Part shown: piece after piece, positions 1-63,510 of the stretch
Layout of the letters: every line of letters begins with the position of its first letter
Numbering within the stretch: position 1 is the stretch's first letter
DNA from: Acidobacteriota bacterium
GTDB lineage: Bacteria > Acidobacteriota > Vicinamibacteria > Vicinamibacterales > UBA2999
Length of the DNA: 63,510 nt
Direction: 5' to 3'
Assembly: GCA_016213695.1 (NCBI GenBank)
Contig: JACQZV010000098.1
Coordinates: 1 to 63,510 of the forward strand
Made by a program: the position numbers and the translations under genes
The notes under the pieces: generated by a model
The model's database searches: none
Seen by the model: only the letters and a program-made list of their open reading frames with translations
Told to the model about the DNA's origin: nothing

Positions 1-456
1 CGTCGTCGCCAGCTGCACGCCGATCAGCAGGTCGCGCGGCGTGCCGTAGCGGTTGCGAAGAGGCCCGCTGTCGATGGTCGCGATGACGCCGCCGCTCGTG
101 GCACCCTCGGGCGCGTCGAGGTGCAGCCACTGGCTGTGTCCAGCCAGCGCGGCGTTGACCTCGGCCACGGTGGCACCGGCCTCGACCGCAACGGTGAGGT
201 CCGCGTGCGCATGCGCGATCAGGCGGTTCAGGCGGCGCAGCCCGACGACGAGATCGAGAGCCGCCGGAGGGCGGCCCCAGCCGATCTTCGTCCCTCCTCC
301 GCGCAGGACGACCGTGAGGCGCTCGCGGGCCGCCTGTTCGAGCACCGCGGCGACCTCGCGTGCAGAGTCCGGCTCCACCACCTGGCGCGGCAGCACGCCG
401 TCGATGGCATCGGCGCCGGTTCCGGGACGAAACGTCGCGCCTGTCAGGGCTCCCAT
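1..456 (-). CDS. glcE: Glycolate oxidase FAD-binding subunit GlcE-like (5' part; runs off window)
   Basis: Manual translation from ATG at 456: MGALTGATFRPGTGADAIDGVLPRQVVEPDSAREVAAVL...VVLRGGGTKIGWG...DLTVAVEAG...GPLRNRYGTPRDLLIGV, a FAD_binding_4 pattern; its ATG overlaps the glcD stop (TGATG). Confidence 0.8.
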   Translation of the reverse strand, partial: MGALTGATFRPGTGADAIDGVLPRQVVEPDSAREVAAVLEQAARERLTVVLRGGGTKIGWGRPPAALDLVVGLRRLNRLIAHAHADLTVAVEAGATVAEVNAALAGHSQWLHLDAPEGATSGGVIATIDSGPLRNRYGTPRDLLIGVQLATT

Positions 457-1916
457 CAGAAACGTTCGCCCATGCCGGCCTTTTCGATCGGATGCTCCCG
501 GTAGGGTCCCGGCACTTCGCCGCAGAGCCGTGGCGTGGGAAACACCTTACCCGGATTGCACAGGCGCCGCGGATCGATGGCGTCGCGGACGCGCAGCATG
601 GCGTCGAGATCCTCGTCGGTGAACATCTTCGGCATGAACTCACGCTTGTCCATGCCGACGCCGTGCTCGCCGGTAATGGAGCCGCCGGCCTCGATGCAGT
701 AGGACAGAATTTCTCCGCCCGCCTCCGCCGCCTGGCGGGCCTGGCCGGGCACCCGTTCGTCGTAGCAGATGAGCGGATGCAGATTGCCGTCGCCGGCGTG
801 AAAGACGTTGGCGATTCGCAGCCCGCACCGCGCTTCGAGCTGGCGGATCCGGTTCAGGACTTCCGGCAGCTTCGTGCGCGGCACCACGCCGTCCTGCACG
901 TAGTAGTTCGGCGAGACGTGTCCCATCGCGGCAAAGGCCGCCTTGCGGCCCTTCCAGATCCGCGCGCGCTGCGCCTCGTCCCTGGCGATCTCGACGCTGA
1001 CGGCGCCGGTCCGCTGGCAGGTGCGCTCGATGAGCGGAAAGAGCTCCTCGAGCTCCGCAGACGGCCCGTCGAGCTCGACAATCAGCACGGCATCGGCGGC
1101 GGGGAAGCCGGGATGGACCGAGGCTTCGGCGGCCTGGATGGCGAGCGCGTCCATCATCTCCACCGCCGCCGGAATGATGCCGGCCGCGATGATCTCCGAC
1201 ACCGCCGTGCCCGCCGCACCGATGCTGTCGAACGCCGCGAGCAGCGTCCTGACGCTCTCGGGCTTCCTCAGGATGCGCACGACCGCGCGCGTGACGACGG
1301 CGAGCGTGCCTTCCGATCCGACGATGAGGCCGACCAGGTCGGGACCGACGGCATCGTCCACCGCGCTCTCCAGATGGACCATCTCGCCGTCGGGCAGCAC
1401 CGCATCGAGCGCGAGCACGTGGTGCACGGTGAAGCCGTACTTGAGGCAGTGCGCGCCGCCGGAATTCTCGGCGATGTTGCCGCCGATGGAACACACCTGC
1501 TGGCTCGATGGATCCGGCGCGTAGTAATAGCCGAACGGAGCCACCTGCCGCGTGATCTCGAGATTGGTCACGCCCGGCTCCACTGTCACGCGCCGGTTGG
1601 GAATGTCCACGTCGAGAACGCGGTTCAGCCGCGACAGCCCGATCACGACGCCCCCCGGTACGGGCACGGCGCCGCCGGAGAGCCCGGTGCCATGACCCCG
1701 CGCGACGAAGGGCACGCCGTGCCGGGCGCAGAGACGGACGACCGCCTGCACGTCCGCCGCCGATCCGGGCAGGACGACGACGGCCGGCTCCTCGCGCACG
1801 TAGGGGAGCGCGTCGCACTCGTACGTCATCAGTTCCATGCGATCGCGGACGACGCTGCCGCGGCCGCAGACGCGTTCGAGGTCGCGGACGAACCGCTCGT
1901 CAAGGGTTGCCGTCAC
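456..1916 (-). CDS. glcD: Glycolate oxidase subunit GlcD / FAD-linked oxidase
   Basis: ARGHGTGLSGG, YAPDPSS, GGNIAENSGGAHCLKYG, HAGDGNLHP and GSITGEHGVG motifs. Confidence 0.9.
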   Translation of the reverse strand: MTATLDERFVRDLERVCGRGSVVRDRMELMTYECDALPYVREEPAVVVLPGSAADVQAVVRLCARHGVPFVARGHGTGLSGGAVPVPGGVVIGLSRLNRVLDVDIPNRRVTVEPGVTNLEITRQVAPFGYYYAPDPSSQQVCSIGGNIAENSGGAHCLKYGFTVHHVLALDAVLPDGEMVHLESAVDDAVGPDLVGLIVGSEGTLAVVTRAVVRILRKPESVRTLLAAFDSIGAAGTAVSEIIAAGIIPAAVEMMDALAIQAAEASVHPGFPAADAVLIVELDGPSAELEELFPLIERTCQRTGAVSVEIARDEAQRARIWKGRKAAFAAMGHVSPNYYVQDGVVPRTKLPEVLNRIRQLEARCGLRIANVFHAGDGNLHPLICYDERVPGQARQAAEAGGEILSYCIEAGGSITGEHGVGMDKREFMPKMFTDEDLDAMLRVRDAIDPRRLCNPGKVFPTPRLCGEVPGPYREHPIEKAGMGERF

Positions 1917-2001
1917 TGCCGGAAGTCTACTATTATCCCTTTCCCTTCGCCGGTCCGCGCGTCAGTGGCGCGCGCCGGACAATCTCGGTAGGAGCGTGAC
2001 C

Positions 2002-3240
2002 ATGAATCGATGGCTGCCGGTCGTGGGCGGCGTGTGCATGAACCTCGCGCTCGGAACGCTGTATGCCTGGAGCGTGTTCGTGCTGCCGCTCGAGCAGGAG
2101 TTCGGGTGGACGCGGGCGCAGACGTCGTGGACGTTCACGATCGCCGTGGTCACGTTCGCCGCCTCGTTCATTCTCGGGGGGCGCATTCAGGACGAGCGCG
2201 GCCCGCGCGTCTGCGCGGCCATCGGCGGCACGCTCGTGGCCGCCGGGTTCGTGCTCTCGAGCTTCACGACGTCGCTCACGTATCTCTACGTGATGTTCGG
2301 CGTCGTGGTCGGGGTGGGCAACGGGTTCGGGTACGCGACGCCGATGCCGGTGGCCTCGAAATGGTTTCCGGACAAGCGCGGCCTGGTCGTCGGCCTGATG
2401 GTCGGAGGCTACGGCGCCGGCTCGGCGTTCTTCGGGCCGGTGGCGACCTCGCTCATCGGGAGCGTCGGCTGGCGCGCCACGTTCCAGATTCTCGGCGCGC
2501 TCTTCTTCGTGATGGGGATGGTGGGCGCCGCGCTGCTCCGGAACCCGCCGGCCGGGTACCAGCCGGCCGGATGGACGCCTGCGGTCGCGGGCGCCGCGGC
2601 GCAGCGGACGTCTCGCGACTACGCGGCGGGAGAGATGCTGCGCACGCCGACGTTCTATGCCTTGTGGGTGGCGTACTGCCTTGGCACGACCGCCGGCCTG
2701 ATGGTGATCAGCCAGCTCGTGCCGTTTGCCCGTGCGGCGGGCCTGAGCGCCGCGGCCGCGACGTTCGCCATCACGATCGGCGCGTTCGGCAACGCCGGCG
2801 GACGGATACTGTCGGGGTGGCTGTCGGACACGCTCGGCCGCCTCGCCACGCTCCGCGTCATGGTGTTCCTGTCGGCGGTGGCGATGCCGGTCTGGTTTGG
2901 CGTGCGGCAGGAGCTCGTGTTGTTCTACCTGCTGGCGGTCGTCGTCTACTGGTGTTACGGCACCCAGTTGTCGGTCTTTGCGTCCACGACCGCGGATTTC
3001 TACGGAACGCGGAACCTCGGAATGAACTACGGGCTGCTCTTCAGCGCGTGGGGTGTCGCGGGCATCATCGGTCCGATGATCGGCGCGCGCGTCTACGACC
3101 TGTTCGGAGACTACCGCTACGCGTTTTATGCGGCCGCGGCCTTGGCGCTCGTCTCGTTCGGAGCGCTGGCGATGGCCCGCCCGCCGCACCTGCTGACGCC
3201 CGCGGCCGTACGCGCGTCAGCCGCCCGCGCGACATCGTAA
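2002..3240 (+). CDS. OFA-family (oxalate/formate antiporter-like) MFS transporter
   Basis: NLALGTLYAWSVF, KWFPDKRGLVVG and FYGTRNLGMNYG motifs; ~12 hydrophobic segments; ATG 2002 preceded by GGAG. Confidence 0.85.
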   Translation: MNRWLPVVGGVCMNLALGTLYAWSVFVLPLEQEFGWTRAQTSWTFTIAVVTFAASFILGGRIQDERGPRVCAAIGGTLVAAGFVLSSFTTSLTYLYVMFGVVVGVGNGFGYATPMPVASKWFPDKRGLVVGLMVGGYGAGSAFFGPVATSLIGSVGWRATFQILGALFFVMGMVGAALLRNPPAGYQPAGWTPAVAGAAAQRTSRDYAAGEMLRTPTFYALWVAYCLGTTAGLMVISQLVPFARAAGLSAAAATFAITIGAFGNAGGRILSGWLSDTLGRLATLRVMVFLSAVAMPVWFGVRQELVLFYLLAVVVYWCYGTQLSVFASTTADFYGTRNLGMNYGLLFSAWGVAGIIGPMIGARVYDLFGDYRYAFYAAAALALVSFGALAMARPPHLLTPAAVRASAARATS

Positions 3241-3259
3241 TCGGAGGAGACCTGGAACC

Positions 3260-5347
3260 ATGTCCACTGTAGCGAGAACCGACGCCAGCGAGATTGCCGT
3301 TCACTGGAAGGAGGAGGAGTACATCCAGCCGTCCGCCAGGTTCATCGGGCAGGCGAACCTGACCGATCCGGGCGTGGTCGAGCGCTTCACGGAAGAGAAG
3401 TTTCCCGAGTGTTTCCGTGAGTACGCCGACCTGCTGACGTGGGACGAGTACTGGCACACGACGCTCGATACGAGCCGTCCGCCGTTCTGGAAGTGGTTCG
3501 TCGGGGGCAGGCTGAACGCCTCCTACAACTGTGTGGACCGGCACCTGGCGGCGCACAAGAACAAGGCCGCGCTCATCTTCGTCCCGGAAGCCGAGACCGA
3601 GCCCGCCCACGCCCTCACCTACCAGGAGCTCTACACGCGCGTGAACGAGGTGGCGGCGGTGCTGCGTGACTTCTGCGGGCTCACGGCCGGCGACCGCGTC
3701 ACCATTCACATGCCGATGATCCTCGAGCTGCCGATCACGATGCTCGCCTGCGCGCGGCTCGGCATCATCCACTCGGTGGTCTTCGGCGGGTTCAGCGGCG
3801 AAGCGGCCGGTCTGCGCGCGGCCGACTCGGACAGCCGCGTGATGATCTACGCGGACGCGTACTACCGCAACGGCAAGCTGATCGATCACAAGGCGAATGC
3901 CGACATCGCCGTGAGAACCGCTGAAGGCGAAGGCCAGCGGATCGAGAAGGTACTCGTGTGGCGGAGGCACCCGGGCCAGGACCTGACCAACGCCGCCATG
4001 GTGCCCGGCCGTGACTACTACATGGATGACCTCCTCAAGGGATACAGACGCGTGAAGGTCGCGCCCGTCTCCGTCGAGTCCGAGCACCCGCTGTTCCTGA
4101 TGTACACGAGCGGGTCGACCGGGAAGCCGAAGGGCTGCCAGCACCGGACGGGCGGCTACCTCGCCTACGTCACCGGTACGGCGAAGTACTACCAGGACCT
4201 TCATCCCGAGGACGTCTACTGGTGCATGGCCGACATCGGCTGGATCACCGGCCACTCCTACATCGTCTACGGTCCGCTCGCGCTGGGCGCGACGAGCGTG
4301 ATCTTCGAAGGCGTGCCGAATTATCCCGATGCCGGACGGCCGTGGCGCATCGCCGAGCAGCTCGACGTGAACATCTTCCACACGTCGCCGACCGCCATCC
4401 GCATGCTCCGCAAGGCCGGACCCGACGAGCCGGCCAAGTACGCCTACCGCTTCAAGCACATGACGACGGTTGGCGAACCGATCGAGCCGGAAGCCTGGCG
4501 GTGGTACCACGAAGTGGTCGGCAAGGGCGAGGCGGTCATCGTTGACACCTGGTGGCAGACGGAGACGGGCGGGTTCCTCATCACCACCAAGCCGGCGCTC
4601 GACCCGATGAAGGCGGGCAGCGCGGGCCCTCCCGCACTCGGCATTTTCCCGGTCATCTACGACGAGAACGGGAAGGAGATTCCAGGCGGATCGGGCAAGG
4701 CGGGGAACATCTGCATCCGGAACCCGTGGCCGAGCATCATGCAGACGATCTGGAAGGACGACGACCGGTTCGTGCGGCAGTACTACGCGAAGTACTGCAG
4801 GAACCCGAAGAGCACCGACTGGCGCGACTGGCCCTACTTCGCGGCCGACGGCGCCGTGCTCGCCCCCGACGGCTACTATCGCATCCTCGGCCGCGTCGAC
4901 GACGTGATCAACGTCGCGGGTCACCGAATCGGGACCAAGGAGGTCGAGTCGGCGTGCCTGACCGTGCCGCAGGTGGCGGAAGCGGCGGTGGTGCCGGTCG
5001 TGGACGAGATCCGCGGCCGCATGCCGACGATCTACGTGTCGCTCAAGCCGGGCGTCGCCGACCCCCAGAAGGTGTCGGAGCAGATCGTCGCGACCGTCGA
5101 GACGATTATCGGCAAGATCGCCCGGCCCAAGGGGGTCCATATCGTGCCCGACCTGCCGAAGACGCGGTCCGGCAAGATCATGCGGCGCATCCTCGCGGCC
5201 ATCTCGAACAGGATGGACACGGGCGACGTGACCACGCTGGCCAACCCCGAGATCGTCGAACAGATTCGCAAGCAGGTGCAGGGCGAGGGACCGGTGGAGA
5301 TGCAGGAAGGCCCCGAAGACGTGAAACACTTCGGCGAACAGGAGTAG
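3260..5347 (+). CDS. acs: Acetyl-CoA synthetase (acetate-CoA ligase)
   Basis: YTSGSTGKPKG, WCMADIGWITGHSYIVYGPL, DTWWQTETGG, LPKTRSGKIMRR; GGAGGA RBS. Confidence 0.93.
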   Translation: MSTVARTDASEIAVHWKEEEYIQPSARFIGQANLTDPGVVERFTEEKFPECFREYADLLTWDEYWHTTLDTSRPPFWKWFVGGRLNASYNCVDRHLAAHKNKAALIFVPEAETEPAHALTYQELYTRVNEVAAVLRDFCGLTAGDRVTIHMPMILELPITMLACARLGIIHSVVFGGFSGEAAGLRAADSDSRVMIYADAYYRNGKLIDHKANADIAVRTAEGEGQRIEKVLVWRRHPGQDLTNAAMVPGRDYYMDDLLKGYRRVKVAPVSVESEHPLFLMYTSGSTGKPKGCQHRTGGYLAYVTGTAKYYQDLHPEDVYWCMADIGWITGHSYIVYGPLALGATSVIFEGVPNYPDAGRPWRIAEQLDVNIFHTSPTAIRMLRKAGPDEPAKYAYRFKHMTTVGEPIEPEAWRWYHEVVGKGEAVIVDTWWQTETGGFLITTKPALDPMKAGSAGPPALGIFPVIYDENGKEIPGGSGKAGNICIRNPWPSIMQTIWKDDDRFVRQYYAKYCRNPKSTDWRDWPYFAADGAVLAPDGYYRILGRVDDVINVAGHRIGTKEVESACLTVPQVAEAAVVPVVDEIRGRMPTIYVSLKPGVADPQKVSEQIVATVETIIGKIARPKGVHIVPDLPKTRSGKIMRRILAAISNRMDTGDVTTLANPEIVEQIRKQVQGEGPVEMQEGPEDVKHFGEQE

Positions 5348-5358
5348 GATCTGAACCC

Positions 5359-8313
5359 ATGACACAGCGGATGATGCGAGTGGTGATGATGTGTGCAGTG
5401 ACGCTGGCGGCCCCGGTGGTGGGGTACGCACAGCAGGACGCCGTGCTGAGCGGCACCGTGAGCGACACAACCGGCGGCGTGCTGCCGGGTGTCGTGGTTC
5501 GCGCGGTGCACGAAGCGACGGGGAACAGTTTCGAGACGGTGACCGACGGGGCCGGGGGCTACAGTCTGCCCGTCCGCGTCGGCACGTACCGCGTCACCGC
5601 GGACCTTACCGGCTTCAACGCGGTCACCCAGACGGGTCTGGAAGTGCTCGTCGGGCAGCAGGTGACGGTTAACATCCAGATGCGGCCGGCGACGCTGCAG
5701 GAGACGGTGACGGTAACCGGCGAGGCGCCGCTCGTTGACGTCACGCGGTCTCGCGTGTCGGGCAACATCGACCCTCGCCAGATGCAGGAACTGCCCGTGC
5801 AGGGCCGCAACTGGATGAACCTGACGATGCTGGCGCCCGGCAGCCGCGTGAACGCGGTGCGCGAGGTGCCGATCACCTCTGAGGCGTCGAGCGTCGGCGT
5901 GCAGATGAACCTGGACGGCCAGCAGGTGACCAACATGGTAGCGCTTGGCTTCGGGCAGCCGCGCTACAGCCGCGATGCCATCGGTGAGTTCGAGTTCGTC
6001 TCGAACCGCTTCGATGCCAGCCAGGGCCGCTCGATGGGCGTGCAGGTGAACGCGGTGACCAAATCGGGCACGAACCAGTACGCCGGCACGTTCTCGGGCT
6101 ACTTCCGGAACGACCGCTTCAATGCGGCCGATCCAATCACCGACAAGGTACTGCCGTACTCGAACCAGCAGCTGAGCACGACCTTCGGCGGTCCGATTCA
6201 GAAGGATCGCTTTCATTTCTTCGCCAGCTACGAGTACGAGCGGGAACCGCAGACCTTCGTCTACAACACGCCGTACCCGAAGTTCAACGGCACGCTGACC
6301 GGCACCCGCAAGGAGTACAAGGAGCTCGGACGAGTCGATTATCAGTTCTCTCCACAGAACCGGCTGTCGGTGCGCCTGTCGCGCTACGACAACCGCATCC
6401 CGTACGACTCGCGCTACACCGGCGGATCCGACCGGACCATGGCGTCGGCCATCGGCACGAACCGGCGGAGCGAGCAGGGGCTCGCCACGTGGACGCAGGT
6501 GCTGGGGAGCCGCAGCGTCAACGAGGTCAAGGGCGGCCACAGCATGTTCCACTGGAACCAGTACGCCCACGTGAAGAACCCGAACACGCTGCCCGGCCAG
6601 ACCTCGGGAGTCGGCGCGCCGAACATCCTGATGAACGGCTTCACGCTGGGCCAGACGCACGCGATCACGCCGCAGGACATCGGCGAGGACTTCTACACGC
6701 TCCGCGACGACCTGAGCCTCTCCTTCAATCGCGGCGGCCGCCACGACCTGCGGATGGGCGGCGAGTACATGTACCACTTCACGTTCGAGACCGTCTGCAA
6801 CCAGTGCATGGGGCAGCTCGATCTGCGGGGCGGGCCGGTGCCTGCCAACATCCAGGACCTCATCGTCGACGTCAACGACGTGTCGACCTGGAACCTGGCG
6901 CCGCTGTCGCCGATCGCGCGGTTCTACCAGCGGGCGATCGGGATGGACAAGTCACCCTACTCGCGGCCGGCGGGGAGCTCCGGGTTCACCGAGTACGCCC
7001 CGCGGCACGTGTACGCGACGTGGCTTCAGGACAACTGGTCGGTATCCCCCAAGCTGACGGTAAATCTCGGTGTGCGCTACGACCTGTCGATCGGCGAGTT
7101 CGTCAACTGGGTGGGGTTCCCGCCGCTCATTGACGCCAACCGGCCGAACGACACGAACAACTTCGGCCCGCGCGTCGGCTTCGCGTACTCGCTGACGAAC
7201 AAGACCGTCGTGCGCGGCGGCTACGGCATCTACTATGCCGAGGTGACCGGCCAGCCGGCCGTCTTCACGCTGCGTAACGTGCAGCAGATCACGCCGCAGA
7301 TCCTGAACGACGGACGGCCTGATTTTGCGTCGAACCCGTTCAACGGGCCGGCACCGAATTACGACCAGGCGGCGCGCCTGTTGTGCACGGTGAACCGCTC
7401 GGCCACCTGCCTGCGCGCCAACGTCGGCAACTTTGTCGCGCCCGACCTGAAATCGCCGTTCAGCCACCAGGCGTCGCTCGGGTTTCAGCGGCAGCTCACG
7501 TCTGTGATGGCGGTCGAGGCCGACTGGGTGTTCACGGGAAATCGCGACATCCTCACCGCCCGGAACATCAACATCGCCTACAACCCGGCCACCGGCGCCA
7601 ACTATCCGTTCAACGACGTCACGCGGCGCCCGCTCGGCGACTGGGGTAACCTCAGCATCAACCGCCCCGACACCGACAACAGCTATCACGCACTGCAGGT
7701 AGGCTTGACCAAGCGCATGAGCAACCGCTGGCAGGCGTCGGCGAGCTATTCACTGGGCGCCCAGTGGAACTTCGACCAGTTGCCGCTGAATCCCGGGTGT
7801 AAGAACCCGATGACTTTCACGCCGGCCACCGGCTTCACGTGTGACGTGCCGATCACGCTCGCGCCCGATATCTCGGAGAACGACTGGTATCTGGCCGGCG
7901 ACCAGCGCCACCGCGTCACATTCAACGGCATCTGGGACGCGGGCTACGGGTTTCAGATGAGCGGCCTCTACATCTTCGGAGACGAGGGGTGGGAGACCCC
8001 CGTGGCTGGCGTGGACGTTCGTGCGACGGGAGGCGCGGGCACGCGGCTGCGCGCGAACGGGACCCTGATCGAGCGCAACAGCTTGGACCGCAAACCGATG
8101 CACCGCGTGGATGCGCGGGTGCAGCGGCGGTTCCGGCTCGGGGGCCGAGCGAACATCGACGGCATCTTCGAGGTGTTCAACCTGTTCAACCGCGCCAACT
8201 ACGAGTCGTACGAGCTGAACGAACGCAACGCGCGGTTCGGCAAACCCAACACCTTCGCGAACATCGCCTACGCGCCGCGGGTGCTGCAGCTCGGCTTCCG
8301 GGCGGCGTTCTAG
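5359..8313 (+). CDS. TonB-dependent receptor, Oar-like (carboxypeptidase-regulatory-like N-domain)
   Basis: Signal peptide, GTVSDTTGGVLPGVVV, LPVQGRNWMNLTMLAPG, NAVTKSGTN, NNFGPRVGFAY, C-terminal PRVLQLGFRAAF; real start MTQR at 5359, not the track's 4552. Confidence 0.88.
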   Translation: MTQRMMRVVMMCAVTLAAPVVGYAQQDAVLSGTVSDTTGGVLPGVVVRAVHEATGNSFETVTDGAGGYSLPVRVGTYRVTADLTGFNAVTQTGLEVLVGQQVTVNIQMRPATLQETVTVTGEAPLVDVTRSRVSGNIDPRQMQELPVQGRNWMNLTMLAPGSRVNAVREVPITSEASSVGVQMNLDGQQVTNMVALGFGQPRYSRDAIGEFEFVSNRFDASQGRSMGVQVNAVTKSGTNQYAGTFSGYFRNDRFNAADPITDKVLPYSNQQLSTTFGGPIQKDRFHFFASYEYEREPQTFVYNTPYPKFNGTLTGTRKEYKELGRVDYQFSPQNRLSVRLSRYDNRIPYDSRYTGGSDRTMASAIGTNRRSEQGLATWTQVLGSRSVNEVKGGHSMFHWNQYAHVKNPNTLPGQTSGVGAPNILMNGFTLGQTHAITPQDIGEDFYTLRDDLSLSFNRGGRHDLRMGGEYMYHFTFETVCNQCMGQLDLRGGPVPANIQDLIVDVNDVSTWNLAPLSPIARFYQRAIGMDKSPYSRPAGSSGFTEYAPRHVYATWLQDNWSVSPKLTVNLGVRYDLSIGEFVNWVGFPPLIDANRPNDTNNFGPRVGFAYSLTNKTVVRGGYGIYYAEVTGQPAVFTLRNVQQITPQILNDGRPDFASNPFNGPAPNYDQAARLLCTVNRSATCLRANVGNFVAPDLKSPFSHQASLGFQRQLTSVMAVEADWVFTGNRDILTARNINIAYNPATGANYPFNDVTRRPLGDWGNLSINRPDTDNSYHALQVGLTKRMSNRWQASASYSLGAQWNFDQLPLNPGCKNPMTFTPATGFTCDVPITLAPDISENDWYLAGDQRHRVTFNGIWDAGYGFQMSGLYIFGDEGWETPVAGVDVRATGGAGTRLRANGTLIERNSLDRKPMHRVDARVQRRFRLGGRANIDGIFEVFNLFNRANYESYELNERNARFGKPNTFANIAYAPRVLQLGFRAAF

Positions 8314-8330
8314 CGAGGCCCTTCACCCCG

Positions 8331-8401
8331 ACGGAACACCGAGGCACTGAGACACCGAGTGGAAATAGTTTTCTCGGTGTCTCGGTGTCTCGGTGTTCCG
8401 T
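8331..8401. repeat. REP-like inverted repeat / hairpin built from ACACCGAG units; probable bidirectional terminator
   Basis: 29-bp arms 8331-8359 and 8373-8401 (2 mismatches), 13-nt loop, between convergent genes. Confidence 0.75.
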
Positions 8402-8403
8402 GA

Positions 8404-9411
8404 TCAATCCCAGATCCTCAACACGATCTTCCCGAATTGCGCTCCCTCTTCCATGCGGCGGTGCGCTGCCGCCGCCTGGTCGAGCGGCAGGACCTGGTCC
8501 ACGATCGGGCGCAGGCCGCCGGCGTAGATCTCCAGCATGGCGGCGAAGTCGCGCGGGCTGCCCATCGTGCTCCCCAGCACGTTGAGCTGCTTCCAGAAAA
8601 TCCGCCGCGCTTCGAGATTCTTCGTCGGTCCCGTCGTCGCGCCATAGGACACCACGCGCCCGCCCGGCTTCACCAGGTCGAGCGCCCGGTTGAATGTCTC
8701 GCCGGCCGCGCCGTCGATGACCACGTCGGGGCGATCGCCGATGAGCGCGGCGATGGCTTTCGGCCACTCCGGATCGTGGTGATTGACGCCTCCGGCGGCG
8801 CCGTGCGACCGCGCGGCGTCGAGCTTCGCGTCGCTGCCGGACGTGACGTACACGCGGACGCCGAGATGCACGCCAAGGAGCAGGACGCAGGTCGCCACGC
8901 CCCCGCCGATCCCGGTGACGACCACCGTCTCGCCGGCTGTCGCCTGCGCGCGCGTGACGAGGGCCCGGTACGCCGTGACGGATGCGAGCGGCACGGCCGC
9001 GGCCTCTTCCCAGGAGAGATGGCGCGGCTTCTCGTACAGATGATCCGCCGCCACCTTCACCAGTTCCGCGTACGTGCCGTCGCGCGGCAGGCCCAGGATA
9101 TTGAAAGACGGCCCCTGCGCCCGCTCGTTGTCGCCCCAGTTGACCGACGGATCGATGACGACCGCGCGCCCGCGCCATGCCGGGTCGACACCAGGGCCCG
9201 TCTCGACGACCTCACCCGCCCCGTCCGAGCCCGGAATCACCGGCAGCGTGATGCCGGCGTATTGCCCCTTGCGAATCCAGACGTCGCGGTGATTGAGCGC
9301 GGCCGCATGGAGCCGCACGACGGCCTCGCCCGCCTCCGGGTGCGGGTCGGCCACGCGCTCGAGCGCGAGCACATCGGGCCCGCCGAGGCTTCGCAGGACG
9401 ATGGCGTTCAT
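8404..9411 (-). CDS. MDR-family NAD(P)H quinone oxidoreductase / zinc-binding dehydrogenase family
   Basis: MNAIVLRSLGGPDVL, AAALNHRD, PGSDGAGEV, GIGGGVA, GSTMGS. Confidence 0.88.
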   Translation of the reverse strand: MNAIVLRSLGGPDVLALERVADPHPEAGEAVVRLHAAALNHRDVWIRKGQYAGITLPVIPGSDGAGEVVETGPGVDPAWRGRAVVIDPSVNWGDNERAQGPSFNILGLPRDGTYAELVKVAADHLYEKPRHLSWEEAAAVPLASVTAYRALVTRAQATAGETVVVTGIGGGVATCVLLLGVHLGVRVYVTSGSDAKLDAARSHGAAGGVNHHDPEWPKAIAALIGDRPDVVIDGAAGETFNRALDLVKPGGRVVSYGATTGPTKNLEARRIFWKQLNVLGSTMGSPRDFAAMLEIYAGGLRPIVDQVLPLDQAAAAHRRMEEGAQFGKIVLRIWD

Positions 9412-9476
9412 CGGTGTGACAGTATCATCGGAGACATCGCCGCGCAGCGACTCCTTCTTGGTCCACGGCTGCCGCT

Positions 9477-10157
9477 CTACAGGAGCGCAGGCAGATCCGG
9501 GATCGCGTGGACGATGTGGGTGGCGGGGAAGCCGATTTCCTCGGGCGGCTCGGCGGCGCCGCGCTGAATCCAGAACGTCGTCAGCCCCGCCGATCCCGCG
9601 CCGGCGATGTCCCACGAGTTCGAAGAGACAAATCCGACGCGCGACGGATCGGTGGCCAGTTGCTTCGGCAGCAGCGCGTAGACGCGCGGGCTCGGCTTGA
9701 AGACGCCGACGTCTTCGACGCTGACGATCGCGTCGAAGAGCGGCGCCAGCCCGGCGCTGACGACGGCGGACTGCAGCATCGCCGGCTCGCCGTTCGAGAG
9801 GATGGCCAGGCGGACGCCCTGCGCCTTGAGCGCCTCCAGGCCGGGCCGGACGTCGGGAAAGGCCTCGAGCGTGCGGTACGCGTCCAGCAGCCGGCTGCGG
9901 CACCCCGGCGTGAGATCGAGGCCGAGACTGCGCGCGGCATAGACGAGCCCGTCCTCCGTGACGCGCCAGAAATCCCTGTGGCGCTCCATCAGCGACCGCA
10001 GCAGACTGTAGTGGAGCTGCTTGGCCCGCCACAGCTGCGCCAGCGCGGCGCCGCGCCCCGGGAAATATTCCTCGCACAGCGCCGCAATGGAGAAGACGTC
10101 GAACAGCGTTCCGTAGGCGTCGAAGCCGAGGGCGGTCAGTGGCGGCGATGTCTGCAT
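9477..10157 (-). CDS. 2-haloacid dehalogenase type II (HAD superfamily)
   Basis: FDAYGTLFDV, WRAKQL, ILSNG, FKPSPRVY, FVSSNSWD: the L-2-haloacid dehalogenase catalytic set. Confidence 0.9.
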   Translation of the reverse strand: MQTSPPLTALGFDAYGTLFDVFSIAALCEEYFPGRGAALAQLWRAKQLHYSLLRSLMERHRDFWRVTEDGLVYAARSLGLDLTPGCRSRLLDAYRTLEAFPDVRPGLEALKAQGVRLAILSNGEPAMLQSAVVSAGLAPLFDAIVSVEDVGVFKPSPRVYALLPKQLATDPSRVGFVSSNSWDIAGAGSAGLTTFWIQRGAAEPPEEIGFPATHIVHAIPDLPALL

Positions 10158-10232
10158 GCTAAGATCGTAGAACCAGCCCGGCACGACGTGCCCGGCCCGT
10201 GCGAGCACGTGATCCGGAGGATCCCCTAGAGT

Positions 10233-12425
10233 ATGTCGATTCGTCGTGTGCGGCGGCACGCGCTGGTTGTGTGTACGGCCGCCATCATGTGTGCCGCGAT
10301 CCACGCGCCGTCGGCCTGGGCCGGGCAGGCAGAGGCCGAGCGGTCGAGGCCCATTGCGACCGCCGCCCCGGCCGGCGAGGCGCCGACGATCGACGGGATG
10401 CTCAACGATCCGGCCTGGCAGCGCGCGGCGCCGCTGGCCCATTTCACGCAGGCGGAGCCGCTCGAAGGGCAGCCGGCGTCGGAAGATACCGAGGTCCGCA
10501 TCCTCTACGACGACGACGCGATCTACGTCGGCGTCGTCCTGCACGACGGCAACCCGTCGCAGATCGTCACCACGGACACGCGTCGCGACGCCGACCTTCG
10601 CGAGATGGACTCGATCCAGATCGTGTTCGACACGTACCGCGATCGCCAGAACGGCTTCGTGTTCGGCACCAATGCGTCGGGTGTGCAGTACGACGCGCAG
10701 GTGCGCAGCGAGGGAAACCCCGCGTCGAGCTGGGACGGCAGCTGGGAGGTCAAAACGAACGTCACCGACACGGGGTGGACGGCGGAGTTCCGCATTCCGC
10801 TGCGCACGCTGCGCTACGGGCCCGCGCCGCAGACGTGGGGCGTCAATGCGTTCCGGAACATCCAGCGGACGCGCGAGCGCACGTTCTGGGCGCCGCTCGA
10901 GCGTAACTACAACCTCTCACGCCTGTCGTCGGCGGGAGAGCTGCGCGGCCTGCAGCTCAAGACGCCGCGCAACTTCAAGATGCTGCCGTACGCGATCAGT
11001 TCGGCGAACCGCGACTACCGGCCCCGCGCGAGGACCGATCTGAACGGCGACGTCGGCTTCGACGCCAAGTTCGGCCTGACACCCAGCCTGAATCTCGACG
11101 CCACCTACAACACCGACTTCGCGCAGGTCGAGGTCGACACCCAGCAGATCAACCTGACGCGGTTCAACCTGCGCTTTCCGGAGAAGCGTCCGTTCTTCCA
11201 GGAGAACTCGGGCCTGTTCCAGGTGGGAAAGGGCAACGACCTGGACCTGTTCTTCAGCCGGAGCATCGGCCTGGACGAGCGCGGCGGTCTGGTGCCGATT
11301 CGGGCCGGCGGCCGCCTGAGCGGCAAGGCCAACGGGGTCAACGTCGGCGCCCTGAACATGCAGACCGACGCGGTTGGCTCGAGGCCCGCCAACAATTTCT
11401 CGGTCCTGCGCGCCAGCCGCGAGCTGCCGAACCGATCGAGCGTCGGCGCGATGTTCGTCAACCGGACGGCCACCGGCGGTCGTGCGCGGCCGAACGACTT
11501 CAACCGGACCTTCGGTACCGACGCGCGCCTCGGTCTCGGGGAGCATTTCACGATGGCCGGGTTCGCCGCCCGGACCGAGACACCGGGGCGCACCGGCCGC
11601 GACCATGCCTACAACGTCGACACCCGCTGGGACGACGGCCGGCACGAAGGGATGTTCGAGTGGGGGCTGACCGGAGAGGACTTCAATCCCGAGGTCGGCT
11701 TCCTCGAAACCCCCGGCGGGTACCGGCGGTTCCGCGTCGGCGCCGGCGAGACGATGCGGCAGGAGAAGATCAGGGACCTGGGCTTCCGCGAGCTGAATCC
11801 CCACATGAACTACACCCGCTACGATTACCTGGACGGCGGGTTGCTGAACGCCGAATTGCACGTCGACAACCACTGGGACTGGGAGAACGGCAATTTCGCC
11901 ACGGTCGGACTCAACGGGACGTGGGATGGGCTGCGCGCCCCGTTTGAAGTCTACCCGGGCATCATCGTGCCGGCCGGCGAGCACGGCGGCCTGCGCGTCA
12001 CCTACCGGGCGAACACCGACCGGCGCAAGTGGATCTACGCCCGCGGCCAGTGGGACGTCGGCAGCTTCCTCAACGGCACGCAGCACAGCCCCACGTTTCA
12101 GCTCGTGCTGCGTGAGGGCGGGCGGTTCACGGTCGATGCGACGTGGAACTACCGCGCCATCGACCTGCCGCAGGGCGCGTTCCACACGAATCTGGGAAAC
12201 ACGCGGGTCACGTACAACTTCACGCCGTCGCTGTTTGTCCAGAGCCTGCTGCAGTACAACGACCGGACGAGGCGCTGGTCGACGAACCTGCGCTTCCATT
12301 GGCTCCAGACGGCGGGCACGGGACTCTTCGTGGTCTACAACGACACCGAGGGGCTGAACGGAATCGGCCCTGTGAACCGCGCGTTCATCATCAAGTACGT
12401 GCGCCAGTTCGACATTCTGAACTGA
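10233..12425 (+). CDS. Outer-membrane protein with carbohydrate-binding family 9-like N-domain and DUF5916-like barrel
   Basis: PTIDGMLNDPAW, TEVRILYDDDAIY, GWTAEFRIP, NTDFAQVEVD, FPEKRPFFQE; signal peptide. Confidence 0.8.
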   Translation: MSIRRVRRHALVVCTAAIMCAAIHAPSAWAGQAEAERSRPIATAAPAGEAPTIDGMLNDPAWQRAAPLAHFTQAEPLEGQPASEDTEVRILYDDDAIYVGVVLHDGNPSQIVTTDTRRDADLREMDSIQIVFDTYRDRQNGFVFGTNASGVQYDAQVRSEGNPASSWDGSWEVKTNVTDTGWTAEFRIPLRTLRYGPAPQTWGVNAFRNIQRTRERTFWAPLERNYNLSRLSSAGELRGLQLKTPRNFKMLPYAISSANRDYRPRARTDLNGDVGFDAKFGLTPSLNLDATYNTDFAQVEVDTQQINLTRFNLRFPEKRPFFQENSGLFQVGKGNDLDLFFSRSIGLDERGGLVPIRAGGRLSGKANGVNVGALNMQTDAVGSRPANNFSVLRASRELPNRSSVGAMFVNRTATGGRARPNDFNRTFGTDARLGLGEHFTMAGFAARTETPGRTGRDHAYNVDTRWDDGRHEGMFEWGLTGEDFNPEVGFLETPGGYRRFRVGAGETMRQEKIRDLGFRELNPHMNYTRYDYLDGGLLNAELHVDNHWDWENGNFATVGLNGTWDGLRAPFEVYPGIIVPAGEHGGLRVTYRANTDRRKWIYARGQWDVGSFLNGTQHSPTFQLVLREGGRFTVDATWNYRAIDLPQGAFHTNLGNTRVTYNFTPSLFVQSLLQYNDRTRRWSTNLRFHWLQTAGTGLFVVYNDTEGLNGIGPVNRAFIIKYVRQFDILN

Positions 12426-12448
12426 CGCGAGCCGATATACTGGGCCGC

Positions 12449-14173
12449 ATGCGCACAGGCTTCTGGCTGGCCGTGGCCGGCGCGCTGGTCGTTGCCAGCG
12501 TGCTCGCCGCACGGGATCGTCCCGGATCGCCGAGACCCGACGTGCGGCGGTCGTCGTCGGGGCCCGCGCTCGACGAGATTCGCGCTGGCGACGTGGCCGC
12601 GCACCTGCGGTTTCTTGCCGACGATCTGCTGGAAGGACGCGCGCCGTCGACGCGGGGCGGCCAGCTGGCGGCGACCTATCTGGCCGCGCAGCTCGCCGTT
12701 CTCGGGTACGAGCCGGCCGGCGACGCCGGCACCTACTTTCAGGACGTGGCGATCGTCGAGTCGGTGGTGAACCCGTCGTTCACGCTCGCCGCGGGTCCGG
12801 GCGCCCCTTTCCCGTACCTGGAGGATGTGGTCGCTTTCAGTGACGTGCAGGAGCCCCGTGTCGCGGCCGCCGGAGAGGTCGTTTTTGTGGGTCACGGCAT
12901 CGTGGCGCCCGAGTACGCCTGGAACGACTACGCCGGCATCGACATGACGGGCAAGGTGGCGCTCGTGATGGTCAACGATCCGCCCGCGACCGCCGACGAG
13001 CCGCAGCTGTTCGGCGGCCGTGCGCTCACCTACTACGGCCGCTGGACCTACAAGTTCGAGGAGGCGGCGCGCCAGGGCGCGGGCGGCGCCATTCTGATTC
13101 ACACGGATGAGTCGGCGACGTATCCGTGGCAGGTCGTGCGGTCGTCGTGGAGCGGCACCCAGTACTCCATCCCCGCGGTCGCGGGCGTCCCGCAGCTGGC
13201 GCTGAAGGCCTGGGTGACCGACCGGGCGGCCCGGGAGATCGCCCGGCGCGCCGGCCGGGACCTCGACGCGCTGCGGAAGACGGCGGCGACACGGGGCGCC
13301 CGGCCGGTCCCGCTCGGTATCCGGGCGTCGGCGACGATTGCGCAGACCGTGCAGCGGAAGGCCTCGCCGAATGTCATCGGGGTGCTGCGCGGGACGAGCG
13401 GTGCCGAAGGCGTGGTGTACACCGCACATTACGATCACCTCGGCACGCGCGACCCGCAGCCCGCGGATCCCCAGGGCGCCGACCGCATCTACAACGGCGC
13501 GCTCGACAACGCGTCGGGCCTCGCCGGTACGCTCGAGGTCGCGCAGGCGCTGGCGCGCGGGCGGACACGTCCGGCGCGGTCCATCTACATCCTGTTCACG
13601 ACGGCCGAAGAGGCCGGCCTTCTCGGCGCGCAGTACTTCGCCGGCCATCCGGTACTGCCGGCTGCTGCATGGGCGGCCGACATCAACATCGACGAGCTCA
13701 ACATGGCGGGCCCGAGCCGCGACATCGTGCTGCTCGGCGCCGAGCGCTCGACCCTGGGCGCGCTGGCGTCGCAGCTGGCGGCCGAGCGGGGGAGAACCAT
13801 CGGTCCCGACCCCGATCCCGGCGCGGGCCACTTCTTCCGGTCGGATCACTTCCCGCTGGCCAAGGTCGGGATTCCGGCCGTGTCGCTGAGCCAGCCGGCC
13901 GACTTCAACGGGCGCGACCCCGAAGGACAGAAGAAAGTCCAGGACGAATACGAAGCGAACCGCTACCACCAGCCGTCCGACCAGATCCTGCCGGGCTGGG
14001 ATTACACGGGAGCCGTCAACGACCTCAGGTTCCTTGCCGAGCTGGGCTGGCGCATCGCGAACCTCACCCCGATGCCTGCCTACCATTCGAACGAGCAGTT
14101 CGCGCGCCCGCGCATCGGTGTGCCGCCCACGGGCGCCGCCCAGGGCGTCCAGGGCACGGCCGGGCGGCCGTGA
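12449..14173 (+). CDS. M28 family peptidase with PA domain
   Basis: LADDLLEGRAP, YYGRWTYKFEEA, TAHYDHLG, NGALDNASG, TAEEAGLLG, RSDHFP, YHQPSD. Confidence 0.9.
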   Translation: MRTGFWLAVAGALVVASVLAARDRPGSPRPDVRRSSSGPALDEIRAGDVAAHLRFLADDLLEGRAPSTRGGQLAATYLAAQLAVLGYEPAGDAGTYFQDVAIVESVVNPSFTLAAGPGAPFPYLEDVVAFSDVQEPRVAAAGEVVFVGHGIVAPEYAWNDYAGIDMTGKVALVMVNDPPATADEPQLFGGRALTYYGRWTYKFEEAARQGAGGAILIHTDESATYPWQVVRSSWSGTQYSIPAVAGVPQLALKAWVTDRAAREIARRAGRDLDALRKTAATRGARPVPLGIRASATIAQTVQRKASPNVIGVLRGTSGAEGVVYTAHYDHLGTRDPQPADPQGADRIYNGALDNASGLAGTLEVAQALARGRTRPARSIYILFTTAEEAGLLGAQYFAGHPVLPAAAWAADINIDELNMAGPSRDIVLLGAERSTLGALASQLAAERGRTIGPDPDPGAGHFFRSDHFPLAKVGIPAVSLSQPADFNGRDPEGQKKVQDEYEANRYHQPSDQILPGWDYTGAVNDLRFLAELGWRIANLTPMPAYHSNEQFARPRIGVPPTGAAQGVQGTAGRP

Positions 14174-15108
14174 CGACGACGCTGGTCGCGCTGGCGGACG
14201 TCGAGGCGGCCGCCGCCCGCATCCGGGGCGTCGCCGTGCGCACGCCGCTCATCGAAGCGCAGGGCCTGTGGCTCAAGTGCGAGAACCTCCAGCCGATGGG
14301 CGCGTTCAAGCTCCGGGGCGCCGTCAACTTTCTGGCGCAGCTCCCGGCCGACGCGCGCGCCGCCGGTGTCATCACGTACTCGTCGGGCAACCACGGGCAG
14401 GCGGTGGCGCTCGCCGCCGCGCGGCTCGGGGTGCCGGCGGTCGTGGTGATGCCGGAAACCGCACCGCGCGTGAAAGTCGAGGGGGTGCGCCGGTACGGCG
14501 GCGAGGTGATCGTCGCGGGGACGACATCGGTCGACCGCCGCCTGAGAGCCGAGCGTGAGGCGGCCGCCCGCGGCCTCACGATGGTGCCCCCCTTCGATCA
14601 CCCGTGGATCATCGCCGGCGCCGGCACGTGCGGCCTGGAGATTCTCGAGCAGCAGCCCGAGGTGTCGGTCGTCTACGTGCCGGTCGGTGGTGGCGGGCTG
14701 ATCGCGGGCATCGCGGCGGCCATCAAGGGACGCGGCCGGGGCGTGCGCGTGATCGGCGTCGAGCCTGCCGGCGCCGCCAAGATGTCGGCCTCCCACGCGG
14801 CGGGCCATCCCGTGACACTGGAGCGCACGTCGAGCATTGCCGACGGCCTGCTTCCCCTGCGTCCGGGCCACATCACGTTCGCGCACGTGCAGGCGCTCGT
14901 GGACGAGATCGTCACCGTCAGCGACGAGGCGATTGCCGCGGCTGTCCGGTGGGTGTTTCGCGAGGCGCGGCTGGTCGCCGAGCCGAGCGGTGCCGCGACG
15001 GTCGCAGCGGTGCTGCAGGCCGGCCCCTCTGCGGGTCCGGGCACGGTGGCGGTCGTGTCGGGCGGCAATGTCTCGGGGGACGATTTCGCCCGCTATATCG
15101 CCGGCTGA
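14170..15108 (+). CDS. Threonine/serine dehydratase (PLP-dependent)
   Basis: KCENLQPMGAFKLRGA, SSGNHGQA, PVGGGGLIAG, AEPSGAA, SGGN; GTGA overlap with the upstream gene. Confidence 0.9.
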   Translation: MTTTLVALADVEAAAARIRGVAVRTPLIEAQGLWLKCENLQPMGAFKLRGAVNFLAQLPADARAAGVITYSSGNHGQAVALAAARLGVPAVVVMPETAPRVKVEGVRRYGGEVIVAGTTSVDRRLRAEREAAARGLTMVPPFDHPWIIAGAGTCGLEILEQQPEVSVVYVPVGGGGLIAGIAAAIKGRGRGVRVIGVEPAGAAKMSASHAAGHPVTLERTSSIADGLLPLRPGHITFAHVQALVDEIVTVSDEAIAAAVRWVFREARLVAEPSGAATVAAVLQAGPSAGPGTVAVVSGGNVSGDDFARYIAG

Positions 15109-15140
15109 CGGGCGGCCGCTGCCGGAGGTCCTGTGTTAAG

Positions 15141-15164
15141 CCATATAAATGGTTTAGAATATGG
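15141..15164 (+). promoter_or_regulatory. vapBC promoter/operator: nested palindromes over a -10 TAGAAT
   Basis: CCAT-ATAA-ATGG (15141-15152); CCATAT...ATATGG (15141-15164); TAGAAT at 15155-15160. Confidence 0.6.
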
Positions 15165-15166
15165 TC

Positions 15167-15517
15167 ATGTCTACGGTTAACATTTTTGAGGTCAAGGCGA
15201 AGCTGTCCGAGTACATCGAGCGCGCCGCGCGGGGCGAACGGATCGTGATTTGCCGCCACAACAAGCCCGTGGCGGAGTTGCGCGCGGTCGAGCACGCCCG
15301 CACCGAGCCGCGTCCGATCGGGCCTCTGCCGGGCGAGCCGACCTTCGACGTGGCACCGTCCTTCTTCGAGCCGCTTTCCGACGAGGAGCTGGACCTGTGG
15401 GAACGTGGCACCGCGGGCGATCCGCTCTCGGCGCCTGCCGGGGCACAGCGGGCGCCGAGGGTGGCCGAGAAGAAGGCCCGCTACCGCACCGGCCGAACCG
15501 GCAGGCGGCGGTCGTGA
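15167..15517 (+). CDS. vapB: Phd/YefM-family antitoxin
   Basis: MSTVNIFEVKAKLSEYIERAARGERIVICRHNKPVAEL; alternative ATG at 15161. Confidence 0.88.
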   Translation: MSTVNIFEVKAKLSEYIERAARGERIVICRHNKPVAELRAVEHARTEPRPIGPLPGEPTFDVAPSFFEPLSDEELDLWERGTAGDPLSAPAGAQRAPRVAEKKARYRTGRTGRRRS

Positions 15518-15897
15518 GGCTGCTGCTCGACACGTGCACCTTCCTGTGGCTCGCCGGCGGCGGCCGCCTGTCGGCCGTGTCGGCGGCGGCGATTCGCGAC
15601 CCGTCGAACGAGATCCTGCTGAGCGCCGTGTCCGTGTGGGAAATCGCGTCCGAGCACCGAGCCGGGCGGCTGCCGCTGCCTGAACCGCCCGACCGCCTGA
15701 TTCCGGCCCGGTGCCGCACGCGCGGCATCGCCTCGCTCGACTTTGACGAGGACTCGGCGCTTCAGGTGCTGCGGTTGCCCGCCCTGCATCGCGATCCGTT
15801 CGACCGCATGCTCATCTCGCAGGCCATCGCGCACGGGCTGGCGATCGTGACACCCGATCCGCTCGTGACGCAGTACCCGGTTCGCGTGATCTGGTGA
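15514..15897 (+). CDS. vapC: PIN-domain toxin VapC
   Basis: VRLLLDTCTFLW, SAVSVWEI, HRDPFDRMLISQA; GTGA overlap with the antitoxin. Confidence 0.88.
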   Translation: MRLLLDTCTFLWLAGGGRLSAVSAAAIRDPSNEILLSAVSVWEIASEHRAGRLPLPEPPDRLIPARCRTRGIASLDFDEDSALQVLRLPALHRDPFDRMLISQAIAHGLAIVTPDPLVTQYPVRVIW

Positions 15898-17310
15898 CTA
15901 GAGATCTCCCCGTGTCTCCGTGTCTCCGTGGCCCGTTGAGGCGAGAATTCGCTGCGCCTCGCCGACCGCGTCCTCGACGGTCGTAATCTTCCCGTCGAGC
16001 TGCTTCTCGTACACCTGCTTCAGAATCTCGCCCACCCGAGGCCCCGGCGACAGGCCGAGCCCCAGCAGGTGCCGGCCGAGGAGGAGCGGGGCCGGCGGCC
16101 GATGTTCGACGCCGAGGGTCCGCGCGCGCTCGATGAACCAGTCCATCGCCGAGCAGTCGAACGTGCCGGTGCGTCCGAGGCAATCGGCGCGGGCGATGCG
16201 GGCCAGCAGCTCGAGGTCGACTTTCTGCGCCAGCCGACGGAAGGCGCCGTCGCCGACCTGGGCCGCCTTGTGGAGCATCCCGGGCTTCAGGTGGTGGGCC
16301 ACGAGCCCGACGACCTGGCCGCGCACGTCGAAGCCGTCGATCGTGTGCACGTGCAGGCGGTCCAGCAGGCTGAGCGTCGGCGCGACGCCCGCCTGCTCGT
16401 GGTCCAGGGATCGGATCCGGCCATCGATGACCGCCGTGGTCGACGGCTTGCCCAGATCGTGGCAGACGGCGCCGAGCATGAGGGTGGTGAGGCGCGGGCG
16501 ATCGAGGTCCGCGTTCAGCGCCCGCGCCTTATCGACGACCATCAGCGTGTGCGTCCAGACGTCGCCTTCGGGGTGCCAGTCGGGCTCCTGCTCGCACCCG
16601 ACCAGCGGCCGGAGTTCGGGCAGCAGGGCATCGACGACGCCGAGGTCGAGCGCAAGGGAGAGGCCGAGCGACGGTCGCGCGGCCATGAGCAGCAGCTTGT
16701 CCAGCTCGCCCCACACCCGTTCGGCCGGCAGGTCGTCGAGCGGAATGCGGCGGCAGAGCGCGGCCGTGTCGTCGTCGAGCGTGAACTCGAGGCGCGCCGC
16801 GAACTGGACGGCGCGGAGCACGCGCAGGCTGTCGTCGCCGAAGGTCTGCGGATCGACGACGCGGAGCACCCGGCGGGCGAGGTCGGCGCGTCCGCCGTGG
16901 GGGTCTTCATAGACGTCGGTCAGCGGGTCCCACGAGATCGCATTCACGGTGAAGTCGCGCCGCCGCGCGGCCTCGGCACTCGACATGGACGGATCGCCGA
17001 CGACCTGGAAGCCCTTGTGTCCGCGCCCGGCCTTCGACTCGCGGCGGGGGAGCGCGACGTCGATCGTGCCGGCCTCCGGCCCCTGCAGCGCCACTTTGTA
17101 GACGGGAAAGCTCTGACCGACCGCCTCCACCCGCCCGAACGGCCGCAGGAGCTCCGCGAGGCGGTCCTCCGGCACGCCGAACACCTCCAGGTCGATGTCG
17201 CCGGAGGGATGGCCGCGCAGCCTGTCGCGCACCCAGCCACCGACGATGAGGGCGCGTCCGCCGGCCCCGCGCACGGCCGTCGCGATGGCACGGGCCAGGT
17301 CGAGTGACAT
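15898..17310 (-). CDS. cca: CCA tRNA nucleotidyltransferase / poly(A) polymerase family with HD domain
   Basis: VGGWVRD, DIDLEV, RRRDFTVNA, DDSLRVLRAVQFAAR, HPEGDVWTH, CHDLGKP. Confidence 0.88.
   Translation of the reverse strand: MSLDLARAIATAVRGAGGRALIVGGWVRDRLRGHPSGDIDLEVFGVPEDRLAELLRPFGRVEAVGQSFPVYKVALQGPEAGTIDVALPRRESKAGRGHKGFQVVGDPSMSSAEAARRRDFTVNAISWDPLTDVYEDPHGGRADLARRVLRVVDPQTFGDDSLRVLRAVQFAARLEFTLDDDTAALCRRIPLDDLPAERVWGELDKLLLMAARPSLGLSLALDLGVVDALLPELRPLVGCEQEPDWHPEGDVWTHTLMVVDKARALNADLDRPRLTTLMLGAVCHDLGKPSTTAVIDGRIRSLDHEQAGVAPTLSLLDRLHVHTIDGFDVRGQVVGLVAHHLKPGMLHKAAQVGDGAFRRLAQKVDLELLARIARADCLGRTGTFDCSAMDWFIERARTLGVEHRPPAPLLLGRHLLGLGLSPGPRVGEILKQVYEKQLDGKITTVEDAVGEAQRILASTGHGDTETRGDL
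15906..15930. repeat. Octamer tandem repeat (CTCCGTGT x~3) at the cca 3' end
   Basis: ctccccgtgtctccgtgtctccgtg; the unit differs by one base from the 8331-8401 unit. Confidence 0.55.
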
Positions 17311-17348
17311 TCCGCCTGTGATTGTGCTTCGATTTGGGGGACACGCGC

Positions 17349-18494
17349 ATGCCGCCCCACGACCGGACCATGGCTTTGCTCGAGGACCTGATCGCGATCG
17401 ACTCGGTCAACCCATCGCTCGTACCGGGGGCGCGCGGCGAGGCGGAGATCTCGCGGCGCGTGGCCGCCGAATGTACGGCCGCCGGCCTCTCCGTGGAGGT
17501 CCATGAGGTCGCGCCAGGCCGTCCCAACGTGGTGGCCGTGCTCGAGGGGCCCCGCCCGGGACCGACGCTGATGTTCTGCGGGCACGTCGATACGGTGGGC
17601 GTGGCCGGCATGGATCAGCCGTTTCGACCGGTGTATCGCGACGGGCGGCTGTACGGGCGCGGCGCGCAGGACATGAAGGCAGGCCTGGCGGCCATGCTCG
17701 GTGCGGCACGGCAGATCGCCGAGCAGGGGGGATGCGGCCGCGGCCGTCTGGTGGTGGCCGCGGTTGTCGACGAGGAGCATGCGAGCATCGGCGCCGAGGC
17801 GCTGGCGGCGACCTGGCGGGCCGACGCTGCCGTCGTGACCGAGCCGACCGATCTCGATATTGCCGTGGCGCACAAAGGATTCGAATGGATCGACATCGTC
17901 ACGCACGGCCGCGCCGCGCACGGCAGCCGCCCCCGGGACGGCCGCGACGCCATCCTGCGCATGGGCCGCGTGCTCGGCCGGCTCGAGGGGCTCGACCGGC
18001 AGCTGCAGGCCGGGCGCGCGCACGCGCTGCTGGGCACGGCGTCGCTGCACGCGTCGCTCATCGGCGGGGGACGCGAGCTGAGCAGCTATCCGGAGCGATG
18101 CTCCGTGCAGATCGAGCGGCGGACGCTGCCGGGCGAGCCGGTCGGCGCCGGGCTCGAGGAGGTCCGCGGCATTCTGGAGGCCCTGCGTCGTGACGATGCG
18201 GAATTTGGCGGCGAGGCGCGGCTCGTGTTCGGCCGCGCCGCGTTCGAGCTGGCCCCGGCCCATCGGCTGCCGGAACGCCTCGCGCGGGCGATCGAGTCCG
18301 CCGGCCATCAACCGCGCCTGGTCGGCATGAGCTTCTGGAGCGATGCGTCCATCCTGAGCGCGGCGGGCACGCCGACCGTGCTGTTCGGACCGGGAGGCGC
18401 GGGCCTGCACAGCCCGGACGAGTACGTGCGCGTCGATGATGTCCGGGTGTGCCGCGAGGCGCTCGTGGCGCTCGCGGGCGATGTGTTGGGGTAG
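17349..18494 (+). CDS. M20 family peptidase (ArgE/DapE-like deacylase)
   Basis: IDSVNP, FCGHVDTV, GRGAQDMKAG, VVDEEH, VTEPT, HSPDE. Confidence 0.9.
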   Translation: MPPHDRTMALLEDLIAIDSVNPSLVPGARGEAEISRRVAAECTAAGLSVEVHEVAPGRPNVVAVLEGPRPGPTLMFCGHVDTVGVAGMDQPFRPVYRDGRLYGRGAQDMKAGLAAMLGAARQIAEQGGCGRGRLVVAAVVDEEHASIGAEALAATWRADAAVVTEPTDLDIAVAHKGFEWIDIVTHGRAAHGSRPRDGRDAILRMGRVLGRLEGLDRQLQAGRAHALLGTASLHASLIGGGRELSSYPERCSVQIERRTLPGEPVGAGLEEVRGILEALRRDDAEFGGEARLVFGRAAFELAPAHRLPERLARAIESAGHQPRLVGMSFWSDASILSAAGTPTVLFGPGGAGLHSPDEYVRVDDVRVCREALVALAGDVLG

Positions 18495-18504
18495 CGCTCG
18501 AGTC

Positions 18505-19437
18505 TCAGCGTTCGCGGAGGAGGGCGCGCACGACAAAGCCGAGGTTGGCGGGCCGCTCGCCGAGCCGGCGCATGAAATACGGAAACCATTCACGCCCGAA
18601 CGGCACGTACACGCGCAGGCGGTAGCCGCGCTCGACGAGCGACGCCTGAAGGTCGCGCCGGATGCCGTAGAGCATCTGGAACTCGAAGCGATCGCGTGCC
18701 ACGCCGCGCGCATCGGCGTACGCGCACACCTGTGCGAGGGTGGCCTCATCGTGCGTGGCGATGGCCGGGTACGTGCCGGCGTCCAGCAGCTCGCGCGCCA
18801 GCCGCACGAACGCCGCATCGACGTCCTCGCGGCGCTGGTACGCGATCGACGCGGGCTCCTTGTACGCCCCCTTGACGAGGCGCACCCGCGCGCCGAGCTC
18901 GTTCATGCGCCGGAGGTCGCCATCGGTGCGCCGGAGGGCCGCCTGGAGCGCCACGCCGAGGTGGCGGTCGCCCTGCGCCCAGAGCGTTTCGAAGACGTCG
19001 AGCGTCCGCTCCGTGTACGGCGAATTCTCCATGTCGATGCGGACGAAGAAGGCGTGCCGCCCCGCCGGCTGGAGAATGCGCCGCAGGTTGTCGATGCAGG
19101 TGGCGCGGTCGACGTCGATGCCGAGCTGGGTCAGCTTGAGCGAGATGTTGCGCTCGATGCCCGACGCCTCGATGACGTGCATGAGGCTCACGTATTCCCG
19201 TGTGGCCGCCGCGGCACCCTCGTACGTCCTGACGCCTTCGCCCAGGTGGTCGAGGGTGATCAGGCGCCCCTGCGCCTGCAGCCGCCGCGACGCCTCGATG
19301 GCGGACTCGATGGTCTCACCGGCAATGAACCGGCTCGCGAAACTCTCCGGCGTGGCCAGGCCGTGGCGCGACGCGAGGCGCTTCAGGCGCGCACTGCGGG
19401 AGAGGGCATGGAAGAACGCCTTCGCCCCGCCGTACAT
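18505..19437 (-). CDS. Monofunctional proline dehydrogenase
   Basis: RFIAGE, TLDHLGE, SLKLTQLG, RIDME, RLVKGAYKE, ATHD, FQMLYGIR, YFMRRLGERPAN. Confidence 0.93.
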   Translation of the reverse strand: MYGGAKAFFHALSRSARLKRLASRHGLATPESFASRFIAGETIESAIEASRRLQAQGRLITLDHLGEGVRTYEGAAAATREYVSLMHVIEASGIERNISLKLTQLGIDVDRATCIDNLRRILQPAGRHAFFVRIDMENSPYTERTLDVFETLWAQGDRHLGVALQAALRRTDGDLRRMNELGARVRLVKGAYKEPASIAYQRREDVDAAFVRLARELLDAGTYPAIATHDEATLAQVCAYADARGVARDRFEFQMLYGIRRDLQASLVERGYRLRVYVPFGREWFPYFMRRLGERPANLGFVVRALLRER

Positions 19438-20558
19438 CAGTGCGTACGGCGTGACGGCGAGGCGAGGAGGTGGTCCAGGGTGTGGGCGTAGTAGCGCAGC
19501 ACGTTGCGTTCGCGGACGCGCACTCGGCTCTGCTCCACGACGACAATCCCTCGCGCTTCGAGCGGCTCGAGCCCGGCCTCGATCGCCTCCTCGCCGCTCG
19601 TAACGCCCAGGTTGGCGCCTTTCGACCGCAGCGTGTCGATCACCGCATCGGCGCGCGCCTGCAGGTCGCGGCGGGAAATCGACGGCCGCATCGCATTGGC
19701 CACGACCGCCGTCGGCAGCACCTTGTAGAGCCGCCCGATCGCGTCCATCACCGTGTGCGCGAACTCGAGCACGTCGCGGCGGGAGGACGGGTCGATGTCG
19801 ACCGCGATCGGCTTGCCGAAGGTGACAAAGGCCCGCGAGCGATAGCCGACCGCGTGCCGCACCATTTCGGCGAGCTCGCGGCTGAACGGGCGCTGCGTGC
19901 GCTTGACGCGCTGGCGCGCCAGCACGTGGTCCTCGAGCACCAGGTCGTAGGCGACCGCCGTCGGCAGCACCACCAGGTGCGGCGTATCGGCCTGCAGCGC
20001 CGCGTGCATGAGTCCCGTCTTCGGGCTCTTGATGTCGCCGCTGTAGCTGCGGCCGCCTTCCGGGTAGAAAAACAGGTCGTGCGTCCGCAGCAGTTCCGCG
20101 ACGTACGCCTTCAGCGTGATCAGGTACGCCGGATCCCTGGTGTTGCGGCGGATCGGAATCGCGCCGGTCACGTGGCGGTGCAGCAGGCCGAGCGGGCCGC
20201 CGAAGAGGTTGATGCCCGCGGCGATGATGGGCGGCCGCACGCCGTTCTCATCGAGCACGAGCAGCTCCACGAGATAGTCGGTGTGGCTCTTGTGATTGGA
20301 CGCGTACACGACCCGGCCGGCGCGTGTCGCCGCCCGGGCGCGATCGATGTGCTCCGGCACGCGCTCGATCTTGCGGAGGATGGGGTACAGCGGATGCCTG
20401 AGCGCCCGGTAAATCGGGTAGCGCTGCGTGGTGCACAGCTCTTCCAGGTAGGCTTCGATACGCTCGCGCGGCGCGCGCCCGCTCCGGCCCTGGCTGCCCT
20501 CGATGTAGCGCGCGACCTCTGCCCGCGCCAACACCGCGTCGGTGATCTCGTCGATCAT
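19437..20558 (-). CDS. Glycerolipid acyltransferase (PlsB/PlsC-like)
   Basis: NHKSHTDY (HX4D), AAGINL, FYPEGGRSYSG. Confidence 0.82.
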   Translation of the reverse strand: MIDEITDAVLARAEVARYIEGSQGRSGRAPRERIEAYLEELCTTQRYPIYRALRHPLYPILRKIERVPEHIDRARAATRAGRVVYASNHKSHTDYLVELLVLDENGVRPPIIAAGINLFGGPLGLLHRHVTGAIPIRRNTRDPAYLITLKAYVAELLRTHDLFFYPEGGRSYSGDIKSPKTGLMHAALQADTPHLVVLPTAVAYDLVLEDHVLARQRVKRTQRPFSRELAEMVRHAVGYRSRAFVTFGKPIAVDIDPSSRRDVLEFAHTVMDAIGRLYKVLPTAVVANAMRPSISRRDLQARADAVIDTLRSKGANLGVTSGEEAIEAGLEPLEARGIVVVEQSRVRVRERNVLRYYAHTLDHLLASPSRRTH

Positions 20559-20576
20559 GGGCAGAAGGGACTATAT

Positions 20577-20625
20577 CAGGAGACAGGAGTCAGGCGACAG
20601 GAGTCAGGAGATAGGCGTCAGGAGG
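20577..20625. repeat. Heptamer tandem repeat (CAGGAGT/A x7)
   Basis: caggaga caggagt caggcga caggagt caggaga taggcgt caggagg. Confidence 0.8.
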
Positions 20626-21617
20626 TGCTCTGAGATCGCGTCGGCGAACTCGGTGGTCGTCGCGGCGCCGCCGAGGTCGCGCGTCCGGACGCGCCCCTCC
20701 GCGAGCACCTGCCGCAGCGCCAGCATGATCCGATCGGCCGCCTCCTCTTCCCCCAGGTGCCGTAACATCAGGAGCGCCGAGAGCAGCAGCGCCATCGGAT
20801 TCGCGATGTTCCGACCCGCGATGTCGGGCGCGCTGCCGTGCACCGCCTCGAACACCGCGATGTCGTCGCCGAGATTCGCGCCTGGCACCACGCCGAGGCC
20901 GCCCACCAGTCCCGCGCACAGGTCGGACACGATATCGCCGTACAGGTTCGGGAGCAGCAGCATATCGAACGCCGACGGGTCGAGCACCAGCTGCATGCAC
21001 ATCGCGTCCACGATCCGGTCGTCGAACGTGATGTCGGGGTACTCGGCCGCCACCTGGCGGGCGCTGTCGAGAAAGAGGCCGTCGCCGAGCTTCATGATGT
21101 TGGCCTTGTGCACCGCTGTGACACGCGCGCGTCCGTTCGCGCGCGCGTACTCGAACGCAAAGCGCGCGATGCGCGTCGACGCCGACTGCGTGATGATCTT
21201 CAGGCTCTCGATCACGCCGGGCACGATTTCGTGCTCGAGGCCGGCGTACAGGTCCTCGGTGTTTTCGCGGACGATCACGAGATCGACCTGCTCGTAGCGC
21301 GATCGGACCGACGGCAGCTTCCAGACGGGCCGCAGGTTCGCAAACAGATCGAGCGCCTTGCGGAGGCCCACGTTGACGCTGGTGAACCCGCCGCCGACCG
21401 GCGTCGTCAGCGGTCCCTTGAGCGCCACTTTGTTCCGGCGGATCGAGGCGAGCACCTCGGCCGGCAGCGTCGTGCCGTGCCGTTCGAGCGCGGCCGCGCC
21501 GGCCAGACACGACTCCCATTCGATGTCCACGCCCGCCCGATCGAGGATGCCGACAACGGCAGCCGCGACCTCCGGCCCGATGCCGTCGCCAGGCAGAAGG
21601 GTAATCGTGTGCGTCAT
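20604..21617 (-). CDS. NAD-dependent isocitrate/isopropylmalate dehydrogenase family
   Basis: ITLLPGDGIGPEV, SVNVGLRK, RENTEDLYAG, VHKANIMK, PNLYGDIVSD, FEAVHGSAPDIAG. Confidence 0.92.
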   Translation of the reverse strand: MTHTITLLPGDGIGPEVAAAVVGILDRAGVDIEWESCLAGAAALERHGTTLPAEVLASIRRNKVALKGPLTTPVGGGFTSVNVGLRKALDLFANLRPVWKLPSVRSRYEQVDLVIVRENTEDLYAGLEHEIVPGVIESLKIITQSASTRIARFAFEYARANGRARVTAVHKANIMKLGDGLFLDSARQVAAEYPDITFDDRIVDAMCMQLVLDPSAFDMLLLPNLYGDIVSDLCAGLVGGLGVVPGANLGDDIAVFEAVHGSAPDIAGRNIANPMALLLSALLMLRHLGEEEAADRIMLALRQVLAEGRVRTRDLGGAATTTEFADAISEHLLTPIS

Positions 21618-22108
21618 GATTGTTCTCTGGCTTCCCAATAGAGCAAGATCAGTGCCGCTCCCATCGCGCACAGCATCAGCCGCGTCGACAGCTGGTGCAG
21701 TTCTTCGAAACGGACCCGGCGGGCGTCGGCCGCGGCGAGCCGCGAGGGGAGACCGCCTGCCTCCTGCTGCACGGCATCGATGCGCGGCAGCACCACGAGG
21801 CCGGAATAGAGCGTCGTCGCGAGCATCGCGGCGATGATCACGGCGCGCACGCCGAAGGCGGTCGGCCGCGGCCCGAGCAGGCGCATGGCCGAGAGCGTCA
21901 CGAGCAGCAGCAGGCCTGCCGCGTAGGCGACATAGTGGAAGCGCGCGAGCGTCGCGCCAAACAGCTCGCCGGCGAGCGCGCGACCCGTGACCGGCTCGGT
22001 CGCCTGGAGCACCTGGAACGTCGTCGGCGCGACGAGCGCGCCGAGCGTGAGCATGCCGCCGAGCCAGACGACGAGCGCCAGGACGTACACGTACCGCAGC
22101 GCGAGCAT
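21614..22108 (-). CDS. DUF4149-like membrane protein
   Basis: MLALRYVYVLALVVWLGGM, 4 hydrophobic helices, RFEELHQLS; ATGA overlap with the dehydrogenase. Confidence 0.75.
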   Translation of the reverse strand: MLALRYVYVLALVVWLGGMLTLGALVAPTTFQVLQATEPVTGRALAGELFGATLARFHYVAYAAGLLLLVTLSAMRLLGPRPTAFGVRAVIIAAMLATTLYSGLVVLPRIDAVQQEAGGLPSRLAAADARRVRFEELHQLSTRLMLCAMGAALILLYWEAREQS

Positions 22109-22114
22109 CAGCAG

Positions 22115-22122
22115 ATTATAAT
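22115..22122. promoter_or_regulatory. Palindromic ATTATAAT giving a perfect -10 (TATAAT) on both strands
   Basis: + TATAAT 22117-22122; - TATAAT 22120-22115; lies in a 33-bp divergent intergenic gap. Confidence 0.65.
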
Positions 22123-22141
22123 TCTCGGACCCGGAGGAAAT

Positions 22142-24001
22142 TTGCCCGTCCAGACATCGGTACGCGTCCCAGCGCTCATGAACATCGCCACGCGGTTGCG
22201 CATCGATTCGGTGCGCGCGACGTCGGAAGCCGGCAGCGGCCATCCAAGTACCTGCTGCTCGGCGGCCGAGATCGTCGCCGCGCTGTTTTTCGCCGAGATG
22301 CAGTACGACCCGCGCGATCCCAGGAATCCCGACAGCGATCGCTTCGTGCTGTCGAAGGGGCACGCCGCACCGCTTCTCTACGCCGCGTGGGCCGAGGCCG
22401 GGTTCCTCAAGCGCGACGACCTGGTGTCGCTGCGGCGGCTTGAGTCCGACCTCGAAGGCCACCCGACGCCGCGGCTGCCGTTCGTGGACGTGGCGACCGG
22501 CTCGCTCGGCCAGGGACTGAGCGCCGGCGTCGGCATTGCCCTGAACGCGAGGCGGATCGAGTCGGACTATCGCACCTACGTCCTGATGGGCGACGGGGAG
22601 ACGGCGGAGGGCGCCGTCTGGGAGGCCGCCGGCGTCGCGGCAGCGGAGAAGCTGGACTCGCTCTGCGGCATCACCGACGTGAACGCGCTCGGCCAGAGCG
22701 GCCCGACGCAGTGGCAGCACGACCTCGACACGCTGGCGGCGCGCTGGCGCGCGTTCGGCTGGCACACGCTGACCGTCAACGGCCACGATTTCGCCAAGAT
22801 TCTCGATGCCCTGGCGGAGGCGCGAGCGACGCGCGGCCGCCCGACCATGATTCTGGCGCGGACGCTCAAGGGGAAGGGCATCTCGTTTGTCGAAGGGAAG
22901 GGGGGCTGGCACGGCCGGCCGCTCAAGAAGGGCGAGGAGCTCGACAAAGCGCTGTCCGAGCTGCAATCGCAGTTGGTCCCGGAGGAAGGCCCCGTTCCGC
23001 CGCCGGCAGCGCCGCGCACGGTACGTGGGGCGGGTCCCGCGGAGCGGACCCGGCGACCCCTTGGCGCGCCCCCCTACACGCTTGGCGACAGCGTGGCGAC
23101 GCGCGAAGCGTACGGCGCGGCCATCGCCCGCCTGGCCGCCGGCGACGACCGCATCGTGGCGCTCGATGCCGACGTGAAGAACTCGACCTACAGCGAGAAG
23201 TTCGAGGCGGCCTGCCCGCAGCGCTTCTACCAGACCGTCTTCGCCGAGCTGGCGAGGCTCGGCGGCGCGATGGGGCTGGCCAGCCGCGGCGCGATCCCGT
23301 TTCCGTCCACCTTCGCGGCGTTCCTCACCCGCGCGTACGACTTCGTGCGCATGGCGGCCATCAGCCGGCTGAACGTCAAGATCGCCGGCTCGCACGCCGG
23401 CGTCTCGATTGGCGAGGACGGGCCGTCGCAGATGGCGCTCGAGGATCTCGCCATGATGCGCGCGCAGCCGAACGTCGCCGTGCTCTATCCCTCCGACGGC
23501 GTGAGTACCGAGCGCCTGGTGGAGCGCATGGCGTACTGCCAGGGCCCCGTGTACATGCGGACCACGCGCCCCAAGACGCCGGTGATCTACGGGCCCGACG
23601 AGACGTTCGAGATCGGCGGCCTGAAGGTGGTCCGGGAGAGCGGCAGTGACGTCGCCACTGTCATCGGCGCCGGCGTGACGCTGTTCGAGGCGCTGAAGGC
23701 GTACGACGAGCTGCAGGCGCAGGGCCTCACGATCCGCGTCGTCGATCTGTACTCGGTGCAGCCGGTCGATGCCGACGCGCTGCTCCGGTGCGCGCGCGAG
23801 ACGAAGGGACGGCTGATCACGGTCGAGGACCATTACGCCGGCGGCGGCATCGGCGACGCCGTGGCGGCAGCCGTCGCCCCGGGCGGCTTCACCGTGCAGC
23901 GACTGGCCGTGAGAGAGATTCCACGCAGCGGCACCCCGGCGCAACTCCTCGATCAGTACGGCATCTCCGCGCGTCACATCGTCGCGGCCGTGCGCGGGTA
24001 G
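22142..24001 (+). CDS. tkt: Transketolase (short, eukaryote-like type)
   Basis: SGHPSTCCS, LSKGHAAP, ATGSLGQG, LMGDGETAEG, SHAGVSIGEDGPSQM, TVEDHY; TTG start after GGAGG. Confidence 0.9.
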   Translation: MPVQTSVRVPALMNIATRLRIDSVRATSEAGSGHPSTCCSAAEIVAALFFAEMQYDPRDPRNPDSDRFVLSKGHAAPLLYAAWAEAGFLKRDDLVSLRRLESDLEGHPTPRLPFVDVATGSLGQGLSAGVGIALNARRIESDYRTYVLMGDGETAEGAVWEAAGVAAAEKLDSLCGITDVNALGQSGPTQWQHDLDTLAARWRAFGWHTLTVNGHDFAKILDALAEARATRGRPTMILARTLKGKGISFVEGKGGWHGRPLKKGEELDKALSELQSQLVPEEGPVPPPAAPRTVRGAGPAERTRRPLGAPPYTLGDSVATREAYGAAIARLAAGDDRIVALDADVKNSTYSEKFEAACPQRFYQTVFAELARLGGAMGLASRGAIPFPSTFAAFLTRAYDFVRMAAISRLNVKIAGSHAGVSIGEDGPSQMALEDLAMMRAQPNVAVLYPSDGVSTERLVERMAYCQGPVYMRTTRPKTPVIYGPDETFEIGGLKVVRESGSDVATVIGAGVTLFEALKAYDELQAQGLTIRVVDLYSVQPVDADALLRCARETKGRLITVEDHYAGGGIGDAVAAAVAPGGFTVQRLAVREIPRSGTPAQLLDQYGISARHIVAAVRG

Positions 24002-24061
24002 CTCCGGCGGGTCCGCCGTCTTCGCTGTACGTAGGCCGGGTCTCGCGCTCTTCGGCTGTGC

Positions 24062-25408
24062 TCAGGGCGCAGCCCCGGCAGCCCCGGCATGAACGGCGAC
24101 GAGCGCGTCGACCGTTACCGGGCAGAGCTGGGTCCCCCGACCTTCCCTGATAATCGCCAGCACCTTATCGAGCGGCATCGCGCCGCGGTAGGGCCGTTCG
24201 GCCGACAGCGCGTCGAAGATGTCGGCCGCGGCCAGAATCCGCGCCGTCTGCGACAGCGCCTCCCCGGGCACGCCGCGATGATAGCCGCGGCCGTCGATGC
24301 GCTCGTGATGGCAGCTCGCGTCGTAGGCAAACTCCGAAAACACCGGCACGCGCGCCAGGATTTCGTACGTGAAGTACGGATGCCGCTTCACGACGCCCCA
24401 TTCGGCGGGGTCGAGCTTCCCCGGCTTGTCCAGGATGCGGTTCGGCACCGACAGCTTGCCGATGTCGTGCAGCAGGGCGGCGCGGCGGAGGCGGACCCGC
24501 TGCACCTCGGACAGCCCCATGTGCGCGGCCACCTGGCCGGAAATGGCAGCCACGCGGTCGGAGTGCTGATAGGTGAACGTCGACTTGGCGTCGACGACGA
24601 GCGCGAACGCGTGGGCGATGCGGTCGAGGCGCGGCTCGTCTGCCGGAATCACCCGCTCGACCGGCTCGGCGGCGGCAATCGCCTGCGCCAGCGGCTCCGC
24701 GCGCAGGTCCGACCAGATCCGGTCGCTGCTCCCGAGCGCGCAGAAGGCCCTGGCGAGTTCGGGATCGAACCAGCGCCCGCGGCGCTCGTTCACCACCCGG
24801 AGCGCCCCCTCGGGGCCCTCGAGCCCGCAGAAGATTTCGGCGACCTGCGCGAGGCCGATGACGCGCGAATACAGCGGAATCTCGTGGCGGCGCAGCCCTT
24901 CCGGGTACCCGCCGCCGTCCCAGTGCTCGTCCATGGAGCGGATGGCCACCGCCGTCGGTTCGGAGACGCCGAGCGCCCGCGCGATATTGGCGCCGCGGTC
25001 GCAGCGGATCTCGAACAGCTCGCGCTGGCTCGACGGCCCGGCGAGCGCGAGCGTCGTGAAGCGGCGCAGCCGCTCGACCACCGATCCGCCGGGCTCGGTG
25101 TACTCGAACGCGTAGGCGATCTTCTCCCGCCAGTTCCGCCAGTCGCGCTCCCACAGCCCGCGCTTGGCGCGCTGGTCGCTCCCGCCGAAGAGCTGGCTGA
25201 CGCGGGCGGCGTTGCTCGAGCAGCCGGCGTCTTTCATGAGCAGGGCGTAGAACAGATCGGAGCGCTGGTCGGGCCGGAGCTCCAGCTGGTCGGCGACGCG
25301 CATGCCGAGGAGGCAGCTGCGGGCGGCGTGTCCGAGCGGCTGGCCTTCGGTCAGATCGAGGGCGTAGGAGAGCGCCGACAGGACGGTCGACAGTTTGACC
25401 GTGCTCAA
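24062..25408 (-). CDS. HD-GYP domain protein with tandem HD domains
   Basis: N-terminal LLMKDAG...DEHWDGGGYPEG; C-terminal LLHDIGK...HHERIDGRGYHRG...ADIFDAL. Confidence 0.88.
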   Translation of the reverse strand: MSTVKLSTVLSALSYALDLTEGQPLGHAARSCLLGMRVADQLELRPDQRSDLFYALLMKDAGCSSNAARVSQLFGGSDQRAKRGLWERDWRNWREKIAYAFEYTEPGGSVVERLRRFTTLALAGPSSQRELFEIRCDRGANIARALGVSEPTAVAIRSMDEHWDGGGYPEGLRRHEIPLYSRVIGLAQVAEIFCGLEGPEGALRVVNERRGRWFDPELARAFCALGSSDRIWSDLRAEPLAQAIAAAEPVERVIPADEPRLDRIAHAFALVVDAKSTFTYQHSDRVAAISGQVAAHMGLSEVQRVRLRRAALLHDIGKLSVPNRILDKPGKLDPAEWGVVKRHPYFTYEILARVPVFSEFAYDASCHHERIDGRGYHRGVPGEALSQTARILAAADIFDALSAERPYRGAMPLDKVLAIIREGRGTQLCPVTVDALVAVHAGAAGAAP

Positions 25409-25986
25409 CGCGGGAATCCTGCCGCGTCGAGGACGCGCCGGGCCTGCGCGAGATGCCGGCGCTCGTGCGCGACCATCGTGGCGAACGCCGACCCGAGCGG
25501 CAGCCGCAGCCAGCGCGCCGCGGGCGAGGCGACGCGCGCGCGGGCGAGGTCCAGGCCGTTGGCCTGCCGCAGCCGGTCGATGTACTGCACCTGGTAGGCG
25601 CGGAATGCCGCCATGACGTCGTGTCGGGAGCGCCCGGGTACCGGATGGAAGGCGCGCGGCGCCCTGACGCGGAGCCAGGGCTCCGGTCCGCTCAGCGACA
25701 CGAAGAGCCGTCCGACCCAGTTGTACGCGTGCGGACCTGGCGCGTAGAGGCCGCGCCGTATGGCGTCGGCGATGCCTTCATCCAGCACCGGCAGGTAGCC
25801 GCGCGCCGTGGCGTTCAGGTGATCGAGGCACTCGGCCACCGACCAGCGGCCGGGCGCCGGCTGCCACGCGAACTGCGCGTCGCCGAGCGCCGCCGCGAGC
25901 CGATCCGCTTCCGCGGCGAGCTGCTCGAACTGTCTGCGGAATTCGTCAATCTCCGGCGCGAGTGCCAGCGGACTGCGGGTGGACAC
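25405..25986 (-). CDS. DinB-family protein
   Basis: WSVAECLDHL...HERRHLAQ. Confidence 0.85.
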   Translation of the reverse strand: MSTRSPLALAPEIDEFRRQFEQLAAEADRLAAALGDAQFAWQPAPGRWSVAECLDHLNATARGYLPVLDEGIADAIRRGLYAPGPHAYNWVGRLFVSLSGPEPWLRVRAPRAFHPVPGRSRHDVMAAFRAYQVQYIDRLRQANGLDLARARVASPAARWLRLPLGSAFATMVAHERRHLAQARRVLDAAGFPR

Positions 25987-26044
25987 GTCCGCTTATGTTA
26001 TCGGCTCATTCCGCTGAATGGGAGAACTGCAGCATACTGAACGA

Positions 26045-27457
26045 ATGTGTCCGTCTACTCATGCACGACTGCTGGCACCGCTCGTGGCGCTGGTGCTGGC
26101 GGCGACCGTGGCAGCCCAGGATCGGGCCGGCGTGCAGCTGGCCGCCGGCAGCCCGTTCAGAGGTGGCGTTCCCACCGGCGCCGTGTCGCCCCAGCCGATC
26201 CCGCTCTCGATTGGCGACGCGATCCGGCAGGCGCTCGACCGTAACCTCGGCGTGCTGCAGGCCGACGAGCGCGTCGATCGGGCGCGCGGCGCGCGATGGG
26301 ATGCGCTCAGCCGGCTGCTGCCGCACCTCAGCGCCGGCGTGACCGAGACCCGCCGCAAGACCAGCCTGGAGGTCTTCGGCTTTCCCCTGCGCGGCGAGTT
26401 TCCCCGCATCGTGGGCCCCTTCAACGTGTTCGACGCGCGCCTGTTCGCGTCGCAGGCGCTCGTCGACCGTCCGGCCGCGCTCGACAGCCGCGCCGAGGCC
26501 CACAACCTCGAGGCGGCGCGCCAGGACTACCGCAGCGCACGCGACCTCGTCGTACTGGTGTCCGCGAACCTCTATCTGGAGGCGCTGGCGGCGTCGGCAC
26601 GGGTCGAGACCGCCCGCGCGCAGCGCGACACCGCGGAGGCGCTGTACCGCCAGGCGCAGGATCTGCGGCAGAGCGGCATCATTGCCGGCCTCGATGTCGT
26701 TCGCGCCGAAGTCCGGTTGAGCGCCGATCGGCAGCGCGCGACGGCGGCGATGAACGAATTCCAGAAAGCCAAGCTGCAGCTGGCGCGCGTCATCGGCCTG
26801 CCGATTGGCCAGGAGTTCACGTTGAGCAGCGTGCTGCCCACCGTACCGGTGCCCGACATGAGGCTGGACGAGGCGCTCGAGCGCGCGTACCGGGAGCGCC
26901 CCGACGTCCGCGCCGCCGCCGAGCGGGTGTCGGCGGCCGAGACGGCCCGGCGGGCGGTGAGCGCCGAGCGGCTGCCGTCGGTGAACGTCAACGCCGACTA
27001 CGGCGCCATCGGCCTGACCGCGGCGTCGACGCTCTCGACCTTCGCGGTGACGGGCACGGTGAACGTGCCGATTTTCGAGGGCGGCCGGATCCGCGCCAGA
27101 CTGGTGGAGGCCGATGCCGACCTGCGCCACCGGCGCATGGAGCTCGAGGATCTGCGCGCGGAAATCTATTACGAGGTTCGCAGCGCCTTCCTCGACCTGC
27201 AGGCCACCGGCGAAGAGCTCGAAACGGCCACGCGGGCGCGCGAGCTGGCCGGCCAGCAGCTCGCGCAGTCGCGCGACCGGTTCGCCGCGGGCGTCGCCAG
27301 CAACATCGAGGTCGTCCAGGCGCAGGAAGCGGTGACGCTGGCCAGCGAGCAGTACATCGGCGCGCTCTACGGCTTTAACGTCTCGAAGGCGCTGCTCGCG
27401 CGGTCGCTCGGCGCCGCCGAAACCACGGTGGGAAGCTATCTCGGAGGGGCGAACTGA
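26045..27457 (+). CDS. TolC-family outer membrane efflux protein
   Basis: Signal peptide; AIRQALDRNL, RFAAGVASNIEVVQAQ; heads an efflux operon; alternative ATG at 26018. Confidence 0.88.
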   Translation: MCPSTHARLLAPLVALVLAATVAAQDRAGVQLAAGSPFRGGVPTGAVSPQPIPLSIGDAIRQALDRNLGVLQADERVDRARGARWDALSRLLPHLSAGVTETRRKTSLEVFGFPLRGEFPRIVGPFNVFDARLFASQALVDRPAALDSRAEAHNLEAARQDYRSARDLVVLVSANLYLEALAASARVETARAQRDTAEALYRQAQDLRQSGIIAGLDVVRAEVRLSADRQRATAAMNEFQKAKLQLARVIGLPIGQEFTLSSVLPTVPVPDMRLDEALERAYRERPDVRAAAERVSAAETARRAVSAERLPSVNVNADYGAIGLTAASTLSTFAVTGTVNVPIFEGGRIRARLVEADADLRHRRMELEDLRAEIYYEVRSAFLDLQATGEELETATRARELAGQQLAQSRDRFAAGVASNIEVVQAQEAVTLASEQYIGALYGFNVSKALLARSLGAAETTVGSYLGGAN

Positions 27458-28659
27458 TGAACAGGGGGCTCCGGGTTCTGATTGCCGGCATCTGTCTTGC
27501 GCTCATCGGCGCCGGGGCCTGGCTCTGGGCGACAAGGGGACGCGAGTCCACCGACGATGCGCAGGTTGAGGCGCACGTGACACCGATTGCGCCGCGTGTC
27601 GGCGGCCTGGTGATGGCCGTGCCGGTGAGCGACAACCAGCAGGTCGAGGCGGGTACCGTGCTCGTACAGATCGACCAGCGCGACTACCAGCTCGCGCTCG
27701 ACCGCGCGCGCGCCGAGCTGGCCGACGCGCAGGCAGCCGCGGTGGCGGCGCGGGCCGACGTGCCGATCACGGCAACGACCGCCACCGGCAACATTTCGAC
27801 CGCCACGGGCCGTCTTGCGGCCTCGCGGGCCGCCGTGGCGGAGGCGGAGCAGTCGATCGAGGCGGCGCGCGCCCGGCTGGCTTCGGCGCAGGCCCGGGTC
27901 AGGGAAACCGAGGCGAACGCCACGAAAGCCGCCAGGGATGTCGAGCGGCTGAAGACGCTGCTGGCCAAAGACGAGATCCCGCAGCAGCAGTTCGATGCCG
28001 TCGTGGGAGACGCGGACGCGCGGGCGGCCGCCGTCGAATCGGCCCGGTCGCAGGTGCGTGAGGCCGACGCGGGCATCCGCGTCGCCGAGAGCCACGCGCA
28101 GCAGGCGCAGGCGGGCGAGCAGGAGGCGACCGCGGAGCTGCAGCGCGCCCAGACGGCGCCGGAGCAGGTGGCCGCCATGCGCGCCCGCGCGCAGGCGGCC
28201 GGAGCCCGTATTCAGCAGCTCGAGGTGGCGGTGAAGCAGGCGGAGCTCAATCTGGAGCACGCCACCGTCAGGACGTTGGTCGCCGGCATCGTCAGCCGCC
28301 GGAGCGTCGAGCCCGGACAGGTGATTCAGCCCGGCCAGCCGCTGATGACCGTCATTCCGCTCGACCGCGTCTGGATTACGGCGAACTTCAAGGAAACGCA
28401 GCTCGAGCGCATGCGTCCGGGGCAGCGCGTGGAGGTGGACGTTGACGCGTACGGCGGGCGGATGTTCAACGGCAAGATTGACAGCATTGCCGCGGCCACC
28501 GGCGCCCGCTTCAGCCTGCTGCCGCCGGAGAACGCCACCGGCAACTTCGTGAAAGTCGTGCAGCGCGTACCGGTGAAGATCGTGCTCGACGACGGGCAGG
28601 ACCCCGAGCGCCTGCTGCGGCCGGGCATGTCGGTGACGCCGACCGTCTACACGCGCTAG
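27457..28659 (+). CDS. emrA: HlyD/EmrA-family membrane fusion protein
   Basis: STDDAQV, IAPRVGG, WITANFKETQL, FSLLPPENATGNFVKVVQRVPVKI. Confidence 0.92.
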   Translation: MNRGLRVLIAGICLALIGAGAWLWATRGRESTDDAQVEAHVTPIAPRVGGLVMAVPVSDNQQVEAGTVLVQIDQRDYQLALDRARAELADAQAAAVAARADVPITATTATGNISTATGRLAASRAAVAEAEQSIEAARARLASAQARVRETEANATKAARDVERLKTLLAKDEIPQQQFDAVVGDADARAAAVESARSQVREADAGIRVAESHAQQAQAGEQEATAELQRAQTAPEQVAAMRARAQAAGARIQQLEVAVKQAELNLEHATVRTLVAGIVSRRSVEPGQVIQPGQPLMTVIPLDRVWITANFKETQLERMRPGQRVEVDVDAYGGRMFNGKIDSIAAATGARFSLLPPENATGNFVKVVQRVPVKIVLDDGQDPERLLRPGMSVTPTVYTR

Positions 28660-28665
28660 CGCCGG

Positions 28666-30210
28666 ATGCCGGAATCCCACCGTCACGTCAACCCGTGGAT
28701 CGTCGCGGTCGCGGTGATGTTCGCGACGTTCATGGAGGTGCTCGACACCACCGTCGTCAACGTGTCGTTGCCGCACATCGCGAGCAGCATGGCGGCGACG
28801 ACGGAGGAGGCGACGTGGGCGCTGACGTCGTACCTCGTGGCCAACGCCATCATCCTGCCGATGACCGGCTGGCTGGCGTCAACCTTCGGGCGCAAGCGCC
28901 TGCTGATGCTGTCGACGGCCGGCTTCACGCTGGCGTCGTTCCTCTGCGGCGCCGCGCCGAACCTGGCGTCGCTCGTGATCTTCCGGATCGTGCAGGGGAT
29001 GACCGGCGGCGCGCTCCAGCCGCTGTCGCAGGCGGTGCTCCTCGAGTCGTTCAAGCCCGAGGAGCGCGGGCGCGCCATGGGCTTCTGGGGCCTCGGCATC
29101 GTCGTCGCGCCGATTCTCGGGCCCGTCCTTGGCGGCTGGCTGACCGAGAACTACAGCTGGCGCTGGGTGTTCTACATCAACCTGCCGGTGGGCATCGCCT
29201 CGCTCGTGATGACGAAGCTGTTTGTCTTCGATCCGCCGTACCTGCGCCGGCAGTCGCAGGGGATCGACTACTGGGGCATGGGCATGCTGGCGCTCGGCAT
29301 CGGCTCGCTCCAGTACGTGCTCGATACGGGACAGCGCGACGACTGGTTCGAATCGTCCGTGATCACGGTCCTGTCCGTCATCGCGGCTGTCACGCTGGTC
29401 GTCCTGATCGTGCACCAGCTCCGCGCAGCGCATCCGATTGTGGACCTGCGTGTGTTCAAGAACCGGAGCTACGCGGTGGGCGTGTTCCTGATGACCGTGC
29501 TCGGCTTCGTGCTGTACGGCAGCATCGTGCTCCTGCCGATCATGCTGCAGGTGCTCTTCCGCTACACCTCGTTCCAGGCGGGCGAGGCGATGGCGCCGCG
29601 CGGGGTCGGGTCGCTGCTGATGATGCCGCTCGTGGGGTACCTGACCAGCCACGTCGATCCGCGCAAGCTCGTGGCGACCGGGCTCCTGCTCGGCGGCGGC
29701 ACGCTGATCTGGCTCGGGCAGCTCAACCTGAACGCGGGCTACTGGGACTTCTTCTGGGCGCAGGTCTTCCAGGGCGCCGGTCTGGCGCTGCTGTTCGTGC
29801 CGCTGACGACGATTGCGATGTCGACGATTGCGCGGGAGCGGATGGGGTATGCGACGAGCCTGTTCAACCTGATGCGGAATCTTGGCGGCAGCATCGGGAT
29901 TGCGATCACGGGCACGCTGCTGACGCGCCAGCGGCAGGCGGTGGGCGCGCGGCTGGGCGAGCAGGTCAGCGCCTACGATCCGACGACGCAGGCGCTGTTC
30001 GCGCAGATTCGGCGGGGCCTGATGGCGGCCGGCGTGGACGCGGCGACGGCGACCGAACGGGCGTATGCCGCGCTGCACGGCCTGCTGCTGCAGCAGGCGT
30101 CGATGGTCTCGTTCGTGATGCTGTTCCGCATGCTCGGCGGCCTGTTTCTGCTGATGCTGCCGATGGTCCTGCTGATGCGGCGGCCGGTGCGGAGCGCCGG
30201 GCCCCACTGA
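28666..30210 (+). CDS. emrB: DHA2-family MFS efflux permease
   Basis: FMEVLDTTVVNVSLPHIA, WALTSYLVANAI, WRWVFYINLPVG, LFNLMRNLGGSIG. Confidence 0.92.
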   Translation: MPESHRHVNPWIVAVAVMFATFMEVLDTTVVNVSLPHIASSMAATTEEATWALTSYLVANAIILPMTGWLASTFGRKRLLMLSTAGFTLASFLCGAAPNLASLVIFRIVQGMTGGALQPLSQAVLLESFKPEERGRAMGFWGLGIVVAPILGPVLGGWLTENYSWRWVFYINLPVGIASLVMTKLFVFDPPYLRRQSQGIDYWGMGMLALGIGSLQYVLDTGQRDDWFESSVITVLSVIAAVTLVVLIVHQLRAAHPIVDLRVFKNRSYAVGVFLMTVLGFVLYGSIVLLPIMLQVLFRYTSFQAGEAMAPRGVGSLLMMPLVGYLTSHVDPRKLVATGLLLGGGTLIWLGQLNLNAGYWDFFWAQVFQGAGLALLFVPLTTIAMSTIARERMGYATSLFNLMRNLGGSIGIAITGTLLTRQRQAVGARLGEQVSAYDPTTQALFAQIRRGLMAAGVDAATATERAYAALHGLLLQQASMVSFVMLFRMLGGLFLLMLPMVLLMRRPVRSAGPH

Positions 30211-30304
30211 TCGCAACTCCGCGCCGCTGACCCGATCCGGGCTGACGCGCTGCACAGCAACCCAGAATCCCACCTCCCGGCCCCCGGACTCCCATCGCCG
30301 CGTG

Positions 30305-31147
30305 TCAATGTGACGCGCCGGCCAGCGCCACGAATTCAGATTCAAGGCGCCGGGGCACGAGAAAAAGCATTTTCGTCAGATCGGCATTGGCCAGGCCGAT
30401 GCGTGCAAACGTCAATCGCCGCGTACGTCGTTGTCGCGTGAACGCGTACGTCGTGTACCCCAGCGTCGACAGCCAGGCGCCCAGTTCGCTCGTATATGTG
30501 AGCTCGGCCAGCAGGAGCGGCGCGTCTCGCCGCATCAGCTTCTCGGCGCCCGCCAGCACGTCGCGATCGCCGCCTTCGACATCCGTCTTGATTCCCGTGA
30601 CCCTCCAGGGTGCGTGCTCGACGAAATCATCGAGCGTCGTCGTCTCCACTTCCAGCGAATCACAGTCACCTGAGTCGGAGGAATCAGGGCGTCGTACGTG
30701 ACCCAATGAACTGTCTCGCATCCGCACGAATGTGGATGTGCCAGACACGCTCGACACGGCCTTCCGGATGATTGTCGCATTCGGAAACCGGTTCAGATTC
30801 CATTCGAGTGCGGGCAGGTTTCGAGGGTCCGGCTCAAAGGCAAACACATGGGCGACGCGCGGGAGCACGTACAGGGAGTAGTATCCGACATGGGCTCCCA
30901 CATCCAGAAACACGCCGTCTCGATCGAGGAAGCGCGTGAAGAGCGCCTCGGCTCCCCAGTCGATGTCCGCGTTCGTGACAAGAATCTCGGACACGCTGAG
31001 ATTTCGCGGCAGGCGAATGTCGAGTCCCGTAGGGAGCCTCAGGACATTGTCCCGGCGCAGGATCCTTTCGGAGATCTGCTGCAGGTACGTCCGCAACGCC
31101 CACTTGACGATCCCGACCTCACGGATATACCCGAGATTAAGCGACAT
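30305..31147 (-). CDS. FkbM-family SAM-dependent methyltransferase
   Basis: FLDVGAHVGYYS, AFEPDPRN, IKTDVEGGD; lower GC than flanks. Confidence 0.85.
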   Translation of the reverse strand: MSLNLGYIREVGIVKWALRTYLQQISERILRRDNVLRLPTGLDIRLPRNLSVSEILVTNADIDWGAEALFTRFLDRDGVFLDVGAHVGYYSLYVLPRVAHVFAFEPDPRNLPALEWNLNRFPNATIIRKAVSSVSGTSTFVRMRDSSLGHVRRPDSSDSGDCDSLEVETTTLDDFVEHAPWRVTGIKTDVEGGDRDVLAGAEKLMRRDAPLLLAELTYTSELGAWLSTLGYTTYAFTRQRRTRRLTFARIGLANADLTKMLFLVPRRLESEFVALAGASH

Positions 31148-31206
31148 CGCGGACCCGCACTGCGAACGGCACGATATCCCATCGTATCCCGAGAGCGACG
31201 CCGCCC

Positions 31207-32208
31207 CTACGAGGTCAGTGCCTCGGCGGCCGGCGAGTCGGGCCACGCGCGCTCCGGGAGCGCCGTGTAGCGCGCGTGCGCGAGGCTGGCCTGGAAGAGC
31301 GCGGTCTGTGAGGCCATGAACTGGAGCTTCAGCGCCAGCCGGACGAGCAGATAGATCTGGGCCAGCGCGACGCCCGCCCACATCGCGGCGCCCGGACGTG
31401 TCACCCCGGGCGCAACGAGCGCCCAGACCGCCATCAACACGAGAAAGGCGAGCGCGTTGACCGCGTAGAGGCCGAGTACGCGGCGCGGATGCCGTCCGAT
31501 GAAGGCGAGCGCCGCACGAAGCGCGCCGAGCACGCTCCGCCGATCCTCGACCACCAGCCGGATCCGCGCGTAGTCGAACACGATATTGGCGGCGACGAGC
31601 GACGCCCCGAACACGCCGTAGAGGATGAGGCGCCAGGCAAACGCCTGCCGCTCCACCGACAGGTCGCGCGTCAATCGCGTGTAGGCATCATCCAGAAGCC
31701 AGCCGTGGAGAGAGGTGAACAGGAACCAGTACACCGCGCCCGCAACGGCCGCCAGCCGGAGGAAACGCCAGAAGAAGACGCCGGCCGCGCCGAAGAAGCC
31801 GTACGCGCGCGTGGGACGCTGGCGCGCGTAGCGGTCGAGCACGCCGCCAGACAGGAAGGTCCACGCCAGCAGGTAGGCGGCGAGCGCGGCGGCAATCGGC
31901 GCCGTCTGTCCCTCCGCATCGAGGAGGCCGCTCAGGTTGTCGAGCGTCGCCGCGAATCCGACAATCGCGGGCGAGAAGGTGGCACCGACTCCGGAGGCCT
32001 GCGACGCGAACTCCTGCCACCAGTCGTAGTTCACCCCGTCGGCGGCGGCGTCGGCTGCCAGGCTGCGGCCGAGATGCGCCACGATCGATCCGCGCAGCAC
32101 CATCGCCAGCGGCAGCGCCGCGGTCGTCGTGAGCACGAAGACGCCGGCGAGCACCGCGGGCGCACGCAGGACGCGCCGAAGCCCGTCGAGCCAGACGGCG
32201 AGGATCAT
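31207..32208 (-). CDS. Multi-pass membrane protein of unknown function, coupled to the M1 peptidase
   Basis: Several hydrophobic helices, FDYARIRLVVEDRRS; ATGA overlap with the M1 gene. Confidence 0.7.
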   Translation of the reverse strand: MILAVWLDGLRRVLRAPAVLAGVFVLTTTAALPLAMVLRGSIVAHLGRSLAADAAADGVNYDWWQEFASQASGVGATFSPAIVGFAATLDNLSGLLDAEGQTAPIAAALAAYLLAWTFLSGGVLDRYARQRPTRAYGFFGAAGVFFWRFLRLAAVAGAVYWFLFTSLHGWLLDDAYTRLTRDLSVERQAFAWRLILYGVFGASLVAANIVFDYARIRLVVEDRRSVLGALRAALAFIGRHPRRVLGLYAVNALAFLVLMAVWALVAPGVTRPGAAMWAGVALAQIYLLVRLALKLQFMASQTALFQASLAHARYTALPERAWPDSPAAEALTS

Positions 32209-34244
32209 ACGAAGAACGCGTAGGTGACCATCAGGTCCTGCAGCCAGGCGAGCCACGCAAGGCTCCACTTCAGGCTGGCTTCGGCGGCGCGCGGCTCGAG
32301 CGTGGCGCTGTTGTTCGTAGAGTTGACGTCGAGCAGCAGGACCCGCTCGGGATCCACCTGCACCGAGAGGCCTTCTTCAGGCCGCTCGTAGGTGAAGATG
32401 GCCCGGCGCTCCCGGCCGTCCCAGTGCTCGGTGGCCCGCTGCCCGCCGCGGAACGTCGTGACGACGTCGACGGGGAAGATCGCCTCGCCGAACCTCCGCG
32501 CGACCACGGTCGTGCGATATCCGTCGGATGCGGACGTCGCGTCCGGCTTCAGCCGGACCTTCGTACTCGTGAAGCTCTGCACGCCGTAGTCGAACACGTT
32601 CGAGCTGCGGTACACCTGGTCGAAAAACCAGGTCATGTCGCGTCCCGCGACTTCGTTGACCACCGCAAAGAAGTCTTCCGGCTGCGGATGGCGGAACTTC
32701 CAGCGCTCGAAGTAGGTGGACAGGCTGCGCTGCAGCACCGGCCATCCGAGCAGCCGCTCGAGCGTGTGCAGCCAGAGCGCCGTCTTGTTGTAGGTGATGA
32801 AGGTCGCCGTGCCCGGCCAGTACCGGAACGTCGGGGTCGATGGCGCGTCGGCTTCGGCGTTGTCGCGATAGCCGGGCAGCCGGTTGCCGTCGGTGGCGCG
32901 CGCGAGCGGGATGCCGTCGATCGCCCAGGGGATGAACCCGCCGAAAAACCTGAGGCCGAGGCGATTGGCCAATCCCGCCGCCTCCAGCGTCCGCGCCTCG
33001 CTGAACGTGTTGACGCCCTCGTCCATCCACGCGCGCTCGAACTCGTTGCTGCCGACGATGGCGTACCAGAACTGGTGGCCGGCTTCATGGATCGCCACGC
33101 GCTCGGGCTGCGGCACCGACGAAGGTGCGAGCCACCGCGAGCCGGCGGTGAAGAGCGTCGGATACTCCATGCCGCCGCTGCCGCTCTGAAACGCGGGGTC
33201 GACAATCGTGATGTGGTTGTACGGATACGGTCCGAACCATTGTCCGTAATAGCGCAGCGCGGCCGCCGTGCCGTCGAAGTGGCGCTGTTGCTGGCCTGCG
33301 TGCTCCCGCTGGAGCAGCAGCCGCATCTCCACCGGCGGCAGCGTCGGGTCATAGAACGTCTGCCTCTCGTCTGTAAAGTCGGGGCTGGCCGCCCACGCGA
33401 AATCGTGCACGTCGGCGGCTGAGTAGGCGTGCGTCCGCGTGGGCGCAGTGGCGGCGCCCGCGACGACGGCGTCGCTGCACAGCCGCGGCGGCTCCGGCGT
33501 CGCCGAGGGCCGGCAACCGGTCGCGCCGACGACAAAGTCGCGGGGCACCGTGATCCGCACGTTGTAGACGCCGTAATCGGCGTAGAACTCGGTGGCCGCG
33601 TGGAACTGGTGGGTATTCCAGCCGCGATCCTCGAGCACGCCAAGCTTCGGGAACCACTGCGCGATGAAGTAGTAGTCGCCGATGTAGCCGGTGCGCGCGA
33701 AGGGGCGCGGCACCCGGGCCGTCCACTCGACCTCGATGTCGAGGGCGTCGTTCGGCTGCACGGGAACCGGCAGCGCCACTGCCATCACCGTCCGATCCGC
33801 CTTGTTTCCATCGTCGGGGGCGATGAAGCGCTGTTGGGCGGTCACGTCGACGCCCCGCGCGCGGAGACGAATCACATCGACCGACCCCCACGCGTCGGTG
33901 CGCGGGGTCCTGGACGTTCCGGCCAGGCGCCGCTCGCGCAGCCAGGTGGACTCGGGGTTGCGCCAGGCATTCCAGTAGAGGTGAAACTGCAGCTCGGACG
34001 CGGGGTTGGCGCTGATGTTGCGCCACCGGATCGTCTCCCGCCCCTTGAGCGTGCGGGCGGCGTGATCCAGCGCGACGTCGATGTCGTAGCTGGCGTTGCG
34101 CGGAGAACGCGCGCCCGGCTGCGGCTGATCGAAGCGCTGGGTGCCCGCCTGCCGGGCGCTGAGGCCCATCGGACAGGCCAGCACCAGGAGCCAGACCGCC
34201 ACAGTCCGCCCGAGGGCCGACGCTCCCATGGGATGCCAGCGCAT
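32205..34244 (-). CDS. M1 family metallopeptidase, secreted
   Basis: IAQWFPK, DVHDFAW, GGMEYP, HEAGHQFW...WMDEG, YNKTA; alternative ATG at 34229. Confidence 0.9.
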   Translation of the reverse strand: MRWHPMGASALGRTVAVWLLVLACPMGLSARQAGTQRFDQPQPGARSPRNASYDIDVALDHAARTLKGRETIRWRNISANPASELQFHLYWNAWRNPESTWLRERRLAGTSRTPRTDAWGSVDVIRLRARGVDVTAQQRFIAPDDGNKADRTVMAVALPVPVQPNDALDIEVEWTARVPRPFARTGYIGDYYFIAQWFPKLGVLEDRGWNTHQFHAATEFYADYGVYNVRITVPRDFVVGATGCRPSATPEPPRLCSDAVVAGAATAPTRTHAYSAADVHDFAWAASPDFTDERQTFYDPTLPPVEMRLLLQREHAGQQQRHFDGTAAALRYYGQWFGPYPYNHITIVDPAFQSGSGGMEYPTLFTAGSRWLAPSSVPQPERVAIHEAGHQFWYAIVGSNEFERAWMDEGVNTFSEARTLEAAGLANRLGLRFFGGFIPWAIDGIPLARATDGNRLPGYRDNAEADAPSTPTFRYWPGTATFITYNKTALWLHTLERLLGWPVLQRSLSTYFERWKFRHPQPEDFFAVVNEVAGRDMTWFFDQVYRSSNVFDYGVQSFTSTKVRLKPDATSASDGYRTTVVARRFGEAIFPVDVVTTFRGGQRATEHWDGRERRAIFTYERPEEGLSVQVDPERVLLLDVNSTNNSATLEPRAAEASLKWSLAWLAWLQDLMVTYAFFV

Positions 34245-34253
34245 GGTGCGTGC

Positions 34254-34263
34254 ATTCTATAAT
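34254..34263. promoter_or_regulatory. Overlapping divergent -10 boxes (ATTCTATAAT)
   Basis: + TATAAT 34258-34263; - TAGAAT 34259-34254. Confidence 0.55.
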
Positions 34264-34286
34264 CGGTTCTCTCGACTGGAGACGAC

Positions 34287-35291
34287 ATGGCAATTCGTGT
34301 GGCGCTCATCGGGCTCGGACCCATCGGCGCCGCGGTGGCGCGTCAGCTCGACGGCCGCAGCGGCTTCCGGATCGTGGGGGCCGTGGACATCGATCCGCTC
34401 AAGGCGGGCAAGGATGCCGGTGATGTACTCCAGGTCGGAAGGCGGCTGCGCGTGCGCGTCACCGAGCACATCGGAGGGACGCTGAAGGCCGCCAGGGCAG
34501 ACGTGGCGGTGCTGTGCACCAGCTCGGCGCTCAAGACCGCGCTGCCGCAGTTCGAAGAGGTGCTGAAGCAGCGCGTGCCGATTGTGACCACGACGGAGCA
34601 GGCGGCGTACCCGACGCCGCGGACCCGCCGTTTCGCGAAGCGGCTGGACGAGGCGGCGCGCCGGGCGAAGGTGGCCGTGCTGGGCACCGGTGTCAATCCC
34701 GGGTTCGTGATGGACACGCTCCCGATTGCGCTGACCGCGGCCTGCGAGCGCGTCGACCGCATCGAAGTGCACCGCGTGCAGGACGCGCGCCTGCGCCGGC
34801 TGCCGTTTCAACAGAAGATCGGCGCCGGCCTCACGCGGGACCAGTTCGAGCACGGCCTCGAGCGGGGCTCGCTGCGGCACGTCGGCTTCACCGAATCGAT
34901 CCGGATGATTGCCGACGCGGTGGGCTGGACGCTCGAGCGGGTGACCGACGAGGTCATACCGAAGATCGCCACGCAGCCCGTCGAGAGCGAGCTGCTGGCC
35001 GTCGATCCGGGGTACGTGTGCGGGCTGATTCAGGACGGCACCGGCTACGTCGCCGGGGTGCCGCGCATCAGGCTCCACCTCGAAGCCTACCTCGGCGCGC
35101 CCGAGTCGTACGACTCGGTGCTCATCGAAGGGTCGCCGCAGATCCACTCGATGATCGCCGGCGGCGTGCACGGCGACATCGCGACCGCTGCCATGGTGGT
35201 GAACTCGATTCCCGTCGTGCTCGCCGCGCCGCCCGGCTTGCGCACGATGCGCGACCTGCGGCTGCCCTCGTTCTATTCGGGGCGACGATAA
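34287..35291 (+). CDS. DapB-like NAD(P)-dependent oxidoreductase (2,4-diaminopentanoate dehydrogenase-like)
   Basis: GLGPIG Rossmann motif, LGTGVNPGFVMD, QQKIGAGL, GGVHGDIATAA. Confidence 0.8.
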   Translation: MAIRVALIGLGPIGAAVARQLDGRSGFRIVGAVDIDPLKAGKDAGDVLQVGRRLRVRVTEHIGGTLKAARADVAVLCTSSALKTALPQFEEVLKQRVPIVTTTEQAAYPTPRTRRFAKRLDEAARRAKVAVLGTGVNPGFVMDTLPIALTAACERVDRIEVHRVQDARLRRLPFQQKIGAGLTRDQFEHGLERGSLRHVGFTESIRMIADAVGWTLERVTDEVIPKIATQPVESELLAVDPGYVCGLIQDGTGYVAGVPRIRLHLEAYLGAPESYDSVLIEGSPQIHSMIAGGVHGDIATAAMVVNSIPVVLAAPPGLRTMRDLRLPSFYSGRR

Positions 35292-36355
35292 GCCGGCTGC
35301 CTCGCGGCCGTGTCAGCCCGTTGCTGTTCCAGCCTGAGCTGTGCCGCTCGCGCGCAATCCTGCATGACCCTGAAATACCGCTGCACCCAGTCGGCCCCGA
35401 TGTCGTACGGGTGCGGACCGTTGCCGCGCCCGGCGATCATGCGGTTCTTGCTGACCGCATTGTCGAACTCCGAATGGTTCGAGAGGATGACGGTGGCACC
35501 GGTGGCAGCGGCCTGCGCGGCCATGTGCCGCTGCGAGTCGATATAGGTCTGAAAGTTCCGGATGCCCGGGTCTGGTGTGTTGTTCGTGAAGTTGAATGCC
35601 GTGCCGCCCGAATAGGCCACATTGACCCGGCGGCCCCTGTCCCGCACGGCAAACGTCAGCGACAGCGTGCCCGGCGTGTGGCCCGGGGTTTCCCAGAGGG
35701 TCACCGTCGTGTCGCCGAGCGTGACGTTCATCCCGTCGGTCCCGACGATGTCGCGCTTTGGCGCCATGGTCTTGTACCGGTTCGGGTACGTTTCGACCAG
35801 CCGCCAGTCGGGCGCGCCCATGACGATGCGGGCGCCGAAGCGGGCCTGCAGCATCTCAGCGCCGCCGATATGGTCGGCGTGGGCGTGGGAGATGACGACG
35901 TACTTGATGTCCCGCGGATTGAGGCCCAGCCGCTTCATCCCGCCGAGGATCAACTCCTCTGAATTGTAGGGATAGATCGTATCGAGCAGGATGATGCCGG
36001 CGCTCGTCGTCAGCGCCCAGGACGAGTGCACCTTGCCGCCGACGAAGTAGAGGTTGTCGAAGACCTTCGCCGGATCCGCGTACCAGGTGTCGCGCGCCGG
36101 CGCGCTGGCCGGGTTGGTGACGTATGCCGGCACGGCGTCGGTGGTATTGTCGCCACCGCTCTGCGGCAGCAGGCAGATGCGGGCCAGGGTGCCGAGGAAC
36201 TCGAATCCCGCCGCATCCTTGGCCGACTGGAGCGAGGCCAGGATTTCCGCGTCGAAGTGTCTCGCGGCCGGCCGCTCTTGCGCGGCCGCGCTGATGCCGG
36301 CGAGTCCGGCAACCATGGACACCGCCGCCCCGATTCCGAGCAGCCGCGATTTCAT
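35273..36355 (-). CDS. Secreted metallo-beta-lactamase-fold hydrolase, subclass B3-like
   Basis: Signal peptide; FDNLYFVG, SHAHADHIGG, TPGHTPG, LSNH. Confidence 0.85.
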   Translation of the reverse strand: MKSRLLGIGAAVSMVAGLAGISAAAQERPAARHFDAEILASLQSAKDAAGFEFLGTLARICLLPQSGGDNTTDAVPAYVTNPASAPARDTWYADPAKVFDNLYFVGGKVHSSWALTTSAGIILLDTIYPYNSEELILGGMKRLGLNPRDIKYVVISHAHADHIGGAEMLQARFGARIVMGAPDWRLVETYPNRYKTMAPKRDIVGTDGMNVTLGDTTVTLWETPGHTPGTLSLTFAVRDRGRRVNVAYSGGTAFNFTNNTPDPGIRNFQTYIDSQRHMAAQAAATGATVILSNHSEFDNAVSKNRMIAGRGNGPHPYDIGADWVQRYFRVMQDCARAAQLRLEQQRADTAARQPAYRRPE

Positions 36356-36426
36356 CGGGTGAGTGTACCCGCCAGGCCTGAGACTGTCACTCCGGGCGAT
36401 CGCCGTCCTCCGGCCAGGGAGCGGCT

Positions 36427-39159
36427 TCAGGCGGCGCCGATCGCCTGGGCGCCTTCGGGCGGTTCGAGTCCGTAGCGCACGCGCTTCAGATAGAGGCCTT
36501 TGCGCGACACGCCGAGCAGGGCGGCCGTCTCCTCCATGCGTCCGCCGGTCGTGCGGATCGCATGCTGGATCATCGCGCGCTCGAGGTGCTGGACGGCTGC
36601 GGGCAGCGGCTGATCGATGCGGACGACCAGCTCGGTCGGGTCGAGCACGCGCTCGGACGCGGGGACGGTTCGGCGCGACGCGGCGATGTCGGCTGACAGA
36701 TGTTCGGGCATCAGGACGGCGTTGGTTTCGGCCAGCGCCGCCATGCGCCGCATTTCGTTGGCGAGCTGCCGCACGTTGCCCGGCCACCGGTAGAGCACCA
36801 GATATTCCATCGTCTCTTCGGCGAGGCGGAGCTGTCCCTTGGCGTATTCGTGCGCGTGTTTCTGCAGGTAGTGGTGGGCGAGCGGCGGGATTTCGACGCG
36901 GCGCTCGCGGAGCGGCGGCACGTGCAGGTGGACGATGTTGAGGCGGTAGAAGAGGTCCTCGCGGAGCCGTCCCTGCGCGACGAGGGCGTCGAGGTCGGCG
37001 TTGGTGGCGACGATGACGCGGACGTCGGCGCGCACCGGCTGCACGTCGCCGATTGGATGGACCTCGTTGGATTCGAGGAAGCGCAGCAGCTTCGGCTGCA
37101 CCTCGAGCGTGGTTTCGCCGATCTCGTCGAGGAAGAGCGTGCCGCCGGTGGCGGCGCGAATGACGCCGGGGAAGTGCTCGGTGGCGCCGGTGAACGACCC
37201 TTTGCGGTGGCCGAAGAGCTGCGAATCGAGCATGTCCTTCGGCACGCTGCTGCAGTTGAACGGCAAAAACGTGGCGGCCGCGCGGTTCGAATAGCCGTGG
37301 ATGGTGCGCGCCAGCACTTCCTTGCCGGTGCCGGTTTCGCCGGTGATGAGGACCGGGACCGTGGTGGGCGCGATGCGGCGCGCGGTGGCGAGGAGCGCCT
37401 GCATCTCCTCGGCGAGGAAAAGGGCGCCGGCCTGTTCTTCGATGGGCGGGGCGGGCCAGAGGGCGGCGCGGTTGCGTTCCTCCTCGCGGGCCTGCTCGAG
37501 CGCGAGGGCGTGGCGGCCCATGCGCAGCACGTCGGCCAGGAGGATGGCCTTGGCGGGATCGCCGGGGATCGTGCAGACGAGCGTGAGGTGCTTCTTGCGA
37601 TCGACGCCGAGCGGCAGGACGACGGTCGTGTCGGAGGCGTTGGGCGCGGCGGCGTTCTCACGTGTTTCGACAAGCTTCGCGTCGGGCGAGCAGGCGAGGG
37701 CGTCGATGGCGAACTGCATTTCTTCGCCGAGCAGGCGCGGGCGATGGGCGAGGTCGGTGAAGGCGGCGAGCGAATCGGCGACGCATTCGGCGGTGCCGGC
37801 GCCGTGCGGCGTCGGCGGGGGCGTCGTGTCGGGCTGGGAGTCTGATGGGTTGTCGTCCATTTCCAGGCGAACGGACACGATGCCCTGACCGGCCCATAGT
37901 CGAAGTGCCCGATCCCGAAGCTGCTGCTCCAACGGCGTTGCAAGGCCATGCAGTACAAGCGCCGATGCGTAGTAGTACTGTGCCTGAAGTTCCCTGATGC
38001 TTGTGACATGGAGTTCGTCGGCGCGGACGAGACACAGCGACGCATTATTGAACTCTTGGGATCGTGCCCCTGCGTGGGCAGCAGTCAAGTAAATGGATCC
38101 CTTGAGCGGCACGTCGCTCCCTTGCAAGTAACTTGCGGCTGCTGCATCCAGTGATCGGACGGCTTCGGCAAACTGTCCCTGTCTTATCAAGAGTTGTGCC
38201 GTTGTTATTGCTGCCCATCGCACCTGGTAAAACGAAGCAACCCGGTCGGTCTGCCCAATACCCTGTGAAACAAACCGAAGCGTGTTCTCACAATCCTCGA
38301 GTTCACCGAGAGCTAAGTGCACCCTTGCGAGACCGACAGCTACGCCCACCCTAGTGAACAGGGATGTCTTCTTGTCATTCAGCAGCAGGGAGAACGTTCT
38401 CTTTGCCCTATCGAATTCACCCGCTAGTAGTTGTATGTGGCCAATATTGCTGTCGGCGTTCACTTCGGTTTGGACGTATCCGATCCGGCCTGCGACGAGT
38501 TTCGCCGATCGAAGAAGTTGGGCTGCGTTGCTGAACTCGCAGCGCAATATCGATATACATCCACGATTCAGAAGCAGCAAAGACGCCAACCAGGCATTTG
38601 ACGAAGCCTGCAGCAACGATTCGGCGATACTGCAGTGCCGCTGTGCCTCATCCAAGCGTCCTGTCTGGCCTTCCAGTACGGATACACATATGTGGAGGTA
38701 AGCGGTGGCGGCAGGAACACCTGCTCGATTCACGGTTCGCCTCGCGTCGTTCAGGGCCGTCAGGACGTTACTGATAGGGCCGCTTTCAATTAGGAGTCTC
38801 AGCAGATGCAGGTATGCCCAGGCAGTCAGTTCTACTTCCCTCGACTCCTGTGCAAGGTAGACCGCAGACTGGGCGTGGCGGATCGCGGAAGCCAAATCTC
38901 CACGGCGCCAGTTAACAGTTGCGATTGCTGACTCAGCTTGAGATCTTACAGAAGGCGCTGATGGTGGATGGCAGTCTAGCTCCGCCAAGCGCGCCGCCTC
39001 TTCGAGCTCACTCGTTAGCGTTAAGGCAGTCGCCACAATCACACGATGTCGCGGCTCGAGGCCTCTCCGCTCCTCTTCTGTGCAGGCCGAAACGTGAAGT
39101 AGCTGCCGAAAGTCACCCTGTCTGAATAGTCTCGCTGCTGCTTCGTAACTGGCGCCCAT
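36427..39159 (-). CDS. Sigma54-dependent enhancer-binding protein with long N-terminal TPR-like sensor
   Basis: GETGTGKE, SQLFGHRKGSFTGA, LFLDEIGE, REDLFYRLN, WPGNVRQL, Fis-type HTH; ~430-aa helical N-terminus with no receiver domain; GGAGAGG RBS. Confidence 0.9.
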   Translation of the reverse strand: MGASYEAAARLFRQGDFRQLLHVSACTEEERRGLEPRHRVIVATALTLTSELEEAARLAELDCHPPSAPSVRSQAESAIATVNWRRGDLASAIRHAQSAVYLAQESREVELTAWAYLHLLRLLIESGPISNVLTALNDARRTVNRAGVPAATAYLHICVSVLEGQTGRLDEAQRHCSIAESLLQASSNAWLASLLLLNRGCISILRCEFSNAAQLLRSAKLVAGRIGYVQTEVNADSNIGHIQLLAGEFDRAKRTFSLLLNDKKTSLFTRVGVAVGLARVHLALGELEDCENTLRFVSQGIGQTDRVASFYQVRWAAITTAQLLIRQGQFAEAVRSLDAAAASYLQGSDVPLKGSIYLTAAHAGARSQEFNNASLCLVRADELHVTSIRELQAQYYYASALVLHGLATPLEQQLRDRALRLWAGQGIVSVRLEMDDNPSDSQPDTTPPPTPHGAGTAECVADSLAAFTDLAHRPRLLGEEMQFAIDALACSPDAKLVETRENAAAPNASDTTVVLPLGVDRKKHLTLVCTIPGDPAKAILLADVLRMGRHALALEQAREEERNRAALWPAPPIEEQAGALFLAEEMQALLATARRIAPTTVPVLITGETGTGKEVLARTIHGYSNRAAATFLPFNCSSVPKDMLDSQLFGHRKGSFTGATEHFPGVIRAATGGTLFLDEIGETTLEVQPKLLRFLESNEVHPIGDVQPVRADVRVIVATNADLDALVAQGRLREDLFYRLNIVHLHVPPLRERRVEIPPLAHHYLQKHAHEYAKGQLRLAEETMEYLVLYRWPGNVRQLANEMRRMAALAETNAVLMPEHLSADIAASRRTVPASERVLDPTELVVRIDQPLPAAVQHLERAMIQHAIRTTGGRMEETAALLGVSRKGLYLKRVRYGLEPPEGAQAIGAA

Positions 39160-39192
39160 CGCACCTCTCCGAGAACGTTACGAGATGGCCCG

Positions 39193-41127
39193 TCAGGCCT
39201 TCTGGTTTGGGAATGACACCACGTTTGAGGAAGTGTTTGCGACGAGGGATGAGATCCGACTGGCGAGGGCAGAGCCAACGTGCTCGAACGTGTAGCGATG
39301 GCCTTCGTTAAAGGCATCCTTCTTGGCGGAGTATGCCGTTAGCACTCCCATCAAGCTGTCGCCTTGGACGAGCGGCGTGCTGAGGGTACTGCGCAATGGA
39401 GGTGCAAAGAACCCGGCAATTTGTGCTAAGTCCAGTGATGCATCTGAGTTAACTGACGCGCGACGATTCGCCGCGGTCCAGCCAGTGATTCTCTCGCCCA
39501 GCTTAATGGATAGGTTGTCCAAGAGGTGCTGGTTGTCTCCGTAAGCACTCACGCAGGTCAATATGTCTGCCGTGCTGTTATAAACAAATACCGCATAAAT
39601 GGTCGCCGGAGTGAGTTGTCGCAGGTAATGACCGGCACTCTGCAGTGCCGTCGCGGTCGAAGTCGCTCTCGCGATGTCCCTTGAACAGGTGTCCAGGAGC
39701 GTAGTTTCGGATGCATTCGCACGAATGTGCCGCAACGGTGCGGCCGTGTCGTCAATGGACGTTGTGAGTCCAGCCGCATCGATGATGCTGCGAGCGTCCT
39801 GGCCAGCCTGAATGGCGACGGGCGCGATCTCTTCGTACGCGTTGATGAACGTATCAACCACGAAGGGGTCGTACATCGTACCTCGGCTCTGACGAATTAT
39901 CGCGAACGCCTCATCGGTGCCCAGACGTGGACGATACGGTCGGTCGGATGTGAGGGCGTCAAAACAATCGACCACCGAGAGAATCCGTGCGCCTAGCGGA
40001 ATATCGGTTCCGGATATTCCTGTGGGATACCCCGTCCCGTCCCAGCATTCGTGATGGTGACGAACGATCGGGACGACGGGGTAGGGAAATCTGACAGAGG
40101 AGAGGAGATCGGCGCCAATGTCGGCATGGCGCTTCATCTTCTCGAACTCGGCAGCGCTAAGCTTCCCTGGTTTGTTCAGGATGTGTTCAGGGATGGCGAG
40201 TTTGCCCATGTCGTGGAGTAAAGCGGCGGTCGTAATGGCCTGCAGTTGCCGTTCCTCCGTAACACCGAGACGTTTCGCGAGTTCGACTGCAAACACCTGA
40301 ACCCGTCGGATGTGGCCGTGAGTGATCTGGTCTTTGGCATCTACAGCCATAGCCAGGGCCTCGATTGTGGACATGTAGAGGTCATTGAGCTGGACCACGT
40401 GCCGGTTAGCATCCTCGACCCGACCCAATGTCGACCGAAAGGTGTAGTACGAAATCAGGAGCAGCGGGATGATGATACTTAGGACCGTAACGTCTATCTG
40501 ATCCGTGTAAGCAACAATCAGCATTGCGAGCGAGCCGCCGACAAAATAATTGATGCTCGTACCGGGGAAATTGTTCGCCCAGAGTCGCACAACGCGTTCT
40601 CGGCGTTCGACCGCTAATGCACCTGCAACGAGACCGGTGTTGATGATGAAATACAAGAAAATGAACGCGAATACCGGAGTGATTAGTTGAGAAATGTCGT
40701 GACGGCCGATCTGTCCCGGGTGGGCGCCCGACAAATAGAAGAACGCCTCGCTTGCTAACCGAATTGCAATAGCGGGTGCGGTTCCGTTGAAGAGCACCTT
40801 CAGGGGCGATCTTCTCATTCGGTCTAGCCAGAAGGAGATGACTAGGGCGTCTAGAACGACGATGATGGTCCCAGCTGCGGGACCAAAGAGTAATACCGCG
40901 GTGAAGATGAAAGTTTCCGATACGGAAAGCCGGGCCTGTAGCCCAGGGACTCTTACCGTGAACGAACCGGTGAACAGAGTCAGGGCCGCCAAGACAAGCC
41001 ACTCAAGTCCCGGCGGGTCTAGTGACACTTGCCACAGGGATTGCGCGACTACGAAGAGGCCGGTCGCAATTACGACCGTTAGATATTGATGTCGGCGGCG
41101 TTCACTCGCCTTGGGTGTAACAGACAC
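39193..41127 (-). CDS. Membrane-anchored HD-GYP phosphodiesterase with C-terminal GAF domain
   Basis: ~6 N-terminal TM segments; DAKDQITHGHIRRV, LLHDMGK, HHHECWDGTGYPTG, VDCFDALTSDRPYR; GAF-like tail. Confidence 0.9.
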   Translation of the reverse strand: MSVTPKASERRRHQYLTVVIATGLFVVAQSLWQVSLDPPGLEWLVLAALTLFTGSFTVRVPGLQARLSVSETFIFTAVLLFGPAAGTIIVVLDALVISFWLDRMRRSPLKVLFNGTAPAIAIRLASEAFFYLSGAHPGQIGRHDISQLITPVFAFIFLYFIINTGLVAGALAVERRERVVRLWANNFPGTSINYFVGGSLAMLIVAYTDQIDVTVLSIIIPLLLISYYTFRSTLGRVEDANRHVVQLNDLYMSTIEALAMAVDAKDQITHGHIRRVQVFAVELAKRLGVTEERQLQAITTAALLHDMGKLAIPEHILNKPGKLSAAEFEKMKRHADIGADLLSSVRFPYPVVPIVRHHHECWDGTGYPTGISGTDIPLGARILSVVDCFDALTSDRPYRPRLGTDEAFAIIRQSRGTMYDPFVVDTFINAYEEIAPVAIQAGQDARSIIDAAGLTTSIDDTAAPLRHIRANASETTLLDTCSRDIARATSTATALQSAGHYLRQLTPATIYAVFVYNSTADILTCVSAYGDNQHLLDNLSIKLGERITGWTAANRRASVNSDASLDLAQIAGFFAPPLRSTLSTPLVQGDSLMGVLTAYSAKKDAFNEGHRYTFEHVGSALASRISSLVANTSSNVVSFPNQKA

Positions 41128-41153
41128 ACTCGTTTGTACCGCACCTTATCGGC

Positions 41154-41183
41154 TTAGTCGCCCCAAACAATTATTCTTCGCAC
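41154..41183 (-). other. Isolated IIVWGD-stop unit: relic S8 tail or 9-aa micro-ORF (MRRIIVWGD)
   Basis: Minus strand reads GGGGG-AAATA-GTG CGA AGA ATA ATT GTT TGG GGC GAC TAA; out of frame with S8 (stops 49 nt apart). Confidence 0.4.
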
Positions 41184-41202
41184 TATTTCCCCCGAATCTG
41201 CG

Positions 41203-42873
41203 TTAGTCGCCCCAGACGGTGGTGTCGCCCCAGACGGTGGTGTCGCCCCAGACGGTGGTGTCGCCCCAGACGGCGGTGTCGCCCCAGACGGCGGTGTCGC
41301 CCCAGACGGTGGTGTCGCCCCAGACGGTGGTGTCGCCCCAGACGGCGGTGTCGCCCCAGACGGCGGTGTCGCCCCAGACGGTGGTGTCGCCCCAGAGTGT
41401 TATTGCGCCAAAGACAACTCCACCGCTCGAAACCGTCTCCCCCGCAATAACCGTCACCGGCGGCCCTTCGGAGTCAGCCGCACTCAGCGCCGCCACGACG
41501 TTCAAGCTGCCGGCCCCCGCACGCAGCAACCCAATCGGCATCGCCTCCGCGCTCGCCTGCAGAGTCGCCCGCACCTGGAGCGGATTGAGCGCGCGCGCGT
41601 CGAGCAGCAGCGCCGTCGCCCCCGAGACCACCGCGGCCGACATGCTCGTCCCCGACAACTGCAGCCGCTTGCCCTCGGCTGTATCGATGACGAGCTCCGG
41701 GTGCTCCCGCGCAAGCGTCGACCCCGGCGCCAGCAGCCCCACAACCTTGTTCCCCGGCGCCACCAGATCCGGCTTGATGAGGCCGTCAAACAGCGTCAGG
41801 CCACGCGAGCTGTACGTCGTGATCACGTCGTCAGACCGCTGCGCCGTCCCCTTCGTGTTGAGCGCGCCCACCGTGATCGCATAGGGCGAATTGCCCGGCA
41901 CCGTGATCCCGCCGAATACCTCGGTGCCGGCCGCATCCTTACCGTGGTTGCCGGCCGACGCCACCACGACGAGGCCCGCGCGATACGCGCGCTCCACCGC
42001 CTGGCACAACGGATCGTCGGCGCACCGCTGCAGCACCGGCCCGCCGAGCGACAGGTTGATCACCTTGATGCCGTAGCGATCGCGGTTCGCAATCGCCCAG
42101 TCGATCGCGTCAATCACGTCGGCCGCATAGCCGGCGCCGTTCGCGTCGAGCACCTTCAGGTTGATGAGACGCGCGCCCGGCGCGACACCGCGCGTCGGGT
42201 CCTTCGAGTTCGCCCCGGACGCCGCGATGATCCCTGCCACGTGCGTGCCGTGTCCGTTGTCGTCGCCGGCGTTCCCGCGCACCCCGGCGCCGGCGTCCGC
42301 GCAGTCGGTCTTCCCGACCTTCTGGCCCGATCGTTTGGACGCCGCCGTGAAGTCAACGCTCACGACAATGCGGCCGCGGAGCTGCGGCAGATCCGCAATG
42401 CCCGTGTCGACGACTGCCACGCCGATGCCGTCGCCGGTCACCCCGTCCGCGCCCGGCGCCCACCCGTCGGTCCACACCTGGTCGGCGCCAATCGCCACGG
42501 TGGTCACCGCCATCTGCGGCTGCACCCGGTAGTTGCTCGACAAGGCGCCGAGCCGGCCGTCGGCCGCCAGCGCGCTCAGCGCGCCGGCCGGCACCGCAAC
42601 CACCGCGCCGGTCTTCAGCCGCTTGCCGACGCGCAGGCCGTGCCGCGCCGCCAGCGTGTCGATCTGCGCCTGTGTCCCGGGGACGATGACGCAGGTCTCT
42701 TCAGTGGTGCCAGCTTGGAGCCGCTCGGTCAGGTCCTCGGAAAGGCGCGCACGCCGGCCCTGCGCCAACGCGTCGGTCCCGGAAAGCAGGAGTACCGCAC
42801 ACAGCAGGGCATGGAGTGTCCGGCTGCTGCCAGACACGACGAGTGACCAACGATTTCCGGGGCACGGGACCAA
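41203..42873 (-). CDS. Secreted S8 subtilase (AprX-like) with C-terminal (xxxWGD)11 repeat tail
   Basis: VAVVDTG, HGTHVAG, SAGN, SGTSMSAAVVSG; signal-peptide-like LLCAVLLLSGTDALAQ; start uncertain (42873 or GTG 42837). Confidence 0.92.
   Translation of the reverse strand: MVPCPGNRWSLVVSGSSRTLHALLCAVLLLSGTDALAQGRRARLSEDLTERLQAGTTEETCVIVPGTQAQIDTLAARHGLRVGKRLKTGAVVAVPAGALSALAADGRLGALSSNYRVQPQMAVTTVAIGADQVWTDGWAPGADGVTGDGIGVAVVDTGIADLPQLRGRIVVSVDFTAASKRSGQKVGKTDCADAGAGVRGNAGDDNGHGTHVAGIIAASGANSKDPTRGVAPGARLINLKVLDANGAGYAADVIDAIDWAIANRDRYGIKVINLSLGGPVLQRCADDPLCQAVERAYRAGLVVVASAGNHGKDAAGTEVFGGITVPGNSPYAITVGALNTKGTAQRSDDVITTYSSRGLTLFDGLIKPDLVAPGNKVVGLLAPGSTLAREHPELVIDTAEGKRLQLSGTSMSAAVVSGATALLLDARALNPLQVRATLQASAEAMPIGLLRAGAGSLNVVAALSAADSEGPPVTVIAGETVSSGGVVFGAITLWGDTTVWGDTAVWGDTAVWGDTTVWGDTTVWGDTAVWGDTAVWGDTTVWGDTTVWGDTTVWGD
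41206..41403. repeat. In-frame 18-bp tandem repeat x11 encoding T(T/A)VWGD
   Basis: gtcgccccagacgg(t/c)ggt x10 plus one divergent ITLWGD unit. Confidence 0.97.
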
Positions 42874-42891
42874 GCGGGACCTCCAGGGGAC

Positions 42892-43152
42892 TCAGGTTCG
42901 GGCGGGTCTCAGGACAAAGGTGGCCGCCGACGCCGACGTTGAAAAGGGCTGGGGCTGGAACCCCAGGCCGTAGAGCGATTCGACGAGCACGCGCTGCGAC
43001 CCGCCCATCGTGCGGATCGTCAGCAGACGCCCGTCGCGTATCCGGTAGTAGACCGTGCGGCGTGAGACCTTCAGGAGCTGCGCGGCCTGATCGATCGACA
43101 CGCTTCGTCCGAGACGCAGTTCAGAAGCGGACGCTGATAATTCGGTATGCAC
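42892..43152 (-). CDS. Small excisionase-like (HTH_17/MerR-type) DNA-binding protein
   Basis: VSIDQAAQLLKVSRRTVYYRIRDGRLLTIR. Confidence 0.8.
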   Translation of the reverse strand: MHTELSASASELRLGRSVSIDQAAQLLKVSRRTVYYRIRDGRLLTIRTMGGSQRVLVESLYGLGFQPQPFSTSASAATFVLRPART

Positions 43153-43175
43153 TCAACTTTCCGCTTTGCACACTG

Positions 43176-43190
43176 GCAGGGTTGGTGCCA
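43176..43190 (-). promoter_or_regulatory. Sigma54 -24/-12 promoter for the HTH-S8-HD-GYP-EBP operon
   Basis: Minus strand TGGCAC-CAACC-CTGC (GG-N10-GC), ~24 nt before the HTH start. Confidence 0.65.
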
Positions 43191-43368
43191 CATCCGGGCG
43201 CGAAGGGGCGCAGCGGGGTAAGCGACCGACACTCAGTGGGTTACAGCAGGCGGATACCTGCGGCCGGCAGCGAGGGGGTGGCGCCAGTGGTCAGGGGCTT
43301 GGCCGCCCGGGCCGCCGGCTGCCCGTTGCAGCAGTGGGCAATCTGCACAGCGATGTGTTGAAATCTGC

Positions 43369-45144
43369 ATGGATTCACCGAGCGGCCAAGAAATTGACCA
43401 GGGTGGCAGAAACCTGCGCGTAAAACGCTCCGTCATCGCGGCTGTCGCCGGCGCCGCGCTCCTGCTCGCTTTGGCGCTGCTGTTCCTGCGGCGTCCCGGT
43501 GGTCCAGCGCCACCAGTGAGTCCGGCGCGCGGCGGCCAGATTGTTGCGTCGATCCGCGCCGAGCCGCGGTCGTTCAACCGCCTCGTCGCCCGCGACCAGT
43601 CCACCGACCTCCTGACGTTCCTGACCCAGGGCCGGCTCGTACGGATCAACCGCGCCTCCTTCGATCTGGAGCCCTGGCTGGCCGAGCGGTGGGAGTCGAG
43701 CGCCGACGGACGCGTGCACACGCTGCACCTGCGGCCCGGCGTGACCTGGTCCGACGGGATGCCGTTCACCTCAGCCGACGTGCTGTTCTCGGTGCAGGCG
43801 GTCTTCGACCGGCGCGCCCAGAGCGTGCTGGCCAGCAGCCTCGCCGCCGGCGGGCAGCCGATTCGCGCCGCGGCGCCCGACGCGCAGACGGTCGTCATCA
43901 CCTTTCCTGTGCCGTCCGGCCCCGGGCTGCGCCTGCTCGACCAGTTGCCAATCCTGCCGAAGCACAAGCTGCAGGGAGCGCTCGCGGCCGGGACGTTTGC
44001 CTCCGCGTGGAATGCCGCGACGCCACCGGCCGAGATCGTCGGCACGGGCCCCTTCGTCGTGCGCGAGTACCAGCCGGGACAGCGCGTCGTGCTCGACAGG
44101 AACCCGCGCTACTGGCGGCGCGCCCCCGACGGCGCCGCGCTCCCGTACCTCGATCGCATCGTCCTCGAGATCGTGCCCGAGCAGAACGCGGAGCTGCTGC
44201 GGCTGCAGTCGGGGGGCACCGACCTCTCGTCGAGCGAGCTGCGTCCGGAGGATTACGCTCCGGTCAAACAGGCGGAGGAGCAGGGACGGCTGCGGCTCGT
44301 CGAGCTCGGCGTCGGTCCGGATGCCGACGCGTTCTGGTTCTGCCTCAAGCCCGAGGTCAAGGGCAAAGACCCCCGTTTCGTGTTCGTGCAGCGGCCGGAG
44401 TTTCGGGCGGCCATCTCGCATGCGGTCGACCGCGAGGCATTCGCCCACACCGTGTTCCTGGGCGCCGCGGTGCCCGTGTGGGGTCCCGTCACGCCCGGCA
44501 ACACGCAGTGGTTCTGGCCCGACGTGCCCCGTTATGCGTACGACGAGGCGCGCGCGCGCGATCTGCTCGCGGGCCTTGGCCTCGAGGATCGCGATCACAA
44601 CGGGGTGGTTGAGGACGCGCGCGGTACCGAAGCACGCTTCACCGTCATCACGCAGCGGGGCATCGGCTGGTACGAGCGGGGCACCGCCGTGCTCCGCGAG
44701 AGCCTGGCGCGCGTCGGCATCGCGATCGATGTCGCGCCGCTCGAATTCGGCGCGATGATCCAGCGGATGCTCGCGTGCGACTACGACGCCATGTACTACC
44801 GGCCGGTCTTCACGGATCTCGACCCGGCCGGCAACCTCGACTTCTGGCTCACCTCCGGCTCCGCGCATGTGTGGAACCTGGAGCAGCGCGTGCCCGCCAC
44901 CGAGTGGGAGCGGCGGATCGACACGCTGATGCTCGAGCAGGCGGCGACAATCGATCCCGAGCGGCGGCACGAGCAGTTCAACCTCGTGCAGCGCATCGCC
45001 GGCGAGAACCTGCCGGTGCTCTACTTCGCGGCGCCGCGGCTCTACTACGGGCACAGCGTCCGCCTGCGCGGCGTCGTCCCGTCCGTCCTGCGGCCGCCGG
45101 TGTTGTGGAACGCCGACAGTCTCAGCGTGGCGCCCGGTGAGTAG
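43369..45144 (+). CDS. ABC transporter substrate-binding protein, family 5 (peptide/nickel)
   Basis: LEPWLAERW, LRPGVTWSDGMPFTSADVLFS, GTGPF, RAAISHAVDR; N-terminal membrane anchor; start uncertain. Confidence 0.88.
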   Translation: MDSPSGQEIDQGGRNLRVKRSVIAAVAGAALLLALALLFLRRPGGPAPPVSPARGGQIVASIRAEPRSFNRLVARDQSTDLLTFLTQGRLVRINRASFDLEPWLAERWESSADGRVHTLHLRPGVTWSDGMPFTSADVLFSVQAVFDRRAQSVLASSLAAGGQPIRAAAPDAQTVVITFPVPSGPGLRLLDQLPILPKHKLQGALAAGTFASAWNAATPPAEIVGTGPFVVREYQPGQRVVLDRNPRYWRRAPDGAALPYLDRIVLEIVPEQNAELLRLQSGGTDLSSSELRPEDYAPVKQAEEQGRLRLVELGVGPDADAFWFCLKPEVKGKDPRFVFVQRPEFRAAISHAVDREAFAHTVFLGAAVPVWGPVTPGNTQWFWPDVPRYAYDEARARDLLAGLGLEDRDHNGVVEDARGTEARFTVITQRGIGWYERGTAVLRESLARVGIAIDVAPLEFGAMIQRMLACDYDAMYYRPVFTDLDPAGNLDFWLTSGSAHVWNLEQRVPATEWERRIDTLMLEQAATIDPERRHEQFNLVQRIAGENLPVLYFAAPRLYYGHSVRLRGVVPSVLRPPVLWNADSLSVAPGE

Positions 45145-46126
45145 CTTCCTGGCCCGGCGCCTGTTGTTTGCGCTCGCGCTCGTGGTCGTCGTGTCGTCGT
45201 CGGCGCTGCTGCTGGCGCGGCTGGCGCCCGGAGACGTCACCGCCGAGCTCGGCCCGTTTGCCGGCGCCGCCGAGATTGCCGGCACGCGCGCGCGGTTCGA
45301 TCTTGACCGCAACCCCGCGTCGCAATGGGTCGTCTGGATGGCGCGGGCCGCGCGCTTCGAGTTCGGCGACTCGTTTCTCTACAACCGGCCCGTGCGCGGG
45401 CTCGTGCTGCGCGCCGCCGCCAATACGGCGGTGCTGGCGCTCGCCGCGCTGGCGCTGGCGACGCTTGTCGGGATACCGCTCGGCATCGTGGCGGGCAGCC
45501 GGCAGGGAACGGGCGCCGCCGTGATCCGCGCGGCGTCGCTCGTCTGCCTCTCGGTGCCGCCGCTCCTCACCTCGCTCCTGCTCGTGTTCGTCGCCGCCAC
45601 CACTCGCTGGTTTCCTCTCGGCGGGATGACGTCGGTGGCCGCCGTCGGCCCGAGCGGGCCGGCCTGGCTGGCCGACGTCGCCGTCCACCTGCCGCTGCCG
45701 GTGCTCGCGCTCGCGCTGCCGATTGCCGCCACGTTCGAGCGGCTGCAGGCACAGGCGATCACCGACGCGCTGCGCCAGCCGTTTGCGCTCGCCGCGGTGG
45801 CGCGGGGCCTGTCGGCCCGCGACGTCGTGCTCCGCCACGCGTGGCGCGTGTCTCTCCGTCCTCTCTGCGGCGTGTACGGGCTGGCGGTCGGCGCGCTGCT
45901 GTCGGGGTCGTTCGTCGTGGAGTTCGTGACCGCGTGGCCGGGCCTCGGGCGCCTCACCTACGAGGCGCTGCGCGCGCGCGATATCTATCTGGTGGCCGGG
46001 TGCGCGGCGATGGGCGGCGTGTTTCTCGCGCTCGGCAGCCTCGTCGGCGACCTGTTGCTCCTCGCGGCCGATCCCCGCCTGCGTGAGGCGGCCCGGGCCC
46101 GTTCCGGCGAAAGGCAGACCGCATGA
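45137..46126 (+). CDS. Peptide ABC permease (OppB/DppB-like)
   Basis: LARLAPGD, FEFGDSF, AVARGLS...HAWR (EAA-like loop), TAWPGLGRL. Confidence 0.9.
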   Translation: MSSFLARRLLFALALVVVVSSSALLLARLAPGDVTAELGPFAGAAEIAGTRARFDLDRNPASQWVVWMARAARFEFGDSFLYNRPVRGLVLRAAANTAVLALAALALATLVGIPLGIVAGSRQGTGAAVIRAASLVCLSVPPLLTSLLLVFVAATTRWFPLGGMTSVAAVGPSGPAWLADVAVHLPLPVLALALPIAATFERLQAQAITDALRQPFALAAVARGLSARDVVLRHAWRVSLRPLCGVYGLAVGALLSGSFVVEFVTAWPGLGRLTYEALRARDIYLVAGCAAMGGVFLALGSLVGDLLLLAADPRLREAARARSGERQTA

Positions 46127-47097
46127 GGCGCGCCGGGCAGGGGCTGCTCGCGCTCGTCGTGCTCGGCGCGGCCGCCGCGCCCTGGCTCGCGCCCAATCCG
46201 CCCGATCGGACCTTCCCGGCCGCACTCTATGCGCCGCCCACGCCTGTCAGGCTGCGGCACGCCGGCCTGCGGGCGCCGTTCATCTATCCGCAGCGCGTCG
46301 TCAGCGCGCTTGAGCGGCGATTCGAAGAGGACGCGACGCGTCCCGTGCCGCTGCAGTGGTTCCGCGACGGCCGGCTGGTCACCGTGCCCGACGCCGGCGG
46401 CGGTCCGCTGCTGCTGCTCGGCGCCGACAGCCTCGGCCGCGACACGTTCTCGCGCCTGCTGTACGGCGCGCGCACCTCGCTCGTGCTCGCCGCCGCGTCC
46501 ACGCTGCTCGCGCTGCTTGTCGGAGCCCTCATCGGCGGCATCGCCGGGTATGCCGGCGGCGTCGCCGACGAAACGCTGTCGCGGCTGACGGACTTCGTGC
46601 TCGTGCTGCCGGCCATGTACGTAGCGCTCGCGCTGCGCGCCGTCATGCCGCTCGTGCTGCCGCCGGCCACCGTGTTCGCGCTGCTGACGGCCATTTTTGC
46701 GCTACTGGGGTGGCCGGTCGTCGCCCGCGGCGTGCGCGCCATCGTCGCCTCCGAGCGCGAGCGCGAATACGTCGTCGCCGGCCGGGCGCTCGGCGCCACG
46801 CCGTCGCGCCTGCTCGCGCGGTACCTCCTGCCCGCGGCCGGCGGGTACCTGGCGGTGCAGGCCACGCTGCTCCTGCCCGCATTCATCCTGGCCGAGGCCA
46901 CGCTCTCGTACGTCGGCCTCGGCTTTCCGGCGACGGTGCCCACCTGGGGCACGATGCTGCAGGAGGCGGCCAACGTGTCCCTGCTCGGCGGGGCGCCGTG
47001 GGTGCTCGCTCCGGCCGCAGCGATCTTCGTCGTCGTGCTTGCGGTGAACCTGGTGGTGCAGGGAACCGGCCGGGCGCCTGTACAATTGGAGCCATGA
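46123..47097 (+). CDS. Peptide ABC permease (OppC/DppC-like)
   Basis: LLGADSLGRDTFSRLLYGARTSL, EYVVAGRALGA, EATLSYVGLG, WGTML. Confidence 0.9.
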   Translation: MRRAGQGLLALVVLGAAAAPWLAPNPPDRTFPAALYAPPTPVRLRHAGLRAPFIYPQRVVSALERRFEEDATRPVPLQWFRDGRLVTVPDAGGGPLLLLGADSLGRDTFSRLLYGARTSLVLAAASTLLALLVGALIGGIAGYAGGVADETLSRLTDFVLVLPAMYVALALRAVMPLVLPPATVFALLTAIFALLGWPVVARGVRAIVASEREREYVVAGRALGATPSRLLARYLLPAAGGYLAVQATLLLPAFILAEATLSYVGLGFPATVPTWGTMLQEAANVSLLGGAPWVLAPAAAIFVVVLAVNLVVQGTGRAPVQLEP

Positions 47098-48005
47098 AGC
47101 GGTTCGCCGGCATCTTCACGCCGATCGCGACGCCGTTTGCTGCCGACGACAGCCTCGACGAGGCAGGGCTGCGATCGAATGTGGCGCGGTGGATGGCGAC
47201 GCCGCTCACCGGCCTCGTCGTCCTCGGCTCAAACGGCGAGGCGCCGCAGCTCGATGACGAGGAAGCCGACCGCGTCATCGCCATCGCGCGCGCCGAAATG
47301 CCTCGGAACCGTCCCATGATCGTGGGCACCGGGCGCGAGGCCACCAGAGCCACGATCGCGGCCACCCGACGCGCGGCCGCCCTTGGCGCGGACGCGGCGC
47401 TCGTCCGGACGCCGTCGTTCTTCAAGGCGCAGATGACGACCGACGTCTTCGTACGGCATTACCTCGAGGTGGCCGAGGCGTCGCCAATCCCGGTCCTGCT
47501 CTACAACGTGACGATGTACACCGGTGTCAACCTGCCGCCCGACGCGGTGGCGACGCTGGCGACTCATCCCAACATCGTCGGCATGAAGGAGTCGGGAGGC
47601 GACCTCGCGCAGATCGCGGAATACATCGCGCGGACGCCGGACGACTGGACGGTGCTGGCAGGGTCGGCCGCCACCTTCTTTCCGGCGCTCTGCGCCGGGT
47701 GCGACGGCGCCGTCCTTGCGCTCGCGCAACTGGCGCCCGAGGCGTGCGTGAAGATGCGCGCGCTCGTGCAGGCGGGCCGTGTCGACGAGGCGCGGGCGCT
47801 GCAGCGCCGGCTCGCACCGCTGGCGCGATCGATCGGCGGCCAGCACGGCGTGCCCGCGCTGAAGGCCGCGCTCACCCTGATGGGCTACGCCGGCGGTGCT
47901 CCACGCCCGCCGCTGCGGGCCGTCGGGCCGCAGGTCGTTGACATCCTCAAATCGCAGCTCGATGCGTTGGGGCTGGTCGAGCAGGTACCACAGTTGCAGC
48001 AGTGA
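47094..48005 (+). CDS. DHDPS/DapA-family aldolase (HOGA-like GSNGE motif)
   Basis: TPIATPF, LGSNGE, LLYNV, VGMKESGG. Confidence 0.88.
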   Translation: MKRFAGIFTPIATPFAADDSLDEAGLRSNVARWMATPLTGLVVLGSNGEAPQLDDEEADRVIAIARAEMPRNRPMIVGTGREATRATIAATRRAAALGADAALVRTPSFFKAQMTTDVFVRHYLEVAEASPIPVLLYNVTMYTGVNLPPDAVATLATHPNIVGMKESGGDLAQIAEYIARTPDDWTVLAGSAATFFPALCAGCDGAVLALAQLAPEACVKMRALVQAGRVDEARALQRRLAPLARSIGGQHGVPALKAALTLMGYAGGAPRPPLRAVGPQVVDILKSQLDALGLVEQVPQLQQ

Positions 48006-49444
48006 CCGCCATGCGCGTCTGGCTTGCGATTGCCGTCGTTCTCGCCGCCTCCTGCGCCACCAATCCCGTCACCGGCCGGCGCGAATTGAACTTCATGAGC
48101 GAGGCGCAGGAAATCGCCATCGCCAACGAGTCCGAGCCGCAGATCAAGGAAGAGATGGGGGTCTACAACGACCCCGAGCTGCAGCGCTACGTCAGCGAGA
48201 TCGGCTGGCGGATGGCGAAGATGTCGGAGCGCCCGCAGCTGCCGTGGCGGTTCACGGTGGTCGACGTGCCGGCCGTGAACGCATTTGCGGTACCGGGAGG
48301 TGCCGTCTACGTGACGCGCGGCATCCTGCCGTTTCTCGACACCGAGGCGGAGCTGGCGGGCGTTATCGGCCACGAAATCGGCCACGTCACGGCCCGTCAC
48401 TCCGCGCAGCAGTACACGCGGCAGGTGTCCGGACAGGTCGGGCTCGTCGCGCTCGGCATCTTCGTCCCTGCCGCCCGTCCGTTCGGGGATCTGTCGGGTC
48501 AGGCGCTCGGCGTGCTCTTCCTCAAATACGGGCGCGATGACGAGCTGCAGGCCGACCAGCTGGGGGCGCGCTACGAATCACGGCACGGATGGGATCCGGC
48601 GGCCATCCCTGCGTTTCTGTCGACGCTCGGACGTCTGGACGAAGCGGCGGGCGACCGCCGCGGCGTGCCGAACTGGCTGTCCACGCATCCCGAGCCGCTC
48701 GCGCGCGTGAAGGACATTCAGCCGACCGTGCAGGAGCTGAAAGCGGCCGGCGGGTCGTTTGCGACCAACCGCGAGGCGTTCCAGCAGCGCATCGACGGCA
48801 TCGTCTACGGCGACAATCCGGAGCAGGGGATCGCGCGCGGCAGCACCTTTCTGCACCCGGGCCTGCGGTTCCGGATCGACTTCCCGGCCAGGTGGGAGAT
48901 CGCCAACAGCCCGCAGCAGGTGGTGGCGAAAGCGCCGGGCGCCGACATCTTCATGATCCTGCAGCTCGTGGAGCAGCCACGCGGCCGGAACATCCAGGAG
49001 ATCGCGCTGAACAGCATGAACCGCGCCGGGTTCCGCTCGGTCAGCGGCGAACGGACGACCATCAGCGGGCTGGATGCGTTTGTCGGCGTCTACGAGGGGC
49101 AGATCGCGGATCTCGGGGCCGGAACGGCACGCGCCGCGCACATTGCGTACGACAGCAAGGTGTTTGTCGTGGCGGGTCTGGCTCAGAACAGCGCGTTCCA
49201 GCAGGCCGACGGCGCCTTTCTCGGGAGCCTCCGCTCGTTCCGTTCGCTGTCGGCCGCCGAAGCGGAGAACATCCGGCCGAACCGCGTCGATTTCTACGTC
49301 GTGCGCGCGGGGGACACGTGGGCGTCGATTGCCGAGCGCTCCGGCGGCGTGATCACCCCTGCCACGCTGGCGGTCATGAACAACGCCCAGGCCGGCTCCA
49401 CGCCCCAGGTCGGGAGCCGCATCAAGATCGTGGTGGGTGGTTAG
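48002..49444 (+). CDS. M48 family metalloprotease lipoprotein with C-terminal LysM-like domain
   Basis: Lipobox LAASC, NAFAVPGG, HEIGH, YGRDDELQAD, STHP, YVVRAGDTWASIA; alternative ATG at 48011. Confidence 0.88.
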   Translation: MTAMRVWLAIAVVLAASCATNPVTGRRELNFMSEAQEIAIANESEPQIKEEMGVYNDPELQRYVSEIGWRMAKMSERPQLPWRFTVVDVPAVNAFAVPGGAVYVTRGILPFLDTEAELAGVIGHEIGHVTARHSAQQYTRQVSGQVGLVALGIFVPAARPFGDLSGQALGVLFLKYGRDDELQADQLGARYESRHGWDPAAIPAFLSTLGRLDEAAGDRRGVPNWLSTHPEPLARVKDIQPTVQELKAAGGSFATNREAFQQRIDGIVYGDNPEQGIARGSTFLHPGLRFRIDFPARWEIANSPQQVVAKAPGADIFMILQLVEQPRGRNIQEIALNSMNRAGFRSVSGERTTISGLDAFVGVYEGQIADLGAGTARAAHIAYDSKVFVVAGLAQNSAFQQADGAFLGSLRSFRSLSAAEAENIRPNRVDFYVVRAGDTWASIAERSGGVITPATLAVMNNAQAGSTPQVGSRIKIVVGG

Positions 49445-50321
49445 CGGCATCGTGAAGCGTTTTCTCCCACGTGTATTCGTCATCGCCGCCGCGGCCGGGT
49501 TCGCGGTGCTGGCCTACACCTACCTCACGCTGCCGGACGTGCGCGTGCTGGCGACGACGAACCCGGCCACGACGGCCTTCATGGAGCTGCGCGCGGCCGA
49601 AGCGGCTCGCGACGGGCAGACGGTGCGCCACGTGCAGCGGTGGGTGCCGTACGCCCGGATCTCGCAACCGCTCAAGCGCGCGGTGCTCGTCGCCGAAGAC
49701 GCTGCCTTCTGGGACCACGAAGGCGTCGACTACGACGAGTTGCGCAAGTCGATCCAGGTCAACTGGGAGCAGGGGAGAGCCGTCCGCGGCGCGAGCACCA
49801 TCACCCAGCAGCTCGCCAAGAATCTGTACCTGTCGCCCTCGCGCAACCCGCTGCGCAAGCTGCGCGAGCTGATCATCGCGCGGCGGCTGGAGGCGGCGCT
49901 GCCGAAGGCGCGCATTTTCGAGATCTATCTGAACGTGATCGAGTGGGGCGACGGCATCTGGGGGGTCGAGGCGGCCGCCCGCACCTACTTCGGCGTGCCC
50001 GCCGCGTCGCTCAACGCCGAGCAGGCGGCGAGGCTGGCCGGCGCGATCATCAACCCGCGCCTGCTGAACCCGGCGCGTCCGACAGCCCGGCTGGCTCGGC
50101 GCGAGCGTCTCATTCTGAGCCGCATGGGCGACGTGACGCCGCCGCCGGTCGTGGTGGCCTCGGCTCCGGCGACGCCTGCAGCCGACGACGTGCTCGCGCT
50201 GCCGCCCCTCGAGGCGGCGCCGATTCCCGGCGAGGTCGCTGTGGACGGCCCTCCCTCCGAGCCGCCGCCTCCGCCGGCCGAAGTGCCGTCCGCACCGGCG
50301 CCCGATCCCGGCGCCCGATGA
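49437..50321 (+). CDS. mtgA: Monofunctional peptidoglycan transglycosylase
   Basis: AEDAAF, RGASTITQQLAKN, EIYLNVIEWG; Pro-rich tail; alternative GTG at 49452. Confidence 0.9.
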   Translation: MVSGIVKRFLPRVFVIAAAAGFAVLAYTYLTLPDVRVLATTNPATTAFMELRAAEAARDGQTVRHVQRWVPYARISQPLKRAVLVAEDAAFWDHEGVDYDELRKSIQVNWEQGRAVRGASTITQQLAKNLYLSPSRNPLRKLRELIIARRLEAALPKARIFEIYLNVIEWGDGIWGVEAAARTYFGVPAASLNAEQAARLAGAIINPRLLNPARPTARLARRERLILSRMGDVTPPPVVVASAPATPAADDVLALPPLEAAPIPGEVAVDGPPSEPPPPPAEVPSAPAPDPGAR

Positions 50322-50324
50322 TCC

Positions 50325-50951
50325 TTACTTCGTATTTCGCACGGACCCCGGAAAGACCGAAGGCACCGGCGACGCATTGACCGCCTCGGTCAGGCGCCGC
50401 GCGCCGACGAACCGCCGGATCCAGTAGTTGGCCGTATACGGTTCCACCCGCACCACGCCTTTCGAACTGGGCGCGTGCACGAAGCGGCCGTCGCCAATCA
50501 CCATCCCCACGTGCGAGGCCCCGCGGCTGACCGTCTCGAAGAAGATCAGATCGCCCGGCTGCACGTCCTTGAGATCGATGCGGCTGCCCGCGTGGAACTG
50601 GTCGTGCACTTCGCGTGGCAGCGCCGTCCCGTGGCGTGAGAACACCCACTGCATGAAGCCGCTGCAGTCGAATCCCGACGACGGGTCGCTGCCGCCATTC
50701 CGGTAGGGGGCGCCGAGAAACCCGAGCGCCGTCTGAATCACGTCGGCCAGCGCGCCCGGCGCCTCCGGGGCCGCTGCTGGCGCCTCGATCGGCTGGTTGT
50801 CGGGCCTGCCTGCGCGTTCGGCGGGCGTTCCGCCCGCTCCGGGCGGGAGCGCCGCGCCTGGAAATGGACGCGGCACGCCGCTCCGGCTGGCGCAGGCGCC
50901 GGCGGCCAGGGCCAGCAGCACGAGGAGGATGCCCGTCCGCACGCTTCTCAT
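50325..50951 (-). CDS. NlpC/P60 (C40) peptidoglycan hydrolase lipoprotein
   Basis: Lipobox AGAC; GAPYRNGG, FDCSGF, PGDLIFF, SHVGMVIG; real start MRSV at 50951. Confidence 0.9.
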   Translation of the reverse strand: MRSVRTGILLVLLALAAGACASRSGVPRPFPGAALPPGAGGTPAERAGRPDNQPIEAPAAAPEAPGALADVIQTALGFLGAPYRNGGSDPSSGFDCSGFMQWVFSRHGTALPREVHDQFHAGSRIDLKDVQPGDLIFFETVSRGASHVGMVIGDGRFVHAPSSKGVVRVEPYTANYWIRRFVGARRLTEAVNASPVPSVFPGSVRNTK

Positions 50952-51005
50952 ATCGGCGTAACTCGCTGAGGAGACTAGTGTTGGGTTATCATAAACGCTG
51001 ATTCG

Positions 51006-51539
51006 ATGGAGCAGGCCCTTCTTCTGAACGCGTCCTACGAGCCGCTGAAGGTCGTTCACTGGCAGAAGGCAGTGACGCTCTGGTGCCAGGGGAAGGTGGA
51101 AGTGATCGCGGTCCACGACCGCGAAGTGCGAGCCGTCTCGTTCAGCTTCAAGCTGCCGTCGGTCATCCGCCTCCTGCGCTTTGTCAGGATCAAACGCCGC
51201 TTCGATTACGTCCCGTTTTCGCGCGCGAACATCTACGCCCGCGACAACTACACCTGCCAGTACTGCGACCAGGCGATGGGGACCGGGGAGTTGACGTTCG
51301 ACCACGTGCTGCCGGTCGCCCAGGGCGGCCGCAAGGACTGGGAGAACATCGTCACCTGCTGCATCTCGTGCAATCGGAAGAAGGGCGGGCGGACACCGGG
51401 CGAGGCGGACATGAAGCTGCTCCGTACGCCGCGGCGGCCCGATTCGGCGCCAGCCGTCCGGATCACGATCGGTCTGCGCAACGCGCCCGAGACGTGGCGC
51501 GACTACCTCTACTGGAACGTCGAGCTGGACGAAACCTAG
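51006..51539 (+). CDS. HNH endonuclease (McrA-like)
   Basis: LLNASYEPL, PSVIRL, RDNYTCQYC, TFDHVLP, WENIVTCCISCNRKKG. Confidence 0.92.
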   Translation: MEQALLLNASYEPLKVVHWQKAVTLWCQGKVEVIAVHDREVRAVSFSFKLPSVIRLLRFVRIKRRFDYVPFSRANIYARDNYTCQYCDQAMGTGELTFDHVLPVAQGGRKDWENIVTCCISCNRKKGGRTPGEADMKLLRTPRRPDSAPAVRITIGLRNAPETWRDYLYWNVELDET

Positions 51540-51557
51540 CGGCTTCCCGATCCGCGC

Positions 51558-52532
51558 GTGCCCACTATTACGTCCGTCCAGCCGCTCCGGGCAGTGGAGG
51601 GGGGACGCATCACGATTCTCGGATCCGGTCTTCCCATCGACAATATCTCGACGGTCCTGATAGGCGACACGGCCGCGCGCGTGGCGTTCGCCTCGGCGCA
51701 GCGGCTGGTGGTGGCGGTGCCGGACGATCTCGAAGGCGGCCGGCTGCCGATGAAGATTCCCGGCGCGCCGCTCGAGACGATGTACGTCTCGGTGGGGGCG
51801 CGCTGGGCCACGGGCCTGCATCAGGTGGACAACCCGGTATTTGATGACGAGGGCAACCTGTTTGTCACCTACAGCGGGTCGCGCGGCCAGGAGGCGCCGG
51901 TCTCGGTGTTTCGGGTCACGCGCGCCGGCGCGCGCGAACCGTTTGCCTCAGGTATCGTCAACGCCACGTCGCTGGCCTTCGGCCCCGATCGGCGCCTCTA
52001 CGTGTCGAGCCGATTCGAGGGCGCCGTGTATCGCGTGAACGCGGACGGCTCGCACGCTCAGGTCGCGAGCGACCTGGGTGTGGCGTGCGGCATTGCGTTC
52101 GACGCCGAAGGGTCGATGTACGTCGGCGACCGGTCGGGCACGGTGTTTCGCATCCGCGACGGGCGGGCGGCCCCGTTTGCCACCATTCCGGCCAGCGTCG
52201 CCGCCTTCCATCTGGCGATGAGCCGGACGCAGGAACTGTTCGTCACGGGGCCCACGCTCAACGCGTACGACTATGTCTACCGCATCGATCGGCAGGGCGA
52301 GGTGCACCAGCTGCCGTCGCCGCTCGGCCGGCCGCAGGGACTCGCCTTCGATCCTGACGGCACGCTGCACGTAGTCGACGCGCTCGCGGGTGGAAGCGGC
52401 GTCTACCGGTTTGCCTCGCTCGACGGCAAGCCCGAGCTGGCGGTGTCGGGCGCCGGCCTGGTCGGGATTGCCTTCGGTCCGCGCGGCGAGATGGTCGTCA
52501 CGTCGAACGAGACCGCCTATCGATTTGACTGA
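51558..52532 (+). CDS. IPT/TIG domain plus SMP-30/NHL beta-propeller protein
   Basis: PTITSVQP...GGRITILGSG; repeated xAFD/GPDG propeller motifs. Confidence 0.72.
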   Translation: MPTITSVQPLRAVEGGRITILGSGLPIDNISTVLIGDTAARVAFASAQRLVVAVPDDLEGGRLPMKIPGAPLETMYVSVGARWATGLHQVDNPVFDDEGNLFVTYSGSRGQEAPVSVFRVTRAGAREPFASGIVNATSLAFGPDRRLYVSSRFEGAVYRVNADGSHAQVASDLGVACGIAFDAEGSMYVGDRSGTVFRIRDGRAAPFATIPASVAAFHLAMSRTQELFVTGPTLNAYDYVYRIDRQGEVHQLPSPLGRPQGLAFDPDGTLHVVDALAGGSGVYRFASLDGKPELAVSGAGLVGIAFGPRGEMVVTSNETAYRFD

Positions 52533-54016
52533 TGCCGCTGTTTGCCAGAAAACCCATCGACGAGCTGCAGCCGCCCGGTGACGAGGCGCGCTCGCTGAAG
52601 CGGGTGCTGGGTGCTGGCGATCTCGTCATGCTGGCGATCGGCGCGGTTATCGGCGCCGGCATCTTCGGCGCCATCGGCACCGCGGCGGCCGGCCAGATCG
52701 GTCCCGGGGGCGAGGTGATTCGTTACGGCGCGGGCCCGGCGCTCGTCTTTTCGTTTCTTCTCCTGGGCGGCGCGTGCGCGCTGGCGGCGCTCTGCTACGC
52801 CGAGCTGGCCGCGATGATCCCGCAGGCGGGCAGCGCCTACGCCTACGCGTATGCCACGCTTGGCGAACTGGTCGCCTGGGTCATCGGGTGGGACCTCATC
52901 CTCGAGTACGCCGTCGGCAACGTGGCGGTGGCGATCTCGTGGGGGGACTACTTCACGACGCTGCTGCGCGGGGTCGGCGTGCATCTGCCGGCCTGGCTGA
53001 CCACCGGCTATCGCACAGCGGTGCTGAGCTCCAGCGCGGACGTCCGCGCGCTGGTGGACACGGCGCCGCACGTGGCCGGCCTGCCGCTGCTCGTCAACCT
53101 GCCGGCGTTCGCCATCGTGATGCTGATCACCTGGCTGCTGCTGCGGGGGGCACGCGCGAGCGCCACCGCCAACAACGCCATGGTGGTGATCAAGCTGCTG
53201 GTGCTGGGGCTGTTCATGGCCGTCGGCGTGCTGAACATCCACCCGGCCAACTACACGCCGTTTGCGCCGAATGGATTCACCGGCATCCATCAGGGCGCGG
53301 CGATTGTCTTTTTCGCGTACATCGGGTTCGACGCCGTGTCCACGGCGGCCGAGGAGACGCGCGACCCGCAGCGCAACCTGCCGATCGGCATTCTCGGCGG
53401 CCTCGGCATCTGCACGGTCATCTACGTGATCGTCGGCGCGGTGCTCACGGGCATGGTGCCGTACGGACAGCTGGGGGTGGCCGATCCGCTCGCGCGCGCC
53501 CTCGAGCTGGCCGGCTACTCGGGCGTCGGCTGGATCGTGGCGCTCGGCGCCGTCGTGTCGATGTCGGCCGTGCTGCTCGTCTTCCAGTACGGGCAGCCGC
53601 GCATCTTCTTCGCCATGGCGCGCGACGGGCTGCTGCCCGCGTGGGCCGCCCGGGTGGATCGGCGCACGCGCGTTCCCTCCACGACGACGCTCCTGACCGG
53701 CGTGGTTGTGGCGATTGCGTCGCTCGTCGGCGACGCGGCCGAAACGTACGACCTGACCAACATCGGCACGCTGTTCGCCTTTGCGCTCGTGTGCGTCGGG
53801 GTGCTCGCCCTGCGCGTGACCGAGCCCGATCGGCCCCGGCCGTTCCGCGTGCCTGGTGTCTGGATCGTGGCGCCGCTCGGCGCCGCCGCGTGCCTGTTCG
53901 TCATGGCCGGCCTGCCGCGTCAGGCATGGGACCGGTTCGCCATCTGGCTCGTCATCGGTGCCGTCATCTACGTCTTTTACGGCTATCGCCACAGTCGATT
54001 GCGCCCCCGCCCGTAG
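52532..54016 (+). CDS. APC-family amino acid permease
   Basis: [57 protein letters not shown]. Confidence 0.92.
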
Positions 54017-54093
54017 CGCACACGCTTCGGCGTGCGCGCCGGCATCGGGTAGAATGGGGGTTTCAGACACCCACGGAATTCCTGGCAGTACGT

Positions 54094-57015
<2,922 letters not shown>

Positions 57016-57035
57016 ACCTTGAGGTCCGGCCTCTA

Positions 57036-57053
57036 TGTGGTAAATTTGCCACA
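57036..57053. promoter_or_regulatory. 18-bp palindrome, candidate activator site upstream of lpxC
   Basis: TGTGG-T-AAATTT-G-CCACA, ~130 bp upstream of the -24 box. Confidence 0.45.
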
Positions 57054-57180
57054 ACATTCGACGAAAGTGCTGTAGCGCGGATGCAACAGACGAGATGGCG
57101 GATCTGATGGCTCGGCCTCGTACACGCTGCAACAGTTTCACTGGAAAGCAGTTACATGGTTCGACGGCGATTGCACAGCT

Positions 57181-57196
57181 CGGCACTATGCTTGCT
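57181..57196 (+). promoter_or_regulatory. Sigma54 -24/-12 promoter upstream of lpxC
   Basis: CGGCAC-TATGC-TTGCT (GG-N10-GC with TTGC). Confidence 0.65.
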
Positions 57197-57233
57197 TCAT
57201 ACTGACGGACCAGACTAACCACCAGGGAGCCTG

Positions 57234-58145
57234 ATGCACGCACAACGGACGCTTCGCCGATCGATCACGTGTGCAGGGATCGGCCTTCATTCAGGCAACA
57301 AAGTCACCCTTTCTCTCAAGCCGGCTGCCGCTGATGCGGGCATTCGATTCCGCCGCTCCGATCTCGGCGACGTGGAGGTGCCCGCCGCGGTCAGCCACGT
57401 CGGCGGCATCAATCACGCCACCGGCCTGACTCGCGACACGGTCCGCGTCGACACGGTCGAGCACCTGCTGGCCGCGTTTGTCAGCCTCGGCGTCGACAAC
57501 GCGATTGTCGAATTGAACTCGCCGGAAGTGCCGATCATGGACGGGAGCGCGGCGCCGTTCGTCTATCTGATCCAGGAGGCGGGGCTGAAGACGCTGTCGG
57601 CGGCGCGCCGCTATCTGAAGGTGCTCCGGCCGATCTCGCTCGCGCGCGGCGACAAGCGCATCGCGCTCTACCCGTCGGATCACTTCAAGATTACCTACAG
57701 CATCGCGTTCGATCATCCGCTGCTGCGGCACCAGTCACGGACGATCCGCCTGACGTCGGAATCCTTCATCGAGGAGATCGCGCCGGCGCGCACGTTCGGC
57801 TTCCTCGAGGAGGTCGAGATGATGCGGCAGCAGGGGCTGGCGCTCGGCGGCTCGCTCGAGAACGCGGTGGTCATCGGCGATACCGGCGTGCTCAACAACG
57901 CGCTGCGGTTCGATGACGAGTTCGTGCGGCACAAGATTCTCGACGTGATTGGCGACATGGCGCTCGTCGGCCATCCGATCATCGGCCATCTCGTCGCGCA
58001 CCGCGGCGGCCACGCGCTCCACACCGACTTCGCGGCGCGCGTGCTGGAGGATACCGACGCCTGGACGCTGGTCGAGGCGCCGGTACAGCCCGCCGACGCG
58101 GCCCCGGCGCTGCCGGCCAGGCGCGTCGCGCGGACCGCGAATTAG
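57234..58145 (+). CDS. lpxC: UDP-3-O-acyl-N-acetylglucosamine deacetylase
   Basis: GIGLHSG, TVEHLLAA, PIMDGSA, IAPARTFGF, RHKILDVIGD. Confidence 0.96.
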   Translation: MHAQRTLRRSITCAGIGLHSGNKVTLSLKPAAADAGIRFRRSDLGDVEVPAAVSHVGGINHATGLTRDTVRVDTVEHLLAAFVSLGVDNAIVELNSPEVPIMDGSAAPFVYLIQEAGLKTLSAARRYLKVLRPISLARGDKRIALYPSDHFKITYSIAFDHPLLRHQSRTIRLTSESFIEEIAPARTFGFLEEVEMMRQQGLALGGSLENAVVIGDTGVLNNALRFDDEFVRHKILDVIGDMALVGHPIIGHLVAHRGGHALHTDFAARVLEDTDAWTLVEAPVQPADAAPALPARRVARTAN

Positions 58146-58148
58146 CGG

Positions 58149-58493
58149 CTATTTCTCGTCAAAGCTCCGGATCGCCGACGGTTCGTCGGCGTGCACGTCG
58201 AGCACCTCCTCCGCTCCCGTCATCGTCAGCATCGACTCGACCCGCTTCTGCACGCCCGCGAGCTTGAGCACGCCGCCCGCGGCGGCGGCCTGCCTGGAGA
58301 GATCCATGAGGCAGCCGATCGTGGCGCTGTCGACGTAGGTCACGCTGGAGAGGTCGAGCAGCACGCGCCGCTCGCCGGCGCCGATCAGCGTCGAGACGGT
58401 GCCGGCGAATTCCTGGAGCAGGGGGTAGAGGAGCCGCGTCTCGTTGACGCGAATGATGGAGACGCCCTGGGAGTGATCGGTCGTCAGATTCAT
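58149..58493 (-). CDS. STAS-domain anti-sigma factor antagonist
   Basis: LLDLSSVTYVDSATIGCL; start MNLTT at 58493. Confidence 0.85.
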   Translation of the reverse strand: MNLTTDHSQGVSIIRVNETRLLYPLLQEFAGTVSTLIGAGERRVLLDLSSVTYVDSATIGCLMDLSRQAAAAGGVLKLAGVQKRVESMLTMTGAEEVLDVHADEPSAIRSFDEK

Positions 58494-58564
58494 GCCCGCA
58501 TGATCGGCATCGCGGGCGTGACGCGCGCGCATGCGCGACGAGCCATCGATGCGCGCATGATAAC

Positions 58565-59821
58565 ATGCGGACGCTCGTGAACCAATCGTTTACGCACACC
58601 GACAGCGGGCTCGTGTGCGACGGCGTGAGTATCGAATCGATCGTCGGTCGCGTCGATACGCCCGTGTACATCTACAGCGCGCGCGCGATCCGCGACGCGT
58701 ACCGCGCCATCGACGCGGCGTTTGTCTCCCATCCCCACGCGATCCATTACGCGCTGAAGGCGAATTCGACGCTCGCGATCGTGCGGCTGCTGCGGTCGCT
58801 CGGCAGCAGGGTGGATGCCAATTCGGGCGGGGAGATCGACGTGGCGCTGCGCGCCGGGCACGCGCCCGCCGAGATCGTCTTCACCGGCGTCGGCAAGACG
58901 CGCGCCGAGCTCGAGCGCGCCATCGCGCTGGGCGTCGGGGCCATCAACGCGGAGTCGGCCGGCGAGCTCGACCGCATTGCGGCGCTGGCGTCGGCGCAGG
59001 GGCGCGAGGCACGCGTCGCGCTGCGGGTCAACCCGGACATCGACGCGGGCAGCCATCCCAACATCTCGACCGGGCTCCGGATCAACAAGTTCGGCGTGCC
59101 GCTCCAGGACGCGCGCGCCATCTACCGCGCGCGGCGCGGCCGGCCGGGCCTGCGCGCGGTCGGCGTCCACGTGCACATCGGATCGCAGATCACGACTGTC
59201 GATCCGCTGCGCCGGGCGGCGCGCATCGTCGCCACCCTCGCGCTGGAGCTGCGCGACGACGGCATCGCGCTGGAGCATGTGGACGTCGGTGGCGGTCTCG
59301 GCATCGCCTATGACGGACAGCCGATCATCGGTCCCGCGGAGTATGCCGGCGCCGTCATTCCCGAAATTCAGCGGGCCGGCGTGCCGCTGCTGCTCGAGCC
59401 GGGCCGGGCGGTGGTCGGTCGCGCCGGGGCGCTGGTGGCGCGCGTGGTGGATACCAAGCAGTATCCCGACGGCCGGCGGTTCGCGGTGCTTGACGCGGGC
59501 ATGGGGGAGCTGCTCCGGCCCGCGCTCTACGGCTCGTATCACGAGATTGTCCCCATCCGGCCCCGCTTGCTGCCGGCCTCCGCGTGGGACGTCGTCGGTC
59601 CCATCTGCGAGAGCAGCGACGTATTCGCGCGGGAGCGTCTGCTGCCGCCGCTCGAGGTCGACGATCTCGTGGCCATTCTGGACGCCGGGGCCTACGGCGC
59701 GGTGATGGCGTCCAACTACAACCGGCACCTCCTGCCGCCCGAGGTCCTCGTCGAGGACGGGCGGTTTACGGTCATCCGCCGCCGCCAGACGATGGACGAC
59801 GTGCTCGCGCTCGAGTCGTGA
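58565..59821 (+). CDS. lysA: Diaminopimelate decarboxylase
   Basis: YALKAN, DANSGGE, RVNPD, KFG, HIGSQ, DVGGG, EPGR, VGPICESSD, GAYGAVMASNYN. Confidence 0.95.
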   Translation: MRTLVNQSFTHTDSGLVCDGVSIESIVGRVDTPVYIYSARAIRDAYRAIDAAFVSHPHAIHYALKANSTLAIVRLLRSLGSRVDANSGGEIDVALRAGHAPAEIVFTGVGKTRAELERAIALGVGAINAESAGELDRIAALASAQGREARVALRVNPDIDAGSHPNISTGLRINKFGVPLQDARAIYRARRGRPGLRAVGVHVHIGSQITTVDPLRRAARIVATLALELRDDGIALEHVDVGGGLGIAYDGQPIIGPAEYAGAVIPEIQRAGVPLLLEPGRAVVGRAGALVARVVDTKQYPDGRRFAVLDAGMGELLRPALYGSYHEIVPIRPRLLPASAWDVVGPICESSDVFARERLLPPLEVDDLVAILDAGAYGAVMASNYNRHLLPPEVLVEDGRFTVIRRRQTMDDVLALES

Positions 59822-60402
59822 AGGGCCTGCTCATCGCCTTCGAGGGGCTCGACCAGAGCGGCAAGCAGACGCAGGCCGAGCTGCTGCGCGACCGGCTCGC
59901 CGGCGCCGGCCGGGCGGTGCGGCTGCTGTCGTTTCCCGACTACGACACGGCCATTGGCGCTGAGATCCGGCGCGCGCTGGCCGGCGAGCGGCACTACGGC
60001 GCCGACGTGATGCAGCTTCTCTATATCGCCAACCGGTACGAGTGGAAGCCGCAGATGCTCCAGGCGCGCGACGCCGGCACGATTCTCGTCTGCGATCGGT
60101 ATCTGGCGTCGAGCGTCGCCTACGGCGAGGCGCAGGGCCTCGACGCTGCGTGGCTGTTGCGCGTGCAGCAACATCTCCCACAGCCGGACCTCACCATCCT
60201 GCTCGACATCCCGCCCGACGCCTCGGCGCGCCGCAAGCAGAGCGGCCGCGACAAGTACGAGCGGGACCTGGAACTCCTCGCGCGCGTCCGCGACAGCTAC
60301 CTGCGTCAGGCCGCAGGCGGGTGGGTGCGGATCGACGCGGACCGGGACCGCGACCTCGTGGCCGCCGACGTCTATGCGGCGGTTGCCGCGATCTGGCTAT
60401 AG
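59818..60402 (+). CDS. tmk: Thymidylate kinase
   Basis: AFEGLDQSGKQTQ, DRYLASSVAYG, PQPDLTILLD; GTGA overlap with lysA. Confidence 0.92.
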   Translation: MKGLLIAFEGLDQSGKQTQAELLRDRLAGAGRAVRLLSFPDYDTAIGAEIRRALAGERHYGADVMQLLYIANRYEWKPQMLQARDAGTILVCDRYLASSVAYGEAQGLDAAWLLRVQQHLPQPDLTILLDIPPDASARRKQSGRDKYERDLELLARVRDSYLRQAAGGWVRIDADRDRDLVAADVYAAVAAIWL

Positions 60403-61152
60403 CGTCTTCGTGCGTCTCGTAGCCGGCGGGGCCGCGCGTGCCACGGTCAGCGCCCTGACTTCCCGCGCGCCGGCGCCGATGAGCGTCGAGGCGCACGCGT
60501 CGAGCGTCGCACCGGTCGTCCGCACGTCATCCACCAGCACGACGACTGCGTCCACGAGGCGGCGGTCGCGTTGTCCCCAGCGGAGCAGTGGCGAGATCCG
60601 GAACGCGCCGGTGACGTTCCGCCGCCGGGCCGCGGCGTGCAGGCCGGCCTGCGGCGCCGTGGCGCGGACGCGCCACAGCGCATGCGCGACCGGCAGTCCC
60701 AGGTGACGGGCCAGCTCGCCGGCCTGGTTGAACCCACGGTGCATCCGCCGCCACGCATGGAGCGGTACGGGCACGACGCAGTCGGCGTCCCGCAGCAGGT
60801 CGGCGCCGGCCTCCCGCAGCATCGCGCCCAGCGGATCGGCGAGGCCGCGCCGGCCGGCGTACTTGAACGCGTGCAGAATGTCGCGCAGGCTGCCGTCATA
60901 TTCGCCGGCGGCCCGCGCGGCGCTCACCGCGGCAAACGGCGGATGACGCCGGCAGCGCGGGCACCGCGCGAGCGCCACGCTCGCCACCCGCCACGAGGGC
61001 AGCGGGTCGCCGCAAGTCCGGCAGAAGGGCGCCGCGACGCGCTGCACCCGCTCCCAGCACAGGGGGCAGACGGGGCCGTCGAGCGGGGTGTCCAGTGTGG
61101 CGTCGCACGCCGCGCAGCTCGGCGCGAGCGTGACGGCCAGCAGCGCGTTCAG
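60397..61152 (-). CDS. comF: ComF-family protein (double zinc ribbon + phosphoribosyltransferase)
   Basis: CAAC..CPLC..CRTC..CPRC, FKYAG, VPVPLH, RGFNQA, VLVDDVRTTGAT; start probably CTG overlapping the rsfS stop. Confidence 0.85.
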   Translation of the reverse strand: MNALLAVTLAPSCAACDATLDTPLDGPVCPLCWERVQRVAAPFCRTCGDPLPSWRVASVALARCPRCRRHPPFAAVSAARAAGEYDGSLRDILHAFKYAGRRGLADPLGAMLREAGADLLRDADCVVPVPLHAWRRMHRGFNQAGELARHLGLPVAHALWRVRATAPQAGLHAAARRRNVTGAFRISPLLRWGQRDRRLVDAVVVLVDDVRTTGATLDACASTLIGAGAREVRALTVARAAPPATRRTKTL

Positions 61153-61571
61153 GCTGGTTCGGTAAGTTCGCGCCGCTCGGCGTTGCCCCAGAGCCGCTCC
61201 AGGCCGTAGAACGCCCGGCACTCGCGGCTGAAGACGTGCACCACGAAGTCGAAGTAGTCGAGCAGGATCCATTCCGACTTCTCGATTCCCTCCGCCAGCG
61301 CCGGACGCTCGCCGAACTCCTTCTTGAGCGCCTCCCGCACCGCGTCGGCGATCGCCTGAATCTGCCGCGCGTTCGCGCCGGTGCAGATGAGGAAGTAGTC
61401 GGTGAAGCCGCTGGCCTTGCGCAAGTCGAGCACGACGACCTCGACCGCCTTCTTGTCCTGCGCCGCGCTGATGGCCGCAGCCACCCGCGCGGGCAGCCGG
61501 GCTCCCCTGGTCCCGACGCGTTTGCTCGCGCCGGCAGTCTTACGCGCCGGAGTTGTCCTGGATGCTGGCAT
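61149..61571 (-). CDS. rsfS: Ribosome silencing factor
   Basis: AAQDKKA, TDYFLICTG, WILLDYFDFVVHVF, FYGLERLW. Confidence 0.93.
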   Translation of the reverse strand: MPASRTTPARKTAGASKRVGTRGARLPARVAAAISAAQDKKAVEVVVLDLRKASGFTDYFLICTGANARQIQAIADAVREALKKEFGERPALAEGIEKSEWILLDYFDFVVHVFSRECRAFYGLERLWGNAERRELTEPA

Positions 61572-62271
61572 GCAAGTCGGTGTCCACGTGATACAGGCGG
61601 TGAACGGCGATGTGGTCGGCAACCGCGGGAGGGACGAGGCCGGCAATCGCCTGCCCTGCCGCAAGCCGCTCCCGGACCGCGGTCGATGAGACGTCGCGAG
61701 TGTGGGCTTCCACGAGAAAAATGCCCGTCGGACCGCCTTCGTCGAGGGGACCGCCGGTCGCGCGCGTGCGGCCGCCAAGCGCCGGCGTCCGCGCGAGCGC
61801 CCGTTCGATCGACGCGCCCGGACGGGCGACCACGACGAAGTGGGCGAGGTCGAGCACGGCCGGAAACGCGTGCCAGGTGGCAATTTCTGCAAACGCGTCG
61901 GTGCCCAGGATGAAGAACATCTGCCACGGGCGCCATCCCTCGCCGTGCAGCGTCCGCAGGGTGTCCGCGGTGTAGGAGTTCCCGGTGCGCCGCAACTCGA
62001 GGTCCGACGCCCGGTAGCCCTGCCAGCCGGTGAGGGCCAGCGCCACCATCGCGAAGCGGTGAAACGCGCTGGCGCGAGGCTCGATGGGACGATGCGGCGG
62101 ATCGTGCGCGGGGATGAAGAGCACGTCGGTCAACCCCAGCGCGGCGCGCGCGGCGCCGGCCGCATCGAGGTGGCCGACGTGAATGGGGTCGAACGTTCCG
62201 CCGAGCACGCCGAGACGCCGCGCCCCTCGACTATCGCTCGGGGCGCCCTGAGCCGCGTCGAAGGGCGTCAT
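61540..62271 (-). CDS. nadD: Nicotinate-nucleotide adenylyltransferase
   Basis: GGTFDPIHVGH, PPHR, SYTADTL, FILGTDAF, VSSTAVR. Confidence 0.94.
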   Translation of the reverse strand: MTPFDAAQGAPSDSRGARRLGVLGGTFDPIHVGHLDAAGAARAALGLTDVLFIPAHDPPHRPIEPRASAFHRFAMVALALTGWQGYRASDLELRRTGNSYTADTLRTLHGEGWRPWQMFFILGTDAFAEIATWHAFPAVLDLAHFVVVARPGASIERALARTPALGGRTRATGGPLDEGGPTGIFLVEAHTRDVSSTAVRERLAAGQAIAGLVPPAVADHIAVHRLYHVDTDLHASIQDNSGA

Positions 62272-63326
62272 GCGTGGTGCGGTGCCAGCGCCTCAGGGCT
62301 CTCCGGCGCCGGGGGCGCCGCGTCACGGGCGGCCACGATCCGGCGCCACACCGCCTCGAGCAGTTCGTCAACGCCGTCGCCGGTCACGCCGGACATGTGC
62401 ACGATCGGCAGGCCGCGCCGGCGCACGTGCGCGTCGAGTCGCTCGAGCGCCGACGGGTCGTCGAGCGCGTCGATCTTGTTAGCCGCGACGATCTGCGGCT
62501 TGGCCGCCACCTGCGGATCGAACAGCCGCAGCTCCTCGACAATCACGTCGAAATCGTTCACCGGATCGCGTCCGGACGCGCCCGAGACGTCCACCAGGTG
62601 GACGAGCACCTTGGTGCGTTCGATGTGACGGAGGAACCGGTCGCCGAGCCCCTGGCCGGCGTGCGCACCGGCGATCAGCCCGGGCACGTCGGCCACGACG
62701 AAGCTGCGGTCGCCGCTCATCGTGACGACCCCCAGGTTCGGCGTGAGCGTCGTGAAGGGATAGTCGGCAATCTTGGGACGCGCGGCGGAAATGCGCGCGA
62801 TGAGCGTCGACTTGCCGGCGTTCGGGAAGCCGACCAGTCCCACGTCGGCGAGCAGTTTCAGCTGCAGGCGGAGGAACCGCTCCTCGCCGGCTTCGCCGGG
62901 CTCGCTGCGCCGGGGCGCGCGGTTGGTGGACGAGACGAACCGGGCGTTGCCGCGCCCGCCGTGGCCGCCCTTCGCGATGCGCACGCGCTGTCCTTCGACG
63001 GCGAGGTCCGCGACGAGCTGCAGCCCCTCGCTCTTTTCGTACACGAGCGTCCCGACCGGCACCTCGATGTCGATATCGGCCGAGGTCTGGCCGGTCCGGT
63101 TGGAGCCTTGCCCGTGGTCACCGTGACGCGCCTTGAATATGGGGTGGTACCGGAAATCGACGAGGGTGTTCTTGCTCGATGACGCGACGATGAAGATGGA
63201 ACCGCCGCCGCCGCCGTCGCCGCCGTCGGGCCCGCCGCGCGGCACGAATTTCTCGCGGCGGAAGCTGACGCATCCACGACCGCCGTCGCCGGCCGTCACA
63301 TGGATGTCCACCTCATCGACGAACAT
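62268..63326 (-). CDS. obgE: GTPase ObgE/CgtA
   Basis: MFVDEV, RREKFVPRGGPDGGDGG, VGFPNAGKST, YPFTTL, DVPG, NKID. Confidence 0.97.
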   Translation of the reverse strand: MFVDEVDIHVTAGDGGRGCVSFRREKFVPRGGPDGGDGGGGGSIFIVASSSKNTLVDFRYHPIFKARHGDHGQGSNRTGQTSADIDIEVPVGTLVYEKSEGLQLVADLAVEGQRVRIAKGGHGGRGNARFVSSTNRAPRRSEPGEAGEERFLRLQLKLLADVGLVGFPNAGKSTLIARISAARPKIADYPFTTLTPNLGVVTMSGDRSFVVADVPGLIAGAHAGQGLGDRFLRHIERTKVLVHLVDVSGASGRDPVNDFDVIVEELRLFDPQVAAKPQIVAANKIDALDDPSALERLDAHVRRRGLPIVHMSGVTGDGVDELLEAVWRRIVAARDAAPPAPESPEALAPHHA

Positions 63327-63381
63327 CGAAATCAGTATACGGGGAAGACGAGAAAGTCTTTAGTCTTTCCAAACGGTCTAC

Positions 63382-63410
63382 TTGACGCACGGTAGCTATT
63401 TCGATATAGT
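63382..63410 (+). promoter_or_regulatory. Near-consensus sigma70 promoter, divergent from obg
   Basis: TTGACG (63382-63387), 17-nt spacer, TATAGT (63405-63410). Confidence 0.7.
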
Positions 63411-63510
63411 TGCCTGGTGGTCATCGTTTCTCGCTCTTTGTGGCCTGTTTCCGAGCTTTTTGCCCTTTCGCGTTCAATTCCGCTAACACCCGTTTCAGTT
63501 CCTTTCGGAC

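What the first reader, a model, noticed from the sequence alone, without database searches (positions are those of the whole stretch)
41203..41403. Subtilase tail of 11 tandem xxxWGD units with two alternating variants
Seen: ITLWGD followed by 10 exact 18-bp units in the order T,A,A,T,T,A,A,T,T,T (TTVWGD/TAVWGD), ending directly at the stop. Variation is confined to one nucleotide that changes T to A, and the AATT-AATT order implies 72-bp block duplications, so expansion looks recent. The enzyme-plus-repeated-cores layout resembles multi-core peptide precursors (cyanobactin/dikaritin logic), here fused to the putative processing protease. Alternatives: a beta-solenoid, amyloid or surface-anchoring tail, or an autoinhibitory pro-piece.
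Basis: partly seen in the sequence, partly recalled or inferred. Interest (0 to 1): 0.8.

Follow-up and report, generated by a model that had tools for sequence, protein, structure and literature searches.

The report
Protease tail of identical tryptophan hexapeptides
A secreted protease of an uncultured soil/groundwater Acidobacterium ends in 11 near-identical six-residue Trp-Gly units, one young member of a large undescribed family in which selection keeps every unit identical, pointing to a string of discrete peptides rather than an ordinary folded domain.

Summary
The minus-strand gene 41203-42873 encodes a pre-pro S8 subtilase. It ends in ITLWGD plus ten 18-bp units in the order T,A,A,T,T,A,A,T,T,T, then TAA.

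The tail is not a one-off. More than 100 Acidobacteriota S8 homologues carry C-terminal arrays of h-h-W-[G/S/A]-x units with periods of 6-12 residues. All W-type arrays found are on S8 proteases.

Four results bear on function:
- In 25 arrays, units differ mostly by synonymous changes (257 against 61; pN/pS 0.065), spacer positions included. Selection therefore keeps whole units identical. The window's array is the exception (0 synonymous, 4 T/A changes), so it is young.
- AlphaFold2 gives pLDDT of about 22-32 for the tail in two proteins.
- A 9-codon gene with a ribosome-binding site (MRRIIVWGD) lies just downstream. It recurs in 7 of 14 related loci that have the same downstream HD-GYP gene.
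- The protease is strongly linked to a membrane HD-GYP enzyme and a peptide importer.

Best reading (about 0.45): a cis-fused, multi-copy peptide array that is clipped into W-peptides, which feed a sensing cassette. Main rival (about 0.27): a beta-helix-like structural or adhesive tail. Neither is shown biochemically.

The parts
41203..42873 (-). Gene for a 556-aa pre-pro S8 subtilase (TTG start with GGAGG 6 nt upstream; TAA stop at 41203-41205)
   Evidence: ORF list. Pfam Peptidase_S8 matches residues 147-445 at E 1.8e-49. Closest solved structure is ProN-Tk-SP, 3afg.
42763..42873 (-). Probable Sec signal peptide (residues 1-37, ...LLLSGTDALA|Q)
   Evidence: Read from the sequence. Homologues share a hydrophobic N-terminus. 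Inferred; no signal-peptide predictor was run.
42499..42762 (-). N-terminal propeptide (about residues 38-125)
   Evidence: AF2 model has pLDDT above 90 here. Foldseek's best matches are pro-forms of Tk-SP, Tk-subtilisin and subtilisin E.
41539..42435 (-). S8 catalytic domain with D156, H208, N309 and S410
   Evidence: Pfam. These columns are invariant or nearly invariant in the 104-sequence alignment.
41404..41457 (-). Short folded beta-hairpin piece (residues 473-490) that joins the catalytic domain to the tail
   Evidence: AF2 strands 473-476, 479-483 and 486-490, with pLDDT about 87-92.
41206..41403 (-). The tail: ITLWGD plus 10 x (T[T/A]VWGD), residues 491-556
   Evidence: AF2 pLDDT is about 30 for residues 497-548. 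The array shows 0 synonymous and 4 nonsynonymous unit differences.
41154..41183 (-). 9-codon micro-ORF GTG-MRRIIVWGD-TAA in frame +1 relative to the S8 gene. GGGGGA lies 4 nt upstream (41188-41193), and the ORF ends 27 nt before the HD-GYP start
   Evidence: Counterparts with Shine-Dalgarno sequences occur in L001, L006 (two), L009, L011, L061 and L085. Found in 6/60 loci in the scan, against a background of 0.0011 per 400 nt.
39193..41127 (-). Membrane MASE9 / HD-GYP / GAF protein, the next gene in the operon
   Evidence: Pfam HD_5 at 1.9e-40, plus GAF_2 and MASE9. A homologue lies within 4 kb of 36/84 related S8 loci, against about 1.1% by chance.
36427..39159 (-). Sigma-54 enhancer-binding protein with an N-terminal MalT-like TPR region and no receiver domain
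   Evidence: Pfam Sigma54_activat at 2.2e-61; TPR_MalT scores 45.8 bits against a cut-off of 45; HTH_8. The same gene order occurs in L001 and L085.
42892..43152 (-). 86-aa HTH_17 DNA-binding protein, the first gene of the operon
   Evidence: Pfam HTH_17 at 30 bits. The same position is occupied in L001 and L085.
43176..43190 (-). Sigma-54-type -24/-12 element TGGCAC-N5-CTGC upstream of the HTH gene
   Evidence: Read. L001 has TGGCAC-N5-CCGC at the equivalent place. This is a consensus match only.
43369..47097 (+). Divergently transcribed peptide-type ABC importer (SBP_bac_5 plus two permeases)
   Evidence: Pfam. An SBP_bac_5 homologue lies within 4 kb of 17/84 related S8 loci, against about 0.4% by chance.

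Best explanation
The tail is a young, recently re-expanded array of a family-wide module. That module is a tandem string of identical short Trp-Gly peptides (here T[T/A]VWGD) fused in cis to a secreted subtilase.

Shown:
- The protein is an intact pre-pro S8 enzyme.
- The tail is exposed or non-globular in prediction.
- In relatives, selection keeps every residue of every unit identical while codons drift.
- A separate 9-codon gene just downstream encodes one unit-like peptide with the same free ...VWGD end.
- The protease gene is tightly linked to a membrane HD-GYP enzyme, a TPR-type sigma-54 activator and a peptide ABC importer, behind a sigma-54-type promoter.

Inferred:
- After export and pro-peptide removal, the tail is clipped between units, by the enzyme itself or in trans. 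The h-h-W|small junction looks like a subtilase P4-P1|P1' site.
- This yields many copies of one hexapeptide.
- These W-peptides, together with the directly translated micro-peptide, are the ligands or cues read by the co-encoded importer and sensor proteins. Protease output would thus be coupled to c-di-GMP turnover and sigma-54 transcription.

The logic resembles polyubiquitin and alpha-factor/Kex2-type multi-copy precursors, but with the processing protease and the cores in one polypeptide.
For: 1. Selection on unit identity. Within 25 arrays, units differ from their array consensus by 257 synonymous against 61 nonsynonymous single-base changes. The neutral expectation is 21% synonymous; 81% is observed. 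pN/pS is 0.065 and the binomial p is 1.7e-112. Spacer positions, which my unit detection did not condition on, give 108 against 27, pN/pS 0.07, p 1e-46. Examples: L006 has 15 STMVWG units with 25 synonymous and 0 nonsynonymous changes, and L068 TSAVWG encodes Ser with both AGY and TCN codons. Folded repeats normally tolerate change at surface positions.
2. Micro-ORF. Seven micro-ORFs in 6 of 60 loci lie within 400 nt downstream of the S8 stop, against a background of 0.0011 per 400 nt. A further one was found in L085. All are among loci with HD-GYP directly downstream and none among the 42 others. Ile and Val codons vary synonymously.
3. No confident fold. Tail pLDDT is about 30 in the window protein with a 104-sequence alignment, and 22-32 in the distant relative P0131 with an in-phase alignment. 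The catalytic domains are well predicted in both models.
4. The period varies (6, 8, 10, 12 residues) among orthologues while h-h-W-G stays constant.
5. W-type arrays occur only on S8 proteases: 30/30 in the tail-only search and 17/17 among the top 150 representatives.
6. Neighbourhood. HD-GYP lies near 36/84 loci and SBP_bac_5 near 17/84, against about 1% and 0.4% by chance, in more than one gene arrangement and across several Acidobacteriota lineages (by MAG label).
Against: - There is no biochemical evidence of cleavage, of released peptides or of any receptor.
- The micro-ORF is confined to one sub-lineage (7 of 14 HD-GYP-adjacent loci), whereas the tail is family-wide.
- The micro-peptide core (IIVW[G/S/T]) is more conserved across genomes than the tail units and does not obviously co-vary with them.
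- Some relatives (P0129-P0136, P0067, P0062) have degenerate arrays with W-less units that keep a 6n register, which looks structural.
- The unit pattern V-[W]-G-D-[T/A]-x matches YdcK/hexapeptide beta-helix repeats with Y/F in place of W.
- Some 8-residue relatives pass the Pfam threshold for the grass antifreeze beta-roll.
- In the window itself, selection on the units cannot be measured because the array is too young.
- Low pLDDT on near-perfect repeats is weak evidence of disorder.
Confidence: 0.45

Rival explanations
1. The tail is a structural beta-solenoid: a left-handed beta-helix-like prism for 6-residue units, or a beta-roll for 8-residue units. It displays ladders of Trp and serves retention on the cell envelope, binding of a polymeric substrate, oligomerisation or stabilisation of the secreted enzyme. 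No peptides are released.
For: - The best non-S8 matches of the tail in 1.84 billion representatives are YdcK beta-solenoid, Hexapep and bactofilin proteins with units such as VYGDAx (93 of the top 150; E down to 5.6e-35). Pfam confirms PF18836 and PF00132 on them.
- The unit fits positions i (V) and i+4 (T) of the hexapeptide rule.
- Weak PDB matches are all hexapeptide or gamma-carbonic-anhydrase beta-helices.
- Relatives with 8-residue units pass the gathering score of PF21300, the grass antifreeze beta-roll (P0012 41.8, P0016 34.6, P0055 33.0 bits against 30).
- Degenerate arrays in the Terriglobia-type relatives (labelled Candidatus Angelobacter) keep a 6n register.
- C-terminal accessory domains are usual in secreted subtilases (Tk-SP; established knowledge).
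Against: - AF2 gives pLDDT 22-32 for the tail in two proteins, although it usually models beta-solenoids well.
- The window tail has no Pfam hit even at E <= 10, and P0131 reaches only 14.7 bits on Hexapep against a cut-off of 27.
- Trp sits at i+1, where the rule asks for G/A/E/D.
- The period changes between orthologues, which a conserved fold would resist.
- Purifying selection is as strong on spacer residues as on the core, which is unusual for solenoid rungs.
- This reading gives no role to the conserved one-unit micro-ORF.
- E-values between repeat proteins are inflated.
Confidence: 0.27
2. The tail is a pseudo-substrate or C-terminal pro-piece. Its substrate-like h-h-W|G units occupy the active-site cleft, or are trimmed stepwise, and so delay or tune activation after export. 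The fragments have no role of their own.
For: - h-h-W followed by a small residue resembles a subtilase P3-P1|P1' site (established subtilisin preference for large hydrophobic P1; inference).
- The last five residues (551-555) are modelled as a paired strand with higher confidence (pLDDT about 59) than the rest of the tail.
- C-terminal extensions of secreted subtilases are commonly removed by autoprocessing (established knowledge).
- The tail is found only on S8 enzymes.
Against: - The enzyme already has an N-terminal propeptide that normally provides latency.
- One or two units would suffice, yet arrays hold 4-23 units (median 10) kept identical by selection.
- It does not explain the cytoplasmically translated micro-peptide or the sensor and importer linkage.
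- I could not inspect where the C-terminal strand docks in the model.
Confidence: 0.12
3. The array has no specific function. It is a slippage-prone, low-complexity linker, or its present length and order are an assembly artefact.
For: - The window's units are DNA-identical, as expected from recent replication slippage.
- The genome is a fragmented short-read MAG, and the array cannot be spanned by the k=31 unitigs available.
- Several close homologues have frameshifted or missing tails (P0001, P0005, P0007, P0047).
Against: - The tail is family-wide, occurring in more than 100 homologues across several Acidobacteriota lineages.
- pN/pS of 0.065 within arrays shows selection.
- Unitig depths agree roughly with the assembled copy number.
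- The array is in frame and ends exactly at a unit boundary, as in many relatives.
Confidence: 0.06

Closest known systems
AprX / Tk-SP-type subtilases with an N-propeptide and a C-terminal accessory extension (Thermococcus kodakarensis Tk-SP, PDB 3afg)
   Same: The pre-pro organisation and the catalytic fold match. It is the best sequence and fold match (E 1.5e-41 and Foldseek 3.3e-30). Both have an extra C-terminal piece beyond the catalytic domain.
   Different: Tk-SP's extension is a folded beta-jelly-roll domain. Here it is a tandem array of identical 6-residue units with no confident fold, kept identical by selection in relatives.
Multi-copy peptide precursors cut by subtilases (yeast alpha-factor/Kex2, fungal dikaritin UstA/KexB, cyanobactin PatE with PatA/PatG) and plant BURP-domain proteins with fused core repeats
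   Same: Tandem identical or near-identical short cores, an S8-type protease as the processing logic, and in BURP proteins an enzyme and its cores in one polypeptide (my knowledge of these systems). The unit-identity signature was measured here.
   Different: The protease itself carries the cores. No leader or recognition sequences and no modifying enzymes are conserved nearby. The PatA/PatG family model is far below its cut-off (49 against 421 bits). No product has been observed.
Polyubiquitin and neuropeptide/antifreeze-glycoprotein polyproteins
   Same: Head-to-tail units are identical in protein sequence but differ at synonymous sites. This is the classic signature of selection on each released unit (the comparison is from my own knowledge).
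   Different: They are unrelated in sequence and in organism. Here the units are only 6-12 residues long and are attached to an enzyme.
RRNPP-type peptide signalling of Bacillota (Phr/Rap, PapR/PlcR, SHP/Rgg)
   Same: A secreted precursor is matured by proteases. An Opp-type importer lies beside the locus. A cytoplasmic regulator has a TPR-type sensor region.
   Different: The regulator here is a sigma-54 enhancer-binding protein, not an RRNPP protein. A membrane HD-GYP enzyme is the most constant partner. The organism is diderm. The link to signalling is inferred from gene context only.
YdcK-type / transferase hexapeptide left-handed beta-helix repeats (Pfam PF18836, PF00132)
   Same: Six-residue period and the pattern aliphatic-aromatic-G-D/N-small-x. 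These are the best non-S8 sequence matches.
   Different: Trp replaces Tyr/Phe. The tail fails the Pfam models and is not predicted to fold. Relatives use 8-12-residue periods. Units are identical rather than merely patterned.
Lolium perenne ice-binding protein beta-roll (Pfam PF21300 LbR_Ice_bind)
   Same: Relatives with 8-residue DTV[IV]WG units pass the family's gathering score.
   Different: The window's 6-residue tail does not match. The match may reflect repeat composition. No ice-binding role is implied.

Membership tests
Peptidase S8 (subtilase) | Match to the family model above the curated cut-off | tested here: met
   PF00082 scores 169 bits against a cut-off of 21.8, residues 147-445.
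Peptidase S8 (subtilase) | Asp-His-Ser catalytic triad and oxyanion Asn in conserved motifs | tested here: met
   D156 (VVDTG), H208 (HGTHVAG), N309 (AGNHG) and S410 (SGTSMS) fall in invariant or nearly invariant columns of 104 sequences.
Transferase hexapeptide / YdcK left-handed beta-helix | Match to PF00132 or PF18836 at the gathering score | tested here: not met
   The window tail has no Pfam hit at E <= 10. The relative P0131 scores 14.7 bits on Hexapep against a cut-off of 27.
Transferase hexapeptide / YdcK left-handed beta-helix | Hexapeptide rule [LIV]-[GAED]-X2-[STAV]-X | tested here: inconclusive
   In V-W-G-D-T-T/A, positions i (V) and i+4 (T) fit, but i+1 is Trp, not G/A/E/D. YdcK-type repeats carry Y/F at that position.
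Transferase hexapeptide / YdcK left-handed beta-helix | Predicted or solved beta-helical fold | tested here: not met
   AF2 pLDDT is about 30 (window) and 22-32 (P0131), and DSSP assigns almost no secondary structure in the tail. Absence of a prediction is not proof of disorder.
LbR_Ice_bind beta-roll (PF21300) | Match at the gathering score | tested here: not met
   There is no hit for the window protein. The score is met only by 8-residue-period relatives P0012, P0016 and P0055.
Cyanobactin pathway (PatA/PatG protease with PatE-type precursor) | Protease belongs to the PatA/PatG subfamily | tested here: not met
   TIGR03895 scores 49.3 bits against a cut-off of 421.
Cyanobactin pathway (PatA/PatG protease with PatE-type precursor) | Heterocyclase or other tailoring genes in the cluster | tested here: not met
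   The neighbours are HTH_17, HD-GYP, a sigma-54 activator, an MBL-fold protein and an ABC importer. The same holds in L001 and L085.
Multi-core ribosomal peptide precursor (generic) | Tandem cores kept identical by purifying selection | tested here: met
   Met for the family: pN/pS 0.065 over 25 arrays, spacers included. Not measurable in the window's own array (0 synonymous differences).
Multi-core ribosomal peptide precursor (generic) | Cores are excised and a peptide product exists | not testable with these tools
   This needs mass spectrometry of the expressed protein.
RRNPP-type peptide signalling | Cytoplasmic RRNPP-family TPR receptor | tested here: not met
   The regulator is a sigma-54 enhancer-binding protein. 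Its N-terminus only just reaches TPR_MalT (45.8 bits against 45).
RRNPP-type peptide signalling | Oligopeptide importer functionally linked to the locus | tested here: met
   SBP_bac_5 and permeases are adjacent here and in 17/84 related loci, against about 0.4% by chance. This shows linkage only, not transport.
C-terminal sorting or secretion signals (PEP-CTERM, GlyGly-CTERM, LPXTG, T9SS CTD, RTX/T1SS) | Match to a curated model for a sorting signal or an RTX repeat | tested here: not met
   NCBIfam and Pfam list none for this protein at E <= 1.

The most novel reading that the evidence does not exclude
Acidobacteria possess a previously unknown kind of peptide-sensing circuit. A secreted subtilase carries its own poly-signal as a C-terminal string of identical W-peptides, which it or a partner cuts free. 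A 9-codon gene supplies the same kind of peptide by direct translation. The peptides would be read through a dedicated peptide importer, a TPR-type sigma-54 activator and/or the intramembrane MASE9 sensor of an HD-GYP c-di-GMP phosphodiesterase, which feeds back on the sigma-54-type promoter of the operon. The window's T/A dimorphic, freshly expanded array would be a snapshot of how new signal variants arise.
Probability: 0.33. Interest if true: 0.9.

Novelty: new variant of a known kind. Interest (0 to 1): 0.78.

Why it matters
Acidobacteriota are among the most abundant soil bacteria, yet their regulation and cell-cell communication are almost unknown. This protease family has thousands of detectable members: 5355 proteins at E <= 0.001 among the 8000 candidates scored. 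It shows a rare signature, arrays of short peptides held identical by selection. It is also linked to a micro-gene that copies one unit and to c-di-GMP and sigma-54 sensors.

If the units are released ligands, this would be a new way of encoding peptide signals, with the protease and a multi-copy precursor in one protein, and a first peptide-sensing circuit for this phylum. If instead the tail folds, it is a new Trp-ladder beta-helix accessory domain for secreted proteases. Either outcome can be tested directly with one expression construct and mass spectrometry. I found no paper that describes the repeat or the cassette.

Tried and rejected
- Literature: full-text searches for VWGD, NIVWG, NILWG, DNIVW, TVVWG, TIVWG and NIVWS, and for Acidobacteria with subtilisin-like, HD-GYP and sigma-54, found nothing relevant. 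MASE9 is described only as an uncharacterised intramembrane sensor domain (10.1101/2021.11.05.467447).
- Curated families for the tail: no Pfam hit at E <= 10. No NCBIfam sorting signal or RiPP protease family was reached.
- Structure: two AlphaFold2 runs gave no confident tail fold. One used the window protein with a 104-sequence alignment. The other used the degenerate-tail relative P0131 with an in-phase 33-sequence alignment. Foldseek on the model matched only pro-subtilases. I could not read coordinates, so I could not see where the C-terminal strand 551-555 docks.
- Repeat number from reads: only Logan k=31 unitigs of the probable source run were available, so there is no spanning evidence. 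Depth ratios give only a rough count.
- Non-protease carriers: I looked for other proteins with the W-type tail in the window's own genome. The only other carrier is a second S8 on contig C169. The tail-only database searches also found none.
- Micro-ORF as family-wide feature: rejected. It is absent from 42 loci without a downstream HD-GYP gene, and from 7 HD-GYP loci that have no intergenic gap.
- Known RNA element between the genes: Rfam found none. There is no intrinsic terminator between S8 and HD-GYP.
- Pherotype-like hyper-diversification of units: not claimed, because many Vicinamibacterales share NILWG-type units.
Full report
**Observation.** The feature is real and lies on the minus strand. 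Tandem Repeats Finder reports an 18-bp array at 41206-41396 with 10.6 copies, 97% matches and score 354. The gene 41203-42873 (556 aa) ends ...GAITLWGD followed by ten units in the order TTVWGD, TAVWGD, TAVWGD, TTVWGD, TTVWGD, TAVWGD, TAVWGD, TTVWGD, TTVWGD, TTVWGD. The stop codon TAA follows directly. The ten units are identical in DNA except for one base (ACC/GCC). The order T[AATT][AATT]T fits one 72-bp block duplication.

The genome is a 3.75-Mb, 203-contig, 68.7% GC assembly, so the count needs a caveat. The only public run that holds the locus is a groundwater metagenome, probably the source sample. It is kept as k=31 unitigs that break inside the array. Unitig depths relative to the flanks give TT 2.9, TA 2.4, AA 3.6, AT 2.4 and A-units 5.7. 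The assembly has 3, 2, 2, 2 and 4 for the same classes. The array is therefore about the stated size but may be 1-3 units longer.

**The protein.** It is an intact pre-pro subtilase:
- Pfam Peptidase_S8 matches residues 147-445 at E 1.8e-49.
- D156, H208, N309 and S410 sit in invariant or nearly invariant columns of a 104-sequence alignment.
- The closest solved structures are ProN-Tk-SP (3afg) and other pro-subtilisins, by sequence and by fold.
- A hydrophobic N-terminus ending ALA|Q looks like a Sec signal (inferred).
- It is not a PatA/PatG, mycosin or other curated subfamily member.

**The tail is a family trait.** Of the best 120 homologues (45-74% identity), most are labelled Vicinamibacterales or Acidobacteria. 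Nearly all full-length ones end in tandem units built on h-h-W-[G/S/A]-x, such as NILWGNAE, DTVVWGES, TIVWSEAD and AIIWADxx.
- Among 111 proteins with at least 4 motifs, the modal period is 8 residues in 47, 6 in 35, and 10 or 12 in 9 each.
- They carry 4-23 motif copies (median 10), and 64 end in Asp or Glu.
- A search with the tail alone found 30 proteins, all S8 peptidases, including members labelled Polarisedimenticolaceae, Candidatus Angelobacter and Bryobacteraceae.
- The window's own genome holds one other carrier, a second S8 protease with DNIVWSTSSD units on contig C169.
- A scan of species-representative genomes gave 80 related loci, nearly all labelled Acidobacteriota (Vicinamibacterales, Terriglobia, Bryobacteraceae, Pyrinomonadaceae, Blastocatellia and Solibacteraceae among the labels).

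**Fold or no fold.** The evidence points both ways.

For a fold:
- phmmer of the 72-residue tail against 1.84 billion representatives gave 2126 hits. Of the top 150, 93 are Y/F-type hexapeptide proteins (units such as VYGDAx), which Pfam assigns to the YdcK beta-solenoid, Hexapep and Bactofilin families. The 17 W-type hits are all S8 proteins or apparent fragments of them.
- Some 8-residue relatives pass the gathering score of the grass antifreeze beta-roll PF21300.
- Some distant relatives have degenerate arrays that keep a 6n register.

Against a fold:
- The window tail has no Pfam hit even at E <= 10, and only non-significant PDB matches (E 0.35-1), mostly to hexapeptide or gamma-carbonic-anhydrase-type proteins.
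- AlphaFold2 models the catalytic domain (mostly pLDDT > 90) and most of the propeptide of the window protein confidently, but gives about 30 for residues 497-548.
- It gives 22-32 for the degenerate tail of P0131, even with an in-phase alignment of 6-residue-period tails.
- The repeat period differs between orthologues while the h-h-W-G core stays.

**Selection on the units.** This is the most informative result. For 25 arrays (24 relatives plus the window) I compared each unit's codons with the array consensus.
- Single-base differences are 257 synonymous against 61 nonsynonymous.
- Neutral expectation is 21% synonymous; 81% is observed. pS is 0.29, pN 0.019 and pN/pS 0.065, with binomial p 1.7e-112.
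- The spacer positions, which my unit detection does not condition on, give 108 against 27, pN/pS 0.07 and p 1e-46.
- L006 has 15 STMVWG units with 25 synonymous and no nonsynonymous differences. L068 encodes the Ser of TSAVWG with both AGY and TCN codons.

These arrays are therefore old, and every residue of every unit is held constant. This is the signature of polyubiquitin-like or multi-core precursors, not of ordinary solenoid rungs, whose surface positions drift. The window's array is the exception, with 0 synonymous and 4 nonsynonymous (Thr/Ala) differences.

**A one-unit micro-gene.** Just after the S8 stop, in frame +1, lies GTG-CGA-AGA-ATA-ATT-GTT-TGG-GGC-GAC-TAA (41183-41154). It encodes MRRIIVWGD, has GGGGGA 4 nt upstream, and ends 27 nt before the next gene. 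Equivalent ORFs with Shine-Dalgarno sequences occur at the same place in relatives:

| Locus | Micro-peptide |
|---|---|
| L001 | MHTLIIWGE |
| L006 | MRNQMIIVWS and MTQQIIVWT |
| L009 | MLVRAIIVWS |
| L011 | MVKRPIIVWS |
| L061 | MKTIIIWGE |
| L085 | MKTLIVWGE |

- In a uniform scan, 6 of 60 loci have such an ORF within 400 nt downstream, against a background of 0.0011 per 400 nt elsewhere in the same loci.
- All six are among the 13 loci with an HD-GYP gene directly downstream, and none among 42 others.
- The seven HD-GYP loci that lack it have no usable intergenic gap; in most the HD-GYP frame opens directly after the S8 stop.
- Ile and Val codons vary synonymously between genomes, so the peptide is what is conserved.
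- Its free end, W plus one or two residues, mimics the end of the tail. Both are ...VWGD in the window.

**Gene context.** The window has a sigma-54-type element TGGCAC-N5-CTGC (43176-43190), followed in order by:
- the HTH_17 gene,
- the S8 gene,
- the micro-ORF,
- the MASE9/HD-GYP/GAF gene,
- the gene for a TPR-type sigma-54 activator.

A peptide-type ABC importer is transcribed divergently. L001 and L085 share this order, and L001 has TGGCAC-N5-CCGC at the same place. In 84 related loci, a homologue of the HD-GYP protein lies within 4 kb in 36, and an SBP_bac_5 homologue in 17. The chance values estimated from the window's own genome are about 1.1% and 0.4%. The arrangements differ between lineages, which argues for functional linkage rather than inherited synteny. 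MASE9 is an uncharacterised sensor domain thought to bind ligands within the membrane (10.1101/2021.11.05.467447).

**Interpretation.** I weigh four readings.
1. *Cis-fused multi-copy peptide array (0.45).* The units are clipped free after export and act, with the micro-peptide, as ligands or cues for the co-encoded importer and sensors. It best explains the whole-unit selection, the micro-gene, the missing fold, the variable period and the context. Cleavage, products and receptors are all inferred.
2. *Beta-helix-like structural or adhesive tail (0.27).* It rests on the hexapeptide resemblance and on general precedent. It does not explain the micro-gene or the selection on spacer residues.
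3. *Pseudo-substrate or pro-piece (0.12).*
4. *No function, or an artefact (0.06).* This is largely excluded at family level.

**Novelty and earlier notes.** I found no paper on this repeat or cassette. Earlier AI notes of this scan on other genomes describe the same family, the micro-ORF and one case of synonymous-only unit differences. I used them as leads and re-tested the micro-ORF, the context and the selection signal on independently fetched loci. The window's own contribution is a freshly expanded, dimorphic (T/A) array, a useful contrast to the old, codon-scrambled arrays of relatives.

Noticed in passing
window 41154-41183 (-): A 9-codon ORF, MRRIIVWGD, with GGGGGA upstream lies between the S8 stop and the HD-GYP start. 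The motif GCCGATA follows its stop here and also in L001 and L085.
   Followed up: yes
window 37800-41000: GC falls to 0.53-0.60, against about 0.69 on both sides. The low-GC stretch covers the HD-GYP gene and the TPR-encoding 5' part of the sigma-54 activator gene. This may reflect exchange of a sensor cassette or a different codon regime.
   Followed up: partly
genome contig C169:11710-13185 (-): A second S8 protease in the same genome has a tail of about 15 DNIVWSTSSD-type 10-residue units. Its 5' end is cut by the contig end.
   Followed up: partly
window 43176-43370 (-) and L001 5330-5530: A sigma-54-type TGGCAC-N5-(C)TGC element lies upstream of the HTH gene in both genomes. Further upstream both share AATTTCAACAC ... 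GCAGATT-like elements that could be activator sites.
   Followed up: partly
proteins P0001, P0005, P0007, P0047, P0085, P0092; loci L007, L047, L061: Several of the closest homologues have out-of-frame or truncated C-termini where the repeat tail should be. Many come from long-read MAGs, so these may be homopolymer or repeat assembly errors rather than real tail loss.
   Followed up: no
window 41206-41403, run X1: Unitig depth suggests more Ala-type units (5.7 against 4) and more AA junctions (3.6 against 2) than assembled. Other metagenomes (X2-X4) hold similar 18-bp repeat words at high depth, presumably from relatives.
   Followed up: partly
window 48002-49444 (+): A Peptidase_M48 protein with a C-terminal LysM domain lies downstream of the importer genes.
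   Followed up: no
window 20576-20624: A short tandem array of CAGGAGA (7 copies; also reads as 14- and 21-bp periods) was reported by Tandem Repeats Finder.
   Followed up: no
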